Source: Shigella phage Z31. From it: a stretch of 64,000 bases of DNA. The first letter of the stretch is position 1. Every line of letters begins with the position of its first letter. Below the pieces are notes generated by a model that was not told where the DNA came from, searched no databases, and worked only from the letters and a program-made list of their open reading frames with translations. Shown piece by piece: positions 1 to 64,000 of the stretch. Where the stretch lies: sequence record MN655999. One strand, given 5' to 3'. A program made the translations under genes and the position numbers.

Positions 1-594
1 ACAGTATTCGATGCCAGACATTTCAAAGCCACCTTTCAGTACTTTACCAATGTCGAACAGGCAACAGTTAATCCCACCAAAAATTAGGTCTCTTAAGTCA
101 TGGATGTAGATAAACCCTTTTTCAATGGCTTCGAGTTCCTCTGGTGTTAAATGGTATTGTTTAAAGATTTCTTTAGTCAGATAGCCACGAATAATTGAAC
201 CTTTTGTAGAAATTAAACTGCTGTCAAAGTTAGCATTTTCACGGTCACCTAAGAAGAGTGTGTCTTTAGTCTTTTGGTAAAGCTCATCCCAATTTTGAGC
301 AACCTCTTTACGGTAATTTCTATATGTTGAGTAAGACTCATAAATCTCGTGATTGACTTCTGCCAAAGCACCTTCAACGATACTGTGGATATCATTTACC
401 GAGATGAGTAAGTTATTCTGCTTAGTGGACTTTACCAGAATCCTCATAAATGCTGATTCAAGTGCTTGGGTAACATCTGGTGGAAGTTCTTTATACCCAA
501 CTCTGTTAGCTGACTTAGTTACTGCTGCTAAAACTTTTTTGATATCCGGTTCTTCAAGTGAGCCATTCTTTTTAATAATTTGTACTTTGTTCAT
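1..594 (-). CDS. nrdD: anaerobic ribonucleoside-triphosphate reductase NrdD, N-terminal part (gene continues past window start)
   Basis: Minus-strand frame open from ATG at ~594 to position 1 (RBS AAAGGGG upstream); translation MNKVQIIKKNGSLEEPDIKK... (ATP-cone-like) and ...GFIYIHDLRD..GINCCLFDIGKVLKGGFEMSG, which matches the T4/E. coli NrdD IHVHD...NCCLVDLKGMLENGF region from memory. Not in ORF track because it is truncated. Confidence 0.7.
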   Translation of the reverse strand, partial: MNKVQIIKKNGSLEEPDIKKVLAAVTKSANRVGYKELPPDVTQALESAFMRILVKSTKQNNLLISVNDIHSIVEGALAEVNHEIYESYSTYRNYRKEVAQNWDELYQKTKDTLFLGDRENANFDSSLISTKGSIIRGYLTKEIFKQYHLTPEELEAIEKGFIYIHDLRDLIFGGINCCLFDIGKVLKGGFEMSGIEYC

Positions 595-611
595 TATTGC
601 CCCTTTACATG

Positions 612-634
612 CTAAAAAGGTCTCCGAAGAGACC
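612..634 (-). terminator. rho-independent terminator (GGTCTC-CGAA-GAGACC hairpin + T-tract on minus strand)
   Basis: Perfect inverted repeat followed by T-run immediately downstream of the 643..849 minus gene. Confidence 0.55.
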
Positions 635-642
635 CTTTCATT

Positions 643-849
643 TTAAATCTTTTTAGAAAACTTCGAAAAGAGTTCTCTTAGTTTTTCAGTGATGCCTAAC
701 TGTATCTCTAATATTTCAAAGATAACCCATAGTAACATGGCTCCAAACAATGAACCTTGTTCAAAATCAGTAAATAGGTTAACAACAAGCATACCAATCA
801 CAATAGCTGGTGCATCAACAACCAAACCTTCCCAAAGGCGTTTAAGCAT
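643..849 (-). CDS. small hydrophobic (membrane) protein, unknown function
   Basis: ORF track 68 aa; hydrophobic segments VVDAPAIVIGMLVVNLF and AMLLWVIFEIL; overlaps next gene start. Confidence 0.45.
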   Translation of the reverse strand: MLKRLWEGLVVDAPAIVIGMLVVNLFTDFEQGSLFGAMLLWVIFEILEIQLGITEKLRELFSKFSKKI

Positions 850-1084
850 TATTCACCTCTGCCATAAAATTCTGTAGCGTTCCAACAGGTTTTAGATTTT
901 GACCATCAGTTTTCATGATGAATGGCATCTGACGAACTGGCATCTGTGCAATATCAATCAGGTCTGACAGTTCATAATCCTGCCCCAACATTCTCACAAC
1001 ATGGTCAATACCACGAGCTTTTGCAAAATTCTTTGCGGTCTCACATTGAGGGCATCCAGTTTTGGAGTAAATTACATAAGTCAT
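842..1084 (-). CDS. glutaredoxin / NrdH-like redoxin
   Basis: 80 aa, YSKTGCPQCETAK active-site CxxC near N-terminus; start overlaps nrdB stop (TAATG). Confidence 0.75.
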   Translation of the reverse strand: MTYVIYSKTGCPQCETAKNFAKARGIDHVVRMLGQDYELSDLIDIAQMPVRQMPFIMKTDGQNLKPVGTLQNFMAEVNNA

Positions 1085-2157
1085 TAAGGAACCTCTAAAA
1101 ATCCACTATTCAAATCATCTACAACAGTATTCAATAAATACGCACCATTCTGTTGCTCCTGATTAGCATTCTGCTCTTTGTCAATTTCCATCTTCTTAAT
1201 CATATACTTCAAAGGTGGTTCTTTAGGAGCTACAAAATCTCTGGGAATGCCAAACATATCATACAGAGGGGCAGCATTATAGTAAACCCACTCATGAAGA
1301 AGCTTTGTATTTAATCCAACTACAGCGCGTCCTTCGGAGAAGATATAATACGACCATTTCTCTTCGCTTTCAACTACTTCATCTAAGATTACTTTAATCT
1401 CTGGTAGAATTTGTTGGAAAGCTTTTTGCCACTCATCATCTCTTAAAGTTTCTTTTAAAACTTCAATATCAATTTTAGTGTGAAGGATTTCGTCAAGCAT
1501 AATTTTCTGTACAGCTTGAGCGATACCTTGAAATTTATCTTGAGCATCAAGTGCAAAAGTACATGCAAAGGATGCCATAAAAGAAATACCTTCAAGTGCA
1601 GTCACTGCAAATAGACCTTTTAGAATCACTTTATGGAAGTGTAAAGGGTCTTTGTCCAGAAGTGAATCACGGACATAACTCAGGCGATAGTTTATACCTT
1701 CATCCAGTAATTCTTCAAGAACACGATTCACAGTTTTTAATCGGTCTTGTACAGCAACATTCTGGTTAATCTCATCTAAGATTGTTTCAGGGTTTTTAAT
1801 ACATTGCCTTACAATCTCTGAGTAAGTAAGGGCATGTAGGTTTTCAATCTCAGACTGCTTCATAATTGCAGTTGCATAAATGTCATCAGAGATGAATGGC
1901 GCAAAGGCGAATGCCAAGCTCTTAGCAACTTGAGTATCTGCTTCCCATTGCCACTTAAGAATCTCAAGCATTACACCTGACATTGATGCTGGCACACTCT
2001 CAAAATCAAGACGTGATTGTTCAAAAGGGAACTCATCTTCTGACCAGTCTTGTGCTTTTTGTTGTTTATATAGTTCAAAGATTTTTGGGTAGTGTTTATT
2101 AAGTGAGTCAAACGTCTTTCTCTCACCACCTAAAAAGATTGGGTGTTGGTTAATCAT
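1084..2157 (-). CDS. nrdB: ribonucleotide reductase class I beta subunit
   Basis: ORF track; start trimmed to the Met preceded by GAAAGGAGA; typical R2 length; sits in nrdA-nrdB-grx cluster. Confidence 0.88.
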   Translation of the reverse strand: MINQHPIFLGGERKTFDSLNKHYPKIFELYKQQKAQDWSEDEFPFEQSRLDFESVPASMSGVMLEILKWQWEADTQVAKSLAFAFAPFISDDIYATAIMKQSEIENLHALTYSEIVRQCIKNPETILDEINQNVAVQDRLKTVNRVLEELLDEGINYRLSYVRDSLLDKDPLHFHKVILKGLFAVTALEGISFMASFACTFALDAQDKFQGIAQAVQKIMLDEILHTKIDIEVLKETLRDDEWQKAFQQILPEIKVILDEVVESEEKWSYYIFSEGRAVVGLNTKLLHEWVYYNAAPLYDMFGIPRDFVAPKEPPLKYMIKKMEIDKEQNANQEQQNGAYLLNTVVDDLNSGFLEVP

Positions 2158-2411
2158 AGTGTGATTTCTCCTTTCTTTATCATCTCTAAGGCTTGTTTTC
2201 TGTCTAAAACTTCCCAATTTTCTTTGTTAAACATGTCATAAGGTCTTGCATAGATTTTACCATCTGCTGTAGAGATGTAAGAGACACCAGCGACCCATGA
2301 GTCATCATTTTGTTTTATCATCATGTCTGTGCTGCTCACATAGTACATCGTTTTCCGAGGTTTATGGAGCAAATATATGGGCCACTCATGATTTGCTATT
2401 AAATCTTTCAT
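2154..2411 (-). CDS. hypothetical protein (between nrdA and nrdB)
   Basis: ORF track, start trimmed to MKDLIANHEW with GGAGAAACT RBS; ATGA overlap with nrdB start. Confidence 0.4.
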   Translation of the reverse strand: MKDLIANHEWPIYLLHKPRKTMYYVSSTDMMIKQNDDSWVAGVSYISTADGKIYARPYDMFNKENWEVLDRKQALEMIKKGEITL

Positions 2412-2466
2412 AGTTTCTCCAAAGTTAATTTTAGAGGGTCTTTTACGACCCTCGTAGTTATTAAAA

Positions 2467-4701
2467 CTAAACACCACAACCCTCGCAATAAGCATCTTGC
2501 AGTGCAGATTTACCTACACCAATGCGACTGTTAAGATAGTACATGGTTTTCATACCTACTGAGTTGGCATAAATCATGTACTTCAAAGCTTGAGCCAATG
2601 ATACCTTCTTAGACTTTGCATAGTCAACATAGAAATCTGAAGAGATAGCTTGACCAGTGAACTTTTGAACAATTGCATAACAATCAATCAGGTCAAAGGT
2701 GTCAATATCCCAAGCAATTTCATAGACATACTTCAACTCTTCGTAATCTGGAACAATAAACAGTACGTTACCAGTTGCAGACTTTTTAGTTAAAATAAAG
2801 TCACGAATTGGGTACAAACCATTTGTTGTATTAGTTGCCAGTGAAGAACTCTCATTAGGCATGTAAGCTTCTAATACAGAGTTACGGATTCCACCATTTT
2901 CTTTAATACGTTGTGCTAAGTCATCCCAATCATAACGAAGTTTTGCATCATGCTTCTCATCAATCTTCCTGTTAGCTGTTTTCGGAGGAACCCAACCTTC
3001 AGGATACTTAGTGAACTGCATATACTCAGGTACACCACGTTCTTTAGCAAGTCTTAAAGAAGCTTCGTGTAAGTAGTAAGAGTGCATTTCAGCAAGCTCA
3101 TGAAGCTTCGTCTTACCTGCTCTTGAAGAGTAGTTCACGTAGTTTTTCGCAAGGTAATGAGCCACATTTGTAAGGCCAATCCCAACAGAACGACGCTTCT
3201 GAACATGGTTACGCATCGACGGATACGGATAATCCATAAGGTCAATAACGGAGTCAACCATTGCAAGAGCATAATAAGCAACGTCAGCGTATTCATCTTC
3301 TGAAATTCTCCCTGCAACCAAACTAGCTAGGAAGCAAAGAGCTACCTCACCATCCTCTTTCACAGCATCATCTCTGTAAAGGTCTGTCTCTTTCTCAAAG
3401 CCGTACACTGGCAACACAATTTCCATACAAAGATTTGACATCTTCAAAGGTTCTTTAAATGGTGTATGTGTGTTTGCATTGTTTGTGAAGAATGGATACA
3501 CACGGCCTGTTGCATAACGCTGCTGGATAAACAGTTTAGCAATTTCACGAGCCTTTACTCGTCTGTGCTTAACACCTGAATGCACTGCATGACCAACTGC
3601 CATAGCAAACTCATCAGCAGATGCTGTGTAGAACATGTCATAGAGCTTTGGTGCATCCTTGTAAGAGAATAACAACCAGTCTGTATCATATTGAACACAC
3701 TGCCAGAAGTAATCATTTGTACCAAATGAGTAGTCCATCTCGTTAATACGTTTCGAAGGAACCGTTGTAGGGTGCTTCAAACGCAGTAAATCTTCAATCT
3801 GTGGGTCGAGAGCAGTGTAGAAGTTGTTAGCTGAACCACCACGGCTCTTTTGTTTGTTTGCCTCTACAGATGAACGTACAAGCTTGTAATAAGGCAGTTT
3901 ACCCATGTGCTCAATAGTATTTTGACGGATACCATCGCCAATAGTGCGAGTCTCCATCAGCATCCCAATACCAGCTTGCTTTGTAGTCATATCATAAGCA
4001 ACCTTTGCAGCAATACCGAGTGATTCAGCGGTATCATTCGCTTTAATCAAACAGCATGACGCATAACCTGATTTAGTAGCTCTTAAACCATTCAGATAAG
4101 GCGTAGGAGCATTAATCTTCAGGTCAGATAGGTAAGTGTACAGCTTGATAACATCTTGCAGTCTACGGTGCTTTGGTTGCTTCTCAAAGGCTTTCATAGC
4201 CATACCCATAAACATAAATTGTGGTGACTCAAAAAGTCTTCCCGTTTTAATATCACGGATACCATACTTGTCTCTGAACTGTTTCAGGACTGCATAACCG
4301 TAAGAGATATCTTTTGAGTGCACAATGTACCCTTGCAGGTATTCAAGCTCTTCCTGAGAATAGTCCATCTTCTCCCAAAGTCCTGCTCTCTCCATATTTT
4401 TAACGAAGGTAACCAGCGTAGGAACTTTAGTAAAGCCTCCAAAGGCTTCTTTGTAGATAATCCCCAGAAGTAGCCGCCCAGCCATGTCTGAGTACTCTTG
4501 AGTTTGCTTATCAACACAAACATCAATCATGGCTTGGTGCATCTCTTTTGTAGTGCAACCTTCATAGACACGTTTCATGGCTTCCATAGTGACTTCTGAC
4601 CAGATAATACCACGCTTATCTGCCCATGATGCCCACTTATTCAGTCTTTCTGGGTCAAAGTTTACTACTGTACCGTTTGATTTTTTAATTGTCTTAATCA
4701 T
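2467..4701 (-). CDS. nrdA: ribonucleotide reductase class I alpha subunit
   Basis: 744 aa; N-terminal ATP-cone (IKKSNGTVVNFDPERL), length and C-terminal Cys pair typical of NrdA; RBS AGGA. Confidence 0.9.
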   Translation of the reverse strand: MIKTIKKSNGTVVNFDPERLNKWASWADKRGIIWSEVTMEAMKRVYEGCTTKEMHQAMIDVCVDKQTQEYSDMAGRLLLGIIYKEAFGGFTKVPTLVTFVKNMERAGLWEKMDYSQEELEYLQGYIVHSKDISYGYAVLKQFRDKYGIRDIKTGRLFESPQFMFMGMAMKAFEKQPKHRRLQDVIKLYTYLSDLKINAPTPYLNGLRATKSGYASCCLIKANDTAESLGIAAKVAYDMTTKQAGIGMLMETRTIGDGIRQNTIEHMGKLPYYKLVRSSVEANKQKSRGGSANNFYTALDPQIEDLLRLKHPTTVPSKRINEMDYSFGTNDYFWQCVQYDTDWLLFSYKDAPKLYDMFYTASADEFAMAVGHAVHSGVKHRRVKAREIAKLFIQQRYATGRVYPFFTNNANTHTPFKEPLKMSNLCMEIVLPVYGFEKETDLYRDDAVKEDGEVALCFLASLVAGRISEDEYADVAYYALAMVDSVIDLMDYPYPSMRNHVQKRRSVGIGLTNVAHYLAKNYVNYSSRAGKTKLHELAEMHSYYLHEASLRLAKERGVPEYMQFTKYPEGWVPPKTANRKIDEKHDAKLRYDWDDLAQRIKENGGIRNSVLEAYMPNESSSLATNTTNGLYPIRDFILTKKSATGNVLFIVPDYEELKYVYEIAWDIDTFDLIDCYAIVQKFTGQAISSDFYVDYAKSKKVSLAQALKYMIYANSVGMKTMYYLNSRIGVGKSALQDAYCEGCGV

Positions 4702-4718
4702 TTTTTAAATCCTACAGA

Positions 4719-4742
4719 TGAAAAGAGCCTCCGAAGAGGCTC
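4719..4742 (-). terminator. rho-independent terminator (GAGCCTC-TTCG-GAGGCTC + TTTT)
   Basis: Perfect 7-bp stem, tetraloop, T-run on minus strand between the 113-aa gene and nrdA RBS. Confidence 0.55.
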
Positions 4743-4748
4743 CCTAGT

Positions 4749-5090
4749 TTAAATCTTGAAAATTTGCTCATTCTGCCACATATCGTAAAACTTATCACTT
4801 ACTTTTGTGACTGAAGAAGTGTGCATACAATTCAGGAAGAACCATGATGATGATGTATTATCATCCATAAGTGTTTCAAGTTTTTGTGTAACGTTCACAT
4901 CCATGTCTGCGACAACGTAATTACCTCGCATCTTGCAAACAATTCTTCCAAACAAGATTGCACTTCTCCCTCTTCGGTCATCACAGTACATAACTGTGTC
5001 TCCGTGCTTAACGTCTTGTCCGATACTGTCAACACCTAACTTAGCACCTGAGATAATGTCATCATAAGATAACTTTTTTGCTTTAGACAC
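4749..5090 (-). CDS. hypothetical protein
   Basis: ORF track 113 aa; GTG start preceded by GGAGA. Confidence 0.45.
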   Translation of the reverse strand: MSKAKKLSYDDIISGAKLGVDSIGQDVKHGDTVMYCDDRRGRSAILFGRIVCKMRGNYVVADMDVNVTQKLETLMDDNTSSSWFFLNCMHTSSVTKVSDKFYDMWQNEQIFKI

Positions 5091-5406
5091 GGTATTTCTC
5101 CAAGTTTCTTTTTAGATATAACCAACCATAGTCGGTTCTTTCTACACCCATGAAGAGTGGAGCCATCACAACTTTACCAAAAGTATTTCTGTGTTGGCAG
5201 ATTTCAAAGGAATACTCTTTCTCAATATCAATCCCATATTTGTACAGGACTGCTTTTAAAACTTGTTCATTATCCAGAAGTGTATCTGGAGTCTCACCAT
5301 ACTTCTCAAGTAACGGGTCATTCATAAACACCGTCATAGAAATATTGTAGTTTGAGAAGTGGCTCTTCTGAGCCACACCTTCTTTATTAATGTTCTGTGA
5401 ATCCAT
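5083..5406 (-). CDS. hypothetical protein
   Basis: ORF track (110 aa, TTG start); trimmed to first ATG (MDSQNINK). Confidence 0.4.
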   Translation of the reverse strand: MDSQNINKEGVAQKSHFSNYNISMTVFMNDPLLEKYGETPDTLLDNEQVLKAVLYKYGIDIEKEYSFEICQHRNTFGKVVMAPLFMGVERTDYGWLYLKRNLEKYRV

Positions 5407-6142
5407 TATAACCAACCCCTTTTAACCAGCACTTCAGGTTATTAGCATCATAATTCAGTTTCGGGTATGAGGTTACATGGAACTGCTCACCATCGTAGTA
5501 GACAATATCTGCAATCCATAGTCCATTCTCTTTACAGAAATCTTTATCTGCTTTAGAGGTAATTGGATTAACTTCTACAAAACCATCTACACCCAAATCC
5601 TTCAAGCTATCTACAATACCTTTGCAGATAACGCATGTCTCAGATACTATCACAAAAAGTTCTTGGCTTTCAAGCTCTACAATGTATTCACCAAGCTGTA
5701 CTTTAGGAAGATTAGATTGCTTCATAATCTTCCCATCGGCTGCACGAACAATTGCATACCACTCTTTACCATCAACCACTGACATTCTGATGATACACTC
5801 TTGACCAGTACGCTTCTCAATATCTGCAAGACGTTTTAAAGCTTCTTCATAGTCATCTGTGTACTTCAAGTCATTATTATGGCAAACAGCTTTCATAGCA
5901 CCGTTATGGTCATGTTGTGACAGATAAATCAAACCATCAAGAACATATTGCAAATCTGCCTGAGCATCCAGTGTCTCAATGGGGTCTTTCTCTTCAATTG
6001 CTTTTACAAGCTCTTTTGCTTCTTCAAGCATACACAGAGACTGGGATTTTAAAGATTCCCAATACTCATCACTGTAAGGTTGCTTTTGAGTGTTTCCACA
6101 ACGAAGATTCCAGTTTTTTACTGCTTCTCTTGAGTTAAACAT
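5387..6142 (-). CDS. MazG-like nucleoside triphosphate pyrophosphohydrolase fused to a C-terminal glutaredoxin/thioredoxin-like domain
   Basis: 251 aa; N-terminal LEEAKELVKAIEEKDPIETLDAQADLQYVLDGL resembles the all-alpha MazG EExxE...D motif; C-terminal FVIVSETCVICKG...LGVD...DGEQFHV resembles a CxxC redoxin fold. Confidence 0.55.
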   Translation of the reverse strand: MFNSREAVKNWNLRCGNTQKQPYSDEYWESLKSQSLCMLEEAKELVKAIEEKDPIETLDAQADLQYVLDGLIYLSQHDHNGAMKAVCHNNDLKYTDDYEEALKRLADIEKRTGQECIIRMSVVDGKEWYAIVRAADGKIMKQSNLPKVQLGEYIVELESQELFVIVSETCVICKGIVDSLKDLGVDGFVEVNPITSKADKDFCKENGLWIADIVYYDGEQFHVTSYPKLNYDANNLKCWLKGVGYNGFTEH

Positions 6143-6365
6143 TTGGACTCCTTAAAAATCTGTTAACCTTTAGCTCTCGTGTTTCAATATATTCCAGATG
6201 CTCACGTAGCTCTTGACGTTTAAGCATTAGGTGCTGCATTTGAGACTCAACAGCTTCAACTTCTTTAATTATTGACTCTCTGGCATTTGCAAGAATGCGC
6301 TCAAGTTCTTCAATCTTGCTGTCAACCTTTGCTACATGACTAACAGCTTTACTTTTGTTAAACAT
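6135..6365 (-). CDS. small coiled-coil protein, unknown function
   Basis: ORF track 81 aa, start trimmed to MFNKSK (GAGAGAG RBS). Confidence 0.4.
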   Translation of the reverse strand: MFNKSKAVSHVAKVDSKIEELERILANARESIIKEVEAVESQMQHLMLKRQELREHLEYIETRELKVNRFLRSPNV

Positions 6366-6386
6366 TTTATTCTCTCTCAATAGTTA

Positions 6387-6884
6387 TCAAGCACAGTTTG
6401 CTTTCATTACCTTATGGATTCTTTTTTCAGCATCTTCATAAGTTTCTTTAGTGATAAACTTAATTGCTGCAATATTGGCATTGTAGAAGAGTCTGAGCTT
6501 AGAGTCAATCCTTTTTGTCATTACATCGAATTTATGTTGGAGGTTTGCTTCACCATAAACTAGACCACCTTTCGTGTAGTAGGTTTGTATAATGTAAAAG
6601 TCAAAAAATTCTTTTCCAAAGCTCTCAATATCTTTTTTAATATACTCAGAAGAAGTCTCATAAGTCATCCAATCACTCTCCTTAGTGACTACCTTCTTCC
6701 GAGTCTTGCCAGCAACTTTTCTTTTGGTCACGCTATTAAGCTGTTTCTTTCCAATATAATATTGTCCGGTTTTCTTACAGTGTACTAAGTAGACAAAACC
6801 AAAATGTTTAGTGGGGTCAACTTCCCCACATAAAGATACCCAATGACCATAGGTAGGACAATTGCCAAATCCTTTAATCTTCAT
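6387..6884 (-). CDS. GIY-YIG-like nuclease domain protein (possible free-standing homing endonuclease remnant)
   Basis: 165 aa; FGFVYLVHCKKTGQYYIGKK resembles the GIY-(x10)-YIG motif; no obvious DNA-binding extension. Confidence 0.4.
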   Translation of the reverse strand: MKIKGFGNCPTYGHWVSLCGEVDPTKHFGFVYLVHCKKTGQYYIGKKQLNSVTKRKVAGKTRKKVVTKESDWMTYETSSEYIKKDIESFGKEFFDFYIIQTYYTKGGLVYGEANLQHKFDVMTKRIDSKLRLFYNANIAAIKFITKETYEDAEKRIHKVMKANCA

Positions 6885-7914
6885 TCATACACGGCTCCCA
6901 ATTATATTTCTTAAAAGAGAAATTATCTTTTGGATTTCTCTCTTGATATGCTATCCAGAAATGCTGTTCCATTAACTCTAATGGCGTTTTGGTAACAGTC
7001 TGCCCATCCCATGATACATAGGTGTATGACTCTTTTTTAGCATAGAGTTCATAGATAGCATCGAGGCACTCTTTGTAGGTCTCTTTACCATCTAAAGCAT
7101 TCATCACAGCTACTTTGCCAGCACCTTTAAGGCCAAAGTAGTTGTCTGCATTATCTCCAGCAACAGCCTGATAACACAAAAATTTAAAACCTACACCAAC
7201 TGTTTTTGCAGCTTTTGGTTTTGATTTGATAGGGCAATCCCAGATATCACCGACATTATTGTCAGCAATGAAAATTAGTGGTGACTTTTCATAAGTCATA
7301 TCAATACAATAAGTCCCTTCAGCTTGTCGAAGGTCTTTGTCAATACTCATAAGAGCAGCTTTCTTACCCATCTTTTCAGCTTTAGCAATTACGATTGAGT
7401 CAGCTTCGAAGCCACCTTTTAAGAGCTTGAACTCTGGTCTGGATAAAAGATATTCACGACAAGCGACTAAATGTGTTGGTGTAACAGCATCTTTACGGTT
7501 ACCTTGATATTGGTGCTCAAGACCTTTAACGTCTTTATGTTTATGTACACCTTTCTCTGTTAAGTAACCTACCCAAGTTCTTTCTTTACCAACAACCTTA
7601 AGCCATTCCTGAAGAACCTGCTGAGTAGCCATGATAGCTTCTTTTTCACTCTTAGCTTCTTTCCAAGTCTGTCTTTCCCATTCATCTTCATCAAATGCTA
7701 GGCCAAGCTCTTCTACAAGGATTCTCTGGTCTGCTAACCATCTTGCAGCATCTTTTGCATTATCAAATGATTCAGATTCTTCTGCTGTGAGTTTATTGAC
7801 ATATTTATATTTTGCTTTCTCAACTACACAAGCACCTTTATAGGCAATACTGTCAGAGTCAATAAAGACATGTGTAACTGAATCGGGAAGTTTTTTTAAT
7901 GTGTACTTCTCCAT
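6874..7914 (-). CDS. 5'-3' exonuclease / flap endonuclease (RNase H-like)
   Basis: 346 aa; N-terminal VTHVFIDSDSIAYKGA resembles the T4 RNase H / T5 D15 pattern; position beside SSB and primase-helicase. Confidence 0.55.
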   Translation of the reverse strand: MEKYTLKKLPDSVTHVFIDSDSIAYKGACVVEKAKYKYVNKLTAEESESFDNAKDAARWLADQRILVEELGLAFDEDEWERQTWKEAKSEKEAIMATQQVLQEWLKVVGKERTWVGYLTEKGVHKHKDVKGLEHQYQGNRKDAVTPTHLVACREYLLSRPEFKLLKGGFEADSIVIAKAEKMGKKAALMSIDKDLRQAEGTYCIDMTYEKSPLIFIADNNVGDIWDCPIKSKPKAAKTVGVGFKFLCYQAVAGDNADNYFGLKGAGKVAVMNALDGKETYKECLDAIYELYAKKESYTYVSWDGQTVTKTPLELMEQHFWIAYQERNPKDNFSFKKYNWEPCMNED

Positions 7915-7928
7915 TGTGACTCTCCATA

Positions 7929-7960
7929 TGAAAAAGCCCCATACTAAGTACAGGGCTTTA
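7929..7960 (-). terminator. rho-independent terminator (AAAGCCC...GGGCTTT + T-run)
   Basis: 7-bp stem and T-tract on minus strand downstream of SSB gene. Confidence 0.5.
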
Positions 7961-7976
7961 AAGTAACTTTTATAGA

Positions 7977-8834
7977 TTAGTCTTCTGTATCAAAGTCTTC
8001 ATCTTCTTCGTCATCTGGGTCTGGTAAGTCTTCATCGTCACCATCATCAGAATCATTCGAAGGTTTGTGGTCTTTTGCGTCTTCTTCAGTGATTTCACCG
8101 TTATCTTCAACACCGTCAAGACCAAGCATAGCCAGTTCGTCTTCATCCAGTTCAGGTTCACCGTTAGCACCGTTACCACCAGTGTAAGGTACAAGAGTAT
8201 CAATGATAAACTGTTCCTGAATAGGTTTTGTCAGAACATTGTTCTCAAAAGTGTAGAAGTGAGTAGAAAGAATCACACTACCAAAAGAACCGTTACCGAC
8301 TGCAATATCTGGATGAATTACATCATAGTTCTTGTCATCTTCATGTTTATCAGATGCTTGAGCTTTGATTTTCTTCATCGGCTGTTTAACAGCTACACGC
8401 TTACCATTTACTTCTTCAATCAGCATCACAGGGAATGACTGTTTAGCTGTCCACACAGCACCATCTTTATAAGCTGCTGCACGACTTACTTTCAAGATGT
8501 AGTAAGTGTCTGCTTCAAATGGTGGTTTGCAACCAAACTTCTCTTCGAAGTCATCTGCATCAACCGCTTCAGTAGTAACTTTATCCCAACCTTCTGGGTT
8601 TTTCTTAGACTTAGTGAACTCTTTAAACAGTTTGTTACCATCTTCTGCCAGAATTGAAACACTGTAGTTGCAGTCTTTGCCTGGGAATTTCTTATCAATG
8701 GATTTACCTTTTCCCGGACGTGGTGAAGTGTTCAGGTAATAAAACCAGACATCTTTCAGAAGGTAACGCAGAGTTTGACGTTCAGTACCATTGTACTTCT
8801 CTACCGGAGCTTTCATTTTAACAACTTTAGACAT
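7977..8834 (-). CDS. single-stranded DNA-binding protein with acidic C-terminal tail
   Basis: 285 aa; C-terminal ~50 aa extremely acidic ending DEEDEDFDTED, like T7 gp2.5-type SSB tails; replication-module context. Confidence 0.6.
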   Translation of the reverse strand: MSKVVKMKAPVEKYNGTERQTLRYLLKDVWFYYLNTSPRPGKGKSIDKKFPGKDCNYSVSILAEDGNKLFKEFTKSKKNPEGWDKVTTEAVDADDFEEKFGCKPPFEADTYYILKVSRAAAYKDGAVWTAKQSFPVMLIEEVNGKRVAVKQPMKKIKAQASDKHEDDKNYDVIHPDIAVGNGSFGSVILSTHFYTFENNVLTKPIQEQFIIDTLVPYTGGNGANGEPELDEDELAMLGLDGVEDNGEITEEDAKDHKPSNDSDDGDDEDLPDPDDEEDEDFDTED

Positions 8835-8871
8835 TATTTAAACCTCTATCTCAATTTATGAAGAGTACCAA

Positions 8872-8899
8872 TTCTAATTTGTTGATACTCTATTGTCAA
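8872..8899 (-). promoter_or_regulatory. sigma70-type promoter (TTGACA-16-TAGAAT) upstream of SSB gene
   Basis: Consensus -35 and near-consensus -10 with 16-bp spacer on minus strand. Confidence 0.5.
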
Positions 8900-8906
8900 A
8901 CATTAA

Positions 8907-9056
8907 TTACTGGAAGTTGTGCTTATCTTTAGAAGCTGCTTTACGTGCAGTTTTTCCAGTTCTTACACGCTTCTCTTCATAGTATTTTGCTGGTTTTCCA
9001 GCAGTGGCTTTTAAGGAATCCCCAAAAACTTTTTCAAATGCTTTAGAGTGTTTCAT
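8907..9056 (-). CDS. small basic protein (49 aa), unknown
   Basis: ATGA-overlapped start with upstream ORF stop; MKHSKAFEKVFGDSLKATAGKPAKYYEEKRVRTGKTARKAASKDKHNFQ; below ORF-track size cutoff. Confidence 0.3.
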   Translation of the reverse strand: MKHSKAFEKVFGDSLKATAGKPAKYYEEKRVRTGKTARKAASKDKHNFQ

Positions 9057-9346
9057 GATATTCTCCGATATACTTGATATTCAAACACATTTTCTTTAAT
9101 TATAAACAGCCAACCAATATTATGTCGAGGTATAGTAATAGTGACTGTTACCATACTGTGATGGAACTTTTCTTCTACCTCAACACCTCCATCACATTTC
9201 ATGTAGAGCATTCTATAGAACCTATCAACCTTTGTCAAACACTCTTCCTGAAATTCATTTAAACTTTTTTCTTCAAAGAAGGGTATGAACCCCTCTCTTT
9301 TATAACTATCACTCAGTTTCAAACGGGCAGTCATCTGCATCCTCAC
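9053..9346 (-). CDS. hypothetical protein
   Basis: ORF track 97 aa. Confidence 0.4.
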   Translation of the reverse strand: MRMQMTARLKLSDSYKREGFIPFFEEKSLNEFQEECLTKVDRFYRMLYMKCDGGVEVEEKFHHSMVTVTITIPRHNIGWLFIIKENVFEYQVYRRIS

Positions 9347-11300
9347 TTAATACAGGTGGAATTGTTGAGCTTTGACGTTGTTCTTCAGTATAGACTTCAC
9401 CAGTCTCACGGTCAAACACTTCATCCTCATAATGAGGTAAAGAGTCATCGTAATGGTCTTCAGCTTCACCAATACCAAACTGTTGACGAATATTTTCTGC
9501 TGCACCATCAATATCAACACCACATCCAGAAGCTTTGATAAGACGTCCTGTATCTGGATTGTACCAAGTATGACCAGCAATACCTGTTGACTTACCATGA
9601 CGACGACATTTAGTTAACTTGATTTTTGTCAAGTTTTTCTTAACAGGGTCTGGGTCAACCTTGTTACGCATTAACAAAATATTATTCATGGAAATCTGGA
9701 AATACGCACCAGAACCCTTGATATCCTCTTCAGAGATATCCCCACCTTCAGAGTTAGCTTTCTGACCACCTGCACTCTTACGAACGTGACATACGTTTAC
9801 CTGTGCGTACTGGTAGCGTTTGCAACGACGCAATAGTTCAGACAAGACTTCCTCTTCATCTGTATCAGAACGTGACAGAGCCAACGTAATAGGGTCAAGA
9901 ATAATAATCTTACAGTCTAAACTGTTAACAAGATAGTCAACAAACTCTAGCAGGTTATCTTGGTCAATTGCCCCTTGATGGTCAACGATATGGATACGAC
10001 GACCTTTAGATAGTTCTGCGTGTGCTACCTTTAATTCATCCCAATCTCGTTCATCATAAGGAATCTCAGAAATCTGCTTGCTTAGGTGGATTGCACAGAG
10101 CATCTCCATCAACTCTTCATAGGTATCTTCTACAGGAATTACACCGATATTATAATCAGTTTCTTTCCAAGCTGAATAAATCATCTCACGAGTGTAAGCT
10201 GACTTACCTACTGAAGATGGTGCTGCGATAGTCGTAATCTCGCCTAAACCGTAACCACCGTAAGTTAGCCTGTTCAAGTCCCCGAAAGATTCTGGGAAAG
10301 GAATTAATGGAATCTGACCACGATTCTTCATTGCCTCAAAACCGTCTGCAAAGTTCTTGATACCAGCAGGGCAGTAACGAGGTGCATTATAGATACGCTG
10401 CTTGAATCCTTCCAGAACTGTATCTTTCTCTTTATAAAACTTTGTCCACCATTCATTAAGGTCTTTTACACCTTCTGGATACTGGAATAAACGAACCTTC
10501 TCAATCGGAAGGATACCAGCAGCCTCTTTGGTAGCTTTAGCACCTGCTTCATCGTTATCAAAGCACAAGTAAATCTCATCAAATGATGTGATGTACTGAT
10601 AGTTGTCTTTGATAGACTTAATGTTTGCACCTGATGGAACAGATACGTGACAGTAATTCTTACGACGAGACTTATCTTTAATCGCCAAAGAAGTCATGTA
10701 GATAGCTGTCGCACATTCCATCTCACCTTCCCAGATGAACAGTCGGTTCCCACCTTCTGGAGCAATCCATGAACCGAACATTGCCAGTTCACCTTTAATA
10801 TCTCCAACGCCACCTGAAAAGTCTTTTAGCTTACCACGTAGGTGTTCTTTTGGATGGTCTTCTGGGTAACGGTGACGAACACGGTAGCCAACATGTTCTA
10901 GCTTGCCATCTTCATTACGTTTGTAAGTTGGATAGAAATGTGCATCAATTTCACCGTCACTATCAATGTCAACCTTGATACCTAAACGTTCAAGGACTTT
11001 TGCAGGAATCTTCCTATCTTTCAAGTCCATTGCTTCTAGGTTTTCTTTTACATCATCTAAATCCATTCCACGGAAAGTACGGTTTTTATTATCTGAACCA
11101 GTAGAATAAGTGCTCACGATTTGTCCTTTATCAAAATCCCACTCTGGGAAACCTTTGTTACAGCTAAAGCAAGTCATCGAATAAGAATCATCGTCATGAT
11201 GGTAGATTGAACCAGCATCTGATGAACCACAACGTGGACATGCACAATGACCAATAAACTGACCAGCCTCTTTCAATTTACGACCTTTAGACATTAGCAC
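9309..11300 (-). CDS. DNA primase-helicase (T7 gp4-like)
   Basis: 663 aa; N-terminal zinc ribbon CPRCGSSD...CFSCNKGF; primase core; C-terminal DnaB/RecA-like helicase with Walker A GLGEITTIAAPSSVGKSAYT. Confidence 0.88.
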   Translation of the reverse strand: MLMSKGRKLKEAGQFIGHCACPRCGSSDAGSIYHHDDDSYSMTCFSCNKGFPEWDFDKGQIVSTYSTGSDNKNRTFRGMDLDDVKENLEAMDLKDRKIPAKVLERLGIKVDIDSDGEIDAHFYPTYKRNEDGKLEHVGYRVRHRYPEDHPKEHLRGKLKDFSGGVGDIKGELAMFGSWIAPEGGNRLFIWEGEMECATAIYMTSLAIKDKSRRKNYCHVSVPSGANIKSIKDNYQYITSFDEIYLCFDNDEAGAKATKEAAGILPIEKVRLFQYPEGVKDLNEWWTKFYKEKDTVLEGFKQRIYNAPRYCPAGIKNFADGFEAMKNRGQIPLIPFPESFGDLNRLTYGGYGLGEITTIAAPSSVGKSAYTREMIYSAWKETDYNIGVIPVEDTYEELMEMLCAIHLSKQISEIPYDERDWDELKVAHAELSKGRRIHIVDHQGAIDQDNLLEFVDYLVNSLDCKIIILDPITLALSRSDTDEEEVLSELLRRCKRYQYAQVNVCHVRKSAGGQKANSEGGDISEEDIKGSGAYFQISMNNILLMRNKVDPDPVKKNLTKIKLTKCRRHGKSTGIAGHTWYNPDTGRLIKASGCGVDIDGAAENIRQQFGIGEAEDHYDDSLPHYEDEVFDRETGEVYTEEQRQSSTIPPVLSEDADDCPFETE

Positions 11301-11487
11301 CTCTTCGTTGTAGTTCTGCCTTCAATCCATTTTCAATCTTGTCCAGTTCATGAATTTCATCTGCAATCTCTTTCCTTCGTGATTCAACTCTCTTAAGACG
11401 TTCAATCATTACCTCATTGGAAAGAGATGAGAGTTCCACTAAACGATGGTCAATAACCTTAAAATTATCTTTTACTCTCATCTTCAT
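11287..11487 (-). CDS. small coiled-coil protein, unknown
   Basis: ORF track 66 aa. Confidence 0.4.
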   Translation of the reverse strand: MKMRVKDNFKVIDHRLVELSSLSNEVMIERLKRVESRRKEIADEIHELDKIENGLKAELQRRGANV

Positions 11488-11495
11488 TCTCTCTT

Positions 11496-12239
11496 TTAAA
11501 TTTTCAGGATAGCTCTTAGCTTACTTTCAAGGTCTGCAAGAGTACCATTATTATGGATAATGTCACGCGCATATTTGGTAGAAATTCCATTTTCTGAAAC
11601 ATGTGATGAAACCTTGTCCACATTGTCTCTTTTTACTTCAATAATCTGGTGTGCAAATCTACTCAGCCACTCAGCTTCAGAGTCAAACCTTAAGTCACTG
11701 ATTAAAACAACACCCTCTTGATTCATAAGTGAACAAGATTCAAAGAAGCGAGCCATTCGTTTTTCAAGGTCTTTAGCCCAGAATTTGTCACCCATAACTT
11801 TACGGATTACTTCAGTGCCCCAAATCTGTTGAATTTGTCTTGATGAGAATTTATACTTCTTGCTAAATCCCAGACGTGTCAATAGAGTTGGCTTAGCAAC
11901 CTTCTTAAGTTCCATGATTAATCGTCCGGTTAACTCCGACATAAGCTTAAAGTCCATATGGTAACGTTCATCTCTGAAGGTGAACTCCATAGCTTCCGTA
12001 ACTTTACCCATAAGTTCAGAGTATGATAAATCAAAAACCTGTGGAGTCTCTTTAGTTTCGCCGTACAGGTCATTCCATGTCAAGTCAAATATCTTTGATG
12101 CAGATAGCTTAAGATTGTCTGCATAGGCCATTACTGCAACATTGTAGCCATACTCATCTTCTAGGATATTCTTAACAATAGAGCATGAGGTATCTTTTCC
12201 AGAACGTGCCTTTCCAGTAAATGCGATAATATTACTCAT
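11496..12239 (-). CDS. deoxynucleoside monophosphate kinase (P-loop)
   Basis: N-terminus MSNIIAFTGKARSGKDT matches T4 gp1 dNMP kinase MKLIFLSGVKRSGKDT. Confidence 0.65.
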   Translation of the reverse strand: MSNIIAFTGKARSGKDTSCSIVKNILEDEYGYNVAVMAYADNLKLSASKIFDLTWNDLYGETKETPQVFDLSYSELMGKVTEAMEFTFRDERYHMDFKLMSELTGRLIMELKKVAKPTLLTRLGFSKKYKFSSRQIQQIWGTEVIRKVMGDKFWAKDLEKRMARFFESCSLMNQEGVVLISDLRFDSEAEWLSRFAHQIIEVKRDNVDKVSSHVSENGISTKYARDIIHNNGTLADLESKLRAILKI

Positions 12240-12254
12240 TTTGTCTCCCTTAAT

Positions 12255-12290
12255 TACTAAAAAGCCCCCAACTAAGGAGGCTTGTAAGAT
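12255..12290 (-). terminator. rho-independent terminator (AAGCCTCC...GGGGGCTT + T-run)
   Basis: Hairpin plus T-tract on minus strand downstream of 12301..13113. Confidence 0.45.
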
Positions 12291-12300
12291 TTATAAAGAC

Positions 12301-13113
12301 TTAGTGCAGTTGGTCACTGGTAATCTGTGAATGCTCTTTTTCAGCCATAGCTGAGATTTGCTTCACAAAATCATCACCGAAGTTAATACGCAGCTTCTCT
12401 TCAATGATTGAAGCACCAATGTTTACCAAAACATCATTGATTGCTTGCATACTGACACCACCAGTCATCTCCTCAACAAACTCAATGGTTACACCCAACA
12501 TCTGAGAAAGTTGGATTAGTGCAACGATATTCATCATTGTAGAGATAGCGGGAATCATCAGAGCAACCTTCACCTGTAGTGGTTCTACATCAGCTACAGA
12601 GTCATCTTTCACAGCTTCTGCTAAAGAGTCTTTAGTTTGCTGGATAATCTCTTTGATTCGTGGGTTTAACTCTTCTACACCCCAATCAAGTTTTTCATAT
12701 CGTGACAGCTTCTCTTCCATTCGCTTCTCAAGAGCAGCCATAACAGCACTCGTTGACGAAATTAACAGGTCAACTAGCTCATTATTATCTAAGAGTAGTA
12801 GTGAGTCTTTTTCTTCAGGTGTCATGGCAATATAGTCATTTTTCTGCATCTCATAAAAAATGAACTCTGCAAGAGCATCAACACCTACAACAATAGATGC
12901 TAAGGCAAGCTTTTTGTCACACAGCATCATATTAACCTGTTCTGCAAAAGCACCGTTATCAGACTTGTCTTTAGGCAAGTTATAGCTTGCAGGCATAAAC
13001 TGTTCTGTGTAGTTGTTTCCACGAAGAATCATAGCCATGCTTTCTACGGCATTGATTAAGAATGCTTCGTCAATACCTTTTTCTTCAAGCATCTGGTCTA
13101 CAGTAGTATTCAT
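12301..13113 (-). CDS. hypothetical protein
   Basis: ORF track 270 aa; no recognisable motif. Confidence 0.5.
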   Translation of the reverse strand: MNTTVDQMLEEKGIDEAFLINAVESMAMILRGNNYTEQFMPASYNLPKDKSDNGAFAEQVNMMLCDKKLALASIVVGVDALAEFIFYEMQKNDYIAMTPEEKDSLLLLDNNELVDLLISSTSAVMAALEKRMEEKLSRYEKLDWGVEELNPRIKEIIQQTKDSLAEAVKDDSVADVEPLQVKVALMIPAISTMMNIVALIQLSQMLGVTIEFVEEMTGGVSMQAINDVLVNIGASIIEEKLRINFGDDFVKQISAMAEKEHSQITSDQLH

Positions 13114-13114
13114 A

Positions 13115-13537
13115 TTATTTCTCTCTCAGTTGGTTAAGTTTCTTTCTAGAACATTTTAAGTTTTCAGATGAAGAAAAGTCAAGTGTCTTTTCAGAACGTG
13201 GATAGTAATGCCTATCCCAAGAAGTTTCAACATCGTTAATCAGTGACGCTAGATTACACAGGTCTGTACCACTTTGCAACCTCTTTTTAAGAGAATCTAG
13301 TAAAGCAACTGTGTCTTTAGCTTTACGCCTCGCTGTAGCAACATCTTTCATATGCTCAAATACAGAGCATTTTAAGTCATCTTCATAGTTTTCAGACAAC
13401 TCTATTTCATGTTGTATATCAACCATTCTCCTGTGATGGTGAGCATATTCCCGTTGAGCAGCAATGTCAAGTTCTTCCAACTTCTGCAAAGCTCTAACAA
13501 AGTCAGCTATGTCTGGGTGAACAAACATTTTCTGCAT
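13115..13537 (-). CDS. hypothetical protein
   Basis: ORF track 140 aa. Confidence 0.5.
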   Translation of the reverse strand: MQKMFVHPDIADFVRALQKLEELDIAAQREYAHHHRRMVDIQHEIELSENYEDDLKCSVFEHMKDVATARRKAKDTVALLDSLKKRLQSGTDLCNLASLINDVETSWDRHYYPRSEKTLDFSSSENLKCSRKKLNQLREK

Positions 13538-13678
13538 GTAAGCCTCTTTTAAGTAACTATTAAGTTTTAATCTTTTATCTTAACGTATTCTATACGTTAT
13601 ACTTTAAAGCTTTTTAAAAGCTATTAAATAATCTTTTAAGAGTTTTAAAGTATCTGTATAGTTAAACTGTTAAGTAAC

Positions 13679-13740
13679 CTTTTAAGTAAAAACCCACTTC
13701 GCAAAGATTAACACCTTGTCAAGTACATTGTCAACTTGCT
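13679..13740. promoter_or_regulatory. conserved ~60-bp element (CCTTTTAAGTAA...ACACCTTGTCAAGT..TTGTCAAC) in divergent intergenic region
   Basis: Near-identical element recurs at 55978-56045 upstream of another plus-strand early operon; spacing to TATAAT (13745) does not fit a standard sigma70 promoter. Confidence 0.4.
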
Positions 13741-13794
13741 TTTTATAATTTTTTGCAGTAATGTATGTGGTTAATGATTTTAGAGGGAGTAAAA

Positions 13795-16494
13795 ATGGAA
13801 AACGTAGATTTTAAAAACTTACATTTAGTTGGCGATACAGAAACTGATGGTTTACTCCTTGAGTTCACTAAAGTGCACGTAATGGCTTTCGCAGACTATA
13901 AATCTGACGATGAAGAGCCACCTGTATGGGTCTTTACAGATGAGCCTATCCTCGGTCACAAGTATACCAAGTACATTAAGGGTGGTTTGCGTGAAGGTGT
14001 TGAGTTTGCGTTAAAGGCAAAACGACTTTGCATCCACAATGGTCTGGGGTATGACTGGTGGGTTTTCAATCACATTGCACCCGATTTGTGGAACTTTGAT
14101 AATCCAAAGTGTAAGCCGTGGAGTAATTTCTTTCAGGATTCTCTTATCCAGTCTCGTGTTCAGTGGATGGATAGACCAACTCCAAAGGGCTATAAAGGTG
14201 CTCATGGTTTGGCTGCATGGGGTGCTCGTGTTGGTGTCCGTAAACCAGAGATTGAACATTGGGGTGTGTGGAATGCAGAAATCTTCACTCGTGTTGTGGA
14301 AGATATCCGTATTAACGCCAAAACTAAACGTGCACTGGATAATGAATATCTCAAGCTGAAGAAGTGTGGCGTAGATACTTATGAAACCTACATGCGAGCT
14401 AAAGAAACATCTTTCTGGATGAGTCAACAGGCTATCAATGGTTGGAAAGCTGATAAAGAACTTATGGAGTTCCATGTAAAGGAACTTGACAAGTTGACTA
14501 ATGAGCTTGCTTCAGAAGTTGAACCACATCTTCCTCCAACTATTAAGACCAAAGGTAAAGTCACTGGAGAAGAGTTTGCAAAAGCTTGGAATGAGTATGT
14601 TGAAGCATTTGGTCATGCAGATGGACTGAAGAGAATTACCAAGTACCCTAAGACAAAGTATCGTCAACAGGTACGTAACGGTGAGATGCAGACATATGAA
14701 ATCAAGCCGTTTGGTAAGCCAACTACAAAGATTTTTAACATTGAAAAGCGGAATTGCTATACACCAACCAACACTGTAACTGGCGAAGAGTACAAGGAAG
14801 GTTTTGTAGCAATGAAGGATGCTCGTGCAATTTGCAACGAGTTGAATGCAAAGATTGGTAAGAAATGCAAAGACTGGAAGCCAGTAAAAACAGTTAAAAC
14901 TGTGAAGTACTATAACAGTCATGTTGTTAACCACTTTGAACTTGAGTCAAGTCGCTACACAGGTTTGATTGATGCACCATATACACCAATTGAGTTCGAA
15001 GTTTCTCGTATGACTCAGGTAGCAGTTGTTAAAGACTACTTGAAATCAGTTGGTTGGATTCCAGATGACTGGAACTACAAGAAAGACTCAGATGGTCGTC
15101 CTGTTAAGGTTTGTCGTTTCAAAGACAACAAAAAGATGATTACAAAACATCCTAAGTGGGATGAGATGGTGGAACGGTGTGGTTTGAGTTATGTTGAACA
15201 TGAAGGTGTCCAGTACATTGAACATAACTGGTCTGTGAAGAAGTACACAGATTTGCTTGAGCCTTGTTTAATCCGTACTTCACCAAAACTTACTGAATCA
15301 TCTTATGATACGATTGAAGGTGAGCTTGGACAGAAGATTGCGAAATACTATACTTTGATGCACCGACGTAGAACTATTGAGAACTCAAAAGATGATGAAA
15401 AAGGTTGGTTGAACCAGATTCGTCCAGATGGTCGCCTTAGTGCTGGTGCAATGGTGTTTGGTACTTCAACTGGACGTATGACACAATATGGTATTGTAAA
15501 CGTACCGTCTGGTGCTGCTGTCTATGGAGCGCCTATGAGGGCAGTGTGGATTTGTGAAGAGGGGACTAACATTGTTTCTGTTGACCAGAACTCAGCCCAG
15601 CTAGTCCTTCTTTGTAACTTTATGGGTGATGAAGACTTCACTAAAGCAGTAACTGAGGGTAAAGAGTCAGTAGAGTTCACTAAGCAAGATGATGGTAGAT
15701 ACTACTGTAAGCATCTTGATAAGTACCTTAACCCAGAAACTGACAAGTATCTGCGTTATGATGCTGAAAATGACCTCTATGAAGTCTACACAGGGACTGA
15801 TGCGCATACACTGAACAGTATTTACTTTGGTCTTAACAAAGAAGAGGATATTGTTCGTTGCAGGGAGACACAGGATGAGGAACTTCTTCACGAGATTACA
15901 AAAGGTCGTAAGAAGAGCAAAAATGGCATCTACGCCCTGTTATTTGGAGCCGGAGACGAGAAGTTTGCAAAAACTATCAAGGCATCATCTACGGAAGAAG
16001 GTGCATTGACTAAACAAACTTACTATATGCGTCTGCCAAAGATTAAGAAGTTACTTGATAGCTTAGAAGCCGATTTTAAGGCGTCTAAAAAGGCTCTGGA
16101 AGAGGTTTTTGGGAAGAACTCTTCAATTGCTAAAGGTGGTTATATCAGGGTCGCTGGAGCATGGATATGGTGCAAATCTCCACATAAACTACTGAACTAC
16201 CTCCTGATGAGTTCGGAAGCACAGATTCAGAATGAAGCCATCAACCTAGCAGCAAGAAAAGCCTGTGAAGATGGCCTGACAAAACTGAATGCTCGAAAAC
16301 CAGCTATCGGAGCAAGGTTACTTCTGGCATATCACGACGAAAATAGTTGGGAATGCCCAGAGGGTATGACACATGATATGAAAGCAATTGCTGACTGGAT
16401 GTATGGGCAAGCTTCAAAAAACTTAGGTTTGAGGAAAGAAACACTTGTAACTGGTACAGCAAAGGTTGGTAAGAGCTGGTATGAGGTACATTGA
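13795..16494 (+). CDS. DNA polymerase, family A (T7-like) with 3'-5' exonuclease domain
   Basis: Start trimmed to MENVDFK (GAGGGAG RBS); Exo I LHLVGDTETDGL; motif B-like RKKSKNGIYALLFGAGDEKF; motif C LAYHDE. Confidence 0.9.
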   Translation: MENVDFKNLHLVGDTETDGLLLEFTKVHVMAFADYKSDDEEPPVWVFTDEPILGHKYTKYIKGGLREGVEFALKAKRLCIHNGLGYDWWVFNHIAPDLWNFDNPKCKPWSNFFQDSLIQSRVQWMDRPTPKGYKGAHGLAAWGARVGVRKPEIEHWGVWNAEIFTRVVEDIRINAKTKRALDNEYLKLKKCGVDTYETYMRAKETSFWMSQQAINGWKADKELMEFHVKELDKLTNELASEVEPHLPPTIKTKGKVTGEEFAKAWNEYVEAFGHADGLKRITKYPKTKYRQQVRNGEMQTYEIKPFGKPTTKIFNIEKRNCYTPTNTVTGEEYKEGFVAMKDARAICNELNAKIGKKCKDWKPVKTVKTVKYYNSHVVNHFELESSRYTGLIDAPYTPIEFEVSRMTQVAVVKDYLKSVGWIPDDWNYKKDSDGRPVKVCRFKDNKKMITKHPKWDEMVERCGLSYVEHEGVQYIEHNWSVKKYTDLLEPCLIRTSPKLTESSYDTIEGELGQKIAKYYTLMHRRRTIENSKDDEKGWLNQIRPDGRLSAGAMVFGTSTGRMTQYGIVNVPSGAAVYGAPMRAVWICEEGTNIVSVDQNSAQLVLLCNFMGDEDFTKAVTEGKESVEFTKQDDGRYYCKHLDKYLNPETDKYLRYDAENDLYEVYTGTDAHTLNSIYFGLNKEEDIVRCRETQDEELLHEITKGRKKSKNGIYALLFGAGDEKFAKTIKASSTEEGALTKQTYYMRLPKIKKLLDSLEADFKASKKALEEVFGKNSSIAKGGYIRVAGAWIWCKSPHKLLNYLLMSSEAQIQNEAINLAARKACEDGLTKLNARKPAIGARLLLAYHDENSWECPEGMTHDMKAIADWMYGQASKNLGLRKETLVTGTAKVGKSWYEVH

Positions 16495-16497
16495 TTA

Positions 16498-17031
16498 ATG
16501 GATTTTATTTTACAAAAACGTTTAAAGGAGCTGCTACACTATGACCCCGAAACAGGGGTCTTTACTTGGCTTCGTAGAGAAGGTAAATCAAGAGCTGTTA
16601 GTGTTTTTAACAGTAATTATGCAGGAAAGGTGGCAGGTAATATCCAGACTGATTCAAGTGGTCATAAACAGATTAGTATCTATTTTGACAAGAAAGCACA
16701 TAAAGCACACAGACTCGCATGGCTTTACGTGTATGGCAAGATGCCAAAAGGCATCATTGACCATATCAACGGAGACTCACTTGACAACAGGATTGTAAAC
16801 TTAAGGGAAGCAGATGACTTTCAAAGTGCTTGGAATAAAGGTAAGCCAGTCACCAATAAATCTGGGTACAAGGGTGTAAGTCTTAAGAAGAAGTCTGGTA
16901 AGTGGGTCGCACAGATAAGTTATAGAGGTAAGAAGATGTTTTTAGGTTATCATGACACACCTGAAGAAGCCCATAAAGCTTACTGTGAAGCTGCTGTGAA
17001 ACTCCACGGAGAGTTTGCAAAACTAAGTTGA
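16498..17031 (+). CDS. HNH homing endonuclease with AP2-type DNA-binding domain
   Basis: 177 aa; AHRLAWLYVYG...IDHINGDSLDNRIVNLR (HNH) then YKGVSLKKKSGKWVAQISYRGKKMFLGYHDTPEEAHKAY (AP2-like); begins 4 nt after polymerase stop. Confidence 0.75.
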   Translation: MDFILQKRLKELLHYDPETGVFTWLRREGKSRAVSVFNSNYAGKVAGNIQTDSSGHKQISIYFDKKAHKAHRLAWLYVYGKMPKGIIDHINGDSLDNRIVNLREADDFQSAWNKGKPVTNKSGYKGVSLKKKSGKWVAQISYRGKKMFLGYHDTPEEAHKAYCEAAVKLHGEFAKLS

Positions 17032-17082
17032 CAAGGTGCTCATGGAAGAGTACCTTATACAATATCTTATATAGGAGGTTAT

Positions 17083-17295
17083 ATGACACTTTCAGACGTT
17101 ATTCAGCAACTTCACGACAACTGCTATACTCCAGAGTTGATTCAAGAGATGCTTATTGTGGTGATGCCTAGTAAGTTCGTAAAAGGTTTTAATAGTGAAT
17201 CTTTAAAATCTGCGCATATCCTTATTGTTGACGGTAAGATTGCAAGAGACCGTACAGGAGTCCTTAAGGGTGAACGTATTAGTATTGACATCTGA
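17083..17295 (+). CDS. hypothetical protein
   Basis: ORF track 70 aa; AGGAGG RBS. Confidence 0.5.
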   Translation: MTLSDVIQQLHDNCYTPELIQEMLIVVMPSKFVKGFNSESLKSAHILIVDGKIARDRTGVLKGERISIDI

Positions 17296-17312
17296 GTATT
17301 AGGGACACCAAA

Positions 17313-17468
17313 ATGAAACGCAAAGTAAAATTATTTAGCTTATATGGAAGAGTCGGTAAAGGTTTTGATTGGCAACTGCTACGTTCAGATGTTAAAAGCA
17401 ACGAGTTAGCACAGCTCATCATAGACTACCGGCGTACATATAGAGAAGTAGAACATCGTGAACAATAA
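17313..17468 (+). CDS. small protein (51 aa), unknown
   Basis: ATG with weak RBS; MKRKVKLFSLYGRVGKGFDWQ...; below track cutoff. Confidence 0.3.
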   Translation: MKRKVKLFSLYGRVGKGFDWQLLRSDVKSNELAQLIIDYRRTYREVEHREQ

Positions 17469-17483
17469 AACAGGAGATGTGTT

Positions 17484-17720
17484 ATGTGGAAAGCAGTAAT
17501 TGCACTTGGTGTTATTTTTCTAGCTGGGTGCAACCCTTCTTATGAAGATAAAAACGCTTCTTACAGTCTCCCACCAGAAATGCAAGATTGTAAAGTCTAT
17601 AAGCTAAATGGGGATGCAATAAGCACAGATATTGTTGTTGTAAGATGTCCAAACTCTCAAACGACAACATCTTATCGTTATGGTAAAAATAGTCAATCAC
17701 ACACTACGGTTATTGAGTGA
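17484..17720 (+). CDS. predicted lipoprotein
   Basis: 78 aa; signal peptide and lipobox MWKAVIALGVIFLAGC; AGGAG RBS. Confidence 0.6.
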   Translation: MWKAVIALGVIFLAGCNPSYEDKNASYSLPPEMQDCKVYKLNGDAISTDIVVVRCPNSQTTTSYRYGKNSQSHTTVIE

Positions 17721-17730
17721 GGTTTTTACG

Positions 17731-17937
17731 ATGCAAGTCTTAGTAAACTATATCTACTGTTATGATACTGTTCACTCCACTACAACCTTAGCTCAACGTA
17801 ACCCAATCGTCCCACGAGAAGGTGAGTTTGTTCGAATCGAGGGTTGGACTTACACTGTGGAAAGCATCATTCATAAGTTTGATGTTGCTGGTGATGTTCA
17901 AGTTATTGACGTAGAAATTGGTGGTAAGAGAAAATGA
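17731..17937 (+). CDS. hypothetical protein
   Basis: ORF track trimmed to MQVLVNY (GAGG RBS). Confidence 0.4.
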   Translation: MQVLVNYIYCYDTVHSTTTLAQRNPIVPREGEFVRIEGWTYTVESIIHKFDVAGDVQVIDVEIGGKRK

Positions 17938-19037
17938 CAATACTGTACAAACAAAATAAAGATGGCTCTTTCAACGTCTGGTCATGCGTTGCTGTAGGTG
18001 ACAAAGTTATTACAACCTACGGTAAAGAAAATGGCAAGATGATGTTTGAAGAGTATACAGCAGAACCTAAAAACATCGGTAAAAAGAATGAGCGTAACGC
18101 TGAACAGCAAGCTCTCTTTGAAGTTGCTGCTAAGTATAAAAAGCAGGTTGACCGCAAAGGTTATGCTTACACAAAAGAGTCTGCACAGAATACTGAGAAG
18201 GTAGGTGTACAGCTTGCTCATGATGCTGCAAAGGTTAGCCATGCAAAGTATCTGAAGTTCCCTGCTGATGCTCAACCGAAACTTGATGGTGTCCGTTGTA
18301 GGATTTCAAGGCACTTGAGTATTGGCAGTGTATTTACAGCATATTCTCGTGAGAATACTGTTTACAAAATCCCTACTGAACTAATACCTGACATTATGGC
18401 AATGTTAAGGCTCCACAAAGATGTTGATGAATTTGATGGAGAGATTTATGCTCATGGGTGGGACTTAGAAGATATCGTCTCCATGATTAAAAATGAAGAT
18501 AATCCTGACAGACACTTGCTCAAGTTTTACTGGTACGATATCTGTGACAGCACTAAGACGTGGCCTGAGCGTAGAGATATTATTGAGACTTCACCATTGA
18601 ATGACTTTAGAGATGGCTGTAAAGTTGTCCCTGTTAAGTCTCGTCGTGTAAATTCTTGGGAAGAATTCGATGAAGCTCATGATAAGTGGGTTGAAGCTAA
18701 GTTTGAAGGTGCAATGTACCGTTCAATTTCTGAAGACTCTTTCTATGAGTGTTGTCACCGTTCATACTTCTTGATTAAGCACAAGAAGATGCACACTGAA
18801 GAGTTTAAAGTGACTGGTGTAAAGACCGATAAACGTGGTCATGGCAAGTTCGTTGTAGAGACTCTTCCTAACGTCTTTGTAGATGTCTCATGGAAGACTA
18901 CTCATGAGAAGAAACAGTATCTTGCTGAGCATCCTGAAGAGTTTATCGGGAAGCCTTTAACGGTTCAGTTCCAGAAGATGACTCGTAAGGGGTCTTTACA
19001 GTTCCCTGTCGGGCTAGTTATTAGGGATTATGAATAA
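17934..19037 (+). CDS. ATP-dependent DNA ligase
   Basis: 367 aa; adenylation motif I AQPKLDGVRC; phage-ligase size. Confidence 0.82.
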   Translation: MTILYKQNKDGSFNVWSCVAVGDKVITTYGKENGKMMFEEYTAEPKNIGKKNERNAEQQALFEVAAKYKKQVDRKGYAYTKESAQNTEKVGVQLAHDAAKVSHAKYLKFPADAQPKLDGVRCRISRHLSIGSVFTAYSRENTVYKIPTELIPDIMAMLRLHKDVDEFDGEIYAHGWDLEDIVSMIKNEDNPDRHLLKFYWYDICDSTKTWPERRDIIETSPLNDFRDGCKVVPVKSRRVNSWEEFDEAHDKWVEAKFEGAMYRSISEDSFYECCHRSYFLIKHKKMHTEEFKVTGVKTDKRGHGKFVVETLPNVFVDVSWKTTHEKKQYLAEHPEEFIGKPLTVQFQKMTRKGSLQFPVGLVIRDYE

Positions 19038-19042
19038 AAGTT

Positions 19043-19071
19043 GTTGACATAGAAAATTTGGTGAGTATACT
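19043..19071 (+). promoter_or_regulatory. sigma70-type promoter TTGACA-16-TATACT
   Basis: Consensus -35, 16-bp spacer, near-consensus -10 directly after ligase stop. Confidence 0.6.
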
Positions 19072-19101
19072 GAGCAGCATAAACCAACGGGTACTCACCA
19101 G

Positions 19102-19260
19102 CATCACTTAAGAGTCTTCTAAGAGGGTTTTTAAGTGATGTTCGGTATGGTGCGGTAGTGTTTGGTTGGGTATGGCTTTGTATGGTCTGGTAATGTAGGG
19201 TCGGGCGCGGTATGGGTGGATGGTAGTAGCCACGTTAAAAATCTACCAAGTTTCTAAAGA
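19102..19260 (+). repeat. repeat unit A: 10-bp-stem hairpin (CATCACTTAA...TTAAGTGATG) followed by GT-rich tract of GGTNTGG-like motifs
   Basis: Same hairpin and GT-rich tract recur at 20390-20930. Confidence 0.65.
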
Positions 19261-19305
19261 GTCTTCTGTTGAGGGTTCTTTACAAACAACTTAACAATAA
19301 ACTAA

Positions 19306-19911
<606 letters not shown>

Positions 19912-19913
19912 TT

Positions 19914-20354
19914 ATGAATACAAAAGCATTAGCAGCAAAGTTTAGTTACGGTGACACTGTATCACATTCTGAGATGGATACCTTCTTAGGTATTGTGAAG
20001 CCAACTTATCAAGGTGACATTGTTAAGTACGAAGATGAAATGAAGGCTTATGCACTTACACGTCTAAACCGACTTGAGAAGTTTATTGAGAAGCTTCTTA
20101 AAGAAGAGAAGATTTATCTGGTTGCTTCAATGGGTGTTGGCTATCGTGTGGTTGAACCTAAGCATCAAGCAACTATTGCAAAACGTAAAATGTCTGGTAA
20201 GATTGGTCGTGCTTTAAAGCAAGCCACTCAAGCGATTGAGAATGTGAACACTATGGCACTTAGTCATCAAGAACGTTCACGACTGATTGAACAGCAAAAC
20301 CATTTAGCTGCTATGAAAGCTAACATTAACAAGCAACGTAGAAAACCTTTCTAA
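19914..20354 (+). CDS. hypothetical protein
   Basis: ORF track 146 aa. Confidence 0.5.
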   Translation: MNTKALAAKFSYGDTVSHSEMDTFLGIVKPTYQGDIVKYEDEMKAYALTRLNRLEKFIEKLLKEEKIYLVASMGVGYRVVEPKHQATIAKRKMSGKIGRALKQATQAIENVNTMALSHQERSRLIEQQNHLAAMKANINKQRRKPF

Positions 20355-20364
20355 GTTGACTAGG

Positions 20365-20392
20365 TAGCCTCTTCGGAGGCTCCTTTTTAAAA
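20365..20392 (+). terminator. rho-independent terminator (AGCCTC-TTCG-GAGGCT + TTTTT)
   Basis: Perfect hairpin and T-run immediately after 19914..20354. Confidence 0.6.
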
Positions 20393-20930
20393 GGTCTTTA
20401 AACATGGTCTTTTAATAAGGTTGGGTCTGGTGTGGTAAGGTTGGGTAAGGTGCGGTTTGGCGTGGTTTTGTCTGGTGCGGTCTGGTATGGGTAGTTAATC
20501 GGAGCTACATTAAAATTCGATTACATCACTTAAGAGTCTTCTAAGAGGATTTTTAAGTGATGTATTGTGATGTATTGTTCGGTATGGTAAGGCAAGGCTA
20601 GGTCTGGTGTGGGTAGTTAGTCTCATCTACATTAAAATGAGACTCATCTTTTTAAAAGGTCTTTAAACAGGGTTTTTAATAAGGTGATGAGAAGTGGTGT
20701 TAGGTTTGGTGTGGTTCTGTGCGGTACGGTTAAGTAAGGTGAGGTATGGGTAGTTAATCGGAGCTACATTAAAATTCGATTACATCACTTAAGGGTCTTC
20801 TAAGAGGATTTTTAAGCGATGCTCGGTCGGGTTTGGTCGGGTTTGGTATGGTATGGTGTGGTAAGGTAGGGTTTGGTATGGAAGGATGGCAGTAGCCTTA
20901 TAAAAAATCTGCCAAATAAGCTATAAAATC
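20393..20930 (+). repeat. tandem complex repeats (~2.5 units of ~260 bp): GT-rich tracts plus two hairpin types
   Basis: Repeated blocks AAAGGTCTTTAAACA.GG.TTTTAATAAGGT, GGTNTGG runs, GTAGTTAATCGGAGCTACATTAAAATTCGATTACATCACTTAAG (20497 and 20757) and variant AGTCTCATCTACATTAAAATGAGACTCATC (20616). Confidence 0.7.
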
Positions 20931-20932
20931 TG

Positions 20933-20961
20933 TTGACAAGTCAGGTGTTATAGCCTATTTT
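20933..20961 (+). promoter_or_regulatory. candidate promoter TTGACA-17-TATTTT
   Basis: Consensus -35 with weak -10 upstream of 21006 gene. Confidence 0.35.
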
Positions 20962-21005
20962 TATACTCAACGTAATACAAAATTTAATATAACTTTGAGG
21001 TCATT

Positions 21006-21389
21006 ATGAAAAAGATTTTATTAGCTGCTGCAATGGTTATGGCAATGAATTTACCAGTCAATGCAACAGAACTTCCCAATGTGGACTTATCAGGTGTTCC
21101 AGAAGACACTTGCCAGATTGTAAAAGGTGTTGCGCTATCTAATGGTGAGTTGCTTAAACCAATCTCTGAAGAGTCTTTGACAGAGATGACTGACAAGGTA
21201 ACTGACTATCAGTACCGTGTTCTTGCAGAGTATTTCCTGCAATCTGCAAACATTAAAGAGAAGCACCATGACGATATTGATGCACAGGCTATGCTCAATC
21301 ATCGTATTCAGTTTAAAGAAGATTTGATGCAAAAAGCTATGTATGGTGTTGAGTATTTCTTAGAAAACAGAAGCTGCACAGGTATTTGA
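21006..21389 (+). CDS. secreted/periplasmic protein with signal peptide
   Basis: 127 aa; MKKILLAAAMVMAMNLPVNA signal peptide. Confidence 0.55.
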   Translation: MKKILLAAAMVMAMNLPVNATELPNVDLSGVPEDTCQIVKGVALSNGELLKPISEESLTEMTDKVTDYQYRVLAEYFLQSANIKEKHHDDIDAQAMLNHRIQFKEDLMQKAMYGVEYFLENRSCTGI

Positions 21390-21390
21390 T

Positions 21391-21603
21391 ATGGCTCTTA
21401 AAAAGTTACATCCCAGAAGCGGTTATGGTAAGATAATTGATGATACAGACGGCTTTACAGTCTTTACAGTTATCTGTCAAGATGATTCACAGATTGAAAA
21501 GGCTCTTGATGATTATCTTAACGATGAACGTGAAAAGGTTAGGGCTACAAACATAGATTCACTGATTGACACCCCACGCAAACGGAAGAAGAAAGATGAA
21601 TGA
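21391..21603 (+). CDS. hypothetical protein
   Basis: ORF track 70 aa. Confidence 0.45.
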   Translation: MALKKLHPRSGYGKIIDDTDGFTVFTVICQDDSQIEKALDDYLNDEREKVRATNIDSLIDTPRKRKKKDE

Positions 21604-21895
21604 GGTTTTTGACCCTTATGCTCCACAAGATGATTGGGAGGCTGACAGAGAGGCTGAAATGGAGAGTTATATTTGTCCAATGGATGTAGATGAAATGAGA
21701 GACTTCGTTGCACATCGTTTTAAGAGAGAGATTAAATCCAGAGGTCTTTCTCAAGAGCAAGTTGCTAAGATTTGTGGTATCTCTCAGGCTCGTGTATCCA
21801 ACATAATCAATCTCACTGGTAATGTCTCTCTTGAGTTTATGTTGGAAGTATGTGAAAAATTTGGTGTTAATTTTAATTTAAGGTTGGCAGATTAA
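21596..21895 (+). CDS. helix-turn-helix DNA-binding protein
   Basis: Start trimmed to MNEVFDPY; C-terminal GLSQEQVAKICGISQARVSNII is an XRE/Cro-like HTH. Confidence 0.5.
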   Translation: MNEVFDPYAPQDDWEADREAEMESYICPMDVDEMRDFVAHRFKREIKSRGLSQEQVAKICGISQARVSNIINLTGNVSLEFMLEVCEKFGVNFNLRLAD

Positions 21896-21896
21896 T

Positions 21897-22256
21897 ATGA
21901 AACGTGAAAACATTATCCACTCTGAAAACTTCGCATTAGGCTTTTATGGTGTACCTACTCACCTTGAAAAGTATTATGGTGTGAAGATTCTTTCCAATCT
22001 TATTATGGCTTACAAAGATGGTAAGATTAAGCATACTGAGAAGAAACGTGTCATGGGTTATATGGCTGTAGGTTCAGCAGTTTCTAACATTAAGCTGGAA
22101 ACAACTAGCAGCCAGATTGTGAAAGACCACTTCATCAAAGAGCTTTACCACAATCTTGATGGTGTAGATGTTCAGGCTGTTTGGCTGGATGTTGATGGTC
22201 ACAACTACACGAGCTTTGTTTTCAAAAACGATGACATTAAGTGTCTGTTCCCATAA
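21897..22256 (+). CDS. hypothetical protein
   Basis: ORF track 119 aa. Confidence 0.5.
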   Translation: MKRENIIHSENFALGFYGVPTHLEKYYGVKILSNLIMAYKDGKIKHTEKKRVMGYMAVGSAVSNIKLETTSSQIVKDHFIKELYHNLDGVDVQAVWLDVDGHNYTSFVFKNDDIKCLFP

Positions 22257-22269
22257 TAGGTGATTAACT

Positions 22270-22785
22270 ATGATTGATATCTACTTACAAGATGCTCATG
22301 CAGACTTCCTTAAAGTGATGCTTAAAAAGTTTATGGCTTCACAGTATGAGAATGAAGCATCTTTTAAAATAGTTACATGTGGCGACGAAGCTGGTTTTGT
22401 TGAGATTGAACATGAAGGTACTGGAAAGACTGTTTGCAAGTTACCTGATAGTATGTTCTCTAATACGTTCTTAACAAAGACTAGTATAAATGTTAAGCTT
22501 GTTCCTCAGATTGAAACATACTCTGGTACAGATTACCCTAAAGGCTTTAAATCACTGATGAAGCACTTCTTAGATGACTTTGTAAGCAATCTTATTAGTG
22601 AGGTAACAGAAAGCCGTACAATATTAACTGTAGAGAATATCGGAGGGGCTATCAGGATTACTTCTGACCGCTACTCTATGAGCCTCTTCGACTTCGTTCC
22701 TAAGAACTTTGATGGTATTCTGGATGAAGAAGATGACTGTGTAGACTTTATATTGGCTCTTGAGCCAGTTTTTGAGGTTAAATAA
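22270..22785 (+). CDS. hypothetical protein
   Basis: ORF track 171 aa. Confidence 0.5.
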   Translation: MIDIYLQDAHADFLKVMLKKFMASQYENEASFKIVTCGDEAGFVEIEHEGTGKTVCKLPDSMFSNTFLTKTSINVKLVPQIETYSGTDYPKGFKSLMKHFLDDFVSNLISEVTESRTILTVENIGGAIRITSDRYSMSLFDFVPKNFDGILDEEDDCVDFILALEPVFEVK

Positions 22786-23046
22786 ATGAAAATTGAACAC
22801 TGCTATGAGTCTGATGGAACACCTATCCGTTGTCCACATTGTGGGTGTACAGACTTACAAGGCGAGGTAAGTGAAATAGTCAACGGTCATATTGCTGAAG
22901 AGAGTACAAGGTGCACAGGATGTAATGAAATCATTGCTTTCTGGGCTTATGGTTCATACCAGCCTACACCACACTTAATCTACCATAGCAATAAAGCTGT
23001 GAAGAATGTTATCAACTGGTTCATTAAGAAAGGATTTATAAAATGA
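22786..23046 (+). CDS. zinc-ribbon protein
   Basis: 86 aa with CPHCGC ... CTGC pairs. Confidence 0.45.
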   Translation: MKIEHCYESDGTPIRCPHCGCTDLQGEVSEIVNGHIAEESTRCTGCNEIIAFWAYGSYQPTPHLIYHSNKAVKNVINWFIKKGFIK

Positions 23047-23588
23047 TTAAATTAATCTTTGCAAGTGGTGAAAATGGTGAGTTTGGTACTCCAACTGGTA
23101 TGCCGTGGCCTCGACATAAACAGGACATGCAAGAGTTTAAGAGACTCACTAAAAATAACTTAGTAGTGATGGGTAATGAGACTTTTAAGACTCTGGGTAG
23201 TAAACCTTTACCAGAACGTGCAAACCTCATCTTAACAAACTCTGTACCATACTTAGGCATAGACTTTGGCAAAGACGATGTAATGTATGCTAAAGCCAGT
23301 AAAGAGTCATTTGGAGCATTTTTGAAGTATCTTGATAGTTCTATTGATGAAGATGTATTTGTAATTGGTGGTGCAGGTGTCCTTGTCAATGCTTTACCGT
23401 ATGCGGATGTAGTATTCCATACAGTCTTTCATAAAGTTACTGAAGAGGTCACTGCGTATTTACCTTTTGAAAACTTCTTCGATAAACTGTATGATAATCG
23501 TGTATTTGCAAAGGTGCAGTCAAGACCCTCAGATGATGGTAAAGCAACCTTTGAGATTTATGTTCCACAAGTAAAAGGGCACTTTTGA
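23043..23588 (+). CDS. dihydrofolate reductase
   Basis: 181 aa; IFASGENGEFGTPTGMPWP N-terminal DHFR signature; adjacent to thymidylate synthase. Confidence 0.82.
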   Translation: MIKLIFASGENGEFGTPTGMPWPRHKQDMQEFKRLTKNNLVVMGNETFKTLGSKPLPERANLILTNSVPYLGIDFGKDDVMYAKASKESFGAFLKYLDSSIDEDVFVIGGAGVLVNALPYADVVFHTVFHKVTEEVTAYLPFENFFDKLYDNRVFAKVQSRPSDDGKATFEIYVPQVKGHF

Positions 23589-23589
23589 T

Positions 23590-24489
23590 ATGTCACAAGC
23601 TGATTTGAGTTACAAAAATATCCTGAACCATGTTTTATCTGTTGGTGAACTGCGTACTACACGAACTGGAGATGTTATCTCTGCATTTGCTCCACCTCAG
23701 TTTCGTTTTGATATGCGAACTGGTTTCCCGCTCTTAACATCTAAACAGGTGTTCACACGGCAAGTTATTGGGGAAGCTTTATGGTTCCTGAACGGTGAGA
23801 ATAAGCTGGGTGAACTCCGTTACCGTACTTGGGGTGAAAATGACGGAGAACGCTGGACTATCTGGTCAGATGATTTTAAACGCTGGTTAAGCTCTAACTA
23901 CTCTTCTGAACAAGATTGGTTAGAGGATGCAGGTGGAAGAATCTACGGAGTTCAGTGGAGAAACTTTGAGGGCCATAATGGTTGTGTTGTAGACCAGTTA
24001 GAGACCTTAGTAACGAAGATGAAGGGTGATATCACAGACCGTTACATGCTTGTTAATGCTTGGAATGCAGCAGATATTGCAGCAAACTCAATGGCTTTAG
24101 CACCTTGTCATGTTCTGTTTCAGATTTACATCACTAACGAGGGTGAAGTAGACTTGCAATGGTATCAGCGTTCAGTAGACACCTTTTTAGGACTTCCCTT
24201 TAACATTGCGTCTTATGGTTTTATTCTGGAAGTTCTTTGTAAGATGACTGGATACACTCCACGGTACTTGATAGGTGTCTTTGGAGATACTCAGATTTAT
24301 CAGAACCATATGAAGCAGGTTTATGAACTGATGAACAATGAAGAGTTCCATGCACCGACTTTTGAGATTGGTTTACAACTTAATACTTTAAGCGACCTAA
24401 AACATCTCACTGCAAGTGACTTTATCGGTGGCATTAACAACTACCAACATGCAGGAAAGATTGAAGCACCTTTGTCAGTAGGTAAATAA
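23590..24489 (+). CDS. thyA: thymidylate synthase
   Basis: 299 aa; active-site LAPCHVLFQ, TTRTGD, WNAAD motifs. Confidence 0.9.
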   Translation: MSQADLSYKNILNHVLSVGELRTTRTGDVISAFAPPQFRFDMRTGFPLLTSKQVFTRQVIGEALWFLNGENKLGELRYRTWGENDGERWTIWSDDFKRWLSSNYSSEQDWLEDAGGRIYGVQWRNFEGHNGCVVDQLETLVTKMKGDITDRYMLVNAWNAADIAANSMALAPCHVLFQIYITNEGEVDLQWYQRSVDTFLGLPFNIASYGFILEVLCKMTGYTPRYLIGVFGDTQIYQNHMKQVYELMNNEEFHAPTFEIGLQLNTLSDLKHLTASDFIGGINNYQHAGKIEAPLSVGK

Positions 24490-24496
24490 AACAAAA

Positions 24497-24520
24497 AAGG
24501 CTCCCGTAAAAAGGAGCCTT
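24497..24520. terminator. bidirectional rho-independent terminator (AAGGCTCC...GGAGCCTT)
   Basis: Hairpin flanked by A-run and T-run between convergent thyA and 24526..24897. Confidence 0.55.
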
Positions 24521-24525
24521 AAACT

Positions 24526-24897
24526 TTACTTTTCAGTATTCTTTGTGTTCTTTTCAGTAATAGCTTGGAGGGCTGATACTGATTGAGCCAGATTGTTCAC
24601 ACTATCAGAGAATTTATCAAGAGTCTTAGTAAGTTTTGCATTCTCACCCTTAACATTCTCTAGCTGGACTTTCTGGTTCTCCATCCCTAGCTGGAGCAGT
24701 CTCATGTCAGACTGTAAATCACGAATAGCTGAGTAATTACTTTTTGAATAACTGTCTAGCTGCTGTAATTTTGTTGTGACAGACACTTCTTGTTTACCAC
24801 TTGAAACCTGCATCGTGGTAAATGTCCCAATAACACTAAAAATACCAACTACAATTGCACCAATATTATTTTTAAAAGCTTCCTCCAGCCACTTCAT
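24526..24897 (-). CDS. membrane-anchored coiled-coil protein (possible spanin-like)
   Basis: 123 aa; TM helix IGAIVVGIFSVIGTF then heptad-rich region. Confidence 0.4.
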   Translation of the reverse strand: MKWLEEAFKNNIGAIVVGIFSVIGTFTTMQVSSGKQEVSVTTKLQQLDSYSKSNYSAIRDLQSDMRLLQLGMENQKVQLENVKGENAKLTKTLDKFSDSVNNLAQSVSALQAITEKNTKNTEK

Positions 24898-25091
24898 TTA
24901 TTCTCCCCCTTAAAAGCTTTTTCTAAGTTATCTACGAACTCATCATCAATAGGTGTGTCTGTTTTACTCGCAAGGTATCTTGCAAGCCTAAAGAACACTT
25001 TCTCAATCATGTATTCACTTAGAAGGGATAAAATGAGTTTCCAGAAGAAGCTACCTAGATTTTTTAGAAGAATTGCTAGGATTGTAGGCAT
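24894..25091 (-). CDS. small hydrophobic protein
   Basis: ORF track 65 aa; N-terminal hydrophobic stretch. Confidence 0.35.
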   Translation of the reverse strand: MPTILAILLKNLGSFFWKLILSLLSEYMIEKVFFRLARYLASKTDTPIDDEFVDNLEKAFKGENK

Positions 25092-25169
25092 TTAATCACC
25101 TCATCAGCCAAGATGGTGAGAATACCCTAAAGAATATTAACACCATCTTAACAATCAGTCAATAAGGGA

Positions 25170-27557
25170 TTAAGCAGTTCTTACCCAAGCCATTAACTTA
25201 TAGAACTGGTTAGTAACACTAAATGCTGAACCAGAACCTGTACTACCAGTGTTACCACTAACTGTGTGGCTGTGAGCACCAATGCCTACAGAGTGGGAAT
25301 GGTCACCAGCACCGCTTGTAGTACCAGACCATGTGTGTGTATGGTTACCAGTTGTGTTAGTGTTAGGGAACTTGTTATCTCTTCTATCAAGCCAGTCAAG
25401 CGTTCTAGGGAGGCTGTTACCAACTGTTGTATATCCGTACAAAGCATCACCACCATTAACCAATAGCAGACCTAAGTGGTGAGCGTGGTTACCAGCAGCA
25501 CTTGTTGTACCACTTACAGAGTGAGTATGACCACCAGTACTATTAGTGCCCTTCGTACCATAATCAAAAGATGAAGTGGTAGCAGAGAAACTGTGAGTGT
25601 GTGATGGTAAGTTACCAACAGCTAAAGTTACAGAGTCTGAACCACCAGTTGTAGCAACATCTGAACCGTTTGCTGCTGCGATTCTGATAGTTCTACCAAC
25701 ACCATTGTTCAGGTACGTCCAAGTTAACCCAGGCAACGCTGTGTTAGGGTTAACATTACTGTTAAACCACGTTACAATACCAACTGGGTAGATTTTATTA
25801 AGGTCTGTAGAGTCACTTACTGCCTGTGCAATCTTCTGGTCAGTCTCAGCTTTAGTATATGCACCAATATCTGAAGGGGTTGGTTTAAATGCCGTTGAAT
25901 ACAACTGCGCCTCTCCAACATATGCTCCATCTGGCCCATAAGCATATGTGAAGACATCAAGACTTCTAGACCCATAGGTAAAAGCAATACCTCTGGCATG
26001 AGCAATACCAGCAGAATGTGCGACATGGATGGCTAAATCTTTCAGACCCTGCTCAATACCATTGTTTCTTACAAACCCTGAATAATCTTTATTGAATGAT
26101 GATGGGTCATCCAATCTATTAGTTGTCCTTGTCATTAAAGGTTGGTTTAACAGTTTTGTTTTTAAGAAATATCTAGCATCTAAGTTAGACCAATCAGAAG
26201 GTTGTACTTGACCAGTAATGGTTAGATTCTTATTAGCCTTAATCGCTGAGGGCATCAGAGTAATTTGAGTCCCAGAGTAGCTGTTGTTTAATGCCACATC
26301 AGTAGAATTTGTGCCACCCACACCTACCCACCACCTAGATACATTCTGGGTATCAACACCACGGATATATTGTGGCTGTCCCTGTGTTAAGTTCCTCAAT
26401 ACTAGACCTTCATTGTTAGATACAATAGTCTGCACATTTGTAAAAGTGTTTGCCACATTAATCTTAGCAAGACTACTCAAAGTAGCTGCTGGAATATATC
26501 TAGAGTCAATGTTAGTCCAATCAGAAGGTTGAACTTGACCAACAACCCTAAGCTGCTTGTTAACTTCAACATAACCATCATCAAGTCTAAGATTAGAGCC
26601 ATACTTATAGTTGTGGATTAATACAGCAGGTGTATTATCACCATTACCTACATACCACTTACCAGAGCCATCACTACTTTCACCTTTAATGTACAGTGCG
26701 CCATTTGCTACAGTATTTTTTAACCTTAAGGCTCCGCTATTCGTCAAAATTGATAAAGTCTGGTTAAATGTGTTCACGCCACTAAAAGTATTATCACCAG
26801 CTAACTGTGCAAATCTCTGATTAGCAACTGTCTGAGTAAAGTATCTAGCATCTAAGTTAGCAAAACTTGAAGGCTGAACTTGACCAGCAATTTGAAGAGT
26901 TCTGTTGACTGACACCAAATTTTCTAAAATAGCAATTGAAACATCAGTTTTTACATTCTTCAATACAAGGTTGTTTGTACCCTTATTATCATTACCTAGA
27001 TACCACCTATTAGTACCGTCTGTATCTTGACCACGAATATATAGCGGCATCCCTTGTGTAGTATTCTTAATAACAAAGGCTTCATTATCAGAGAGGATAG
27101 TTTGAGTACCTCTAAATGTGTTATTTACAGCTAGTCTTGAGTATCTTGCATCATTCTCTTCATTAGTCCTCATTCCAAGTTCATTAGGACTTGGTTTATT
27201 CAGAGTATGGTAAACAGTTGCTGACCTTGAAGCATCTGCAATAGTTAATCTAAGACCATTTGCGTTAATTTTAAAAGTCTTTAAAACATCTCCAATAGTA
27301 ATCTCAGCAGAACCTGTTGGGTCAAATACTGGTTTACCACCATAAAGTAACTTAACAATCCCTAATTCTCCCGTCATAGTACTACCAACAATCTGGACAA
27401 ATCTTTCTAGTTTAAAAGATGCTAAGAAATCTTGATAGGTCATTCGACGGTCTTCATCACCTAGCATTTCAGGTCTCTTTTTAACTCTGACATGAAGAAG
27501 GTCATCTGAACGGATTGTGTCGATTGAGTTTAATTCACTCAACTTGTAATCTGCCAT
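25170..27557 (-). CDS. tail fibre protein with C-terminal His-rich (HxH) repeat tip
   Basis: 795 aa; repeated NxT/SxG β-type repeats; C-terminal GGHTHS, GNHAHH, GNHTHT, GDHSHS, AHSHT motifs. Confidence 0.7.
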
Positions 27558-27569
27558 TATAAATTTTCC

Positions 27570-27598
27570 TCTTAAAAGGGGCTATAAAGCCCCTGTAA
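27570..27598 (-). terminator. intercistronic hairpin (AGGGGCT-ATAA-AGCCCCT) between tail-fibre genes
   Basis: Perfect 7-bp stem followed by T-run on minus strand. Confidence 0.4.
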
Positions 27599-27603
27599 AG
27601 AAA

Positions 27604-28791
27604 TTAAGCTGTTCTCTGCCATACATACAGTACGAAGGATGGCTGCTCAATGTTGAAAGCTTGTCCACCACCAACACTATTCGTGTTTCCACTATGCGTA
27701 TGCTCAGAAGAAGAAACTGTCACAGTACCATTGTGTGTATGTGAGCCAATACCAACTGTGTGGCTGTGAGCACCAATACCCACCGTATGGTTGTGGTTAC
27801 CAGTTGTGTTAGTGGTAACACTGAAAGAGTGGGTGTGCGCACCAGCGACTTCACAGACAGCATCTGCTGAGTACCATGATTGGTCATTCCTTGTAGACCA
27901 AACCATTGCAGGTCTTTCCGATAGACCACCACCTGCTTCATAGGTCAATCTGTGGTTGTGAGCACCAGCAGCACTTGTTGACCCACTGCCAACGTGATTA
28001 TGGTTACCAGTTGTGTTAGTGGTCTTTGTTCCATAGTCAAAAGAGTTGGTAGTCTTAGTTCCATAATCAAAAGCTGAAATTGAAACAGTTGCATTATGAG
28101 TGTGACCGCCACCACTAAGAGACACAGAATGTGAGTGTTGAGGCATGTTATTAACTGACAAAGTGACAGTTGAAGCACCAAATACAGAACCTGCTGGCCT
28201 TGTATCAGAGTCATAGCCAACCAATGCCCTACCTTTTGAAACTAACTCCCAAGTACCTCCACAAATTAAGTATGTAGAAGGGTTTGCAGAGTTCATAGAA
28301 AGATGGATAGTACCTACTGGATAAGAAGCCTGAACAGCCTTGTACAAGTTATTTACTGCTCTTGCTGTAGCATACTTATCTGCATCTTCGTTATACAGAT
28401 TAGATGTTGTCCAGTTCTGGACATTACTTAAACCAACCTGTGCCTTAGTTGTATTGTGTGGGTTACTCTTGTCCTTAATATGTTGCTGAACAAGGTTATT
28501 AACCTCTTCTGAAGACATAATCTGTAGATTTGCTCTTGCCTCAGCTACATTAACAATATCTGATAAGTTATTTGCAGCAACTAACTGAAGAGCATTAATA
28601 ACATTATCTAAACCAATTTGTGTTTTAGTAACACCATGAGGGTTATTTTTTAGGCTTGAGTGTGGAGCAAGTAATTGCTCAAGAGTACATCTCTTATCCT
28701 CAATACCCTGCTTAAGATGGAAGATATCACTAAGGTCAATTGGTAAGGCTGCTTGAGGCAAGGCACTAATTTGAATTTCACCTACTGCCAT
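27604..28791 (-). CDS. tail fibre protein (short) with His-rich HxH repeats
   Basis: 395 aa; GGGHTHN, GNHNHV, GAHNHR, GAHTHS, GNHNHT, AHSHT, SHTHN repeats. Confidence 0.7.
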   Translation of the reverse strand: MAVGEIQISALPQAALPIDLSDIFHLKQGIEDKRCTLEQLLAPHSSLKNNPHGVTKTQIGLDNVINALQLVAANNLSDIVNVAEARANLQIMSSEEVNNLVQQHIKDKSNPHNTTKAQVGLSNVQNWTTSNLYNEDADKYATARAVNNLYKAVQASYPVGTIHLSMNSANPSTYLICGGTWELVSKGRALVGYDSDTRPAGSVFGASTVTLSVNNMPQHSHSVSLSGGGHTHNATVSISAFDYGTKTTNSFDYGTKTTNTTGNHNHVGSGSTSAAGAHNHRLTYEAGGGLSERPAMVWSTRNDQSWYSADAVCEVAGAHTHSFSVTTNTTGNHNHTVGIGAHSHTVGIGSHTHNGTVTVSSSEHTHSGNTNSVGGGQAFNIEQPSFVLYVWQRTA

Positions 28792-28793
28792 TA

Positions 28794-36809
<8,016 letters not shown>

Positions 36810-36810
<1 letters not shown>

Positions 36811-37049
36811 TACATTTTTCCTGCTCTTCTAAGTTCGTTGTAAGCAATTTCCTCTTTATACGACCTCTGAATTTCAAGAAATTGTCTCAATGATAATAAA
36901 TCAGAGAATGTCATAGCAAAGAGTTGGTCAAGTGTTTCTTTACACCCTTCCATACCATAAATAGCAAGCACAAATTTCATCTCGTCTGCTTCTTCATAGG
37001 TTGCCTCTACAGCAGCATCAGTTAGTGGTGTCTGTAGAGTGTTACCCAT
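36810..37049 (-). CDS. tail assembly chaperone, frameshift-extension ORF (T-like part)
   Basis: 79-aa ORF in -1 frame relative to upstream chaperone; frame open back to slippery site. Confidence 0.5.
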
Positions 37050-37051
37050 GT

Positions 37052-37450
37052 TTACTGAGAAGTTAGGCTTTTGAAAATGCTTGCTTCGAAAAAACTTCCG
37101 AAATTTGCCTCCAGCGCAAATGCTAAGTAATCAATAAATTCACCATAGTTTGCTTGGAAGTATGTATCAATATTAAGTGGGAAGTCATCAACAGTTGCCC
37201 CTTGAAATAATAGGGTAGCCATTTCTTCAAGGTTAATTTCTTCAATTCTGTCAAAACAAGCTTCAACAAGTTCTTTAAATGGAACCATTGGAGCTTCTTT
37301 CTTATCTTTATCAGTTAGACTTGATAGCATCTGTGCAAAAGTTGGAACAACAATTTTACCCAACTTCATAGACATCTTAATACCATCTCTTGCCCCAAGC
37401 AGAACGATATTTACTTTCTTACCATTAATTACTCTAGATTCTGTTTTCAT
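37052..37450 (-). CDS. tail assembly chaperone (G-like)
   Basis: 132 aa located between tube and tape-measure genes. Confidence 0.55.
   Translation of the reverse strand: MKTESRVINGKKVNIVLLGARDGIKMSMKLGKIVVPTFAQMLSSLTDKDKKEAPMVPFKELVEACFDRIEEINLEEMATLLFQGATVDDFPLNIDTYFQANYGEFIDYLAFALEANFGSFFEASIFKSLTSQ
37087..37093 (-). other. candidate -1 programmed ribosomal frameshift site (TTTTTTC heptamer)
   Basis: In the chaperone frame the codons read AGT TTT TTC; the -1 frame is open from here through the 79-aa ORF. Confidence 0.45.
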
Positions 37451-37474
37451 TGTGATTCCTTAATACTTTTAAAA

Positions 37475-37505
37475 GAAACAAAAAAGGGGAAGACCTTTTA
37501 AAGTC
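37475..37505 (-). terminator. rho-independent terminator-like hairpin with T-run
   Basis: GGGGGAGAC...GTCTTCCCC stem (one G-U) followed by TTTTTTG on minus strand, downstream of tube gene. Confidence 0.4.
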
Positions 37506-37523
37506 TCCCCCTTATAGGATTTA

Positions 37524-37970
37524 TTAAACACTTGACGCTGGAATTGTTGAAGTGTAGTCTAGCTTCTCACAACCAAAAATCCAAGTTTTAGAGTTCTGGT
37601 CACGACCAAGTTCAATCTGTGGTAATTCCTGCAACCAAGCATTAATACCAGTTGCCAGAACAGAGCCTGATGGGTCGTAGATTACGAAGTTAGAAGAGAT
37701 ATCTTCTTCAAGTTCCATATTGTCTTGTTTAGCTTGAATTGCAGAAAGCATCTGATTAGAGAGAGAAGTCTGCATTAGCTCAATCTCAATAGTACCTGTC
37801 TTGTCTGCATTTCTTGTCAGAGCAACCTGACCACCTGCACCTACAACTGGTGTAATAAGTGGTGATGTTCTCTGTAGACGTAAGAATGAATCTGGAGCAA
37901 AGCCTTCAATAGCAATGCCGTTCCAGCTACACACAACGTCTTTAGGGGAATATTGCTGATACATAGCCAT
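37524..37970 (-). CDS. tail tube protein
   Basis: 148 aa directly downstream of sheath gene; high-expression codon usage. Confidence 0.6.
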   Translation of the reverse strand: MAMYQQYSPKDVVCSWNGIAIEGFAPDSFLRLQRTSPLITPVVGAGGQVALTRNADKTGTIEIELMQTSLSNQMLSAIQAKQDNMELEEDISSNFVIYDPSGSVLATGINAWLQELPQIELGRDQNSKTWIFGCEKLDYTSTIPASSV

Positions 37971-37985
37971 TCCAATTTACCTCTA

Positions 37986-39338
37986 TTATTCGTAAGCCAC
38001 TGTACCTTTCAAGTCAACATCCAAGATAGCCCCTGCTAAGATACCTGCGAAGGTAACATCTTTCAGGATACGAGCTTTCTTGTCTGCCAAAGCAACTTGA
38101 GAGGCTTTAGGAACATTAACTGTGTAAGATGACAGGAAGTTTCTGTTGACTGCTCTTTGTAGAGAGGTTTCAATGACTTGACGAATACGGGTAATACCAG
38201 TATCATCATAAGTAATCTTACCACCCTTCTGGTTAATTAGCAAGTCTCTCAGAGAAGTTTTCAGGTCTGATTCCAACCAGTCAACGCCACGGATGATATC
38301 AATCCATTCCCCACCAGAAGTAATCCCTCTACGAACCACTGGAACACCACCATCAAGGTCAATAAAGTTACAGTGACGTGCATCTAAAGCTGACTTCTGA
38401 ATACTTGTCAGAGGTCTCTTATTAGCTGGCTGTAGAGAAGCAGCTACACCAGTCAACTGAGCATTACCCCAAGCAATTGACCCTGCATCGTATGGAGCAC
38501 CATAAGCAATGTATGCCATCTCTGGATAGTCTTCTGCTGCTGTGTGATGCCACAAGCAAACTGTGCGAGTATACATACTCTTAGCAAGCTGTGCTGGAAC
38601 ATCATTTGCACTGTTTAATTCTGTACCTTGTAGTGCTGATACATCAGAGTTAGCAGTGAAGAAGATTTTCTTACGAGCCTGAATCTCAGAAGCCATTGCT
38701 AAGACAAACTGTTGAGTTCTGTCTTCTGCTGCAATGAAATACCAGTCAGTAGAATAAGCTTCAATGGCTGCCAGAGCAGTTGATGCTGTATCGGCAGTTG
38801 TGCTTGCAATAGATACAGTCTGTGCTGTAGTGGTTACCTTCACAAAATCATTGTCACCAGCTTTAGTGATAATCATTGTGGCAGAACCATTGCTACCAGT
38901 TACGTTCACAGAAACCTTATCTTTGATTGTTGGGTCAGCTTCAATCTGTGTTTTAAACTGTTGCAACACTACTTCAGCAGTGTCTGAGTCTTGCGCTGTA
39001 TACTGGTATGGTTGAGAAATTCCACCGCCAGCAGCTACAGTAATCGAGTAGTCTGTACTTTCGGTAACGGCATCAGGAATTGATACAGTGTACTGCATAG
39101 CACGTCTACCAATATAAAGCTGAGTTACTTTAGGAGTCTGACTCCAAAGTTGTTTAGCAGCCTTATATGCAGCAGTATTCTCATCGAAATCTTCAGCAAC
39201 TTCAGTTAAGGAAGTGTAGCCACGTACTCTTTCTTCAAAGTTATCTGTTGAAGCTAAGAATAGTGGTAAACCAAAACCTTCTCTTGTAGTTCCTGCGGTG
39301 TTCAATGTAATATCTACATTAACAATTGGATTCCACAT
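37986..39338 (-). CDS. tail sheath protein
   Basis: 450 aa upstream of tube gene; size and order typical of contractile tails. Confidence 0.65.
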   Translation of the reverse strand: MWNPIVNVDITLNTAGTTREGFGLPLFLASTDNFEERVRGYTSLTEVAEDFDENTAAYKAAKQLWSQTPKVTQLYIGRRAMQYTVSIPDAVTESTDYSITVAAGGGISQPYQYTAQDSDTAEVVLQQFKTQIEADPTIKDKVSVNVTGSNGSATMIITKAGDNDFVKVTTTAQTVSIASTTADTASTALAAIEAYSTDWYFIAAEDRTQQFVLAMASEIQARKKIFFTANSDVSALQGTELNSANDVPAQLAKSMYTRTVCLWHHTAAEDYPEMAYIAYGAPYDAGSIAWGNAQLTGVAASLQPANKRPLTSIQKSALDARHCNFIDLDGGVPVVRRGITSGGEWIDIIRGVDWLESDLKTSLRDLLINQKGGKITYDDTGITRIRQVIETSLQRAVNRNFLSSYTVNVPKASQVALADKKARILKDVTFAGILAGAILDVDLKGTVAYE

Positions 39339-39938
39339 TTATTTTACCCCTTTGGAGTCTACATCTAGATGGATAGTATATTCTGGTGGCTCTTGTCCTT
39401 CTTCATAAACTAACTCACCATCAACAATGACACGCTCAATAATACTTCCACGTTCATCTTTCAGGACTGAGTTTTTTACAAGAGTTACAACAAGAGGTGC
39501 AGAATTTTCGAAATCTGTATTGAGATAAGTGTAGTCATTAGGGATTGCTCCAGTATCTAGTACTGTAGCTCCTGTTTCTTCAAGGATTAAATCTCTGACT
39601 GAACTCATCTCTAATCGTTGTTTAAGCTCAAGCATAATACTGTGAGCACCTTTACCATTCACCGTAATCAATACTGGAATCTGAAAAGCAATTCTGTAGC
39701 AAACTACATCATCCTCAACAAACTTATCAAGAACCCAACCATAAGGTGTTGCAGCATCTTGACAATATACGGTAATAAATGGCTGGTCAGGTTTTAAACC
39801 TTTGTCATTTGAGTTATCAGAAGGGTAAGCTCTAATTACGTTTGGTCTATTATTCTTATCACGAGCTAGTCTGTGACCAATAACATCCACTAAGGTTCTA
39901 ACTAGACCTTTTTCAAGTTCTGCTGTTTCTAACTGCAT
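39339..39938 (-). CDS. neck / tail completion protein (putative)
   Basis: ORF track 199 aa, between capsid and sheath genes. Confidence 0.4.
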   Translation of the reverse strand: MQLETAELEKGLVRTLVDVIGHRLARDKNNRPNVIRAYPSDNSNDKGLKPDQPFITVYCQDAATPYGWVLDKFVEDDVVCYRIAFQIPVLITVNGKGAHSIMLELKQRLEMSSVRDLILEETGATVLDTGAIPNDYTYLNTDFENSAPLVVTLVKNSVLKDERGSIIERVIVDGELVYEEGQEPPEYTIHLDVDSKGVK

Positions 39939-40314
39939 TCATTTTATCCCTTCTAATAATGATATATTCATAATGGGACGTATGGGCTAATTGCTGTGAC
40001 CAATCCATAGTCATAAATACTTCATACTCATGACCATCAATCATAACAATATCAGACTCATTCCACTCTACATCATCTGAAGTTCTAAGTTTATATGTGG
40101 TATACAGGATTCTTGTATCGGTAAGCCTAATACCTTCCGGTAAAGCAATCTGTGTACCGTTCTTTACAGAACCTTTGATATATGGCTGGATATTACCTTT
40201 ACATTTGACCTCTACAATATCTTGTGAAGCTACCCAATCACCATCATCATTATAATAACCATCTTCAGAGACTTTACGCTTTACTACAAAGCTGTGTCTG
40301 TTTAAGAGCCTCAT
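39913..40314 (-). CDS. head-tail connector protein (putative)
   Basis: ORF track 133 aa. Confidence 0.4.
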   Translation of the reverse strand: MRLLNRHSFVVKRKVSEDGYYNDDGDWVASQDIVEVKCKGNIQPYIKGSVKNGTQIALPEGIRLTDTRILYTTYKLRTSDDVEWNESDIVMIDGHEYEVFMTMDWSQQLAHTSHYEYIIIRRDKMNAVRNSRT

Positions 40315-40793
40315 TTTTTAATACCCTTCTTAGTAGAAATTTTATAAGCAAGGTTATCTCTTAAGTCACCTGTCTCAACAAGAGGTGCATTAAAGCCTTT
40401 TTTCTTGACTGTGGAAGGTGCGTTAGGAGGGAGGATAGCAGAATTACCAAAACCTCTTTTAATTGCCTTCTGAGCATTCTTTGCAAATGCTTCTAAGGTA
40501 TCTGAAGGGTCTGTGTTGAGACTGCTAAGTTGCTTATATAGATTCTTCTTAGTCTGCTCTAACAAGGTCTGTCTGTTTAGCATCATAGTGATTTCAAACA
40601 ACCTACGATATACTTTACCAGAAGCTGAGGGAACCCCAATAACTTCTTGTAAATACATTAAAGCAGGATAAGAAAAACCAGAGCTATGTTGACCTTGTTC
40701 TTGAAAATACCCAACTTGAGCATTAGCCGTTTGCAAGTTCTTCATAGCCCCGACTAATTTTGCTCTAGCGGGGTGAATAACCCTTTTAACCAT
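40311..40793 (-). CDS. head-tail connector protein (putative)
   Basis: ORF track 160 aa. Confidence 0.4.
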   Translation of the reverse strand: MVKRVIHPARAKLVGAMKNLQTANAQVGYFQEQGQHSSGFSYPALMYLQEVIGVPSASGKVYRRLFEITMMLNRQTLLEQTKKNLYKQLSSLNTDPSDTLEAFAKNAQKAIKRGFGNSAILPPNAPSTVKKKGFNAPLVETGDLRDNLAYKISTKKGIKK

Positions 40794-41242
40794 TATTCAT
40801 CTCGCTCGATAATAAATACGCCATTAACACGGTTGCAGTAATCTCTGCCTTCGTATCTGGCAGCATCACCATATTCTGTGTATTTCTTGACAGAGCAAGG
40901 ATTCTGACGACGCATGTCAATGTCGCACTGGTTAATACCACCTGCATAGGGTAGTCCTGAAACAGAGCTTTTAACAAGGTCATCATAAACAGCTTTCAGA
41001 GACTTGAATCTGGAAGAGTTACGTAAATAAACACCACCAACCTTCTCATCTCCCATCTTGGCTACTTGAAAGAGTAAATATTTAAGAGCTTTGATGGCTG
41101 CTTTCTTTTCATCCTTTCCAGATTCTAGATAGAACCACTCTAGCACAGACTGCTCAATAAGAATCTCATCATTATTGGTGTCTGTGCAGAGGATTCTTAC
41201 TCTATCAAGAGGGTTATTGGCTGGGTCGCCTGTATAACACAT
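40793..41242 (-). CDS. head completion protein (putative)
   Basis: ORF track 149 aa. Confidence 0.4.
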   Translation of the reverse strand: MCYTGDPANNPLDRVRILCTDTNNDEILIEQSVLEWFYLESGKDEKKAAIKALKYLLFQVAKMGDEKVGGVYLRNSSRFKSLKAVYDDLVKSSVSGLPYAGGINQCDIDMRRQNPCSVKKYTEYGDAARYEGRDYCNRVNGVFIIERDE

Positions 41243-41263
41243 TCATAACCCTCCTTAAGAATA

Positions 41264-42367
41264 TTAGCCTTTGGCGTCAGCACGAACATCTACCAGCAAC
41301 TGAGGACGAGTACAGTATGGCAGCATGTAAGAGTGAGCTTCAAAGTCAATACCTTCGTCACGGTCTTTTTCGTATTCGAATACGTACAGTTCCTGACCAA
41401 GTGTATTTGCATAGCCCATCTTAGGACATGGACCATATGCCACTTCGAAGATGTTGTTTGCTTCACCCAGCATAGAAACGTTAGGGAAAGCATGACCTAC
41501 ACCAACAGTTGCTGCTACGCTGTCAATGCTCACCAGAGTGTGAACCTTACCACGCTTGTCTTTGAACTTACCGTTGTACTGGACAAACTTAACACCACCG
41601 TAGTAGAAAGTGTTCATATGAGCCTGAACGCCGTCAGTACCACCAGTTCTCAGAGAACCAGTAATCTGTTGCCAAGCCAGCGGAGTCTGCTGTGCAAGAT
41701 AAGCGTCGCGAATCTTAGGATGTTTAGTCAGCTTGCTGAAGAACACACGGTCAACAACTACGTGAATTTCTTCACCGTTGATTACAGTGCCAGTCTTAGC
41801 TTCATCTTCCATGTGCATACGCAGTTCTTCAATAGAAGCGTCGATATCCGCATTAGGGTTGTCAAGGTCGAAGTAAACAGTCTTCTTCTCAACATCGAAC
41901 TGCTTGTACAGGTCAGCGTACAGAGTACCACGAGCATCGACAACTTTACCCTTCAGAGCTTGCATAAACAGGAACTCACGAGTAATATCGAACTTGGTAC
42001 GAATCTTCATCAGCTTCTTAGCACGTACTACAGCTTCAGTAGTAAGCTCGTTTGCAGTGCCTGGCTGACGTACACCCTGAATTTCATCAGGAGTGATGCT
42101 TTCAACTTCTTTGAAGTACATCATTGGGAAGCTGATTTGACGAACACGCTCAGGTGCGCTAGTCTCTGCTTTACGGCTATCACGGTCTACCGCATCAAGC
42201 AAGCTAACATCCCAATCAGTCAAGTCCATAAGGAAAGTAGTTTGGGTGATTGGTGCTGAACGGAACAGACCTAAGTTGGAAATATACCCATAAGTGTTTG
42301 GGATAGACTGGACTTCACCAGTCAGGTCAGCAAGGAAAAATCTGCTTTTTTCAGAATTAGTCAACAT
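41264..42367 (-). CDS. major capsid protein
   Basis: 367 aa; higher GC and strong codon bias; follows protease/scaffold and decoration genes. Confidence 0.72.
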   Translation of the reverse strand: MLTNSEKSRFFLADLTGEVQSIPNTYGYISNLGLFRSAPITQTTFLMDLTDWDVSLLDAVDRDSRKAETSAPERVRQISFPMMYFKEVESITPDEIQGVRQPGTANELTTEAVVRAKKLMKIRTKFDITREFLFMQALKGKVVDARGTLYADLYKQFDVEKKTVYFDLDNPNADIDASIEELRMHMEDEAKTGTVINGEEIHVVVDRVFFSKLTKHPKIRDAYLAQQTPLAWQQITGSLRTGGTDGVQAHMNTFYYGGVKFVQYNGKFKDKRGKVHTLVSIDSVAATVGVGHAFPNVSMLGEANNIFEVAYGPCPKMGYANTLGQELYVFEYEKDRDEGIDFEAHSYMLPYCTRPQLLVDVRADAKG

Positions 42368-42400
42368 TGTAAAATTCTCCAGAATGTCTTATTATTGTTA

Positions 42401-42778
42401 TTACAGGCCAGTTGGTACGAAATCAATACCTTTAGCAGCCAGAGCTTTCTTGACTTCAGTAGCGTCAACGCTTGATTCAAGAGTCAGCATGTCTTTCAGT
42501 TCTGCATCACGGTAAATACCAACAACTTTCAACTGACCATGATAAGACAGTTGCAGGTCTGCGTAGAAATTAACGATACATACAGAGTCTGCTTGGGCTT
42601 CTTCTCCAGCTTGTACCTTAGTACCATCTGCTTTCAGAACTTCGCCTACACGATATTCTGTAGATGCCTGTGGAGTGTACTCTTTACGAGAGTGGCCTGT
42701 TGGGGTAACCTGTTCCCAAAGAATGATATCATTCAGAGGTTCTCTTTTACCTAACTTAGTAAAACCTTGATATGCCAT
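42401..42778 (-). CDS. head decoration / capsid accessory protein (putative)
   Basis: 125 aa between protease and capsid genes. Confidence 0.4.
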   Translation of the reverse strand: MAYQGFTKLGKREPLNDIILWEQVTPTGHSRKEYTPQASTEYRVGEVLKADGTKVQAGEEAQADSVCIVNFYADLQLSYHGQLKVVGIYRDAELKDMLTLESSVDATEVKKALAAKGIDFVPTGL

Positions 42779-42789
42779 TATTGTGTTCC

Positions 42790-44136
42790 TTATTTGATAA
42801 GAGATTTTAGAGCATTCTGGAGAGCCAGTTTGCGTTGTTCAGCGGTGTCTTCGGAAGCATTCTTAGCTGGTTCGTTTTCTTCTTCAACCAAATCAGCTTC
42901 GCCGTCATTACCCATTTCTTCCATAGCGTTGGAATGTTCAAGAACAGCACCAGCAGTTTCTTTCAGCTTGGTAATTTCTGATTCTTTTTCTTCCATTGCA
43001 GAAGCATGGGATGCGATAGTTTCATTAAGTTTCTGGTTAGCACCTTCCATAGCATTCATAAACAGAACACTCAGAGGGTTATCAAGACCAGCACCTAAAA
43101 TAGTCGTTGCAGCTTCTTTTGCATCAAATCCAAAAGCTTCAGCAGAAGCAGAAATCTTATTAGTCAAATCTGACAAAGCAGCTTCCTGTTCTTTAGCTTT
43201 CATTTGAGCAACCTGAAGACGCAAAGCTTCTAGTTCTTGCTTTTCTTGTTCAGTCATTTCTTCACCTGAATTGTTAACGTTTAAACTTACAGGAGCCTCT
43301 TCAGAACCTTGTAAGTAATTTAAGAAATCATCTTGAGACATGATTGAGTTAATTAAACCAAGTTCAAGAGCTTCCTGAGCAGAATAAACATTCGCCTCAG
43401 TATTCTTTACAGCTTCTTCAGAGAGATTACGAGATTCGGCTACAAAACCTGTAAAGGTTGCGTAGGTATCATTAATTCTCTTTTGAAGTCTTTCTTTGCT
43501 TTCTTCTGAAAGTGCTTGGAATGGTGAACCCATACCTTTAAACTCACCAGCTTTGATGACGTTAATTGTTACGCCATTCTTTTCAAATGCCTTAGTTAAT
43601 TCCTGATGAACCATGATTACACCAATAGAACCAACATCTGCATCTGGTGATGCAATAATTTCTTCAGCAGAAGATGCAAGAGCATATGCAGCGGAACAAG
43701 CGAACTCATCTACATAAGCAATAATTTTCTTTTGGCCTCTTGAAGCCATAATGTGACGTGCTAATTCAAAGCAACCTGAAGCTTCACCACCACCAGAATC
43801 AATATGCAGAACAATAGTCTTAATTGACTCATCTGCTAAAGCTTCGTCAAAGCCTCTACGTAAACCCTCATAAGAGCTTAAACCACCTGTACACATTGCA
43901 TCAATGAATGTCATACGATGAGTTAAACCACCCATAATAGGGATAATAGCAATGTCATCTTTTACTTTTAAAAGACTTCTTGCTTCACCTTTGGGTTTAT
44001 CAAAGTTTACTGCTGCTTGGACATCACCCAGCAATCTGTTATTCACATAAGTTGCTGCTGAGTGAGCTAATGATTCAGTGGCTAGTAAAGGTTGGTTGAA
44101 TAATCTATCAGCAAGTCTGAAGATATTCGAACTCAT
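42790..44136 (-). CDS. prohead protease (S49/ClpP-like) fused to scaffolding-like C-terminal region
   Basis: 448 aa; IMGGLTHR...LHIDSGGGEASGCFE resembles SppA/S49 peptidase; C-terminal half coiled-coil and acidic. Confidence 0.7.
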   Translation of the reverse strand: MSSNIFRLADRLFNQPLLATESLAHSAATYVNNRLLGDVQAAVNFDKPKGEARSLLKVKDDIAIIPIMGGLTHRMTFIDAMCTGGLSSYEGLRRGFDEALADESIKTIVLHIDSGGGEASGCFELARHIMASRGQKKIIAYVDEFACSAAYALASSAEEIIASPDADVGSIGVIMVHQELTKAFEKNGVTINVIKAGEFKGMGSPFQALSEESKERLQKRINDTYATFTGFVAESRNLSEEAVKNTEANVYSAQEALELGLINSIMSQDDFLNYLQGSEEAPVSLNVNNSGEEMTEQEKQELEALRLQVAQMKAKEQEAALSDLTNKISASAEAFGFDAKEAATTILGAGLDNPLSVLFMNAMEGANQKLNETIASHASAMEEKESEITKLKETAGAVLEHSNAMEEMGNDGEADLVEEENEPAKNASEDTAEQRKLALQNALKSLIK

Positions 44137-44147
44137 TTTTACTCACC

Positions 44148-44480
44148 CTATTTGTTTAAATCTACAGAGACTGAAGAGATAACATAGATACCTTCTTCAG
44201 CAAAGAATTGAGGTTTGCTAAGAGCACCAGTTGCCACGCATTTATCGTTAGTATCCCACAAGCTATAGTGTGAGACCGTTGCAGAAGCTGGGACAGTAAT
44301 ATTAACTGTGTCTTCTGAGGCAATTAAGCCATTATCCGGTTCAGAAAAATAAATAGCCACTGGCTGAGTAACCTTATTTGCTGTAGGGTCTGCCGTTGGG
44401 TCTACATTGTGTAAAATAATAGTCGTTGGGGTTAGCGTGGCGAGGATTTTATTCTTACCATCAATAGTTAATGTTCCCAT
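44148..44480 (-). CDS. hypothetical virion protein
   Basis: ORF track 110 aa. Confidence 0.4.
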   Translation of the reverse strand: MGTLTIDGKNKILATLTPTTIILHNVDPTADPTANKVTQPVAIYFSEPDNGLIASEDTVNITVPASATVSHYSLWDTNDKCVATGALSKPQFFAEEGIYVISSVSVDLNK

Positions 44481-44980
44481 TAATTAAACCTTACTTTTTG
44501 TTTAAGGACTGTTGAATGGTTACCAGATTCATCTACCACATTTACAATCATATCATATACTTTACCTTTGACAAGTACTTTGTAATCATTTTGTGAAAAA
44601 ATGTATTCAAGTCTGTTTGTTTCTTTATTAACTGTCATTGGGGATTGAAATGCAGTGTCGAGGGTAATGAAAGCGGCTTCAATGCTATTAACATTGATAC
44701 GTTTATTCTCGCAGTTATATAACTTTACACCCAAAAGGCATGAACTGTCAAATGGAATTTTAACAATTTCACTACAATTTCCTGAAATAAACGGTTTTCC
44801 ACTCATTGGTGCATCAAGTAACCTACAAATAGTGAAAACGTCAGAGACTCCACCATCACTAACATAACCTGAAAGGCTGACCCTTGAGCCAGCCTCTACA
44901 GATAGCTTATCAGTAATGATAAGGACACCCCTATACGAATGCACTCGTGTAGCATTTGAAATAGAGATAACTTCAGCCAT
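44480..44980 (-). CDS. hypothetical virion protein
   Basis: ORF track 166 aa. Confidence 0.4.
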   Translation of the reverse strand: MAEVISISNATRVHSYRGVLIITDKLSVEAGSRVSLSGYVSDGGVSDVFTICRLLDAPMSGKPFISGNCSEIVKIPFDSSCLLGVKLYNCENKRINVNSIEAAFITLDTAFQSPMTVNKETNRLEYIFSQNDYKVLVKGKVYDMIVNVVDESGNHSTVLKQKVRFN

Positions 44981-46455
44981 TATTTATTTGCCTTATTTGC
45001 TGTGCTTGGGTCTTTCGCTGAAGGTGTCTTTGCAGTACCTTCTCCAGCGGTCTTATAACCATCTCCTGAACGGCTTTGGCTATTCGGAGAAAGCTTTTCA
45101 GATACTGGCTGAGACTCATCAGCAGGAGGAAGACCAATATGCTCTCTAAGTTTATTAGATAGCTCTTTGTCAACTTCCAAAGCACCTACTGCAACAGTCT
45201 TCTGGATATAAGAACCAATTGCTTCAAGGTCTGGAGTTTCGATATCATCATATGTGATTTGCACATGTTCTTCATCATCCCACATATTAAGAGCATAAGT
45301 CTGTGCAACTAAATCACGGTTAATTACGTTCTTAATTTGCTTCAGCAGAATATCTACTGACATTGCTAATAAGCTTGTCTTAGAATCTGCAAGAGAGAAT
45401 GAACCATATTTTGATTGACCCATAGCAAGAACATCTGACATAAATGCCATCATAATCTGCTTGGAATATCTGTCAATGATAGAGCCTGTGTCATATGCTT
45501 TAGCACCCTGTCTAGAAACTAATGAGAACTCAAAAATATCCTCTTTAGTATCTGGGTCGATATATCTAGGCCAGATTAAACCTGCTCTGTCATTAGCAAT
45601 CATATCATTAACAACAGTTTTGCAGTATTGTACGAAAGCTTTCTTTTCAGGTTCTGCATTTTCATCCAGATAATCTGGTGGTAAACCAATCTTCGGCATA
45701 CCTACTAAGTCTCTTGAAACACCAACAGCTTCATACTCTTCAATCTGTACTTTATACTTCCACGGTACATAAGCATTAAGTAATGGTGAACGACCTTCTG
45801 GGTTACCATACTCATCATCATACTTAAACAGCATGAATTTAGCTCGTGGAAGTTTTCTTGTTAGTGGTCTTTCCCCCAGATTAATTGCTCCAGCAATATG
45901 TGAAACATTTCTCAGATTTTGTCTGACACCAGTAACTTTTCTAAAGTCTTCGTCAAAATACCACTTATCAAGTGTTGATTGGTTTCTGATTGGTAATTTA
46001 GCCCACCCAATTAGACCATCATCAAATTTTGACTGGTACTTTCCTTTTTTACCCTGACGTTTCTTATAAACCTTTTCGTTAACACAGAACCCATAAGTGC
46101 AGAATGACATTACAGAGTTAATAAAATCTGCCCAATCATGCTCCATGTCATCCATTAAAGAATTAAAGAAGTCTGCTCTTTCAAGCATTTTAGGGTCTTG
46201 CTCTTTTCCCTTTGGAGGTACAAATCTCCAGTTGACTTTTCTGACAAACATCTTAATAATATTTACAGATGCTGCTACAGCAGGGTCACGCATCATTAAT
46301 TGGAAAGTTTTAATACTTTCAGGGAACCTTAGTGCCTGACGAGGTTCTTCATAGATTCTACCATTCTTAACCTTCAGACCCAAAGAACCTACTTCACCCA
46401 TTCTAAATGGTGGTAAGCTTTCTTGTGTTTCTGTAATTTCTGCCATTCTTCTCAC
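44980..46455 (-). CDS. portal protein
   Basis: 491 aa immediately downstream of large terminase; typical portal size. Confidence 0.75.
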   Translation of the reverse strand: MRRMAEITETQESLPPFRMGEVGSLGLKVKNGRIYEEPRQALRFPESIKTFQLMMRDPAVAASVNIIKMFVRKVNWRFVPPKGKEQDPKMLERADFFNSLMDDMEHDWADFINSVMSFCTYGFCVNEKVYKKRQGKKGKYQSKFDDGLIGWAKLPIRNQSTLDKWYFDEDFRKVTGVRQNLRNVSHIAGAINLGERPLTRKLPRAKFMLFKYDDEYGNPEGRSPLLNAYVPWKYKVQIEEYEAVGVSRDLVGMPKIGLPPDYLDENAEPEKKAFVQYCKTVVNDMIANDRAGLIWPRYIDPDTKEDIFEFSLVSRQGAKAYDTGSIIDRYSKQIMMAFMSDVLAMGQSKYGSFSLADSKTSLLAMSVDILLKQIKNVINRDLVAQTYALNMWDDEEHVQITYDDIETPDLEAIGSYIQKTVAVGALEVDKELSNKLREHIGLPPADESQPVSEKLSPNSQSRSGDGYKTAGEGTAKTPSAKDPSTANKANK

Positions 46456-46462
46456 CTAGCTA

Positions 46463-48079
46463 TCAACGTCTAAGCCCCTCATATGGGTTTCCTCTCACTA
46501 AGTCTGTGTGAGCACCCATTGATGGTGGCTTGAATAATTTAACTTCGTTAAGACTGTTGAAAGCATCACTGGTAGCATCCACTTGGTCATCTTTAGTTTT
46601 GCCGTCACCACAAAAACCTTCAAGTTCTTGGAAGTAAGCTTCATTCCAACTACCTCTCAAGACTTTTACAAGTCCAGCTTCAGAAGCAGCAGAAAATCCC
46701 GCAAAGCGGGTAACTTTATCTTTATTTGTTGGTTTAGCTCTTGCGCGATAACCTTTCTCGGCAAGTTTCCTGATGAGGGATGTTGCATAGGATTTACCAG
46801 CAGCGCCTGGGTCTTGAGGGATAAAAATACCAGTTCGCTTACCGTCACTTTCAGCAGTCAAATTAATTTGTGTTTCGACTCCAGAGGGTCTATCTCTAAA
46901 TCTTACTACATCAATGATATAATAGCAACCGTCTTTTTTAGATTTACCCATCTTAACACCCGCTGTCCAGTCTGGGTTAGGGTTAATTTCAGATGGTAAA
47001 GTCGCTGCTAAGTCCCATGCTCTGACATCAAACACATCTTCTGGGAGTGAATCAACAATTTCACACCACTGTCTTTGCCAATAGTTTGAACCTTCTGCAC
47101 GAGCCTTCCAGTTACCGAAACGAAGTCTTGCAACGTTTACAGGTGTGTTGTTTTCCAACTTACCACGGTATTTAGGTTCTAAGAAGTCAAGAATTGGGTT
47201 ATCATCAATCGTACCAGAGATGAAGGTGTATGTCTGAGGAATCTCAAGAGGGAACATTTCAAGAATCTTGTCTCTCTCCCAATCAGAAACCATCACACCA
47301 TCATTCATAACATACCAACGAATACGACCGCATTTCTCAGGGTCTGGGTAACCTTCTTCATCTAAGAATGGCTCTACCCAATCATAAATGAAGTGGTCTC
47401 TATCTGGGTTCATAGAAATCTTCATGTATGAATCACCTTCAGCACCAGAACGTAGACGGGTCTGTAGGTATGAAATCTGTGAAGCAGAGAAGTGTGTACC
47501 TTCGTCAAAGTAGATAGCTGAGTATTCAATACCCTGATGACCTTCAGCGTGCTTTTCAAGTTCTAGGTAGGTGAACTTGATAGTTGCCCCAGAAGGGAAC
47601 GTGATAGTCATCTTCTGCTCGTGAGGAACCCCACCAAACTTACCAAATAGTTTCTTTGCAGCAGGCCATAAACCACCTTGTAACTGTGTTGTATTTCGAC
47701 GGAAATATACAGCATTATAGTTAGGGTCTTCAATAAACCTTAAAGAGTCCATTAACAATGCAGCAGTTTTACCAGCACCAGCAGCACCACCATATAGAAC
47801 CAAGTCAGCATTAGTATTTAAAAAGACCTCTTGAGAACCCGGTTGAGGGGCTACATAGTTCTTATCAGTCATCAATTTGAAGATAAGTCTAACTTGGTCT
47901 GGTGTGTATCTTAATAAAGTCAGAATTTGAGTTGGAAGGAATTTAGAGGGGTCTTTACCGAATGATTTGATAATTTCTTTTACTTCATCAGAAAGCCCCA
48001 ACTCTCCAGCTAGGACTTTCCTAACGTCTTCCACTCGCTTCTGCTTAACAGCATTTAAGTCCATTAAGCACCTCCGCAA
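46463..48079 (-). CDS. terminase large subunit
   Basis: 538 aa; Walker A LYGGAAGAGKTAA; C-terminal nuclease-type acidic residues. Confidence 0.88.
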   Translation of the reverse strand: MRRCLMDLNAVKQKRVEDVRKVLAGELGLSDEVKEIIKSFGKDPSKFLPTQILTLLRYTPDQVRLIFKLMTDKNYVAPQPGSQEVFLNTNADLVLYGGAAGAGKTAALLMDSLRFIEDPNYNAVYFRRNTTQLQGGLWPAAKKLFGKFGGVPHEQKMTITFPSGATIKFTYLELEKHAEGHQGIEYSAIYFDEGTHFSASQISYLQTRLRSGAEGDSYMKISMNPDRDHFIYDWVEPFLDEEGYPDPEKCGRIRWYVMNDGVMVSDWERDKILEMFPLEIPQTYTFISGTIDDNPILDFLEPKYRGKLENNTPVNVARLRFGNWKARAEGSNYWQRQWCEIVDSLPEDVFDVRAWDLAATLPSEINPNPDWTAGVKMGKSKKDGCYYIIDVVRFRDRPSGVETQINLTAESDGKRTGIFIPQDPGAAGKSYATSLIRKLAEKGYRARAKPTNKDKVTRFAGFSAASEAGLVKVLRGSWNEAYFQELEGFCGDGKTKDDQVDATSDAFNSLNEVKLFKPPSMGAHTDLVRGNPYEGLRR

Positions 48080-48085
48080 ATAGAA

Positions 48086-48286
48086 TTATTCAGAGTCTGT
48101 AGCAGTCTCTTCTTTCTTAACTTCGAACTTTGCATCAACAGCATCAAGAAGTGCATCCATAGATGCCTCTTTAATATCAATACCTGTTGCTACAGATAAT
48201 CTGTCTGCAATTGCCATGATAGTGTTCTGCATAAATTCTAGCTTCTTATTAGCTTCATAAAGTTCTTTATAAACGGTCTCACTCAT
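48086..48286 (-). CDS. small protein upstream of large terminase
   Basis: ORF track 66 aa; GGAGAAAAC RBS. Confidence 0.4.
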   Translation of the reverse strand: MSETVYKELYEANKKLEFMQNTIMAIADRLSVATGIDIKEASMDALLDAVDAKFEVKKEETATDSE

Positions 48287-48321
48287 TATGTTTTCTCCAA
48301 ATAATTAACCATGTTTCCCCT

Positions 48322-48348
48322 TAAAAAAGACGGTACAGAGACCGTCAA
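48322..48348 (-). terminator. rho-independent terminator (GACGGT...ACCGTC + TTTTTT)
   Basis: Hairpin and T-run on minus strand downstream of the tRNA island. Confidence 0.5.
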
Positions 48349-48394
48349 GGAGAAACCACAATGTACGTCAGAGACATACTGTATAAGGCTTCTT

Positions 48395-48455
48395 ATAAAG
48401 TATAACTCTGTAAAAAAGCCCTGTCTAAAAATACTCTTCGGTAGCGAAAGGAAGA
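48395..48455 (-). terminator. long hairpin (GCCCTGC...GCAGGGC) with T-run
   Basis: Second terminator-like structure between tRNA island and terminase operon. Confidence 0.35.
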
Positions 48456-48508
48456 ATACTCATAGCAGGGCATTATTATTATTTTAATTGAGAGAGAGTA
48501 AAATAACT

Positions 48509-48584
48509 TGGAGAATCCGAAGGGACTCGAACCCTTATAAACCTGTTTTGCAGACAGGCACATAGCCATTTCTGTCACGGATTC
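48509..48584 (-). tRNA. tRNA-Cys (anticodon GCA)
   Basis: Hand-folded cloverleaf: acceptor GAATCCG/CGGATTC, anticodon loop CTGCAAA, T-arm GGTTCGAGTCC, CCA encoded. Confidence 0.7.
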
Positions 48585-48588
48585 AAAT

Positions 48589-48681
48589 TGGAGGAAGATA
48601 CCAGACTTGAACTGGTACACCGATTTCTCAGCTACTGGCAGTTTAGCAAACTGCTCCCTTACCTTTTAGGGTTAATCTTCC
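48589..48681 (-). tRNA. tRNA-Ser (anticodon GCT), type II
   Basis: Acceptor GGAAGAT/ATCTTCC, anticodon loop TTGCTAA, long variable arm, T-arm CCAGTTCAAGTCTGG. Confidence 0.65.
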
Positions 48682-48682
48682 A

Positions 48683-64000: not shown

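Follow-up and report, generated by a model that had tools for sequence, protein, structure and literature searches.

The duplicated intergenic element of the Felix O1-like Shigella phage Z31 probably represents paired leftward sigma-70-type promoters with a doubled -35 hexamer

The window analyzed here, a stretch of 64,000 nucleotides from Shigella phage Z31 (sequence record MN655999), is a Felix O1-like phage genome (Felixounavirus). A megablast search with positions 12000–16000 matched 261 phage records, mostly Felixounavirus from Escherichia or Salmonella, and the best match was Salmonella phage SP116, with about 96% identity over the full length. Felix O1 and its relatives are common in Salmonella typing, biocontrol and phage therapy, and their transcription programme is essentially unmapped. 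The genes of Felix O1 have been grouped into four "transcriptons" (genes 97–131/1–23, 96–80, 40–24 and 41–79), with the divergent intergenic regions 96/97 and 40/41 between them (Whichard et al., 2010, Viruses 2:710, PMC3185647). The gene order of Z31 is that of Felix O1 but inverted relative to the published map. The first divergent region (site 1) is positioned between the gene 97 homologue on the minus strand (start at 13537) and the DNA polymerase gene on the plus strand (ATG at 13795). The second (site 2) is positioned between the gene 41 homologue, a DUF5681 gene on the minus strand (start at 55889), and the gene 40 homologue on the plus strand (ATG at 56139). The two copies of the repeat described below therefore occupy the only two divergent control regions of the window. 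Cumulative GC skew shows local minima in both regions, at 13700 and 56000, and tracks gene orientation. Elsewhere, a G+C-rich terminator-like hairpin is present as inverted copies (81% complementary) at 12251–12297 and 62984–63030, 50 kb apart.

An earlier note on this sequence had described an element of about 60 bp at 13679–13740 and 55978–56045. The duplication is real, and all three of its blocks were found at both places. The CCTTTTAAGTAA block is located at 13679–13690 in site 1 and 55982–55993 in site 2, the ACACCTTGTCAAGT block at 13711–13724 and 56016–56029, and the TTGTCAAC block at 13728–13735 and 56033–56040. The element is not contiguous, however, and the filler between the first two blocks, 20 nt in site 1 and 22 nt in site 2, is unrelated. 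The 25-nt core ACACCTTGTCAAGTnnnTTGTCAAC occurs only at 13711–13735 and 56016–56040, with 0 occurrences expected by chance; searched with its 3 free positions and 3 mismatches allowed, it returned the same two sites only, and 0/100 dinucleotide shuffles gave a match. Local alignment of the whole intergenic regions scored 104 over about 180 nt, compared with 46 ± 7.6 (maximum 70) in 300 shuffles. Judged by this alignment, the two intergenic regions are paralogous over about 180 nt, which is wider than had been noticed before.

In the core, the repeated plus-strand TTGTCAA corresponds to a near-palindromic TTGACAA on the minus strand, and read in that direction both sites have the order of parts of a sigma-70-type promoter. 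Read from 13734 to 13705, site 1 is composed of ATAAAAAGCAAG, TTGACA, ATGTACTTGACAAGGTGT and TAATCT. The A-rich upstream tract ATAAAAAGCAAG (13735–13746, minus strand) resembles a proximal UP element, and its AAAAAGCAAG is invariant in six lineages. The outer TTGACA (13729–13734), which would be the -35 hexamer of the promoter for the gene 97 homologue, is invariant in all lineages. An inner TTGACA (13717–13722), also invariant, lies in the spacer and begins 12 nt after the start of the outer one, and the linker between them varies at 3/6 positions. The -10 hexamer TAATCT is preceded by TGT (together 13705–13713), an extended -10-like TGn, and the spacer is 18 nt long. In site 1 orthologues the -10 is TAATCT or TAGTCT, always with TGn in front. 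The TTACTTAAAAGG block (13679–13690), of which CCTTTTAAGTAA is the complement, would lie approximately at +9 to +20 of the leftward transcript predicted from this site. Site 2, read on the minus strand from 56039 to 56011, is composed of TTAAAAAAGTTG, TTGACA, AAGGACTTGACAAGGTG and TAGGCT. Its A-rich tract TTAAAAAAGTTG (56040–56051) has an A-run conserved in six lineages, and the outer -35 TTGACA of the gene 41 homologue promoter (56034–56039) corresponds to position 21515 of Felix O1, where it belongs to "P41". The inner TTGACA (56022–56027) is again invariant and again begins 12 nt after the outer start, the -10 TAGGCT (56011–56016) follows a 17-nt spacer, and the TTACTTAAAAGG block (55982–55993) would span about +12 to +23 of the leftward transcript. 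From the position of the -10 boxes, the leftward starts are predicted at about 13698 (site 1) and about 56004 (site 2).

The -35 hexamers at 13734–13729 and 56039–56034 match the sigma-70 consensus at 6/6 positions and do not change across lineages. The spacers of 18 and 17 nt fall within 17 ± 1 nt and keep their lengths in the orthologues, and both sites lie in noncoding DNA upstream of the minus-strand genes starting at 13537 and 55889. It had been remarked that the spacing does not fit sigma-70, which is correct for the plus strand only; on the minus strand it is canonical, as TTGACA-N18-TAATCT and TTGACA-N17-TAGGCT. Both -10 boxes keep T1, A2 and T6 and match TATAAT at only 3/6 positions, so that both sites were missed by a consensus scan with a cut-off of 4/6. 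With sequence, geometry, orientation and conservation directly observed, and initiation, start sites and timing inferred, we consider it quite probable that the two copies represent paralogous promoters of the sigma-70 type, which lie on the minus strand and drive the leftward operons. Several features count against this reading. The -10 boxes are poor matches, the leaders would have a considerable length (about 160 and 115 nt), and an ordinary promoter does not need the second invariant TTGACA in its spacer.

The same promoter type is found at other positions in the window. When both strands were scanned for TTGACA-N16-18-TAnnnT, 17 matches were obtained, with both sites among them on the minus strand, and 16/17 are co-oriented with the local genes. 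The upstream signature "AAAAAG..G TTGACA" is also present at 55505, 54002, 53911 and 52422 on the minus strand and at 19044 and 20933 on the plus strand, and TGTTGACA is the most enriched 8-mer of noncoding DNA. The positions 52422, 53911 and 54002 are sigma-70-type promoter candidates internal to an array of 24 tRNA genes on the minus strand (48500–53860). Related cores in reverse orientation had been reported near 17029 and 20933. The first of them holds, with an exact TTGACAAGGTG at 17028–17038 on the plus strand, while 20933 (plus strand) shares only TTGACAAG. Both are the -35 boxes of ordinary plus-strand promoter candidates co-oriented with the local genes, TTGACA(AGGTG)-N17-TACCTT (17028–17056) ahead of the ORF at 17083, and TTGACA-N17-TATTTT (20933–20961) ahead of the ORF at 21006. 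This part of the genome also contains a noncoding repeat of about 100 nt in four copies (19102–19200, 20382–20480, 20524–20622 and 20783–20881), each made up of a 40-nt hairpin (CATCACTTAAGAGTCTTCTAAGAGGnTTTTTAAGTGATG) and then a G/T-rich GGTnnGGT run. Judged by the coordinate offset relative to its annotation, SP116 appears to be without about 1.4 kb of the 19102–20881 repeat region.

Conservation was followed in orthologous regions from Felix O1, Citrobacter phage Michonne (Mooglevirus) and Erwinia phage phiEa104 (Kolesnikvirus), and further in IMG/VR contigs and two more Kolesnikvirus-like phages. Invariant features in Felixounavirus, Mooglevirus and related lineages are the two TTGACA hexamers, the A-tract and T1, A2 and T6 of the -10, while the 6-nt linker and -10 positions 3–5 vary. 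In the gene 41 promoter, 0/12 hexamer columns but 6/6 linker columns vary among six lineages. The linkers read AAGGAC, TTCCTC, AGCCTC, AGGGGA and AATGAC, and the -10 reads TAGGCT, TAGCCT, TAAGTT or TAGTGT, with only T1, A2 and T6 fixed. In the gene 97 promoter, the arrangement AAAAAGCAAG-TTGACA-A...C-TTGACA-(A/G)GGTG(T/G)-TA(A/G)TCT is fixed and three linker positions vary. This pattern in the gene 41 and gene 97 promoters is the one expected of a minus-strand sigma-70 promoter. The compared intergenic regions are 89–92% identical overall, and part of the conservation is due to shared ancestry because most of the genomes are close relatives. At the orthologous position, the Kolesnikvirus phages have a single leftward promoter, TTGACA-N17/18-TACATT, and the leftward direction is therefore ancestral.

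The earlier note had taken the element for a promoter or operator of the two plus-strand operons. In that model, TTGTCAA-N5-TTGTCAA on the plus strand would be an activator site or a phage-specific promoter element for the polymerase and gene 40 operons, in the manner of Pho boxes, lambda CII sites or the MotA boxes that stand in for the -35 in T4. The core does lie upstream of both plus-strand operons, and each site has a -10-like hexamer 8 nt past the core, TATAAT (13744) at site 1 and TAACTT (56049) at site 2. This candidate -10 box was rejected, however, for it is not conserved: the TATAAT position (13744–13749) is occupied in the related lineages by unrelated sequence such as GTGTCG, TGAAGA, TCATAA, TGAAAC and TCAAAA, and TAACTT likewise changes. 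The distance from the core to the start codon of the plus-strand gene is not fixed either, being 60 nt at site 1 and 99 nt at site 2. An activator-dependent or phage-specific promoter would be marked by a motif with constant spacing to a conserved -10 on the strand of the regulated gene, and this was found at neither site. The plus-strand T-run after the core, being the complement of the A-tract at the proximal UP element position, is accounted for by the leftward promoter. The repeat period of 12 nt is unlike that of Pho boxes (11) or CII sites (10). Furthermore, Felix O1 is without a reported MotA- or AsiA-like factor (PMC3185647).

The rightward operons have promoter candidates that are independent of the element, which also argues against a plus-strand role. 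The DNA polymerase candidate TTGCTT-N17-TAATGT (13736–13764, plus strand) is below the scan threshold and stands back to back with the leftward promoter. Its TTGCTT (13736–13741) is provided by the complement of the site 1 A-tract, its -10 (13759–13764) is TAATGT, TAAGGT, TAGGGT or TAGTGT in six lineages, and its 17-nt spacer is constant in length and variable in sequence. The candidate for the gene 40 operon at 56139, TTGACT-N17-TACCAT (56065–56093, plus strand), is identical in Michonne and invariant across lineages. With these points together, a plus-strand promoter element is very improbable, and the interpretation given in the earlier note is largely overturned, the wrong strand having been used. 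What stands is that a duplicated and conserved transcription-control sequence is common to the two control regions.

In the sigma-70 reading, host RNA polymerase with sigma-70 would bind both sites and transcribe leftward. Each promoter would consist, in order, of a UP-like A-tract, a perfect -35 TTGACA, a spacer of 17 or 18 nt with a second TTGACA, and a weak TAnnnT -10, and the conserved start of the transcript would include TTACTTAAAAGG. The operon served by site 1 would be that of replication and nucleotide metabolism (from Felix O1 gene 97 on), and that served by site 2 the gene 41, tRNA and structural operon, while the DNA polymerase and gene 40 operons would use their own promoters immediately to the right of the core. 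The -35 boxes of the leftward and rightward promoters of site 1 are back to back and 1 bp apart, so two polymerase footprints must overlap, and polymerase molecules probably compete between the divergent promoters. Back-to-back divergent promoter pairs of bacterial and phage control regions resemble site 1 in this, whereas the promoters of site 2 are about 25 bp further apart than those of site 1.

The homologue of site 2 had already been predicted as a host-RNA-polymerase-type promoter in Felix O1 (Whichard et al., 2010). This P41 is the same locus, with TTGACA at 21515 directed toward gene 41 from within the 40/41 intergenic region. As published, the TTGACA is paired with TATAGG over a 15-nt spacer (PMC3185647). 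TATAGG is present in Felix O1 alone, however, and the lineage comparison favors N17-TAGGCT. The description of P41 passes over the second TTGACA without comment, and no other obviously homologous sequence was reported in the 40–41 or 96–97 regions, so that the paralogue at site 1 was missed (PMC3185647). No phage RNA polymerase or sigma modifier was reported for Felix O1, and its temporal control was left unexplained (PMC3185647). The only published expression data are from end-point RT-PCR, in which Felix O1 ORFs 41, 96 and 97 were maximal at 25 min (PMC3185647). The description of the operons as "early", an assumption of the earlier note, is hence unproven. Our literature search for mapped transcription starts or RNA-seq of Ounavirinae phages found none, and a search of the BPROM table of phage UAB_Phi87 for TTGACAA, TAGGCT and TAATCT gave nothing attributable to either site. 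The correct strand assignment settles which operons the two control regions drive. In addition, site 1 provides a gene 97 promoter, which had not been found in the genome paper, and exact start predictions on the minus strand are obtained (about 13698 and 56004).

Among strong sigma-70 promoters with UP elements, rrnB P1 of E. coli and the early promoters of T5 and T7 have an A-rich tract before the -35, TTGACA and a spacer of 17–18 nt, and they are used by unmodified host polymerase. Sites 1 and 2 are like these promoters in A-tract, TTGACA and spacer, and unlike them in having a weak -10 (3/6) and a conserved second TTGACA in the spacer. Apart from the conserved tandem -35, both sites are probably an ordinary pair of host-type phage promoters. 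The second TTGACA is a small and well-defined oddity of promoter architecture, and the one feature that merits experiment. To our knowledge, a conserved second TTGACA in the spacer of a sigma-70 promoter has no precedent, and a literature search for tandem -35 promoters found none for a conserved tandem -35.

Exact TTGACA-N6-TTGACA occurs only at sites 1 and 2 in the window, and one mismatch gives 4 matches against 0.8 expected. Outside the window, a third promoter with doubled TTGACA was found in Felix O1 at 11269 (before ORF22) and in Michonne at 77728 (minus strand), and a doubled promoter is also present in phiEa104 at 16494. The two hexamers repeat with a period of 12 nt at sites 1 and 2 and of 13 nt at Felix O1 11269. 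All these doubled promoters share a downstream sequence of the GGGTTT...CT(T)AAAAGG type (GGGTTT..CTAAAAGG at the third promoter). The inner TTGACA was considered as the -35 of an overlapping second promoter and rejected: at site 1 there is no TAnnnT 15–19 nt downstream, and at site 2 the candidate TACTTA is not conserved. Lacking a -10 partner at a usable distance, the inner hexamer does not form a second promoter. Our best guess is that it may be an auxiliary site where sigma region 4 or polymerase docks, which would aid promoters with a weak -10.

Another possibility, compatible with the sigma-70 reading, is that TTGACA-N6-TTGACA is an operator bound by a regulator that shuts off or switches the promoters. 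At site 1 such a regulator could shift the balance to the overlapping polymerase promoter. The candidates for it are a host factor or a 99-aa Xre-type HTH_3 protein (21596–21895, plus strand). This protein has a sub-threshold Sigma70_r4 match, and its top PDB sequence match is a "CAP REPEAT" entry, 8vd6. The invariance of the inner hexamer, equal to that of the outer one beside a linker free to vary, would fit an operator, as would its lack of a -10 box at a usable distance and the recurrence of the doubled design at Felix O1 11269, at Michonne 77728 and once in phiEa104 (16494). The HTH protein is present in Felix O1 and Michonne and was not detected by tblastn in phiEa104, where the promoters of gene 41 and gene 97 each contain only one TTGACA. 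This is a weak hint, the correlation being based on two clades only, and phiEa104 keeps one doubled promoter without the protein. The conserved unit, moreover, is exactly the asymmetric -35 hexamer, with no dyad, and a repeat period of 12–13 bp is unusual for head-to-tail dimers. A dyad operator of the Cro/CI type was likewise not found, for the CTTGACAAG palindrome of the window is degenerate elsewhere, being lost in several lineages (ATTGACAAG, CTTGACAAC and CTTGACATT), while TTGACA is invariant. Conservation of the asymmetric hexamer and not of the palindrome argues against a classic dyad operator and for a reader of TTGACA resembling sigma region 4. Among host regulator consensus sites (Pho box, OmpR, ArcA, IHF, DnaA box and sigma-32), none is known to fit the 12-nt period or the sequence. 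Overall, an operator at the doubled hexamer is rather unlikely.

A parallel is provided by the lambda CII and P22 C1 activator sites, where TTGC-N6-TTGC straddles the -35 of PRE. They resemble sites 1 and 2 in their TTG-initial direct repeats and weak core elements. The sites described here are nevertheless not of the CII type, since the period is 12–13 nt and not 10, and the unit is the full sigma-70 -35 consensus. Felix O1 is moreover a virulent phage, and a CII-like protein was not detected; the sole HTH protein examined is of a generic Xre type.

The doubled hexamer may also have no function and be a relic, an old 12-bp tandem duplication copied together with the control region and retained through close kinship. 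The paralogy of the two intergenic regions over about 180 nt and the overall identity of 89–92% agree with this, and TTGACAATGTAC and TTGACAAGGTGT resemble a diverged tandem 12-mer. The gene 41 set, with 0/12 variable hexamer columns against 6/6 in the linker, is hard to square with neutral drift. The doubled form has been kept at three paralogous sites, and also in one Kolesnikvirus promoter in spite of a polymerase identity of about 62%, which makes a functionless relic decidedly improbable. A broader and speculative proposal, which we hold to be fairly unlikely, is that the tandem -35 (TTGACA-N6-TTGACA) marks out a separate conserved promoter class, with three members in each genome of the Felix O1-like phages. 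The second hexamer would then be a regulatory site, contacted by the small HTH protein of the phage or a second time by sigma region 4, and would time or switch transcription between the paired divergent operons. If true, this class would answer the question left in 2010 of how expression is ordered in a phage that has neither its own polymerase nor its own sigma factor.

Downstream of the promoters, the leader sequences are themselves conserved. The predicted 5' leader of the gene 97 homologue (13538–13698, minus strand, about 160 nt) is A+T-rich and contains three copies of CTTAAAAG and palindromes. The predicted leader of the gene 41 homologue (55890–56004, minus strand, about 115 nt) is almost invariant across genera, and mean column identity in the gene 41 region alignment is 92%. 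The motif CTTTTAAG is clustered in the two divergent regions, which hold 5/13 of its plus-strand copies (at 13546, 13633, 13679, 55921 and 55983). On the leftward mRNAs these copies are CUUAAAAG repeats, the last of which in each leader overlaps the ribosome-binding site. A palindrome in the gene 97 leader (13581–13597), AACGTAT-aga-ATACGTT, is ATGTAT-aac-ATACAT in Mooglevirus, with both arms changed. The consensus fold of this leader is weakly supported (-15 kcal/mol, 2 covarying pairs, positive covariation term) and leaves the palindrome compatible with a local hairpin or with long-range pairing. Rfam returned no family in the leaders, and the 24 tRNAs only. A boxA/boxB arrangement like that of lambda nut was also considered for the leaders and rejected, because conservation is limited to CTTAAAAG, with CTCTTA changing to GACTTA or CCCTTA.

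Long, A+T-rich, highly conserved and palindrome-bearing leaders could point to a second role, in which the promoters are also replication origins and transcription from a strong promoter into the untranslated region primes or activates replication, as in T4 and T7. The cumulative GC skew minima coincide with both sites, and the doubled promoter of phiEa104 points into a 1.4-kb noncoding repeat array. The skew, however, follows gene orientation and thus carries no independent information on an origin. Sites 1 and 2 are without adjacent iterons, and nowhere does the sequence separate an origin from an ordinary mRNA leader, so we regard an origin function of the two sites as highly unlikely. Another noncoding region of the window, of 1 kb at 62988–64000, corresponds to the ORF23/24 gap of Felix O1 and contains a CTTAACA(G) repeat array (repeats at 63629–63850). 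At the equivalent position, phiEa104 16471–17900 has TTCTAAAC-type arrays directly 3' of its doubled-TTGACA promoter. The 62988–64000 repeat region is a possible origin or packaging region.

Follow-up and report, generated by a model that had tools for sequence, protein, structure and literature searches.

The HNH-AP2 class of endonucleases, with a member in Felix O1, goes back to Magnani et al. 2004, as cited in PMC5318435 and PMC2993671. The members of this class (the Felix O1 protein of the ORF218/gp95 region, proteins of RB49, RB16 and RB43, and the "IPA-HNH" relatives of ICP1) combine an HNH_3 nuclease at the N-terminus with an AP2 domain at the C-terminus, as does the protein described here, which is encoded next to the DNA polymerase gene of Shigella phage Z31; Felix O1 has an allele of 167 aa at exactly the same site, 48% identical to the Z31 protein. 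Felix O1 contains six HNH copies, none of them in introns (PMC3185647), HNH-AP2 genes cluster beside DNA polymerase genes, with an unstable endonuclease content at each site (PMC10055350), and both intronless homing and collaborative homing have been documented for free-standing phage endonucleases (PMC3984707).

Three further systems are close to this locus. Gene 5.3 of T3 resembles the Z31 gene in encoding an HNH_3 nuclease (68 bits) and in being located 10 nt downstream of a family A DNA polymerase gene, but its product has 101 aa and no AP2 domain, and its similarity to the Z31 protein is limited to the HNH motif (BLASTP E 0.006); a polymerase intron occurs both in the T3 system and in the relatives of Z31. 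Bonocora and Shub are said to have reported in 2009 that T3 gene 5.3 homes into the empty sites of relatives, and that it cuts the intron-less polymerase gene at the position where a related phage has an intron. In the HEG islands (Barth, Dunham & Seed 2023, PMC10055350), an essential segment is situated between endonuclease genes and is exchanged as one unit; in relatives of Z31, polC is likewise bracketed, on one side by an intron that contains an Endonuclease_7 ORF and on the other by the HNH-AP2 gene (loci L003 and L020); the islands also share with this site an unstable endonuclease content, with alleles that have homologous DNA-binding ends and unrelated cores. Unlike the islands, the Z31 window has an endonuclease gene at just one of the two positions, and polC shows unusual divergence within the genus, whereas the segments of HEG islands are unusually conserved between distant phages. 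Lastly, I-HmuI, I-BasI and I-TslI are, like the product of the Z31 gene, HNH nucleases tied to family A polymerase genes of phages; their nicks fall close to a conserved motif of the polymerase and lead to co-conversion, but these enzymes are encoded by group I introns and have other DNA-binding modules, while the Z31 gene is free-standing and intron-free, and no match of I-HmuI to the Z31 protein was found at E <= 1 among solved structures.

The Z31 gene is one allele of the HNH-AP2 class, from which it shows no difference of substance. A 100%-identical protein is annotated as "HNH endonuclease" in BPS17W1, BPS15S6, BPS17S6 and SPJ41, and the allele at this site in Mushroom as "HNH homing endonuclease, AP2/ERF domain"; a copy of the endonuclease was found at an identity of at least 95% in 40 records, of 90-95% in one, of 80-90% in 13 and of 60-80% in four, with more distant homologues in more than 3,400 phage records. 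Given the report of 2004 and the existing annotation, the gene is therefore a known kind of element and a matter of routine annotation, i.e. it is already known biology; our finding confirms that annotation, with the junction being one strain-variable endonuclease site of Felix O1-like phages.

The window, by which we mean the whole stretch of 64,000 nucleotides that was analysed, is a Felixounavirus genome. Felix O1-like phages are used in Salmonella typing and biocontrol. The 5.4-kb stretch from polymerase to ligase matches 262 phage records, nearly all of Felixounavirus or close Ounavirinae, the best match being Escherichia phage CRP22 (95.8% over 100%). As a side observation, Felixounavirus polymerase/endonuclease sequence is also present at 92-98% identity in MG065664 and MG065668 (Campylobacter phage A126/A132) and in GU169904 (Staphylococcus phage SA1), which are probably contaminated or mislabelled records.

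The endonuclease gene and its expression

The features of the polymerase junction in the window are listed below.

13765..16494, plus strand: family A DNA polymerase gene, uninterrupted, 909 aa (PF00476; phrog_17, E 8e-112)
16483..16486, plus strand: GAGG, Shine-Dalgarno-like, within the final codons of the polymerase gene, 11 nt upstream of the ATG (putative function)
16498..17031, plus strand: HNH-AP2 gene, probably a homing endonuclease gene, free-standing, 177 aa, ATG start, TGA stop
16543..16560, plus strand: GC hairpin GACCCC-N6-GGGGTC with loop GAAACA, followed by TTTACTT, at codons 16-21 (DPETGV)
16702..16809, plus strand: HNH_3 nuclease motif region, aa 69-104, with D88-H89, N97 and N101
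16861..17010, plus strand: AP2 DNA-binding domain, aa 122-171
17028..17082, plus strand: conserved intergenic element of 55 nt, present in both empty and occupied genomes
17083..17295, plus strand: conserved 70-aa gene (phrog_4230), right-hand neighbour of the insertion site

The polymerase TGA at 16492-16494 is followed by TTA and then by the endonuclease ATG at 16498; the first-pass annotation had placed the gene 4 nt downstream of the polymerase gene, which is correct in that the ATG starts at the fourth base after the stop; the spacer is 3 nt. The same annotation had recognised an HNH motif and an AP2-type domain, and both of them match Pfam above the curated gathering scores (24.8 bits for HNH_3 and 33.3 bits for AP2): HNH_3 (PF13392) at aa 69-104 of the 177-aa protein with 54.4 bits (E 9e-15), and AP2 (PF00847) at aa 122-171 with 45.2 bits (E 1e-11). 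In PHROGs, the protein matches phrog_99, "HNH endonuclease" (E 5e-72), and its AP2 part matches solved plant AP2/ERF domains by phmmer (WRI1, 7wq5, E 1.8e-6; ERF096, E 1.3e-3). The AlphaFold2 model from the single sequence is too poor (mean pLDDT 41.6; below 50 over aa 1-129) to lend weight to the beta-beta-alpha-metal fold of the nuclease, with three strands and a helix being predicted at aa 129-176 (pLDDT 62-71). The ORF is a separate one, located outside any intron, and there is no Rfam match in 15500-17500 at E <= 1.

Residues D88, H89, N97, N101, L102 and R103 are unchanged across eight alleles that are 49-84% identical; the D-H ... N ... N-L-R pattern is, as we take from knowledge of the family, that of the catalytic and metal-binding residues of the HNH protein. 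The dN/dS of the gene is 0.13-0.32 within its lineage and 0.13-0.17 at genus-level divergence, values that indicate purifying selection, and 16498..17031 is not a chance ORF. It is extremely unlikely that the gene is a decaying remnant, i.e. an inactive endonuclease gene that is fixed in the clade and is being lost: the copy of RPN213 matches from residue 17 onward only, and the IME338 record aligns only as two pieces, which suggests a frameshift, but 38 of the 40 close records (with a protein at least 95% identical) have the complete ORF, the catalytic residues are invariant, and dN/dS is far below 1. No paralogue of the gene was found in the 64-kb window, either by tblastn (E < 0.01) or by the hairpin pattern. 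A second HNH family (171-178 aa, ~40% identical, with the N-terminus MLTQQTLKEYLHYDPETGVFTW) occurs at another locus of related genomes (L039, L043, L045, L056, L063, L064, L072, L074, L076 and L077); it was not found in the window.

A scan of the plus strand over 15354-17285 found no sigma-70-like promoter, and therefore the gene would most likely be expressed by read-through from the polymerase gene, with the GAGG of the last polymerase codons as a candidate ribosome-binding site; empty-site genomes read GAAG at these positions. The intergenic element on the other side of the gene starts with TTGACA, forms a 9-bp hairpin at 17033-17056 (z -2.7) and contains GGAGG at 17074-17078; the TGA stop of the endonuclease gene lies within the resident TTGACA. 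This hexamer, at 17028, was considered as a sigma-70 promoter and rejected: it was not scored in the scan despite being a perfect TTGACA, and it is accompanied either by a TATA-like hexamer 21-22 nt away or by a weak -10 (TACCTT). Because it is unscored and its -10 and spacing are poor, we describe the region as a conserved element with a hairpin.

The GC hairpin inside the ORF was flagged in a terminator scan (-16.5 kcal/mol, z -2.5). Its 6-bp stem is invariant at the nucleotide level in all Ounavirinae HNH-AP2 alleles at the site, with the loop and the neighbouring synonymous positions varying, and the same stem is present in the second paralogue family (~40% identical), at a different locus of the same genomes. 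The codons of the stem are rare (CCC is 3.9% of Pro, GGG is 8.4% of Gly and GTC is 10.7% of Val), giving a joint expectation of 1.3e-4, and homologues from other phages that have the same peptide motif use different codons. The hairpin was rejected as a family-wide feature, with the perfect stem occurring in the Ounavirinae copies only among 80 homologues that were picked through C-terminal peptide patterns; the same hairpin with its T-run is also found outside coding sequence in unrelated AT-rich phage contigs, where it resembles a terminator. It is a reasonable guess that the hairpin acts as an attenuator or as a processing site that limits the expression of the nuclease.

Variation of the junction among relatives

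Endonuclease regions are described as varying between Felixounavirus genomes (PMC8300805; PMC9951933). We have compared the junction in 35 loci, i.e. the window and 34 relatives; 29 loci were fetched from IMG/VR via the polymerase and six came from GenBank phages, and at each locus the end of the polymerase gene and the conserved downstream 70-aa gene were located. The junction takes four forms across the 35 loci: empty, with a small ORF only, with the Z31-type allele, or with another HNH-AP2 gene.

Empty, 61-nt spacer: 8/35 loci (L001, L009, L014, L019, L021, L023, L024, L028)
Spacer with a 41-aa ORF or with a paralogue of the 70-aa gene, unrelated and without a nuclease gene: 5/35 loci
Z31 endonuclease allele at an identity of at least 97%: 4 loci (the window, L004, L031, L032)
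Z31 endonuclease allele at 84% (phiSUSP1/2): 2 loci (L015, L016)
Z31 endonuclease allele at 72% (Sf13-like): 1 locus (L018)
Other HNH-AP2 alleles, of 167 aa (Felix O1 itself), 170/171, 178 and 183/187 aa: 15 loci

The Z31 gene or its 72-84% identical orthologues thus occupy 7 of the 35 loci, with the window included; the other alleles (at least four) are 47-52% identical to the Z31 protein, and all those tested consist of HNH_3 and AP2. Seyj1-1, EC6, VpaE1 and Moogle are examples of empty sites. The gene is not a fixed resident of the locus, because the site is empty in 8/35 loci and substituted in others, and the claim of the first-pass annotation that such genes mark strain-variable sites is borne out by the 8 empty, 5 nuclease-less and 15 other-allele loci among the 35.

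The boundaries of the polymorphism are precise. Empty junctions read ...CACTAA TTA GTA TTGACAAGG, and occupied junctions read ...CATTGA TTA (ATG...CTAAG) TTGACAAGG; the sequence to the right of the junction, TTGACAAGGTGCTC, is common to the empty sites and the window, and compared with the empty sites the indel is exact to the base, with 16498..17027 standing in place of 3 nt (GTA). In the near-isogenic pair of Michonne (occupied) and Moogle (empty), a 521-nt segment replaces 18 nt, and the polymerase flank on the left is 96.7% identical. The comparison of relatives that had been proposed for this junction has therefore come out as expected for a mobile gene, which is polymorphic between precise boundaries, the Michonne/Moogle pair included.

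The alleles that occur at the site are only ~45-60% identical to each other, except in one block at their 3' end.

16953..17031, plus strand: 3' block of the endonuclease gene, TPEEAHKAYCEAAVKLHGEFAKLS followed by the stop, ~80 nt

The block (TPEEAHKAYCEAAIKLHGEFAKLS) is 91-98% identical at the nucleotide level in every allele here, synonymous sites included, and it is likely to be a common right-hand recombination arm, as far as can be judged from this conservation. The final Ser codon of the endonuclease alleles is AGT in some and TCT in others. A 206-nt module with the 41-aa ORF (no Pfam match) varies independently (e.g. L031 7264-7389; L006 6737-6862); in many relatives it precedes the 70-aa gene, following either the endonuclease gene or the polymerase stop, and it is missing from the window, where the equivalent position is about 17032.

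The ORF is, with high probability, an HNH-AP2 free-standing homing endonuclease gene at a multi-allelic hot spot between the polymerase stop and the intergenic element. Six observations carry this reading: the domains, the intact HNH residues, the selection on the gene, the precise indel, the replacement of one allele by another, and the linkage to the polC allele, which is described in the next section. The interpretation as a homing endonuclease, made in the first-pass annotation, gains support from the precise polymorphism, the allele replacement and the flank linkage. Intronless homing is the best fit, for which we infer the cleavage, the target and the route of expression as follows. The endonuclease gene would have no promoter of its own and would be co-transcribed with the polymerase gene, and its translation would be weak, driven either by the GAGG within the final codons of the polymerase gene or by ribosomes that re-initiate 3 nt past the polymerase stop. 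During co-infection with a relative that is without this allele, the AP2 domain would bring the HNH nuclease to the genome of that relative, at a target in the 3' part of its polymerase gene or at its junction of polymerase and next gene; the nick or break would then be repaired from the carrier genome, and the gene would be copied in together with the flanking 3' segment of the polymerase gene, i.e. intronless homing with co-conversion. The right-hand crossover would take place in the 3' block and the intergenic element that are common to all alleles.

The age of the gene at this site bears on another reading, namely that the nuclease has been domesticated and is kept for a benefit to the phage, no longer spreading selfishly; such benefits might be the exclusion of competitors' markers, the degradation of rival genomes, or regulation through the AP2 domain. 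Between genera, the dS of the endonuclease gene is 0.62 (phiSUSP1) and 1.14 (Sf13-like), and the dS of the N-terminal part of the polymerase gene is 0.88 and 1.15 for the same pairs; the two are close, which therefore points to a gene lineage that is old at the site. This pattern fits long vertical residence as well as repeated homing and so tempers the case for homing, and no evidence was found for recent cross-lineage jumps of the Z31 allele, the divergence of which tracks the genome across three genera. Domestication would account for a divergence commensurate with the genome, for a site that is constant across the three genera, and for purifying selection across genus-level divergence (dN/dS 0.13-0.17); the hairpin, nucleotide-conserved in all copies, suggests regulated expression, and according to Barth et al., sequence alone cannot exclude domestication (PMC10055350). 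Many viable relatives, however, have nothing at the site, or a substitute that is 47-52% identical, which argues against a needed function, and competition by cutting rival genomes is mechanistically indistinguishable from homing. We consider domestication to be very unlikely, and homing remains our preferred reading.

The polymerase flank and the motif B intron

The linkage of the endonuclease gene to its flank is seen in the 3' part of the polymerase gene, which is hypervariable within the genus.

15600..16494, plus strand: hypervariable 3' part of the polymerase gene (polC), its last ~900 nt; the window has allele 1

Within Felixounavirus, the identity is 93-100% over the N-terminal part of the polymerase gene, falls to 65-80% from about 15600 to the stop, and is back at 91-98% within the terminal ~80 nt of the endonuclease gene. 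Over its last 546 nt, the polymerase gene is represented by 14 alleles among 32 loci, with a mutual nucleotide identity of 68-92%. Compared with the window, the dS of polC ranges from 1.6 to saturated, as against 0.17-0.27 over 500 upstream codons of the same gene, while its dN/dS is 0.03-0.08, and the segments are therefore functional alternative alleles. A saturated dS is the pattern that would be expected from repeated endonuclease-driven repair that carries flanking DNA with it.

All 40 phage records with an endonuclease protein at least 95% identical are genomes with polC allele 1, which is the only polC allele found beside such a gene. A search with a synthetic empty-junction query found no empty junction with polC allele 1 among 60 of the 295 matches, those that were listed; these thus offer no direct pair of donor and recipient for the Z31 allele, a point against the homing reading. 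The 170/171-aa endonuclease allele adjoins four polC alleles (1, 2, 3 and 10), and thus cassette and flank have re-assorted. A pattern of this sort is known in broad outline from phage HEG islands and from HNH-AP2 genes close to polymerase genes (PMC10055350). The polC segments of L009 and L015 are 92% identical to each other, and the N-terminal parts of their polymerases are ~85% identical to the window; some polC alleles are shared between genera. Both the final ~900 nt of the polymerase gene and the junction make poor phylogenetic markers for the genus and good strain markers.

The 546-nt segment lies between the endonuclease gene and a site at which relatives of Z31 have a group I intron.

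15934..15941, plus strand: unoccupied group I intron site in polymerase motif B, between KNGIYA and LLFGAGD, after the first base of codon 725

The insertion point is at about 15937/15938, 560 nt upstream of the endonuclease gene. The polymerase gene of BPS17W1 has the intron (RF00028, 62 bits; L032 6111-6394), and most of its length is found in about 95 related phage records. It occurs as an ORF-less form of 268 nt, as a form that is 43 nt longer (Mushroom), and as a form of ~802 nt (e.g. L001 2634-3439), which is the same intron with an inserted 160-aa Endonuclease_7 ORF. The announcement of the Mushroom genome mentions a 383-bp gap without an endonuclease ORF (PMC4392139), and the SPJ41 paper mentions two introns, with their positions not given (PMC9951933). 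GenBank annotates the intron-bearing genomes with two polymerase genes.

In the 35-locus set, the HNH-AP2 gene at the 3' end of the polymerase gene is distributed as follows with respect to the intron, in counts that are phylogenetically non-independent.

ORF-less intron: HNH-AP2 gene in 4/4 loci, with three alleles (the Z31 allele in L032, the 178-aa allele in L164, the 167-aa allele in L165 and L166)
Intron with Endonuclease_7 ORF: HNH-AP2 gene in 2/7 loci
No intron: HNH-AP2 gene in 16/24 loci

These counts raise the possibility of collaborative homing, where the endonuclease would cut an intron-less polymerase gene at or near the motif B intron site, and in doing so would mobilise the ORF-less intron that most of its host genomes have, or else would be shielded by it. 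Every genome examined with the ORF-less intron has the HNH-AP2 gene (4/4 above, and about 33/33 among the matches listed), of the 33 distinct phages with the Z31 allele, again among the matches listed, 25 have the ORF-less form, and introns with the Endonuclease_7 ORF pair with the gene in just two of seven loci. The intron-site sequence of the window, TACGCC CTGTTATTTGGAGCCGGAGAC, has 7-8 synonymous differences from every endonuclease-less genome, and there are precedents: collaborative homing is documented elsewhere (PMC3984707), the models being cyanophage F-CphI/psbA and the pairing of T3 gene 5.3 with the polymerase intron of phiI, and T3 gene 5.3 is likewise an HNH_3 gene just after a family A polymerase gene. 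Against this, the window itself is without the intron, with none found by Rfam in the whole 64 kb, so that the ORF-less intron in the same genome, a feature of collaborative homing, is absent here. In carriers of the 170/171- and 183/187-aa alleles, the intron site reads exactly as in the endonuclease-less genomes, and therefore these alleles cannot target it without self-cutting; moreover, the counts are not independent of phylogeny, and it is the whole polC allele that differs, not the intron site alone. On balance, collaborative homing seems unlikely at this site, and intronless homing is preferred. As a separate observation, among members that have the same polC allele, those with and those without the intron differ in their exon sequence within ~100-400 nt of the site.

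There is likewise a small chance that the HNH-AP2 gene and the motif B intron are one cooperating mobile system in which the hairpin is an attenuator. Such a system, if true, would explain why ORF-less introns are seen only beside HNH-AP2 genes, as well as the saturated synonymous divergence of the 546-nt polymerase segment between both elements, and the hairpin would restrict the nuclease to an amount that can be tolerated. Provided that the side observations hold, the locus would serve as a convenient enterobacterial model for the cooperation of an endonuclease with an ORF-less intron and for restrained endonuclease expression; of all the parts described here, just these two, the intron association and the hairpin, could merit more study.

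Further along the window, two stretches are mosaic. In 18264-18660, part of the DNA ligase gene is at 66-85% identity in most relatives, and in 19264-20260, the relatives fall into two classes from about 19264, with an identity of about 97% in one and of about 50% in the other. The minus strand contains a cluster of 24 tRNA genes at 48512-53855 (Rfam RF00005), as expected for Felix O1-like phages.

Follow-up and report, generated by a model that had tools for sequence, protein, structure and literature searches.

Background

The closest described relative of the locus discussed here is the Viral Interference Programmable Repeat (VIPR) system, for which RNA-guided DNA targeting was first reported in a preprint dated 25 June 2026 (bioRxiv 10.64898/2026.04.26.720920). 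According to the available text of this preprint, Vipr is a small RAMP-like protein and the vrRNA consists of 9–16 YNNGG repeats, of which the NN bases read double-stranded DNA, one base being skipped per unit. In the SUSP1 clade the repeats are followed by an invariable 3′ tail of ~40 nt, for which a hairpin and a pseudoknot are predicted. The same text reports that SUSP1 carries one vrRNA upstream of the genes vipr and vap1 and three downstream, and that small-RNA sequencing detects these vrRNAs, which have a length of ~100 nt and co-purify with Vipr. For SUSP1, others have shown DNA targeting as well as repression of transcription, and the authors of the preprint proposed that VIPR is older than CRISPR (bioRxiv 10.64898/2026.04.26.720920). 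VIPR represents a phage-borne form of RNA-guided DNA recognition with a non-contiguous code.

The locus in phage Z31

The stretch of DNA analysed here (the window) comprises 64,000 nt of Shigella phage Z31 (MN655999), a Felixounavirus; all positions refer to it and, unless stated otherwise, the features are located on the + strand. The hairpins that drew attention to this region sit in a 652-bp non-coding gap (20355–21005) between two + strand ORFs, and a second non-coding gap with arrays is found two genes upstream (19038–19323). Across both gaps there are five arrays of 7–15 YNNGG (GGT-NN) pentamers, and a phase scan of all 64 kb showed that in-phase GGT-NN arrays are confined to 19124–19218 and 20394–20904. 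Besides the GGT tracts with their 5-nt period, the downstream gap is built from two short hairpins, a long hairpin and a 32-nt box.

Two genes separate the gaps. The first, vipr (19324–19911, within an ORF at 19309–19911), encodes a 195-aa RAMP-like protein that is predicted to bind vrRNA. Its product matched a single PDB entry, 36pp (“SUSP1 Vipr protein”), with an E-value of 5e-127 and 188 of 195 residues identical, which exceeds the 90% cut-off of the preprint for the SUSP1 clade; it belongs to phrog_4652, a family whose function is not known, and has no Pfam family. The second (19914–20354, 146 aa) shows 99.3% identity to the ORF located after vipr in phiSUSP1, and its assignment as the published vipr accessory gene vap1 rests on synteny with the locus of the preprint. 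A putative sigma-70-type promoter (TTGACA-16-TATACT, 19044–19071, 11/12 consensus), also found in SUSP1, precedes vrRNA1 and vipr-vap1, and a terminator scan identified a terminator-like hairpin of the intrinsic type with a T-run after vap1 (20366–20389). The order along the locus is promoter, vrRNA1, vipr, vap1 and vrRNA2 to vrRNA5. We consider it about 90% probable that a type II VIPR locus of the SUSP1 clade has its guide-RNA array in this region and that the hairpins here called A and B are the 3′ tails of its vrRNAs. The sequence-only reading, which had singled out these hairpins, made no link to the adjacent GGT-NN arrays or to the vipr gene, and it is these that define the element.

The tract of vrRNA1 comprises 15 YNNGG units (19141–19215), that of vrRNA2 14 units (20421–20490) and that of vrRNA5 12 units (20822–20881), while the 13 units of vrRNA4 (20685–20749) include several degenerate ones. 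The vrRNA3 tract (20578–20612) has seven good YNNGG units, which is under the published range of 9–16, preceded by four degenerate YNNTG units from ~20558 that overlap the 3′ arm of a type C hairpin (see below). An internal duplication of 259 bp is present in the window (20440–20619 versus 20699–20878), and vrRNA3 may be a decaying or truncated guide that originated from it. By analogy with the published system, the GGY bases of each vrRNA would be held by subunits of the small RAMP-like Vipr, and the hypervariable NN dinucleotides would read the double-stranded DNA of the target, skipping one base in each unit. Hairpins A and B would cap the pentamer tracts as invariable 3′ tails, a counterpart of the repeat handle of a crRNA.

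Several other identities were considered for the tracts. A CRISPR array was rejected, as repeat finders reported 5-nt phased degenerate units and no repeat-spacer arrangement, there was no Rfam match, and no Cas families were found among the neighbouring ORFs; an Rfam search at a permissive threshold returned chance-level matches only. A run of RNA polymerase pause sites and a series of SD-like ribosome landing pads were dropped, given that NN is near random and only GGT is constrained, and a TRAP-like triplet-repeat site was dropped once the Vipr match appeared.

As to the surroundings, the ORF directly 3′ of the array (21006–21389; 127 aa, phrog_4332) has a signal-peptide-like start, MKKILLAAAMVMAMNLPVNA, and a cluster of 26 tRNA genes is located on the − strand at 48509–53855, as is usual in Felix O1-like phages. 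In the records of phages wV8 (NC_012749) and nataliec (MN850611) vipr and vap1 are annotated as hypothetical proteins, and the vrRNA regions are in part labelled just “repeat_region” (“DR_4” in wV8). The repeats are not mentioned in the genome papers of Felix O1, wV8 and UAB_Phi87 or in the Bas63 PhageMaP preprint. With tails, tracts and vipr recognised, the locus can be annotated correctly in phage Z31.

Tail hairpins

Two stem variants around one shared loop had been reported from the sequence alone, and their arms are found where they had been placed. The first variant, type A, follows vrRNA2 (20489–20524, arms TAATCGGA / TTCGATTA) and, as a second copy, vrRNA4 (20748–20783). The other, type B, follows vrRNA3 (20611–20653), with the stem arms AGTCTCA / TGAGACT and, next to them, the T-run CATCTTTTT (20645–20653). 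All three share exactly the 11-mer CTACATTAAAA, starting at 20505, 20627 and 20764; it occurs three times in the 64 kb and nowhere else, compared to a chance expectation, by our own estimate, of ~0.03 occurrences on both strands. The two remaining vrRNAs end in tails of a different build: type D2 after vrRNA1 (19221–19248), a hairpin TGGTAG / CTACCA, and type D1 after vrRNA5 (20887–20914), a hairpin TGGCAG / CTGCCA, each with a 16-nt loop. Tails A, B and D are present in every related genome examined.

That part of the fixed sequence is CTAC, which is complementary to the invariant GTAG ending the repeat tract, suggests that the “loop” is probably not a free loop. The tail fold is most likely an H-type pseudoknot, whose exact pairing is a prediction that agrees with the available text of the preprint. 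In this model a first stem, S1, would pair the tract-end GTAG with the CTAC of the conserved loop, a second stem of 7–8 bp, S2, would exist in two compensatory versions, and the third loop would be the A-rich ATTAAAA, so that the elements follow each other as S1-5′, 1 nt, S2-5′, 1 nt, S1-3′, ATTAAAA, S2-3′. For the vrRNA2 tail this corresponds to S1 at 20491–20494 / 20505–20508, S2 at 20496–20503 / 20516–20523 and the A-rich loop at 20509–20515; for the vrRNA4 tail to S1 at 20750–20753 / 20764–20767 and S2 at 20755–20762 / 20775–20782; and for tail B to S1 at 20613–20616 / 20627–20630 and S2 at 20619–20625 / 20638–20644. Under the pseudoknot model the “loop” cannot change, because its CTAC is paired with GTAG.

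To evaluate the stems, seventeen distinct A and B tails were aligned gap-free and pairs were counted against the pseudoknot structure. The stem differences had been claimed to be compensatory, and on this exact alignment they are: of the seven S2 pairs shared by both types four are invariant and three are altered on both sides (A-U to G-C, G-C to U-A and G.U to C-G). Within type A, pair 14/29 occurs in G.U, G-C and A-U forms, and pair 8/35 as U-A and U.G, the latter pair being unpaired in type B. Overall 94.6% of the alignment cells were paired, versus 23–40% when the 3′ partners were slid by 1–3 columns. In a shuffle control the number of pairs changed on both sides was reached in 440 of 500 shuffles and is not exceptional. 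The three double changes separate two paralogous tail types and correspond to about one event of divergence and a few minor ones. The S2 hairpins fold at a modest −5.6 and −8.1 kcal/mol (MFE). The conservation in other genomes on which the claim of a selected structure had been made to depend was also found, both tail types occurring in every relative, and a pattern with free stem sequence around the fixed motifs recovered two stem types in this phage group and no more.

S1 is invariant within types A and B, and its covariation comes solely from the differently built D tails, in which the equivalent helix has C-G in D1 and U-A in D2, a compensatory difference without mixed forms in any genome. 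Two further helices were tried and rejected: a second stem for the D tails (TAGC/GCTA) is found in D1 and is absent from D2, and the variants TCACC and TCATC do not retain the pairs by which the tail B stem could be extended outwards (GGTA/TACC). The tail hairpins as such are already known, as the preprint describes a tail with hairpin, pseudoknot and compensatory changes for the SUSP1 clade. What the present analysis adds to this in modest detail is a second compensatory tail variant and a pseudoknot model that would explain the fixed “loop”.

Flanking hairpins

A third hairpin, CATCACTTAA/TTAAGTGATG, had been said to recur three times within 20497–20800. Three copies do exist, but only one (arms at 20524–20562) lies fully within that interval; the copy at 20783–20821 overruns its end and has one mismatch, and that at 19102–19140 belongs to the other gap. 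This long hairpin, here called type C, reads CATCACTTAAG...TTAAGTGATG. Copy 1 (19101–19142) is located directly 5′ of the vrRNA1 tract and folds at −20.2 kcal/mol (z −6.0); copy 2 (20522–20564) forms 20 bp with G.U pairs (−24.1 kcal/mol, z −8.2); and copy 3 (20781–20821), with the mismatch in its 3′ arm (TTAAGCGATG), folds at −17.4 kcal/mol (z −5.9). Across 16 variants of type C 97% of the cells are paired, with too little variation for an informative shuffle control; the changes pass through G.U (G.U to A-U, G.U to G-C and U.G to U-A), and the apical pair shows one compensatory change.

The 32-nt box, AAAAGGTCTTTAAAC.GGGTCTTTTAATAAGG, also folds as a hairpin and is here called P-box. In a hand alignment it shares ~61% identity with the inner portion of hairpin C. 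One copy (AAAAGGTCTTTAAAC..GGTCTTTTAA) is located 5′ of vrRNA2 (20383–20420; −7.5 kcal/mol, z −2.5) and another at 20645–20686 (−11.0 kcal/mol, z −4.1). Tail D2 is followed by a hairpin of the same sequence family, AAAGAGTCTTC...GAGGGTTCTTT (19250–19287; −13.6 kcal/mol, z −2.7), and tail D1 by the last flank hairpin, AAATAAGCTATAA / TTATAGCCTATTT (20914–20961; −13.6 kcal/mol, z −4.4). The ORF 3′ of the array has its own sigma-70-type promoter (TTGACA at 20933) within this last hairpin. A resemblance of the P-box to a lambda-like nut site was set aside, its match to boxA being 9/13 positions by eye and without further support.

All five vrRNAs are thus flanked on both sides by a G.U-rich extended hairpin of one sequence family, and the recognition of this family is a further contribution of the present work. 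The hairpins might mark the points at which the ~100-nt vrRNAs are excised from a longer transcript: with approximately two turns of double-stranded RNA they could be substrates of host RNase III or of Vipr itself, and the cuts would set the vrRNA ends. The preprint, in its available text, does not mention leaders, precursors, processing or flank hairpins for type II (bioRxiv 10.64898/2026.04.26.720920), and in other VIPR types hammerhead ribozymes or staggered cleavage fill the role proposed here. Our tentative suggestion, possible and somewhat doubtful, is that type C, the P-box and the two terminal variants serve in type II VIPR arrays as a hitherto undescribed signal for processing.

An improbable alternative is that all these hairpins are mere transcription punctuation, i.e., intrinsic terminators or attenuators separating short transcription units, with the P-box as a promoter, and play no role as guide handles. 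Such an explanation would be in line with tail B, after which come first the T-run and next the box also found behind the vap1 terminator; this arrangement recurs in relatives. However, tail A lacks a T-run and is directly followed by hairpin C, the tail stems are AU-rich with loops of 10–12 nt (10–11 in tail B), and the terminator scan called the vap1 terminator alone. A plain terminator would also leave the CTAC/GTAG complementarity and the conserved A-rich loop unexplained, and the P-box has no acceptable sigma-70 match. For tail B a role as terminator could, moreover, coexist with one as guide handle.

Likely targets of the guides

If the tracts are guides of a type II VIPR system, their NN strings should be read against foreign DNA under the published 1-nt skip, and this rule was applied in a target search, the pattern of 12 vrRNA2 units amounting to 24 specified bases. 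This pattern had no match in IMG/VR and was found exactly in three metagenome contigs and one Citrobacter genome. All four matches are located in the same tape-measure gene, agree with vrRNA2 at 26/28 positions overall and place the skipped base on the wobble position. On one of the contigs matched by vrRNA2, vrRNA1 matches at 27/30 positions, again in frame and with the skipped base on the wobble position. In E. coli chromosomes, related integrative elements of ~11 kb match vrRNA2 at 25/28 and vrRNA1 at 24–25/30 positions, so that both guides match one family of integrative elements at 24–27 of 28–30 positions. Skip rules of 0, 2 and 3 gave at most ~21, self-matches of the arrays excepted. 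No convincing target was identified for vrRNA3, vrRNA4 and vrRNA5 in the sequences scanned, and no self-targets were found in the window or the loci scanned, where the arrays alone match themselves, under skip 3.

The E. coli target elements encode a recombinase along with baseplate and tape-measure proteins, and the ~11-kb island with these tail genes is, judging from the match pattern, the likely natural target of two phage Z31 guides. In strain C4 the island is inserted between tonB and yciI (L173, 5476–16741) and in strain 1EC213 inside a DUF72 gene (L174, 5512–17153), its content being a large serine recombinase, the baseplate and tape-measure proteins and small hypothetical ORFs. A 4.4-kb stretch of the element gave at least a partial BLAST match in 1,839 of 5,426 complete E. 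coli genomes, a count that overstates the frequency of the element: the query was never covered to 80%, transposase is the annotation of some of the matches, and plasmids account for 537 places. The non-coding region of the phage itself had no BLAST match among 5,426 E. coli genomes.

Two of the target elements also carry GGY-NN tracts of their own, with 12–13 units (L171, 5735–5795; L174, 15275–15340, in the 1EC213 island), located in long stretches without annotated genes. The available text of the preprint reports that the satellites targeted by SUSP1 encode vrRNAs (bioRxiv 10.64898/2026.04.26.720920), and these tracts agree with that report.

RNA or DNA structure

The hairpins had been presented as a selected structure, either of RNA or of a protein-recognised DNA cruciform. 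Selection and RNA hold; nothing was found in support of a cruciform. The hairpins contain G.U pairs (pair 14/29 of tail A and several in the 20-bp hairpin), which are C.A mismatches on the other strand, the changes among relatives go via G.U intermediates, and the homologous stretches of SUSP1 are, according to the available preprint text, the ~100-nt RNAs that co-purify with Vipr (bioRxiv 10.64898/2026.04.26.720920). On these grounds we conclude that the hairpins are an RNA structure under selection.

The same observations make it very improbable that the region works at the level of DNA, as a replication origin or packaging site with GGT-NN iterons and protein-recognised cruciforms. Dense short and inverted repeats in a long non-coding stretch near genes for ligase, thymidylate synthase and DHFR would be in line with such an element, as would the strong local GC skew (0.31) and the direct terminal repeats of ~600 bp known from Felixounavirus (608 bp in the UAB_Phi87 paper). 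However, pairing that depends on G.U works on one strand only, hypervariable NN positions are the opposite of iterons, in SUSP1 Vipr binds RNA that is expressed from the arrays, and the matches of the NN strings to foreign genes follow one specific skip rule. An origin with iterons or with R-loop priming was rejected on the hypervariable NN and the strand-specific G.U pairing, and a terminus or pac site was dropped, as no record places genome ends in this region.

Related loci

The 671 bases around the hairpins are 99.4% identical to Escherichia phage HK3, and comparable sequence is present in 230 phage records. In the relatives compared here (eighteen IMG/VR loci, wV8 and nataliec), the flanking proteins are 99–100% identical. 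The modules are shared among them but differ in number and order; there is free variation in the NN bases and in how many units a tract has, and the GGT phase is constant. The NN composition is near random, with up to ~3.3–3.4 of 4 bits in the most variable IMG/VR arrays. The idea that the repeats are selfish or neutral (cassettes of the T4 promoter/stem-loop type or MITEs, shuffled by recombination and without a function of their own) could draw on this difference in module order and copy number between near-identical phages and on the 259-bp duplication compared to most relatives, but can practically be dismissed, given that strict conservation of GGT phase and tail sequences contrasts with variation in the rest, that the arrays are tightly tied to one protein family across unrelated viruses, and that the target matches are specific.

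The association of guide arrays with Vipr extends beyond this phage group. IMG/VR was scanned for exact matches to seven in-phase GGT-NN units and, among the matches listed, many degenerate tracts were found in unrelated viral contigs, often as long tandem series. Homologues of Vipr (~170–210 aa) adjoin such tracts in at least 33 loci of unrelated viral contigs among these matches, and the tract is usually located just downstream of the homologue on the same strand. One contig (L146, 3210–4395) carries ~18 GGT-NN tracts in 1.2 kb, each ending in GGCAGTT, 3′ of a Vipr homologue, and very long series with short fixed linkers between the tracts are present in three others (L070, 2216–3406; L060, 3395–3843; L059, 3330–5318). 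The long series in these four contigs probably correspond to the “staggered” arrays or another type described in the preprint. Two loci (L162, 818–880; L073, 14891–14934) represent a Vipr clade whose N-terminal region is related; there the sequence after the tract contains a T-arm resembling that of a tRNA, AAGGTTCGATTCCTTGG, and acceptor-like pairing (CTCCC...GGGAG), which suggests a tRNA-like tail able to recruit tRNA-processing enzymes.

At least 32 of the IMG/VR matches to GGT-NN were set aside as not belonging to VIPR, as they are coding repeats inside putative replication-protein genes. These genes are ~330–360 aa long, with encoded repeats such as PNLTKPNHTKPN, and the tract is located on the strand opposite to the gene (L092, 4677–4717; L105, 12591–12626; L135, 2857–2897; and about 29 more). 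Such tracts may be origin iterons embedded in the gene.

Comparison with known systems

The type II VIPR locus of SUSP1 is matched by the window in most respects. Vipr is 96% identical and vap1 is next after vipr; the promoter, hairpin C, vrRNA1 and tail D2 are arranged alike upstream; and tails B and D1, the P-box and hairpin C are found downstream, with equal module order in a side-by-side display. The vrRNA2 guides share 27 of 28 NN bases, and the targets are of a like family, i.e., an integrative element with phage tail genes. The window differs from SUSP1 in having four downstream vrRNAs instead of three, the fourth being present because of the 259-bp duplication, and in its two type A tails, a stem variant that SUSP1 lacks. 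Its vrRNA3 is short and partly degenerate, and vrRNA1, 3, 4 and 5 have other NN strings.

Among the better-known systems, the crRNA of class 1 CRISPR, with its handle bound by Cas6/Cas5 and its spacer by the Cas7 backbone, resembles the vrRNA in combining a variable guide with a structured, conserved cap, in a guide lined by RAMP-fold subunits, and in the presence of several guides in tandem at one locus. In contrast, VIPR lacks both cas genes (cas1/cas2 included) and identical direct repeats that separate unique spacers, its guide is non-contiguous (2 of every 5 nt) and its target is read with a 1-nt skip, and the carrier of the locus described here is a virulent phage. With known H-type pseudoknots, such as frameshift-stimulating and preQ1-type ones, the predicted tail would share the order S1-5′, S2-5′, S1-3′, S2-3′, with loops 1 and 2 of 1 nt each and an A-rich third loop of 7 nt opposite the short S1; the resemblance would be one of topology only, the S1 of the tail being just 4 bp. 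Finally, the TRAP sites of the Bacillus trp leader, (G/U)AG triplets with 2–3-nt spacers, resemble the tracts in having a conserved triplet every 5 nt, free spacer bases between the triplets and repeated protein subunits. The difference lies in the spacers, which are uninformative in TRAP sites but constitute the information here, and in the protein, an 11-mer ring in the case of TRAP and a RAMP homologue here.
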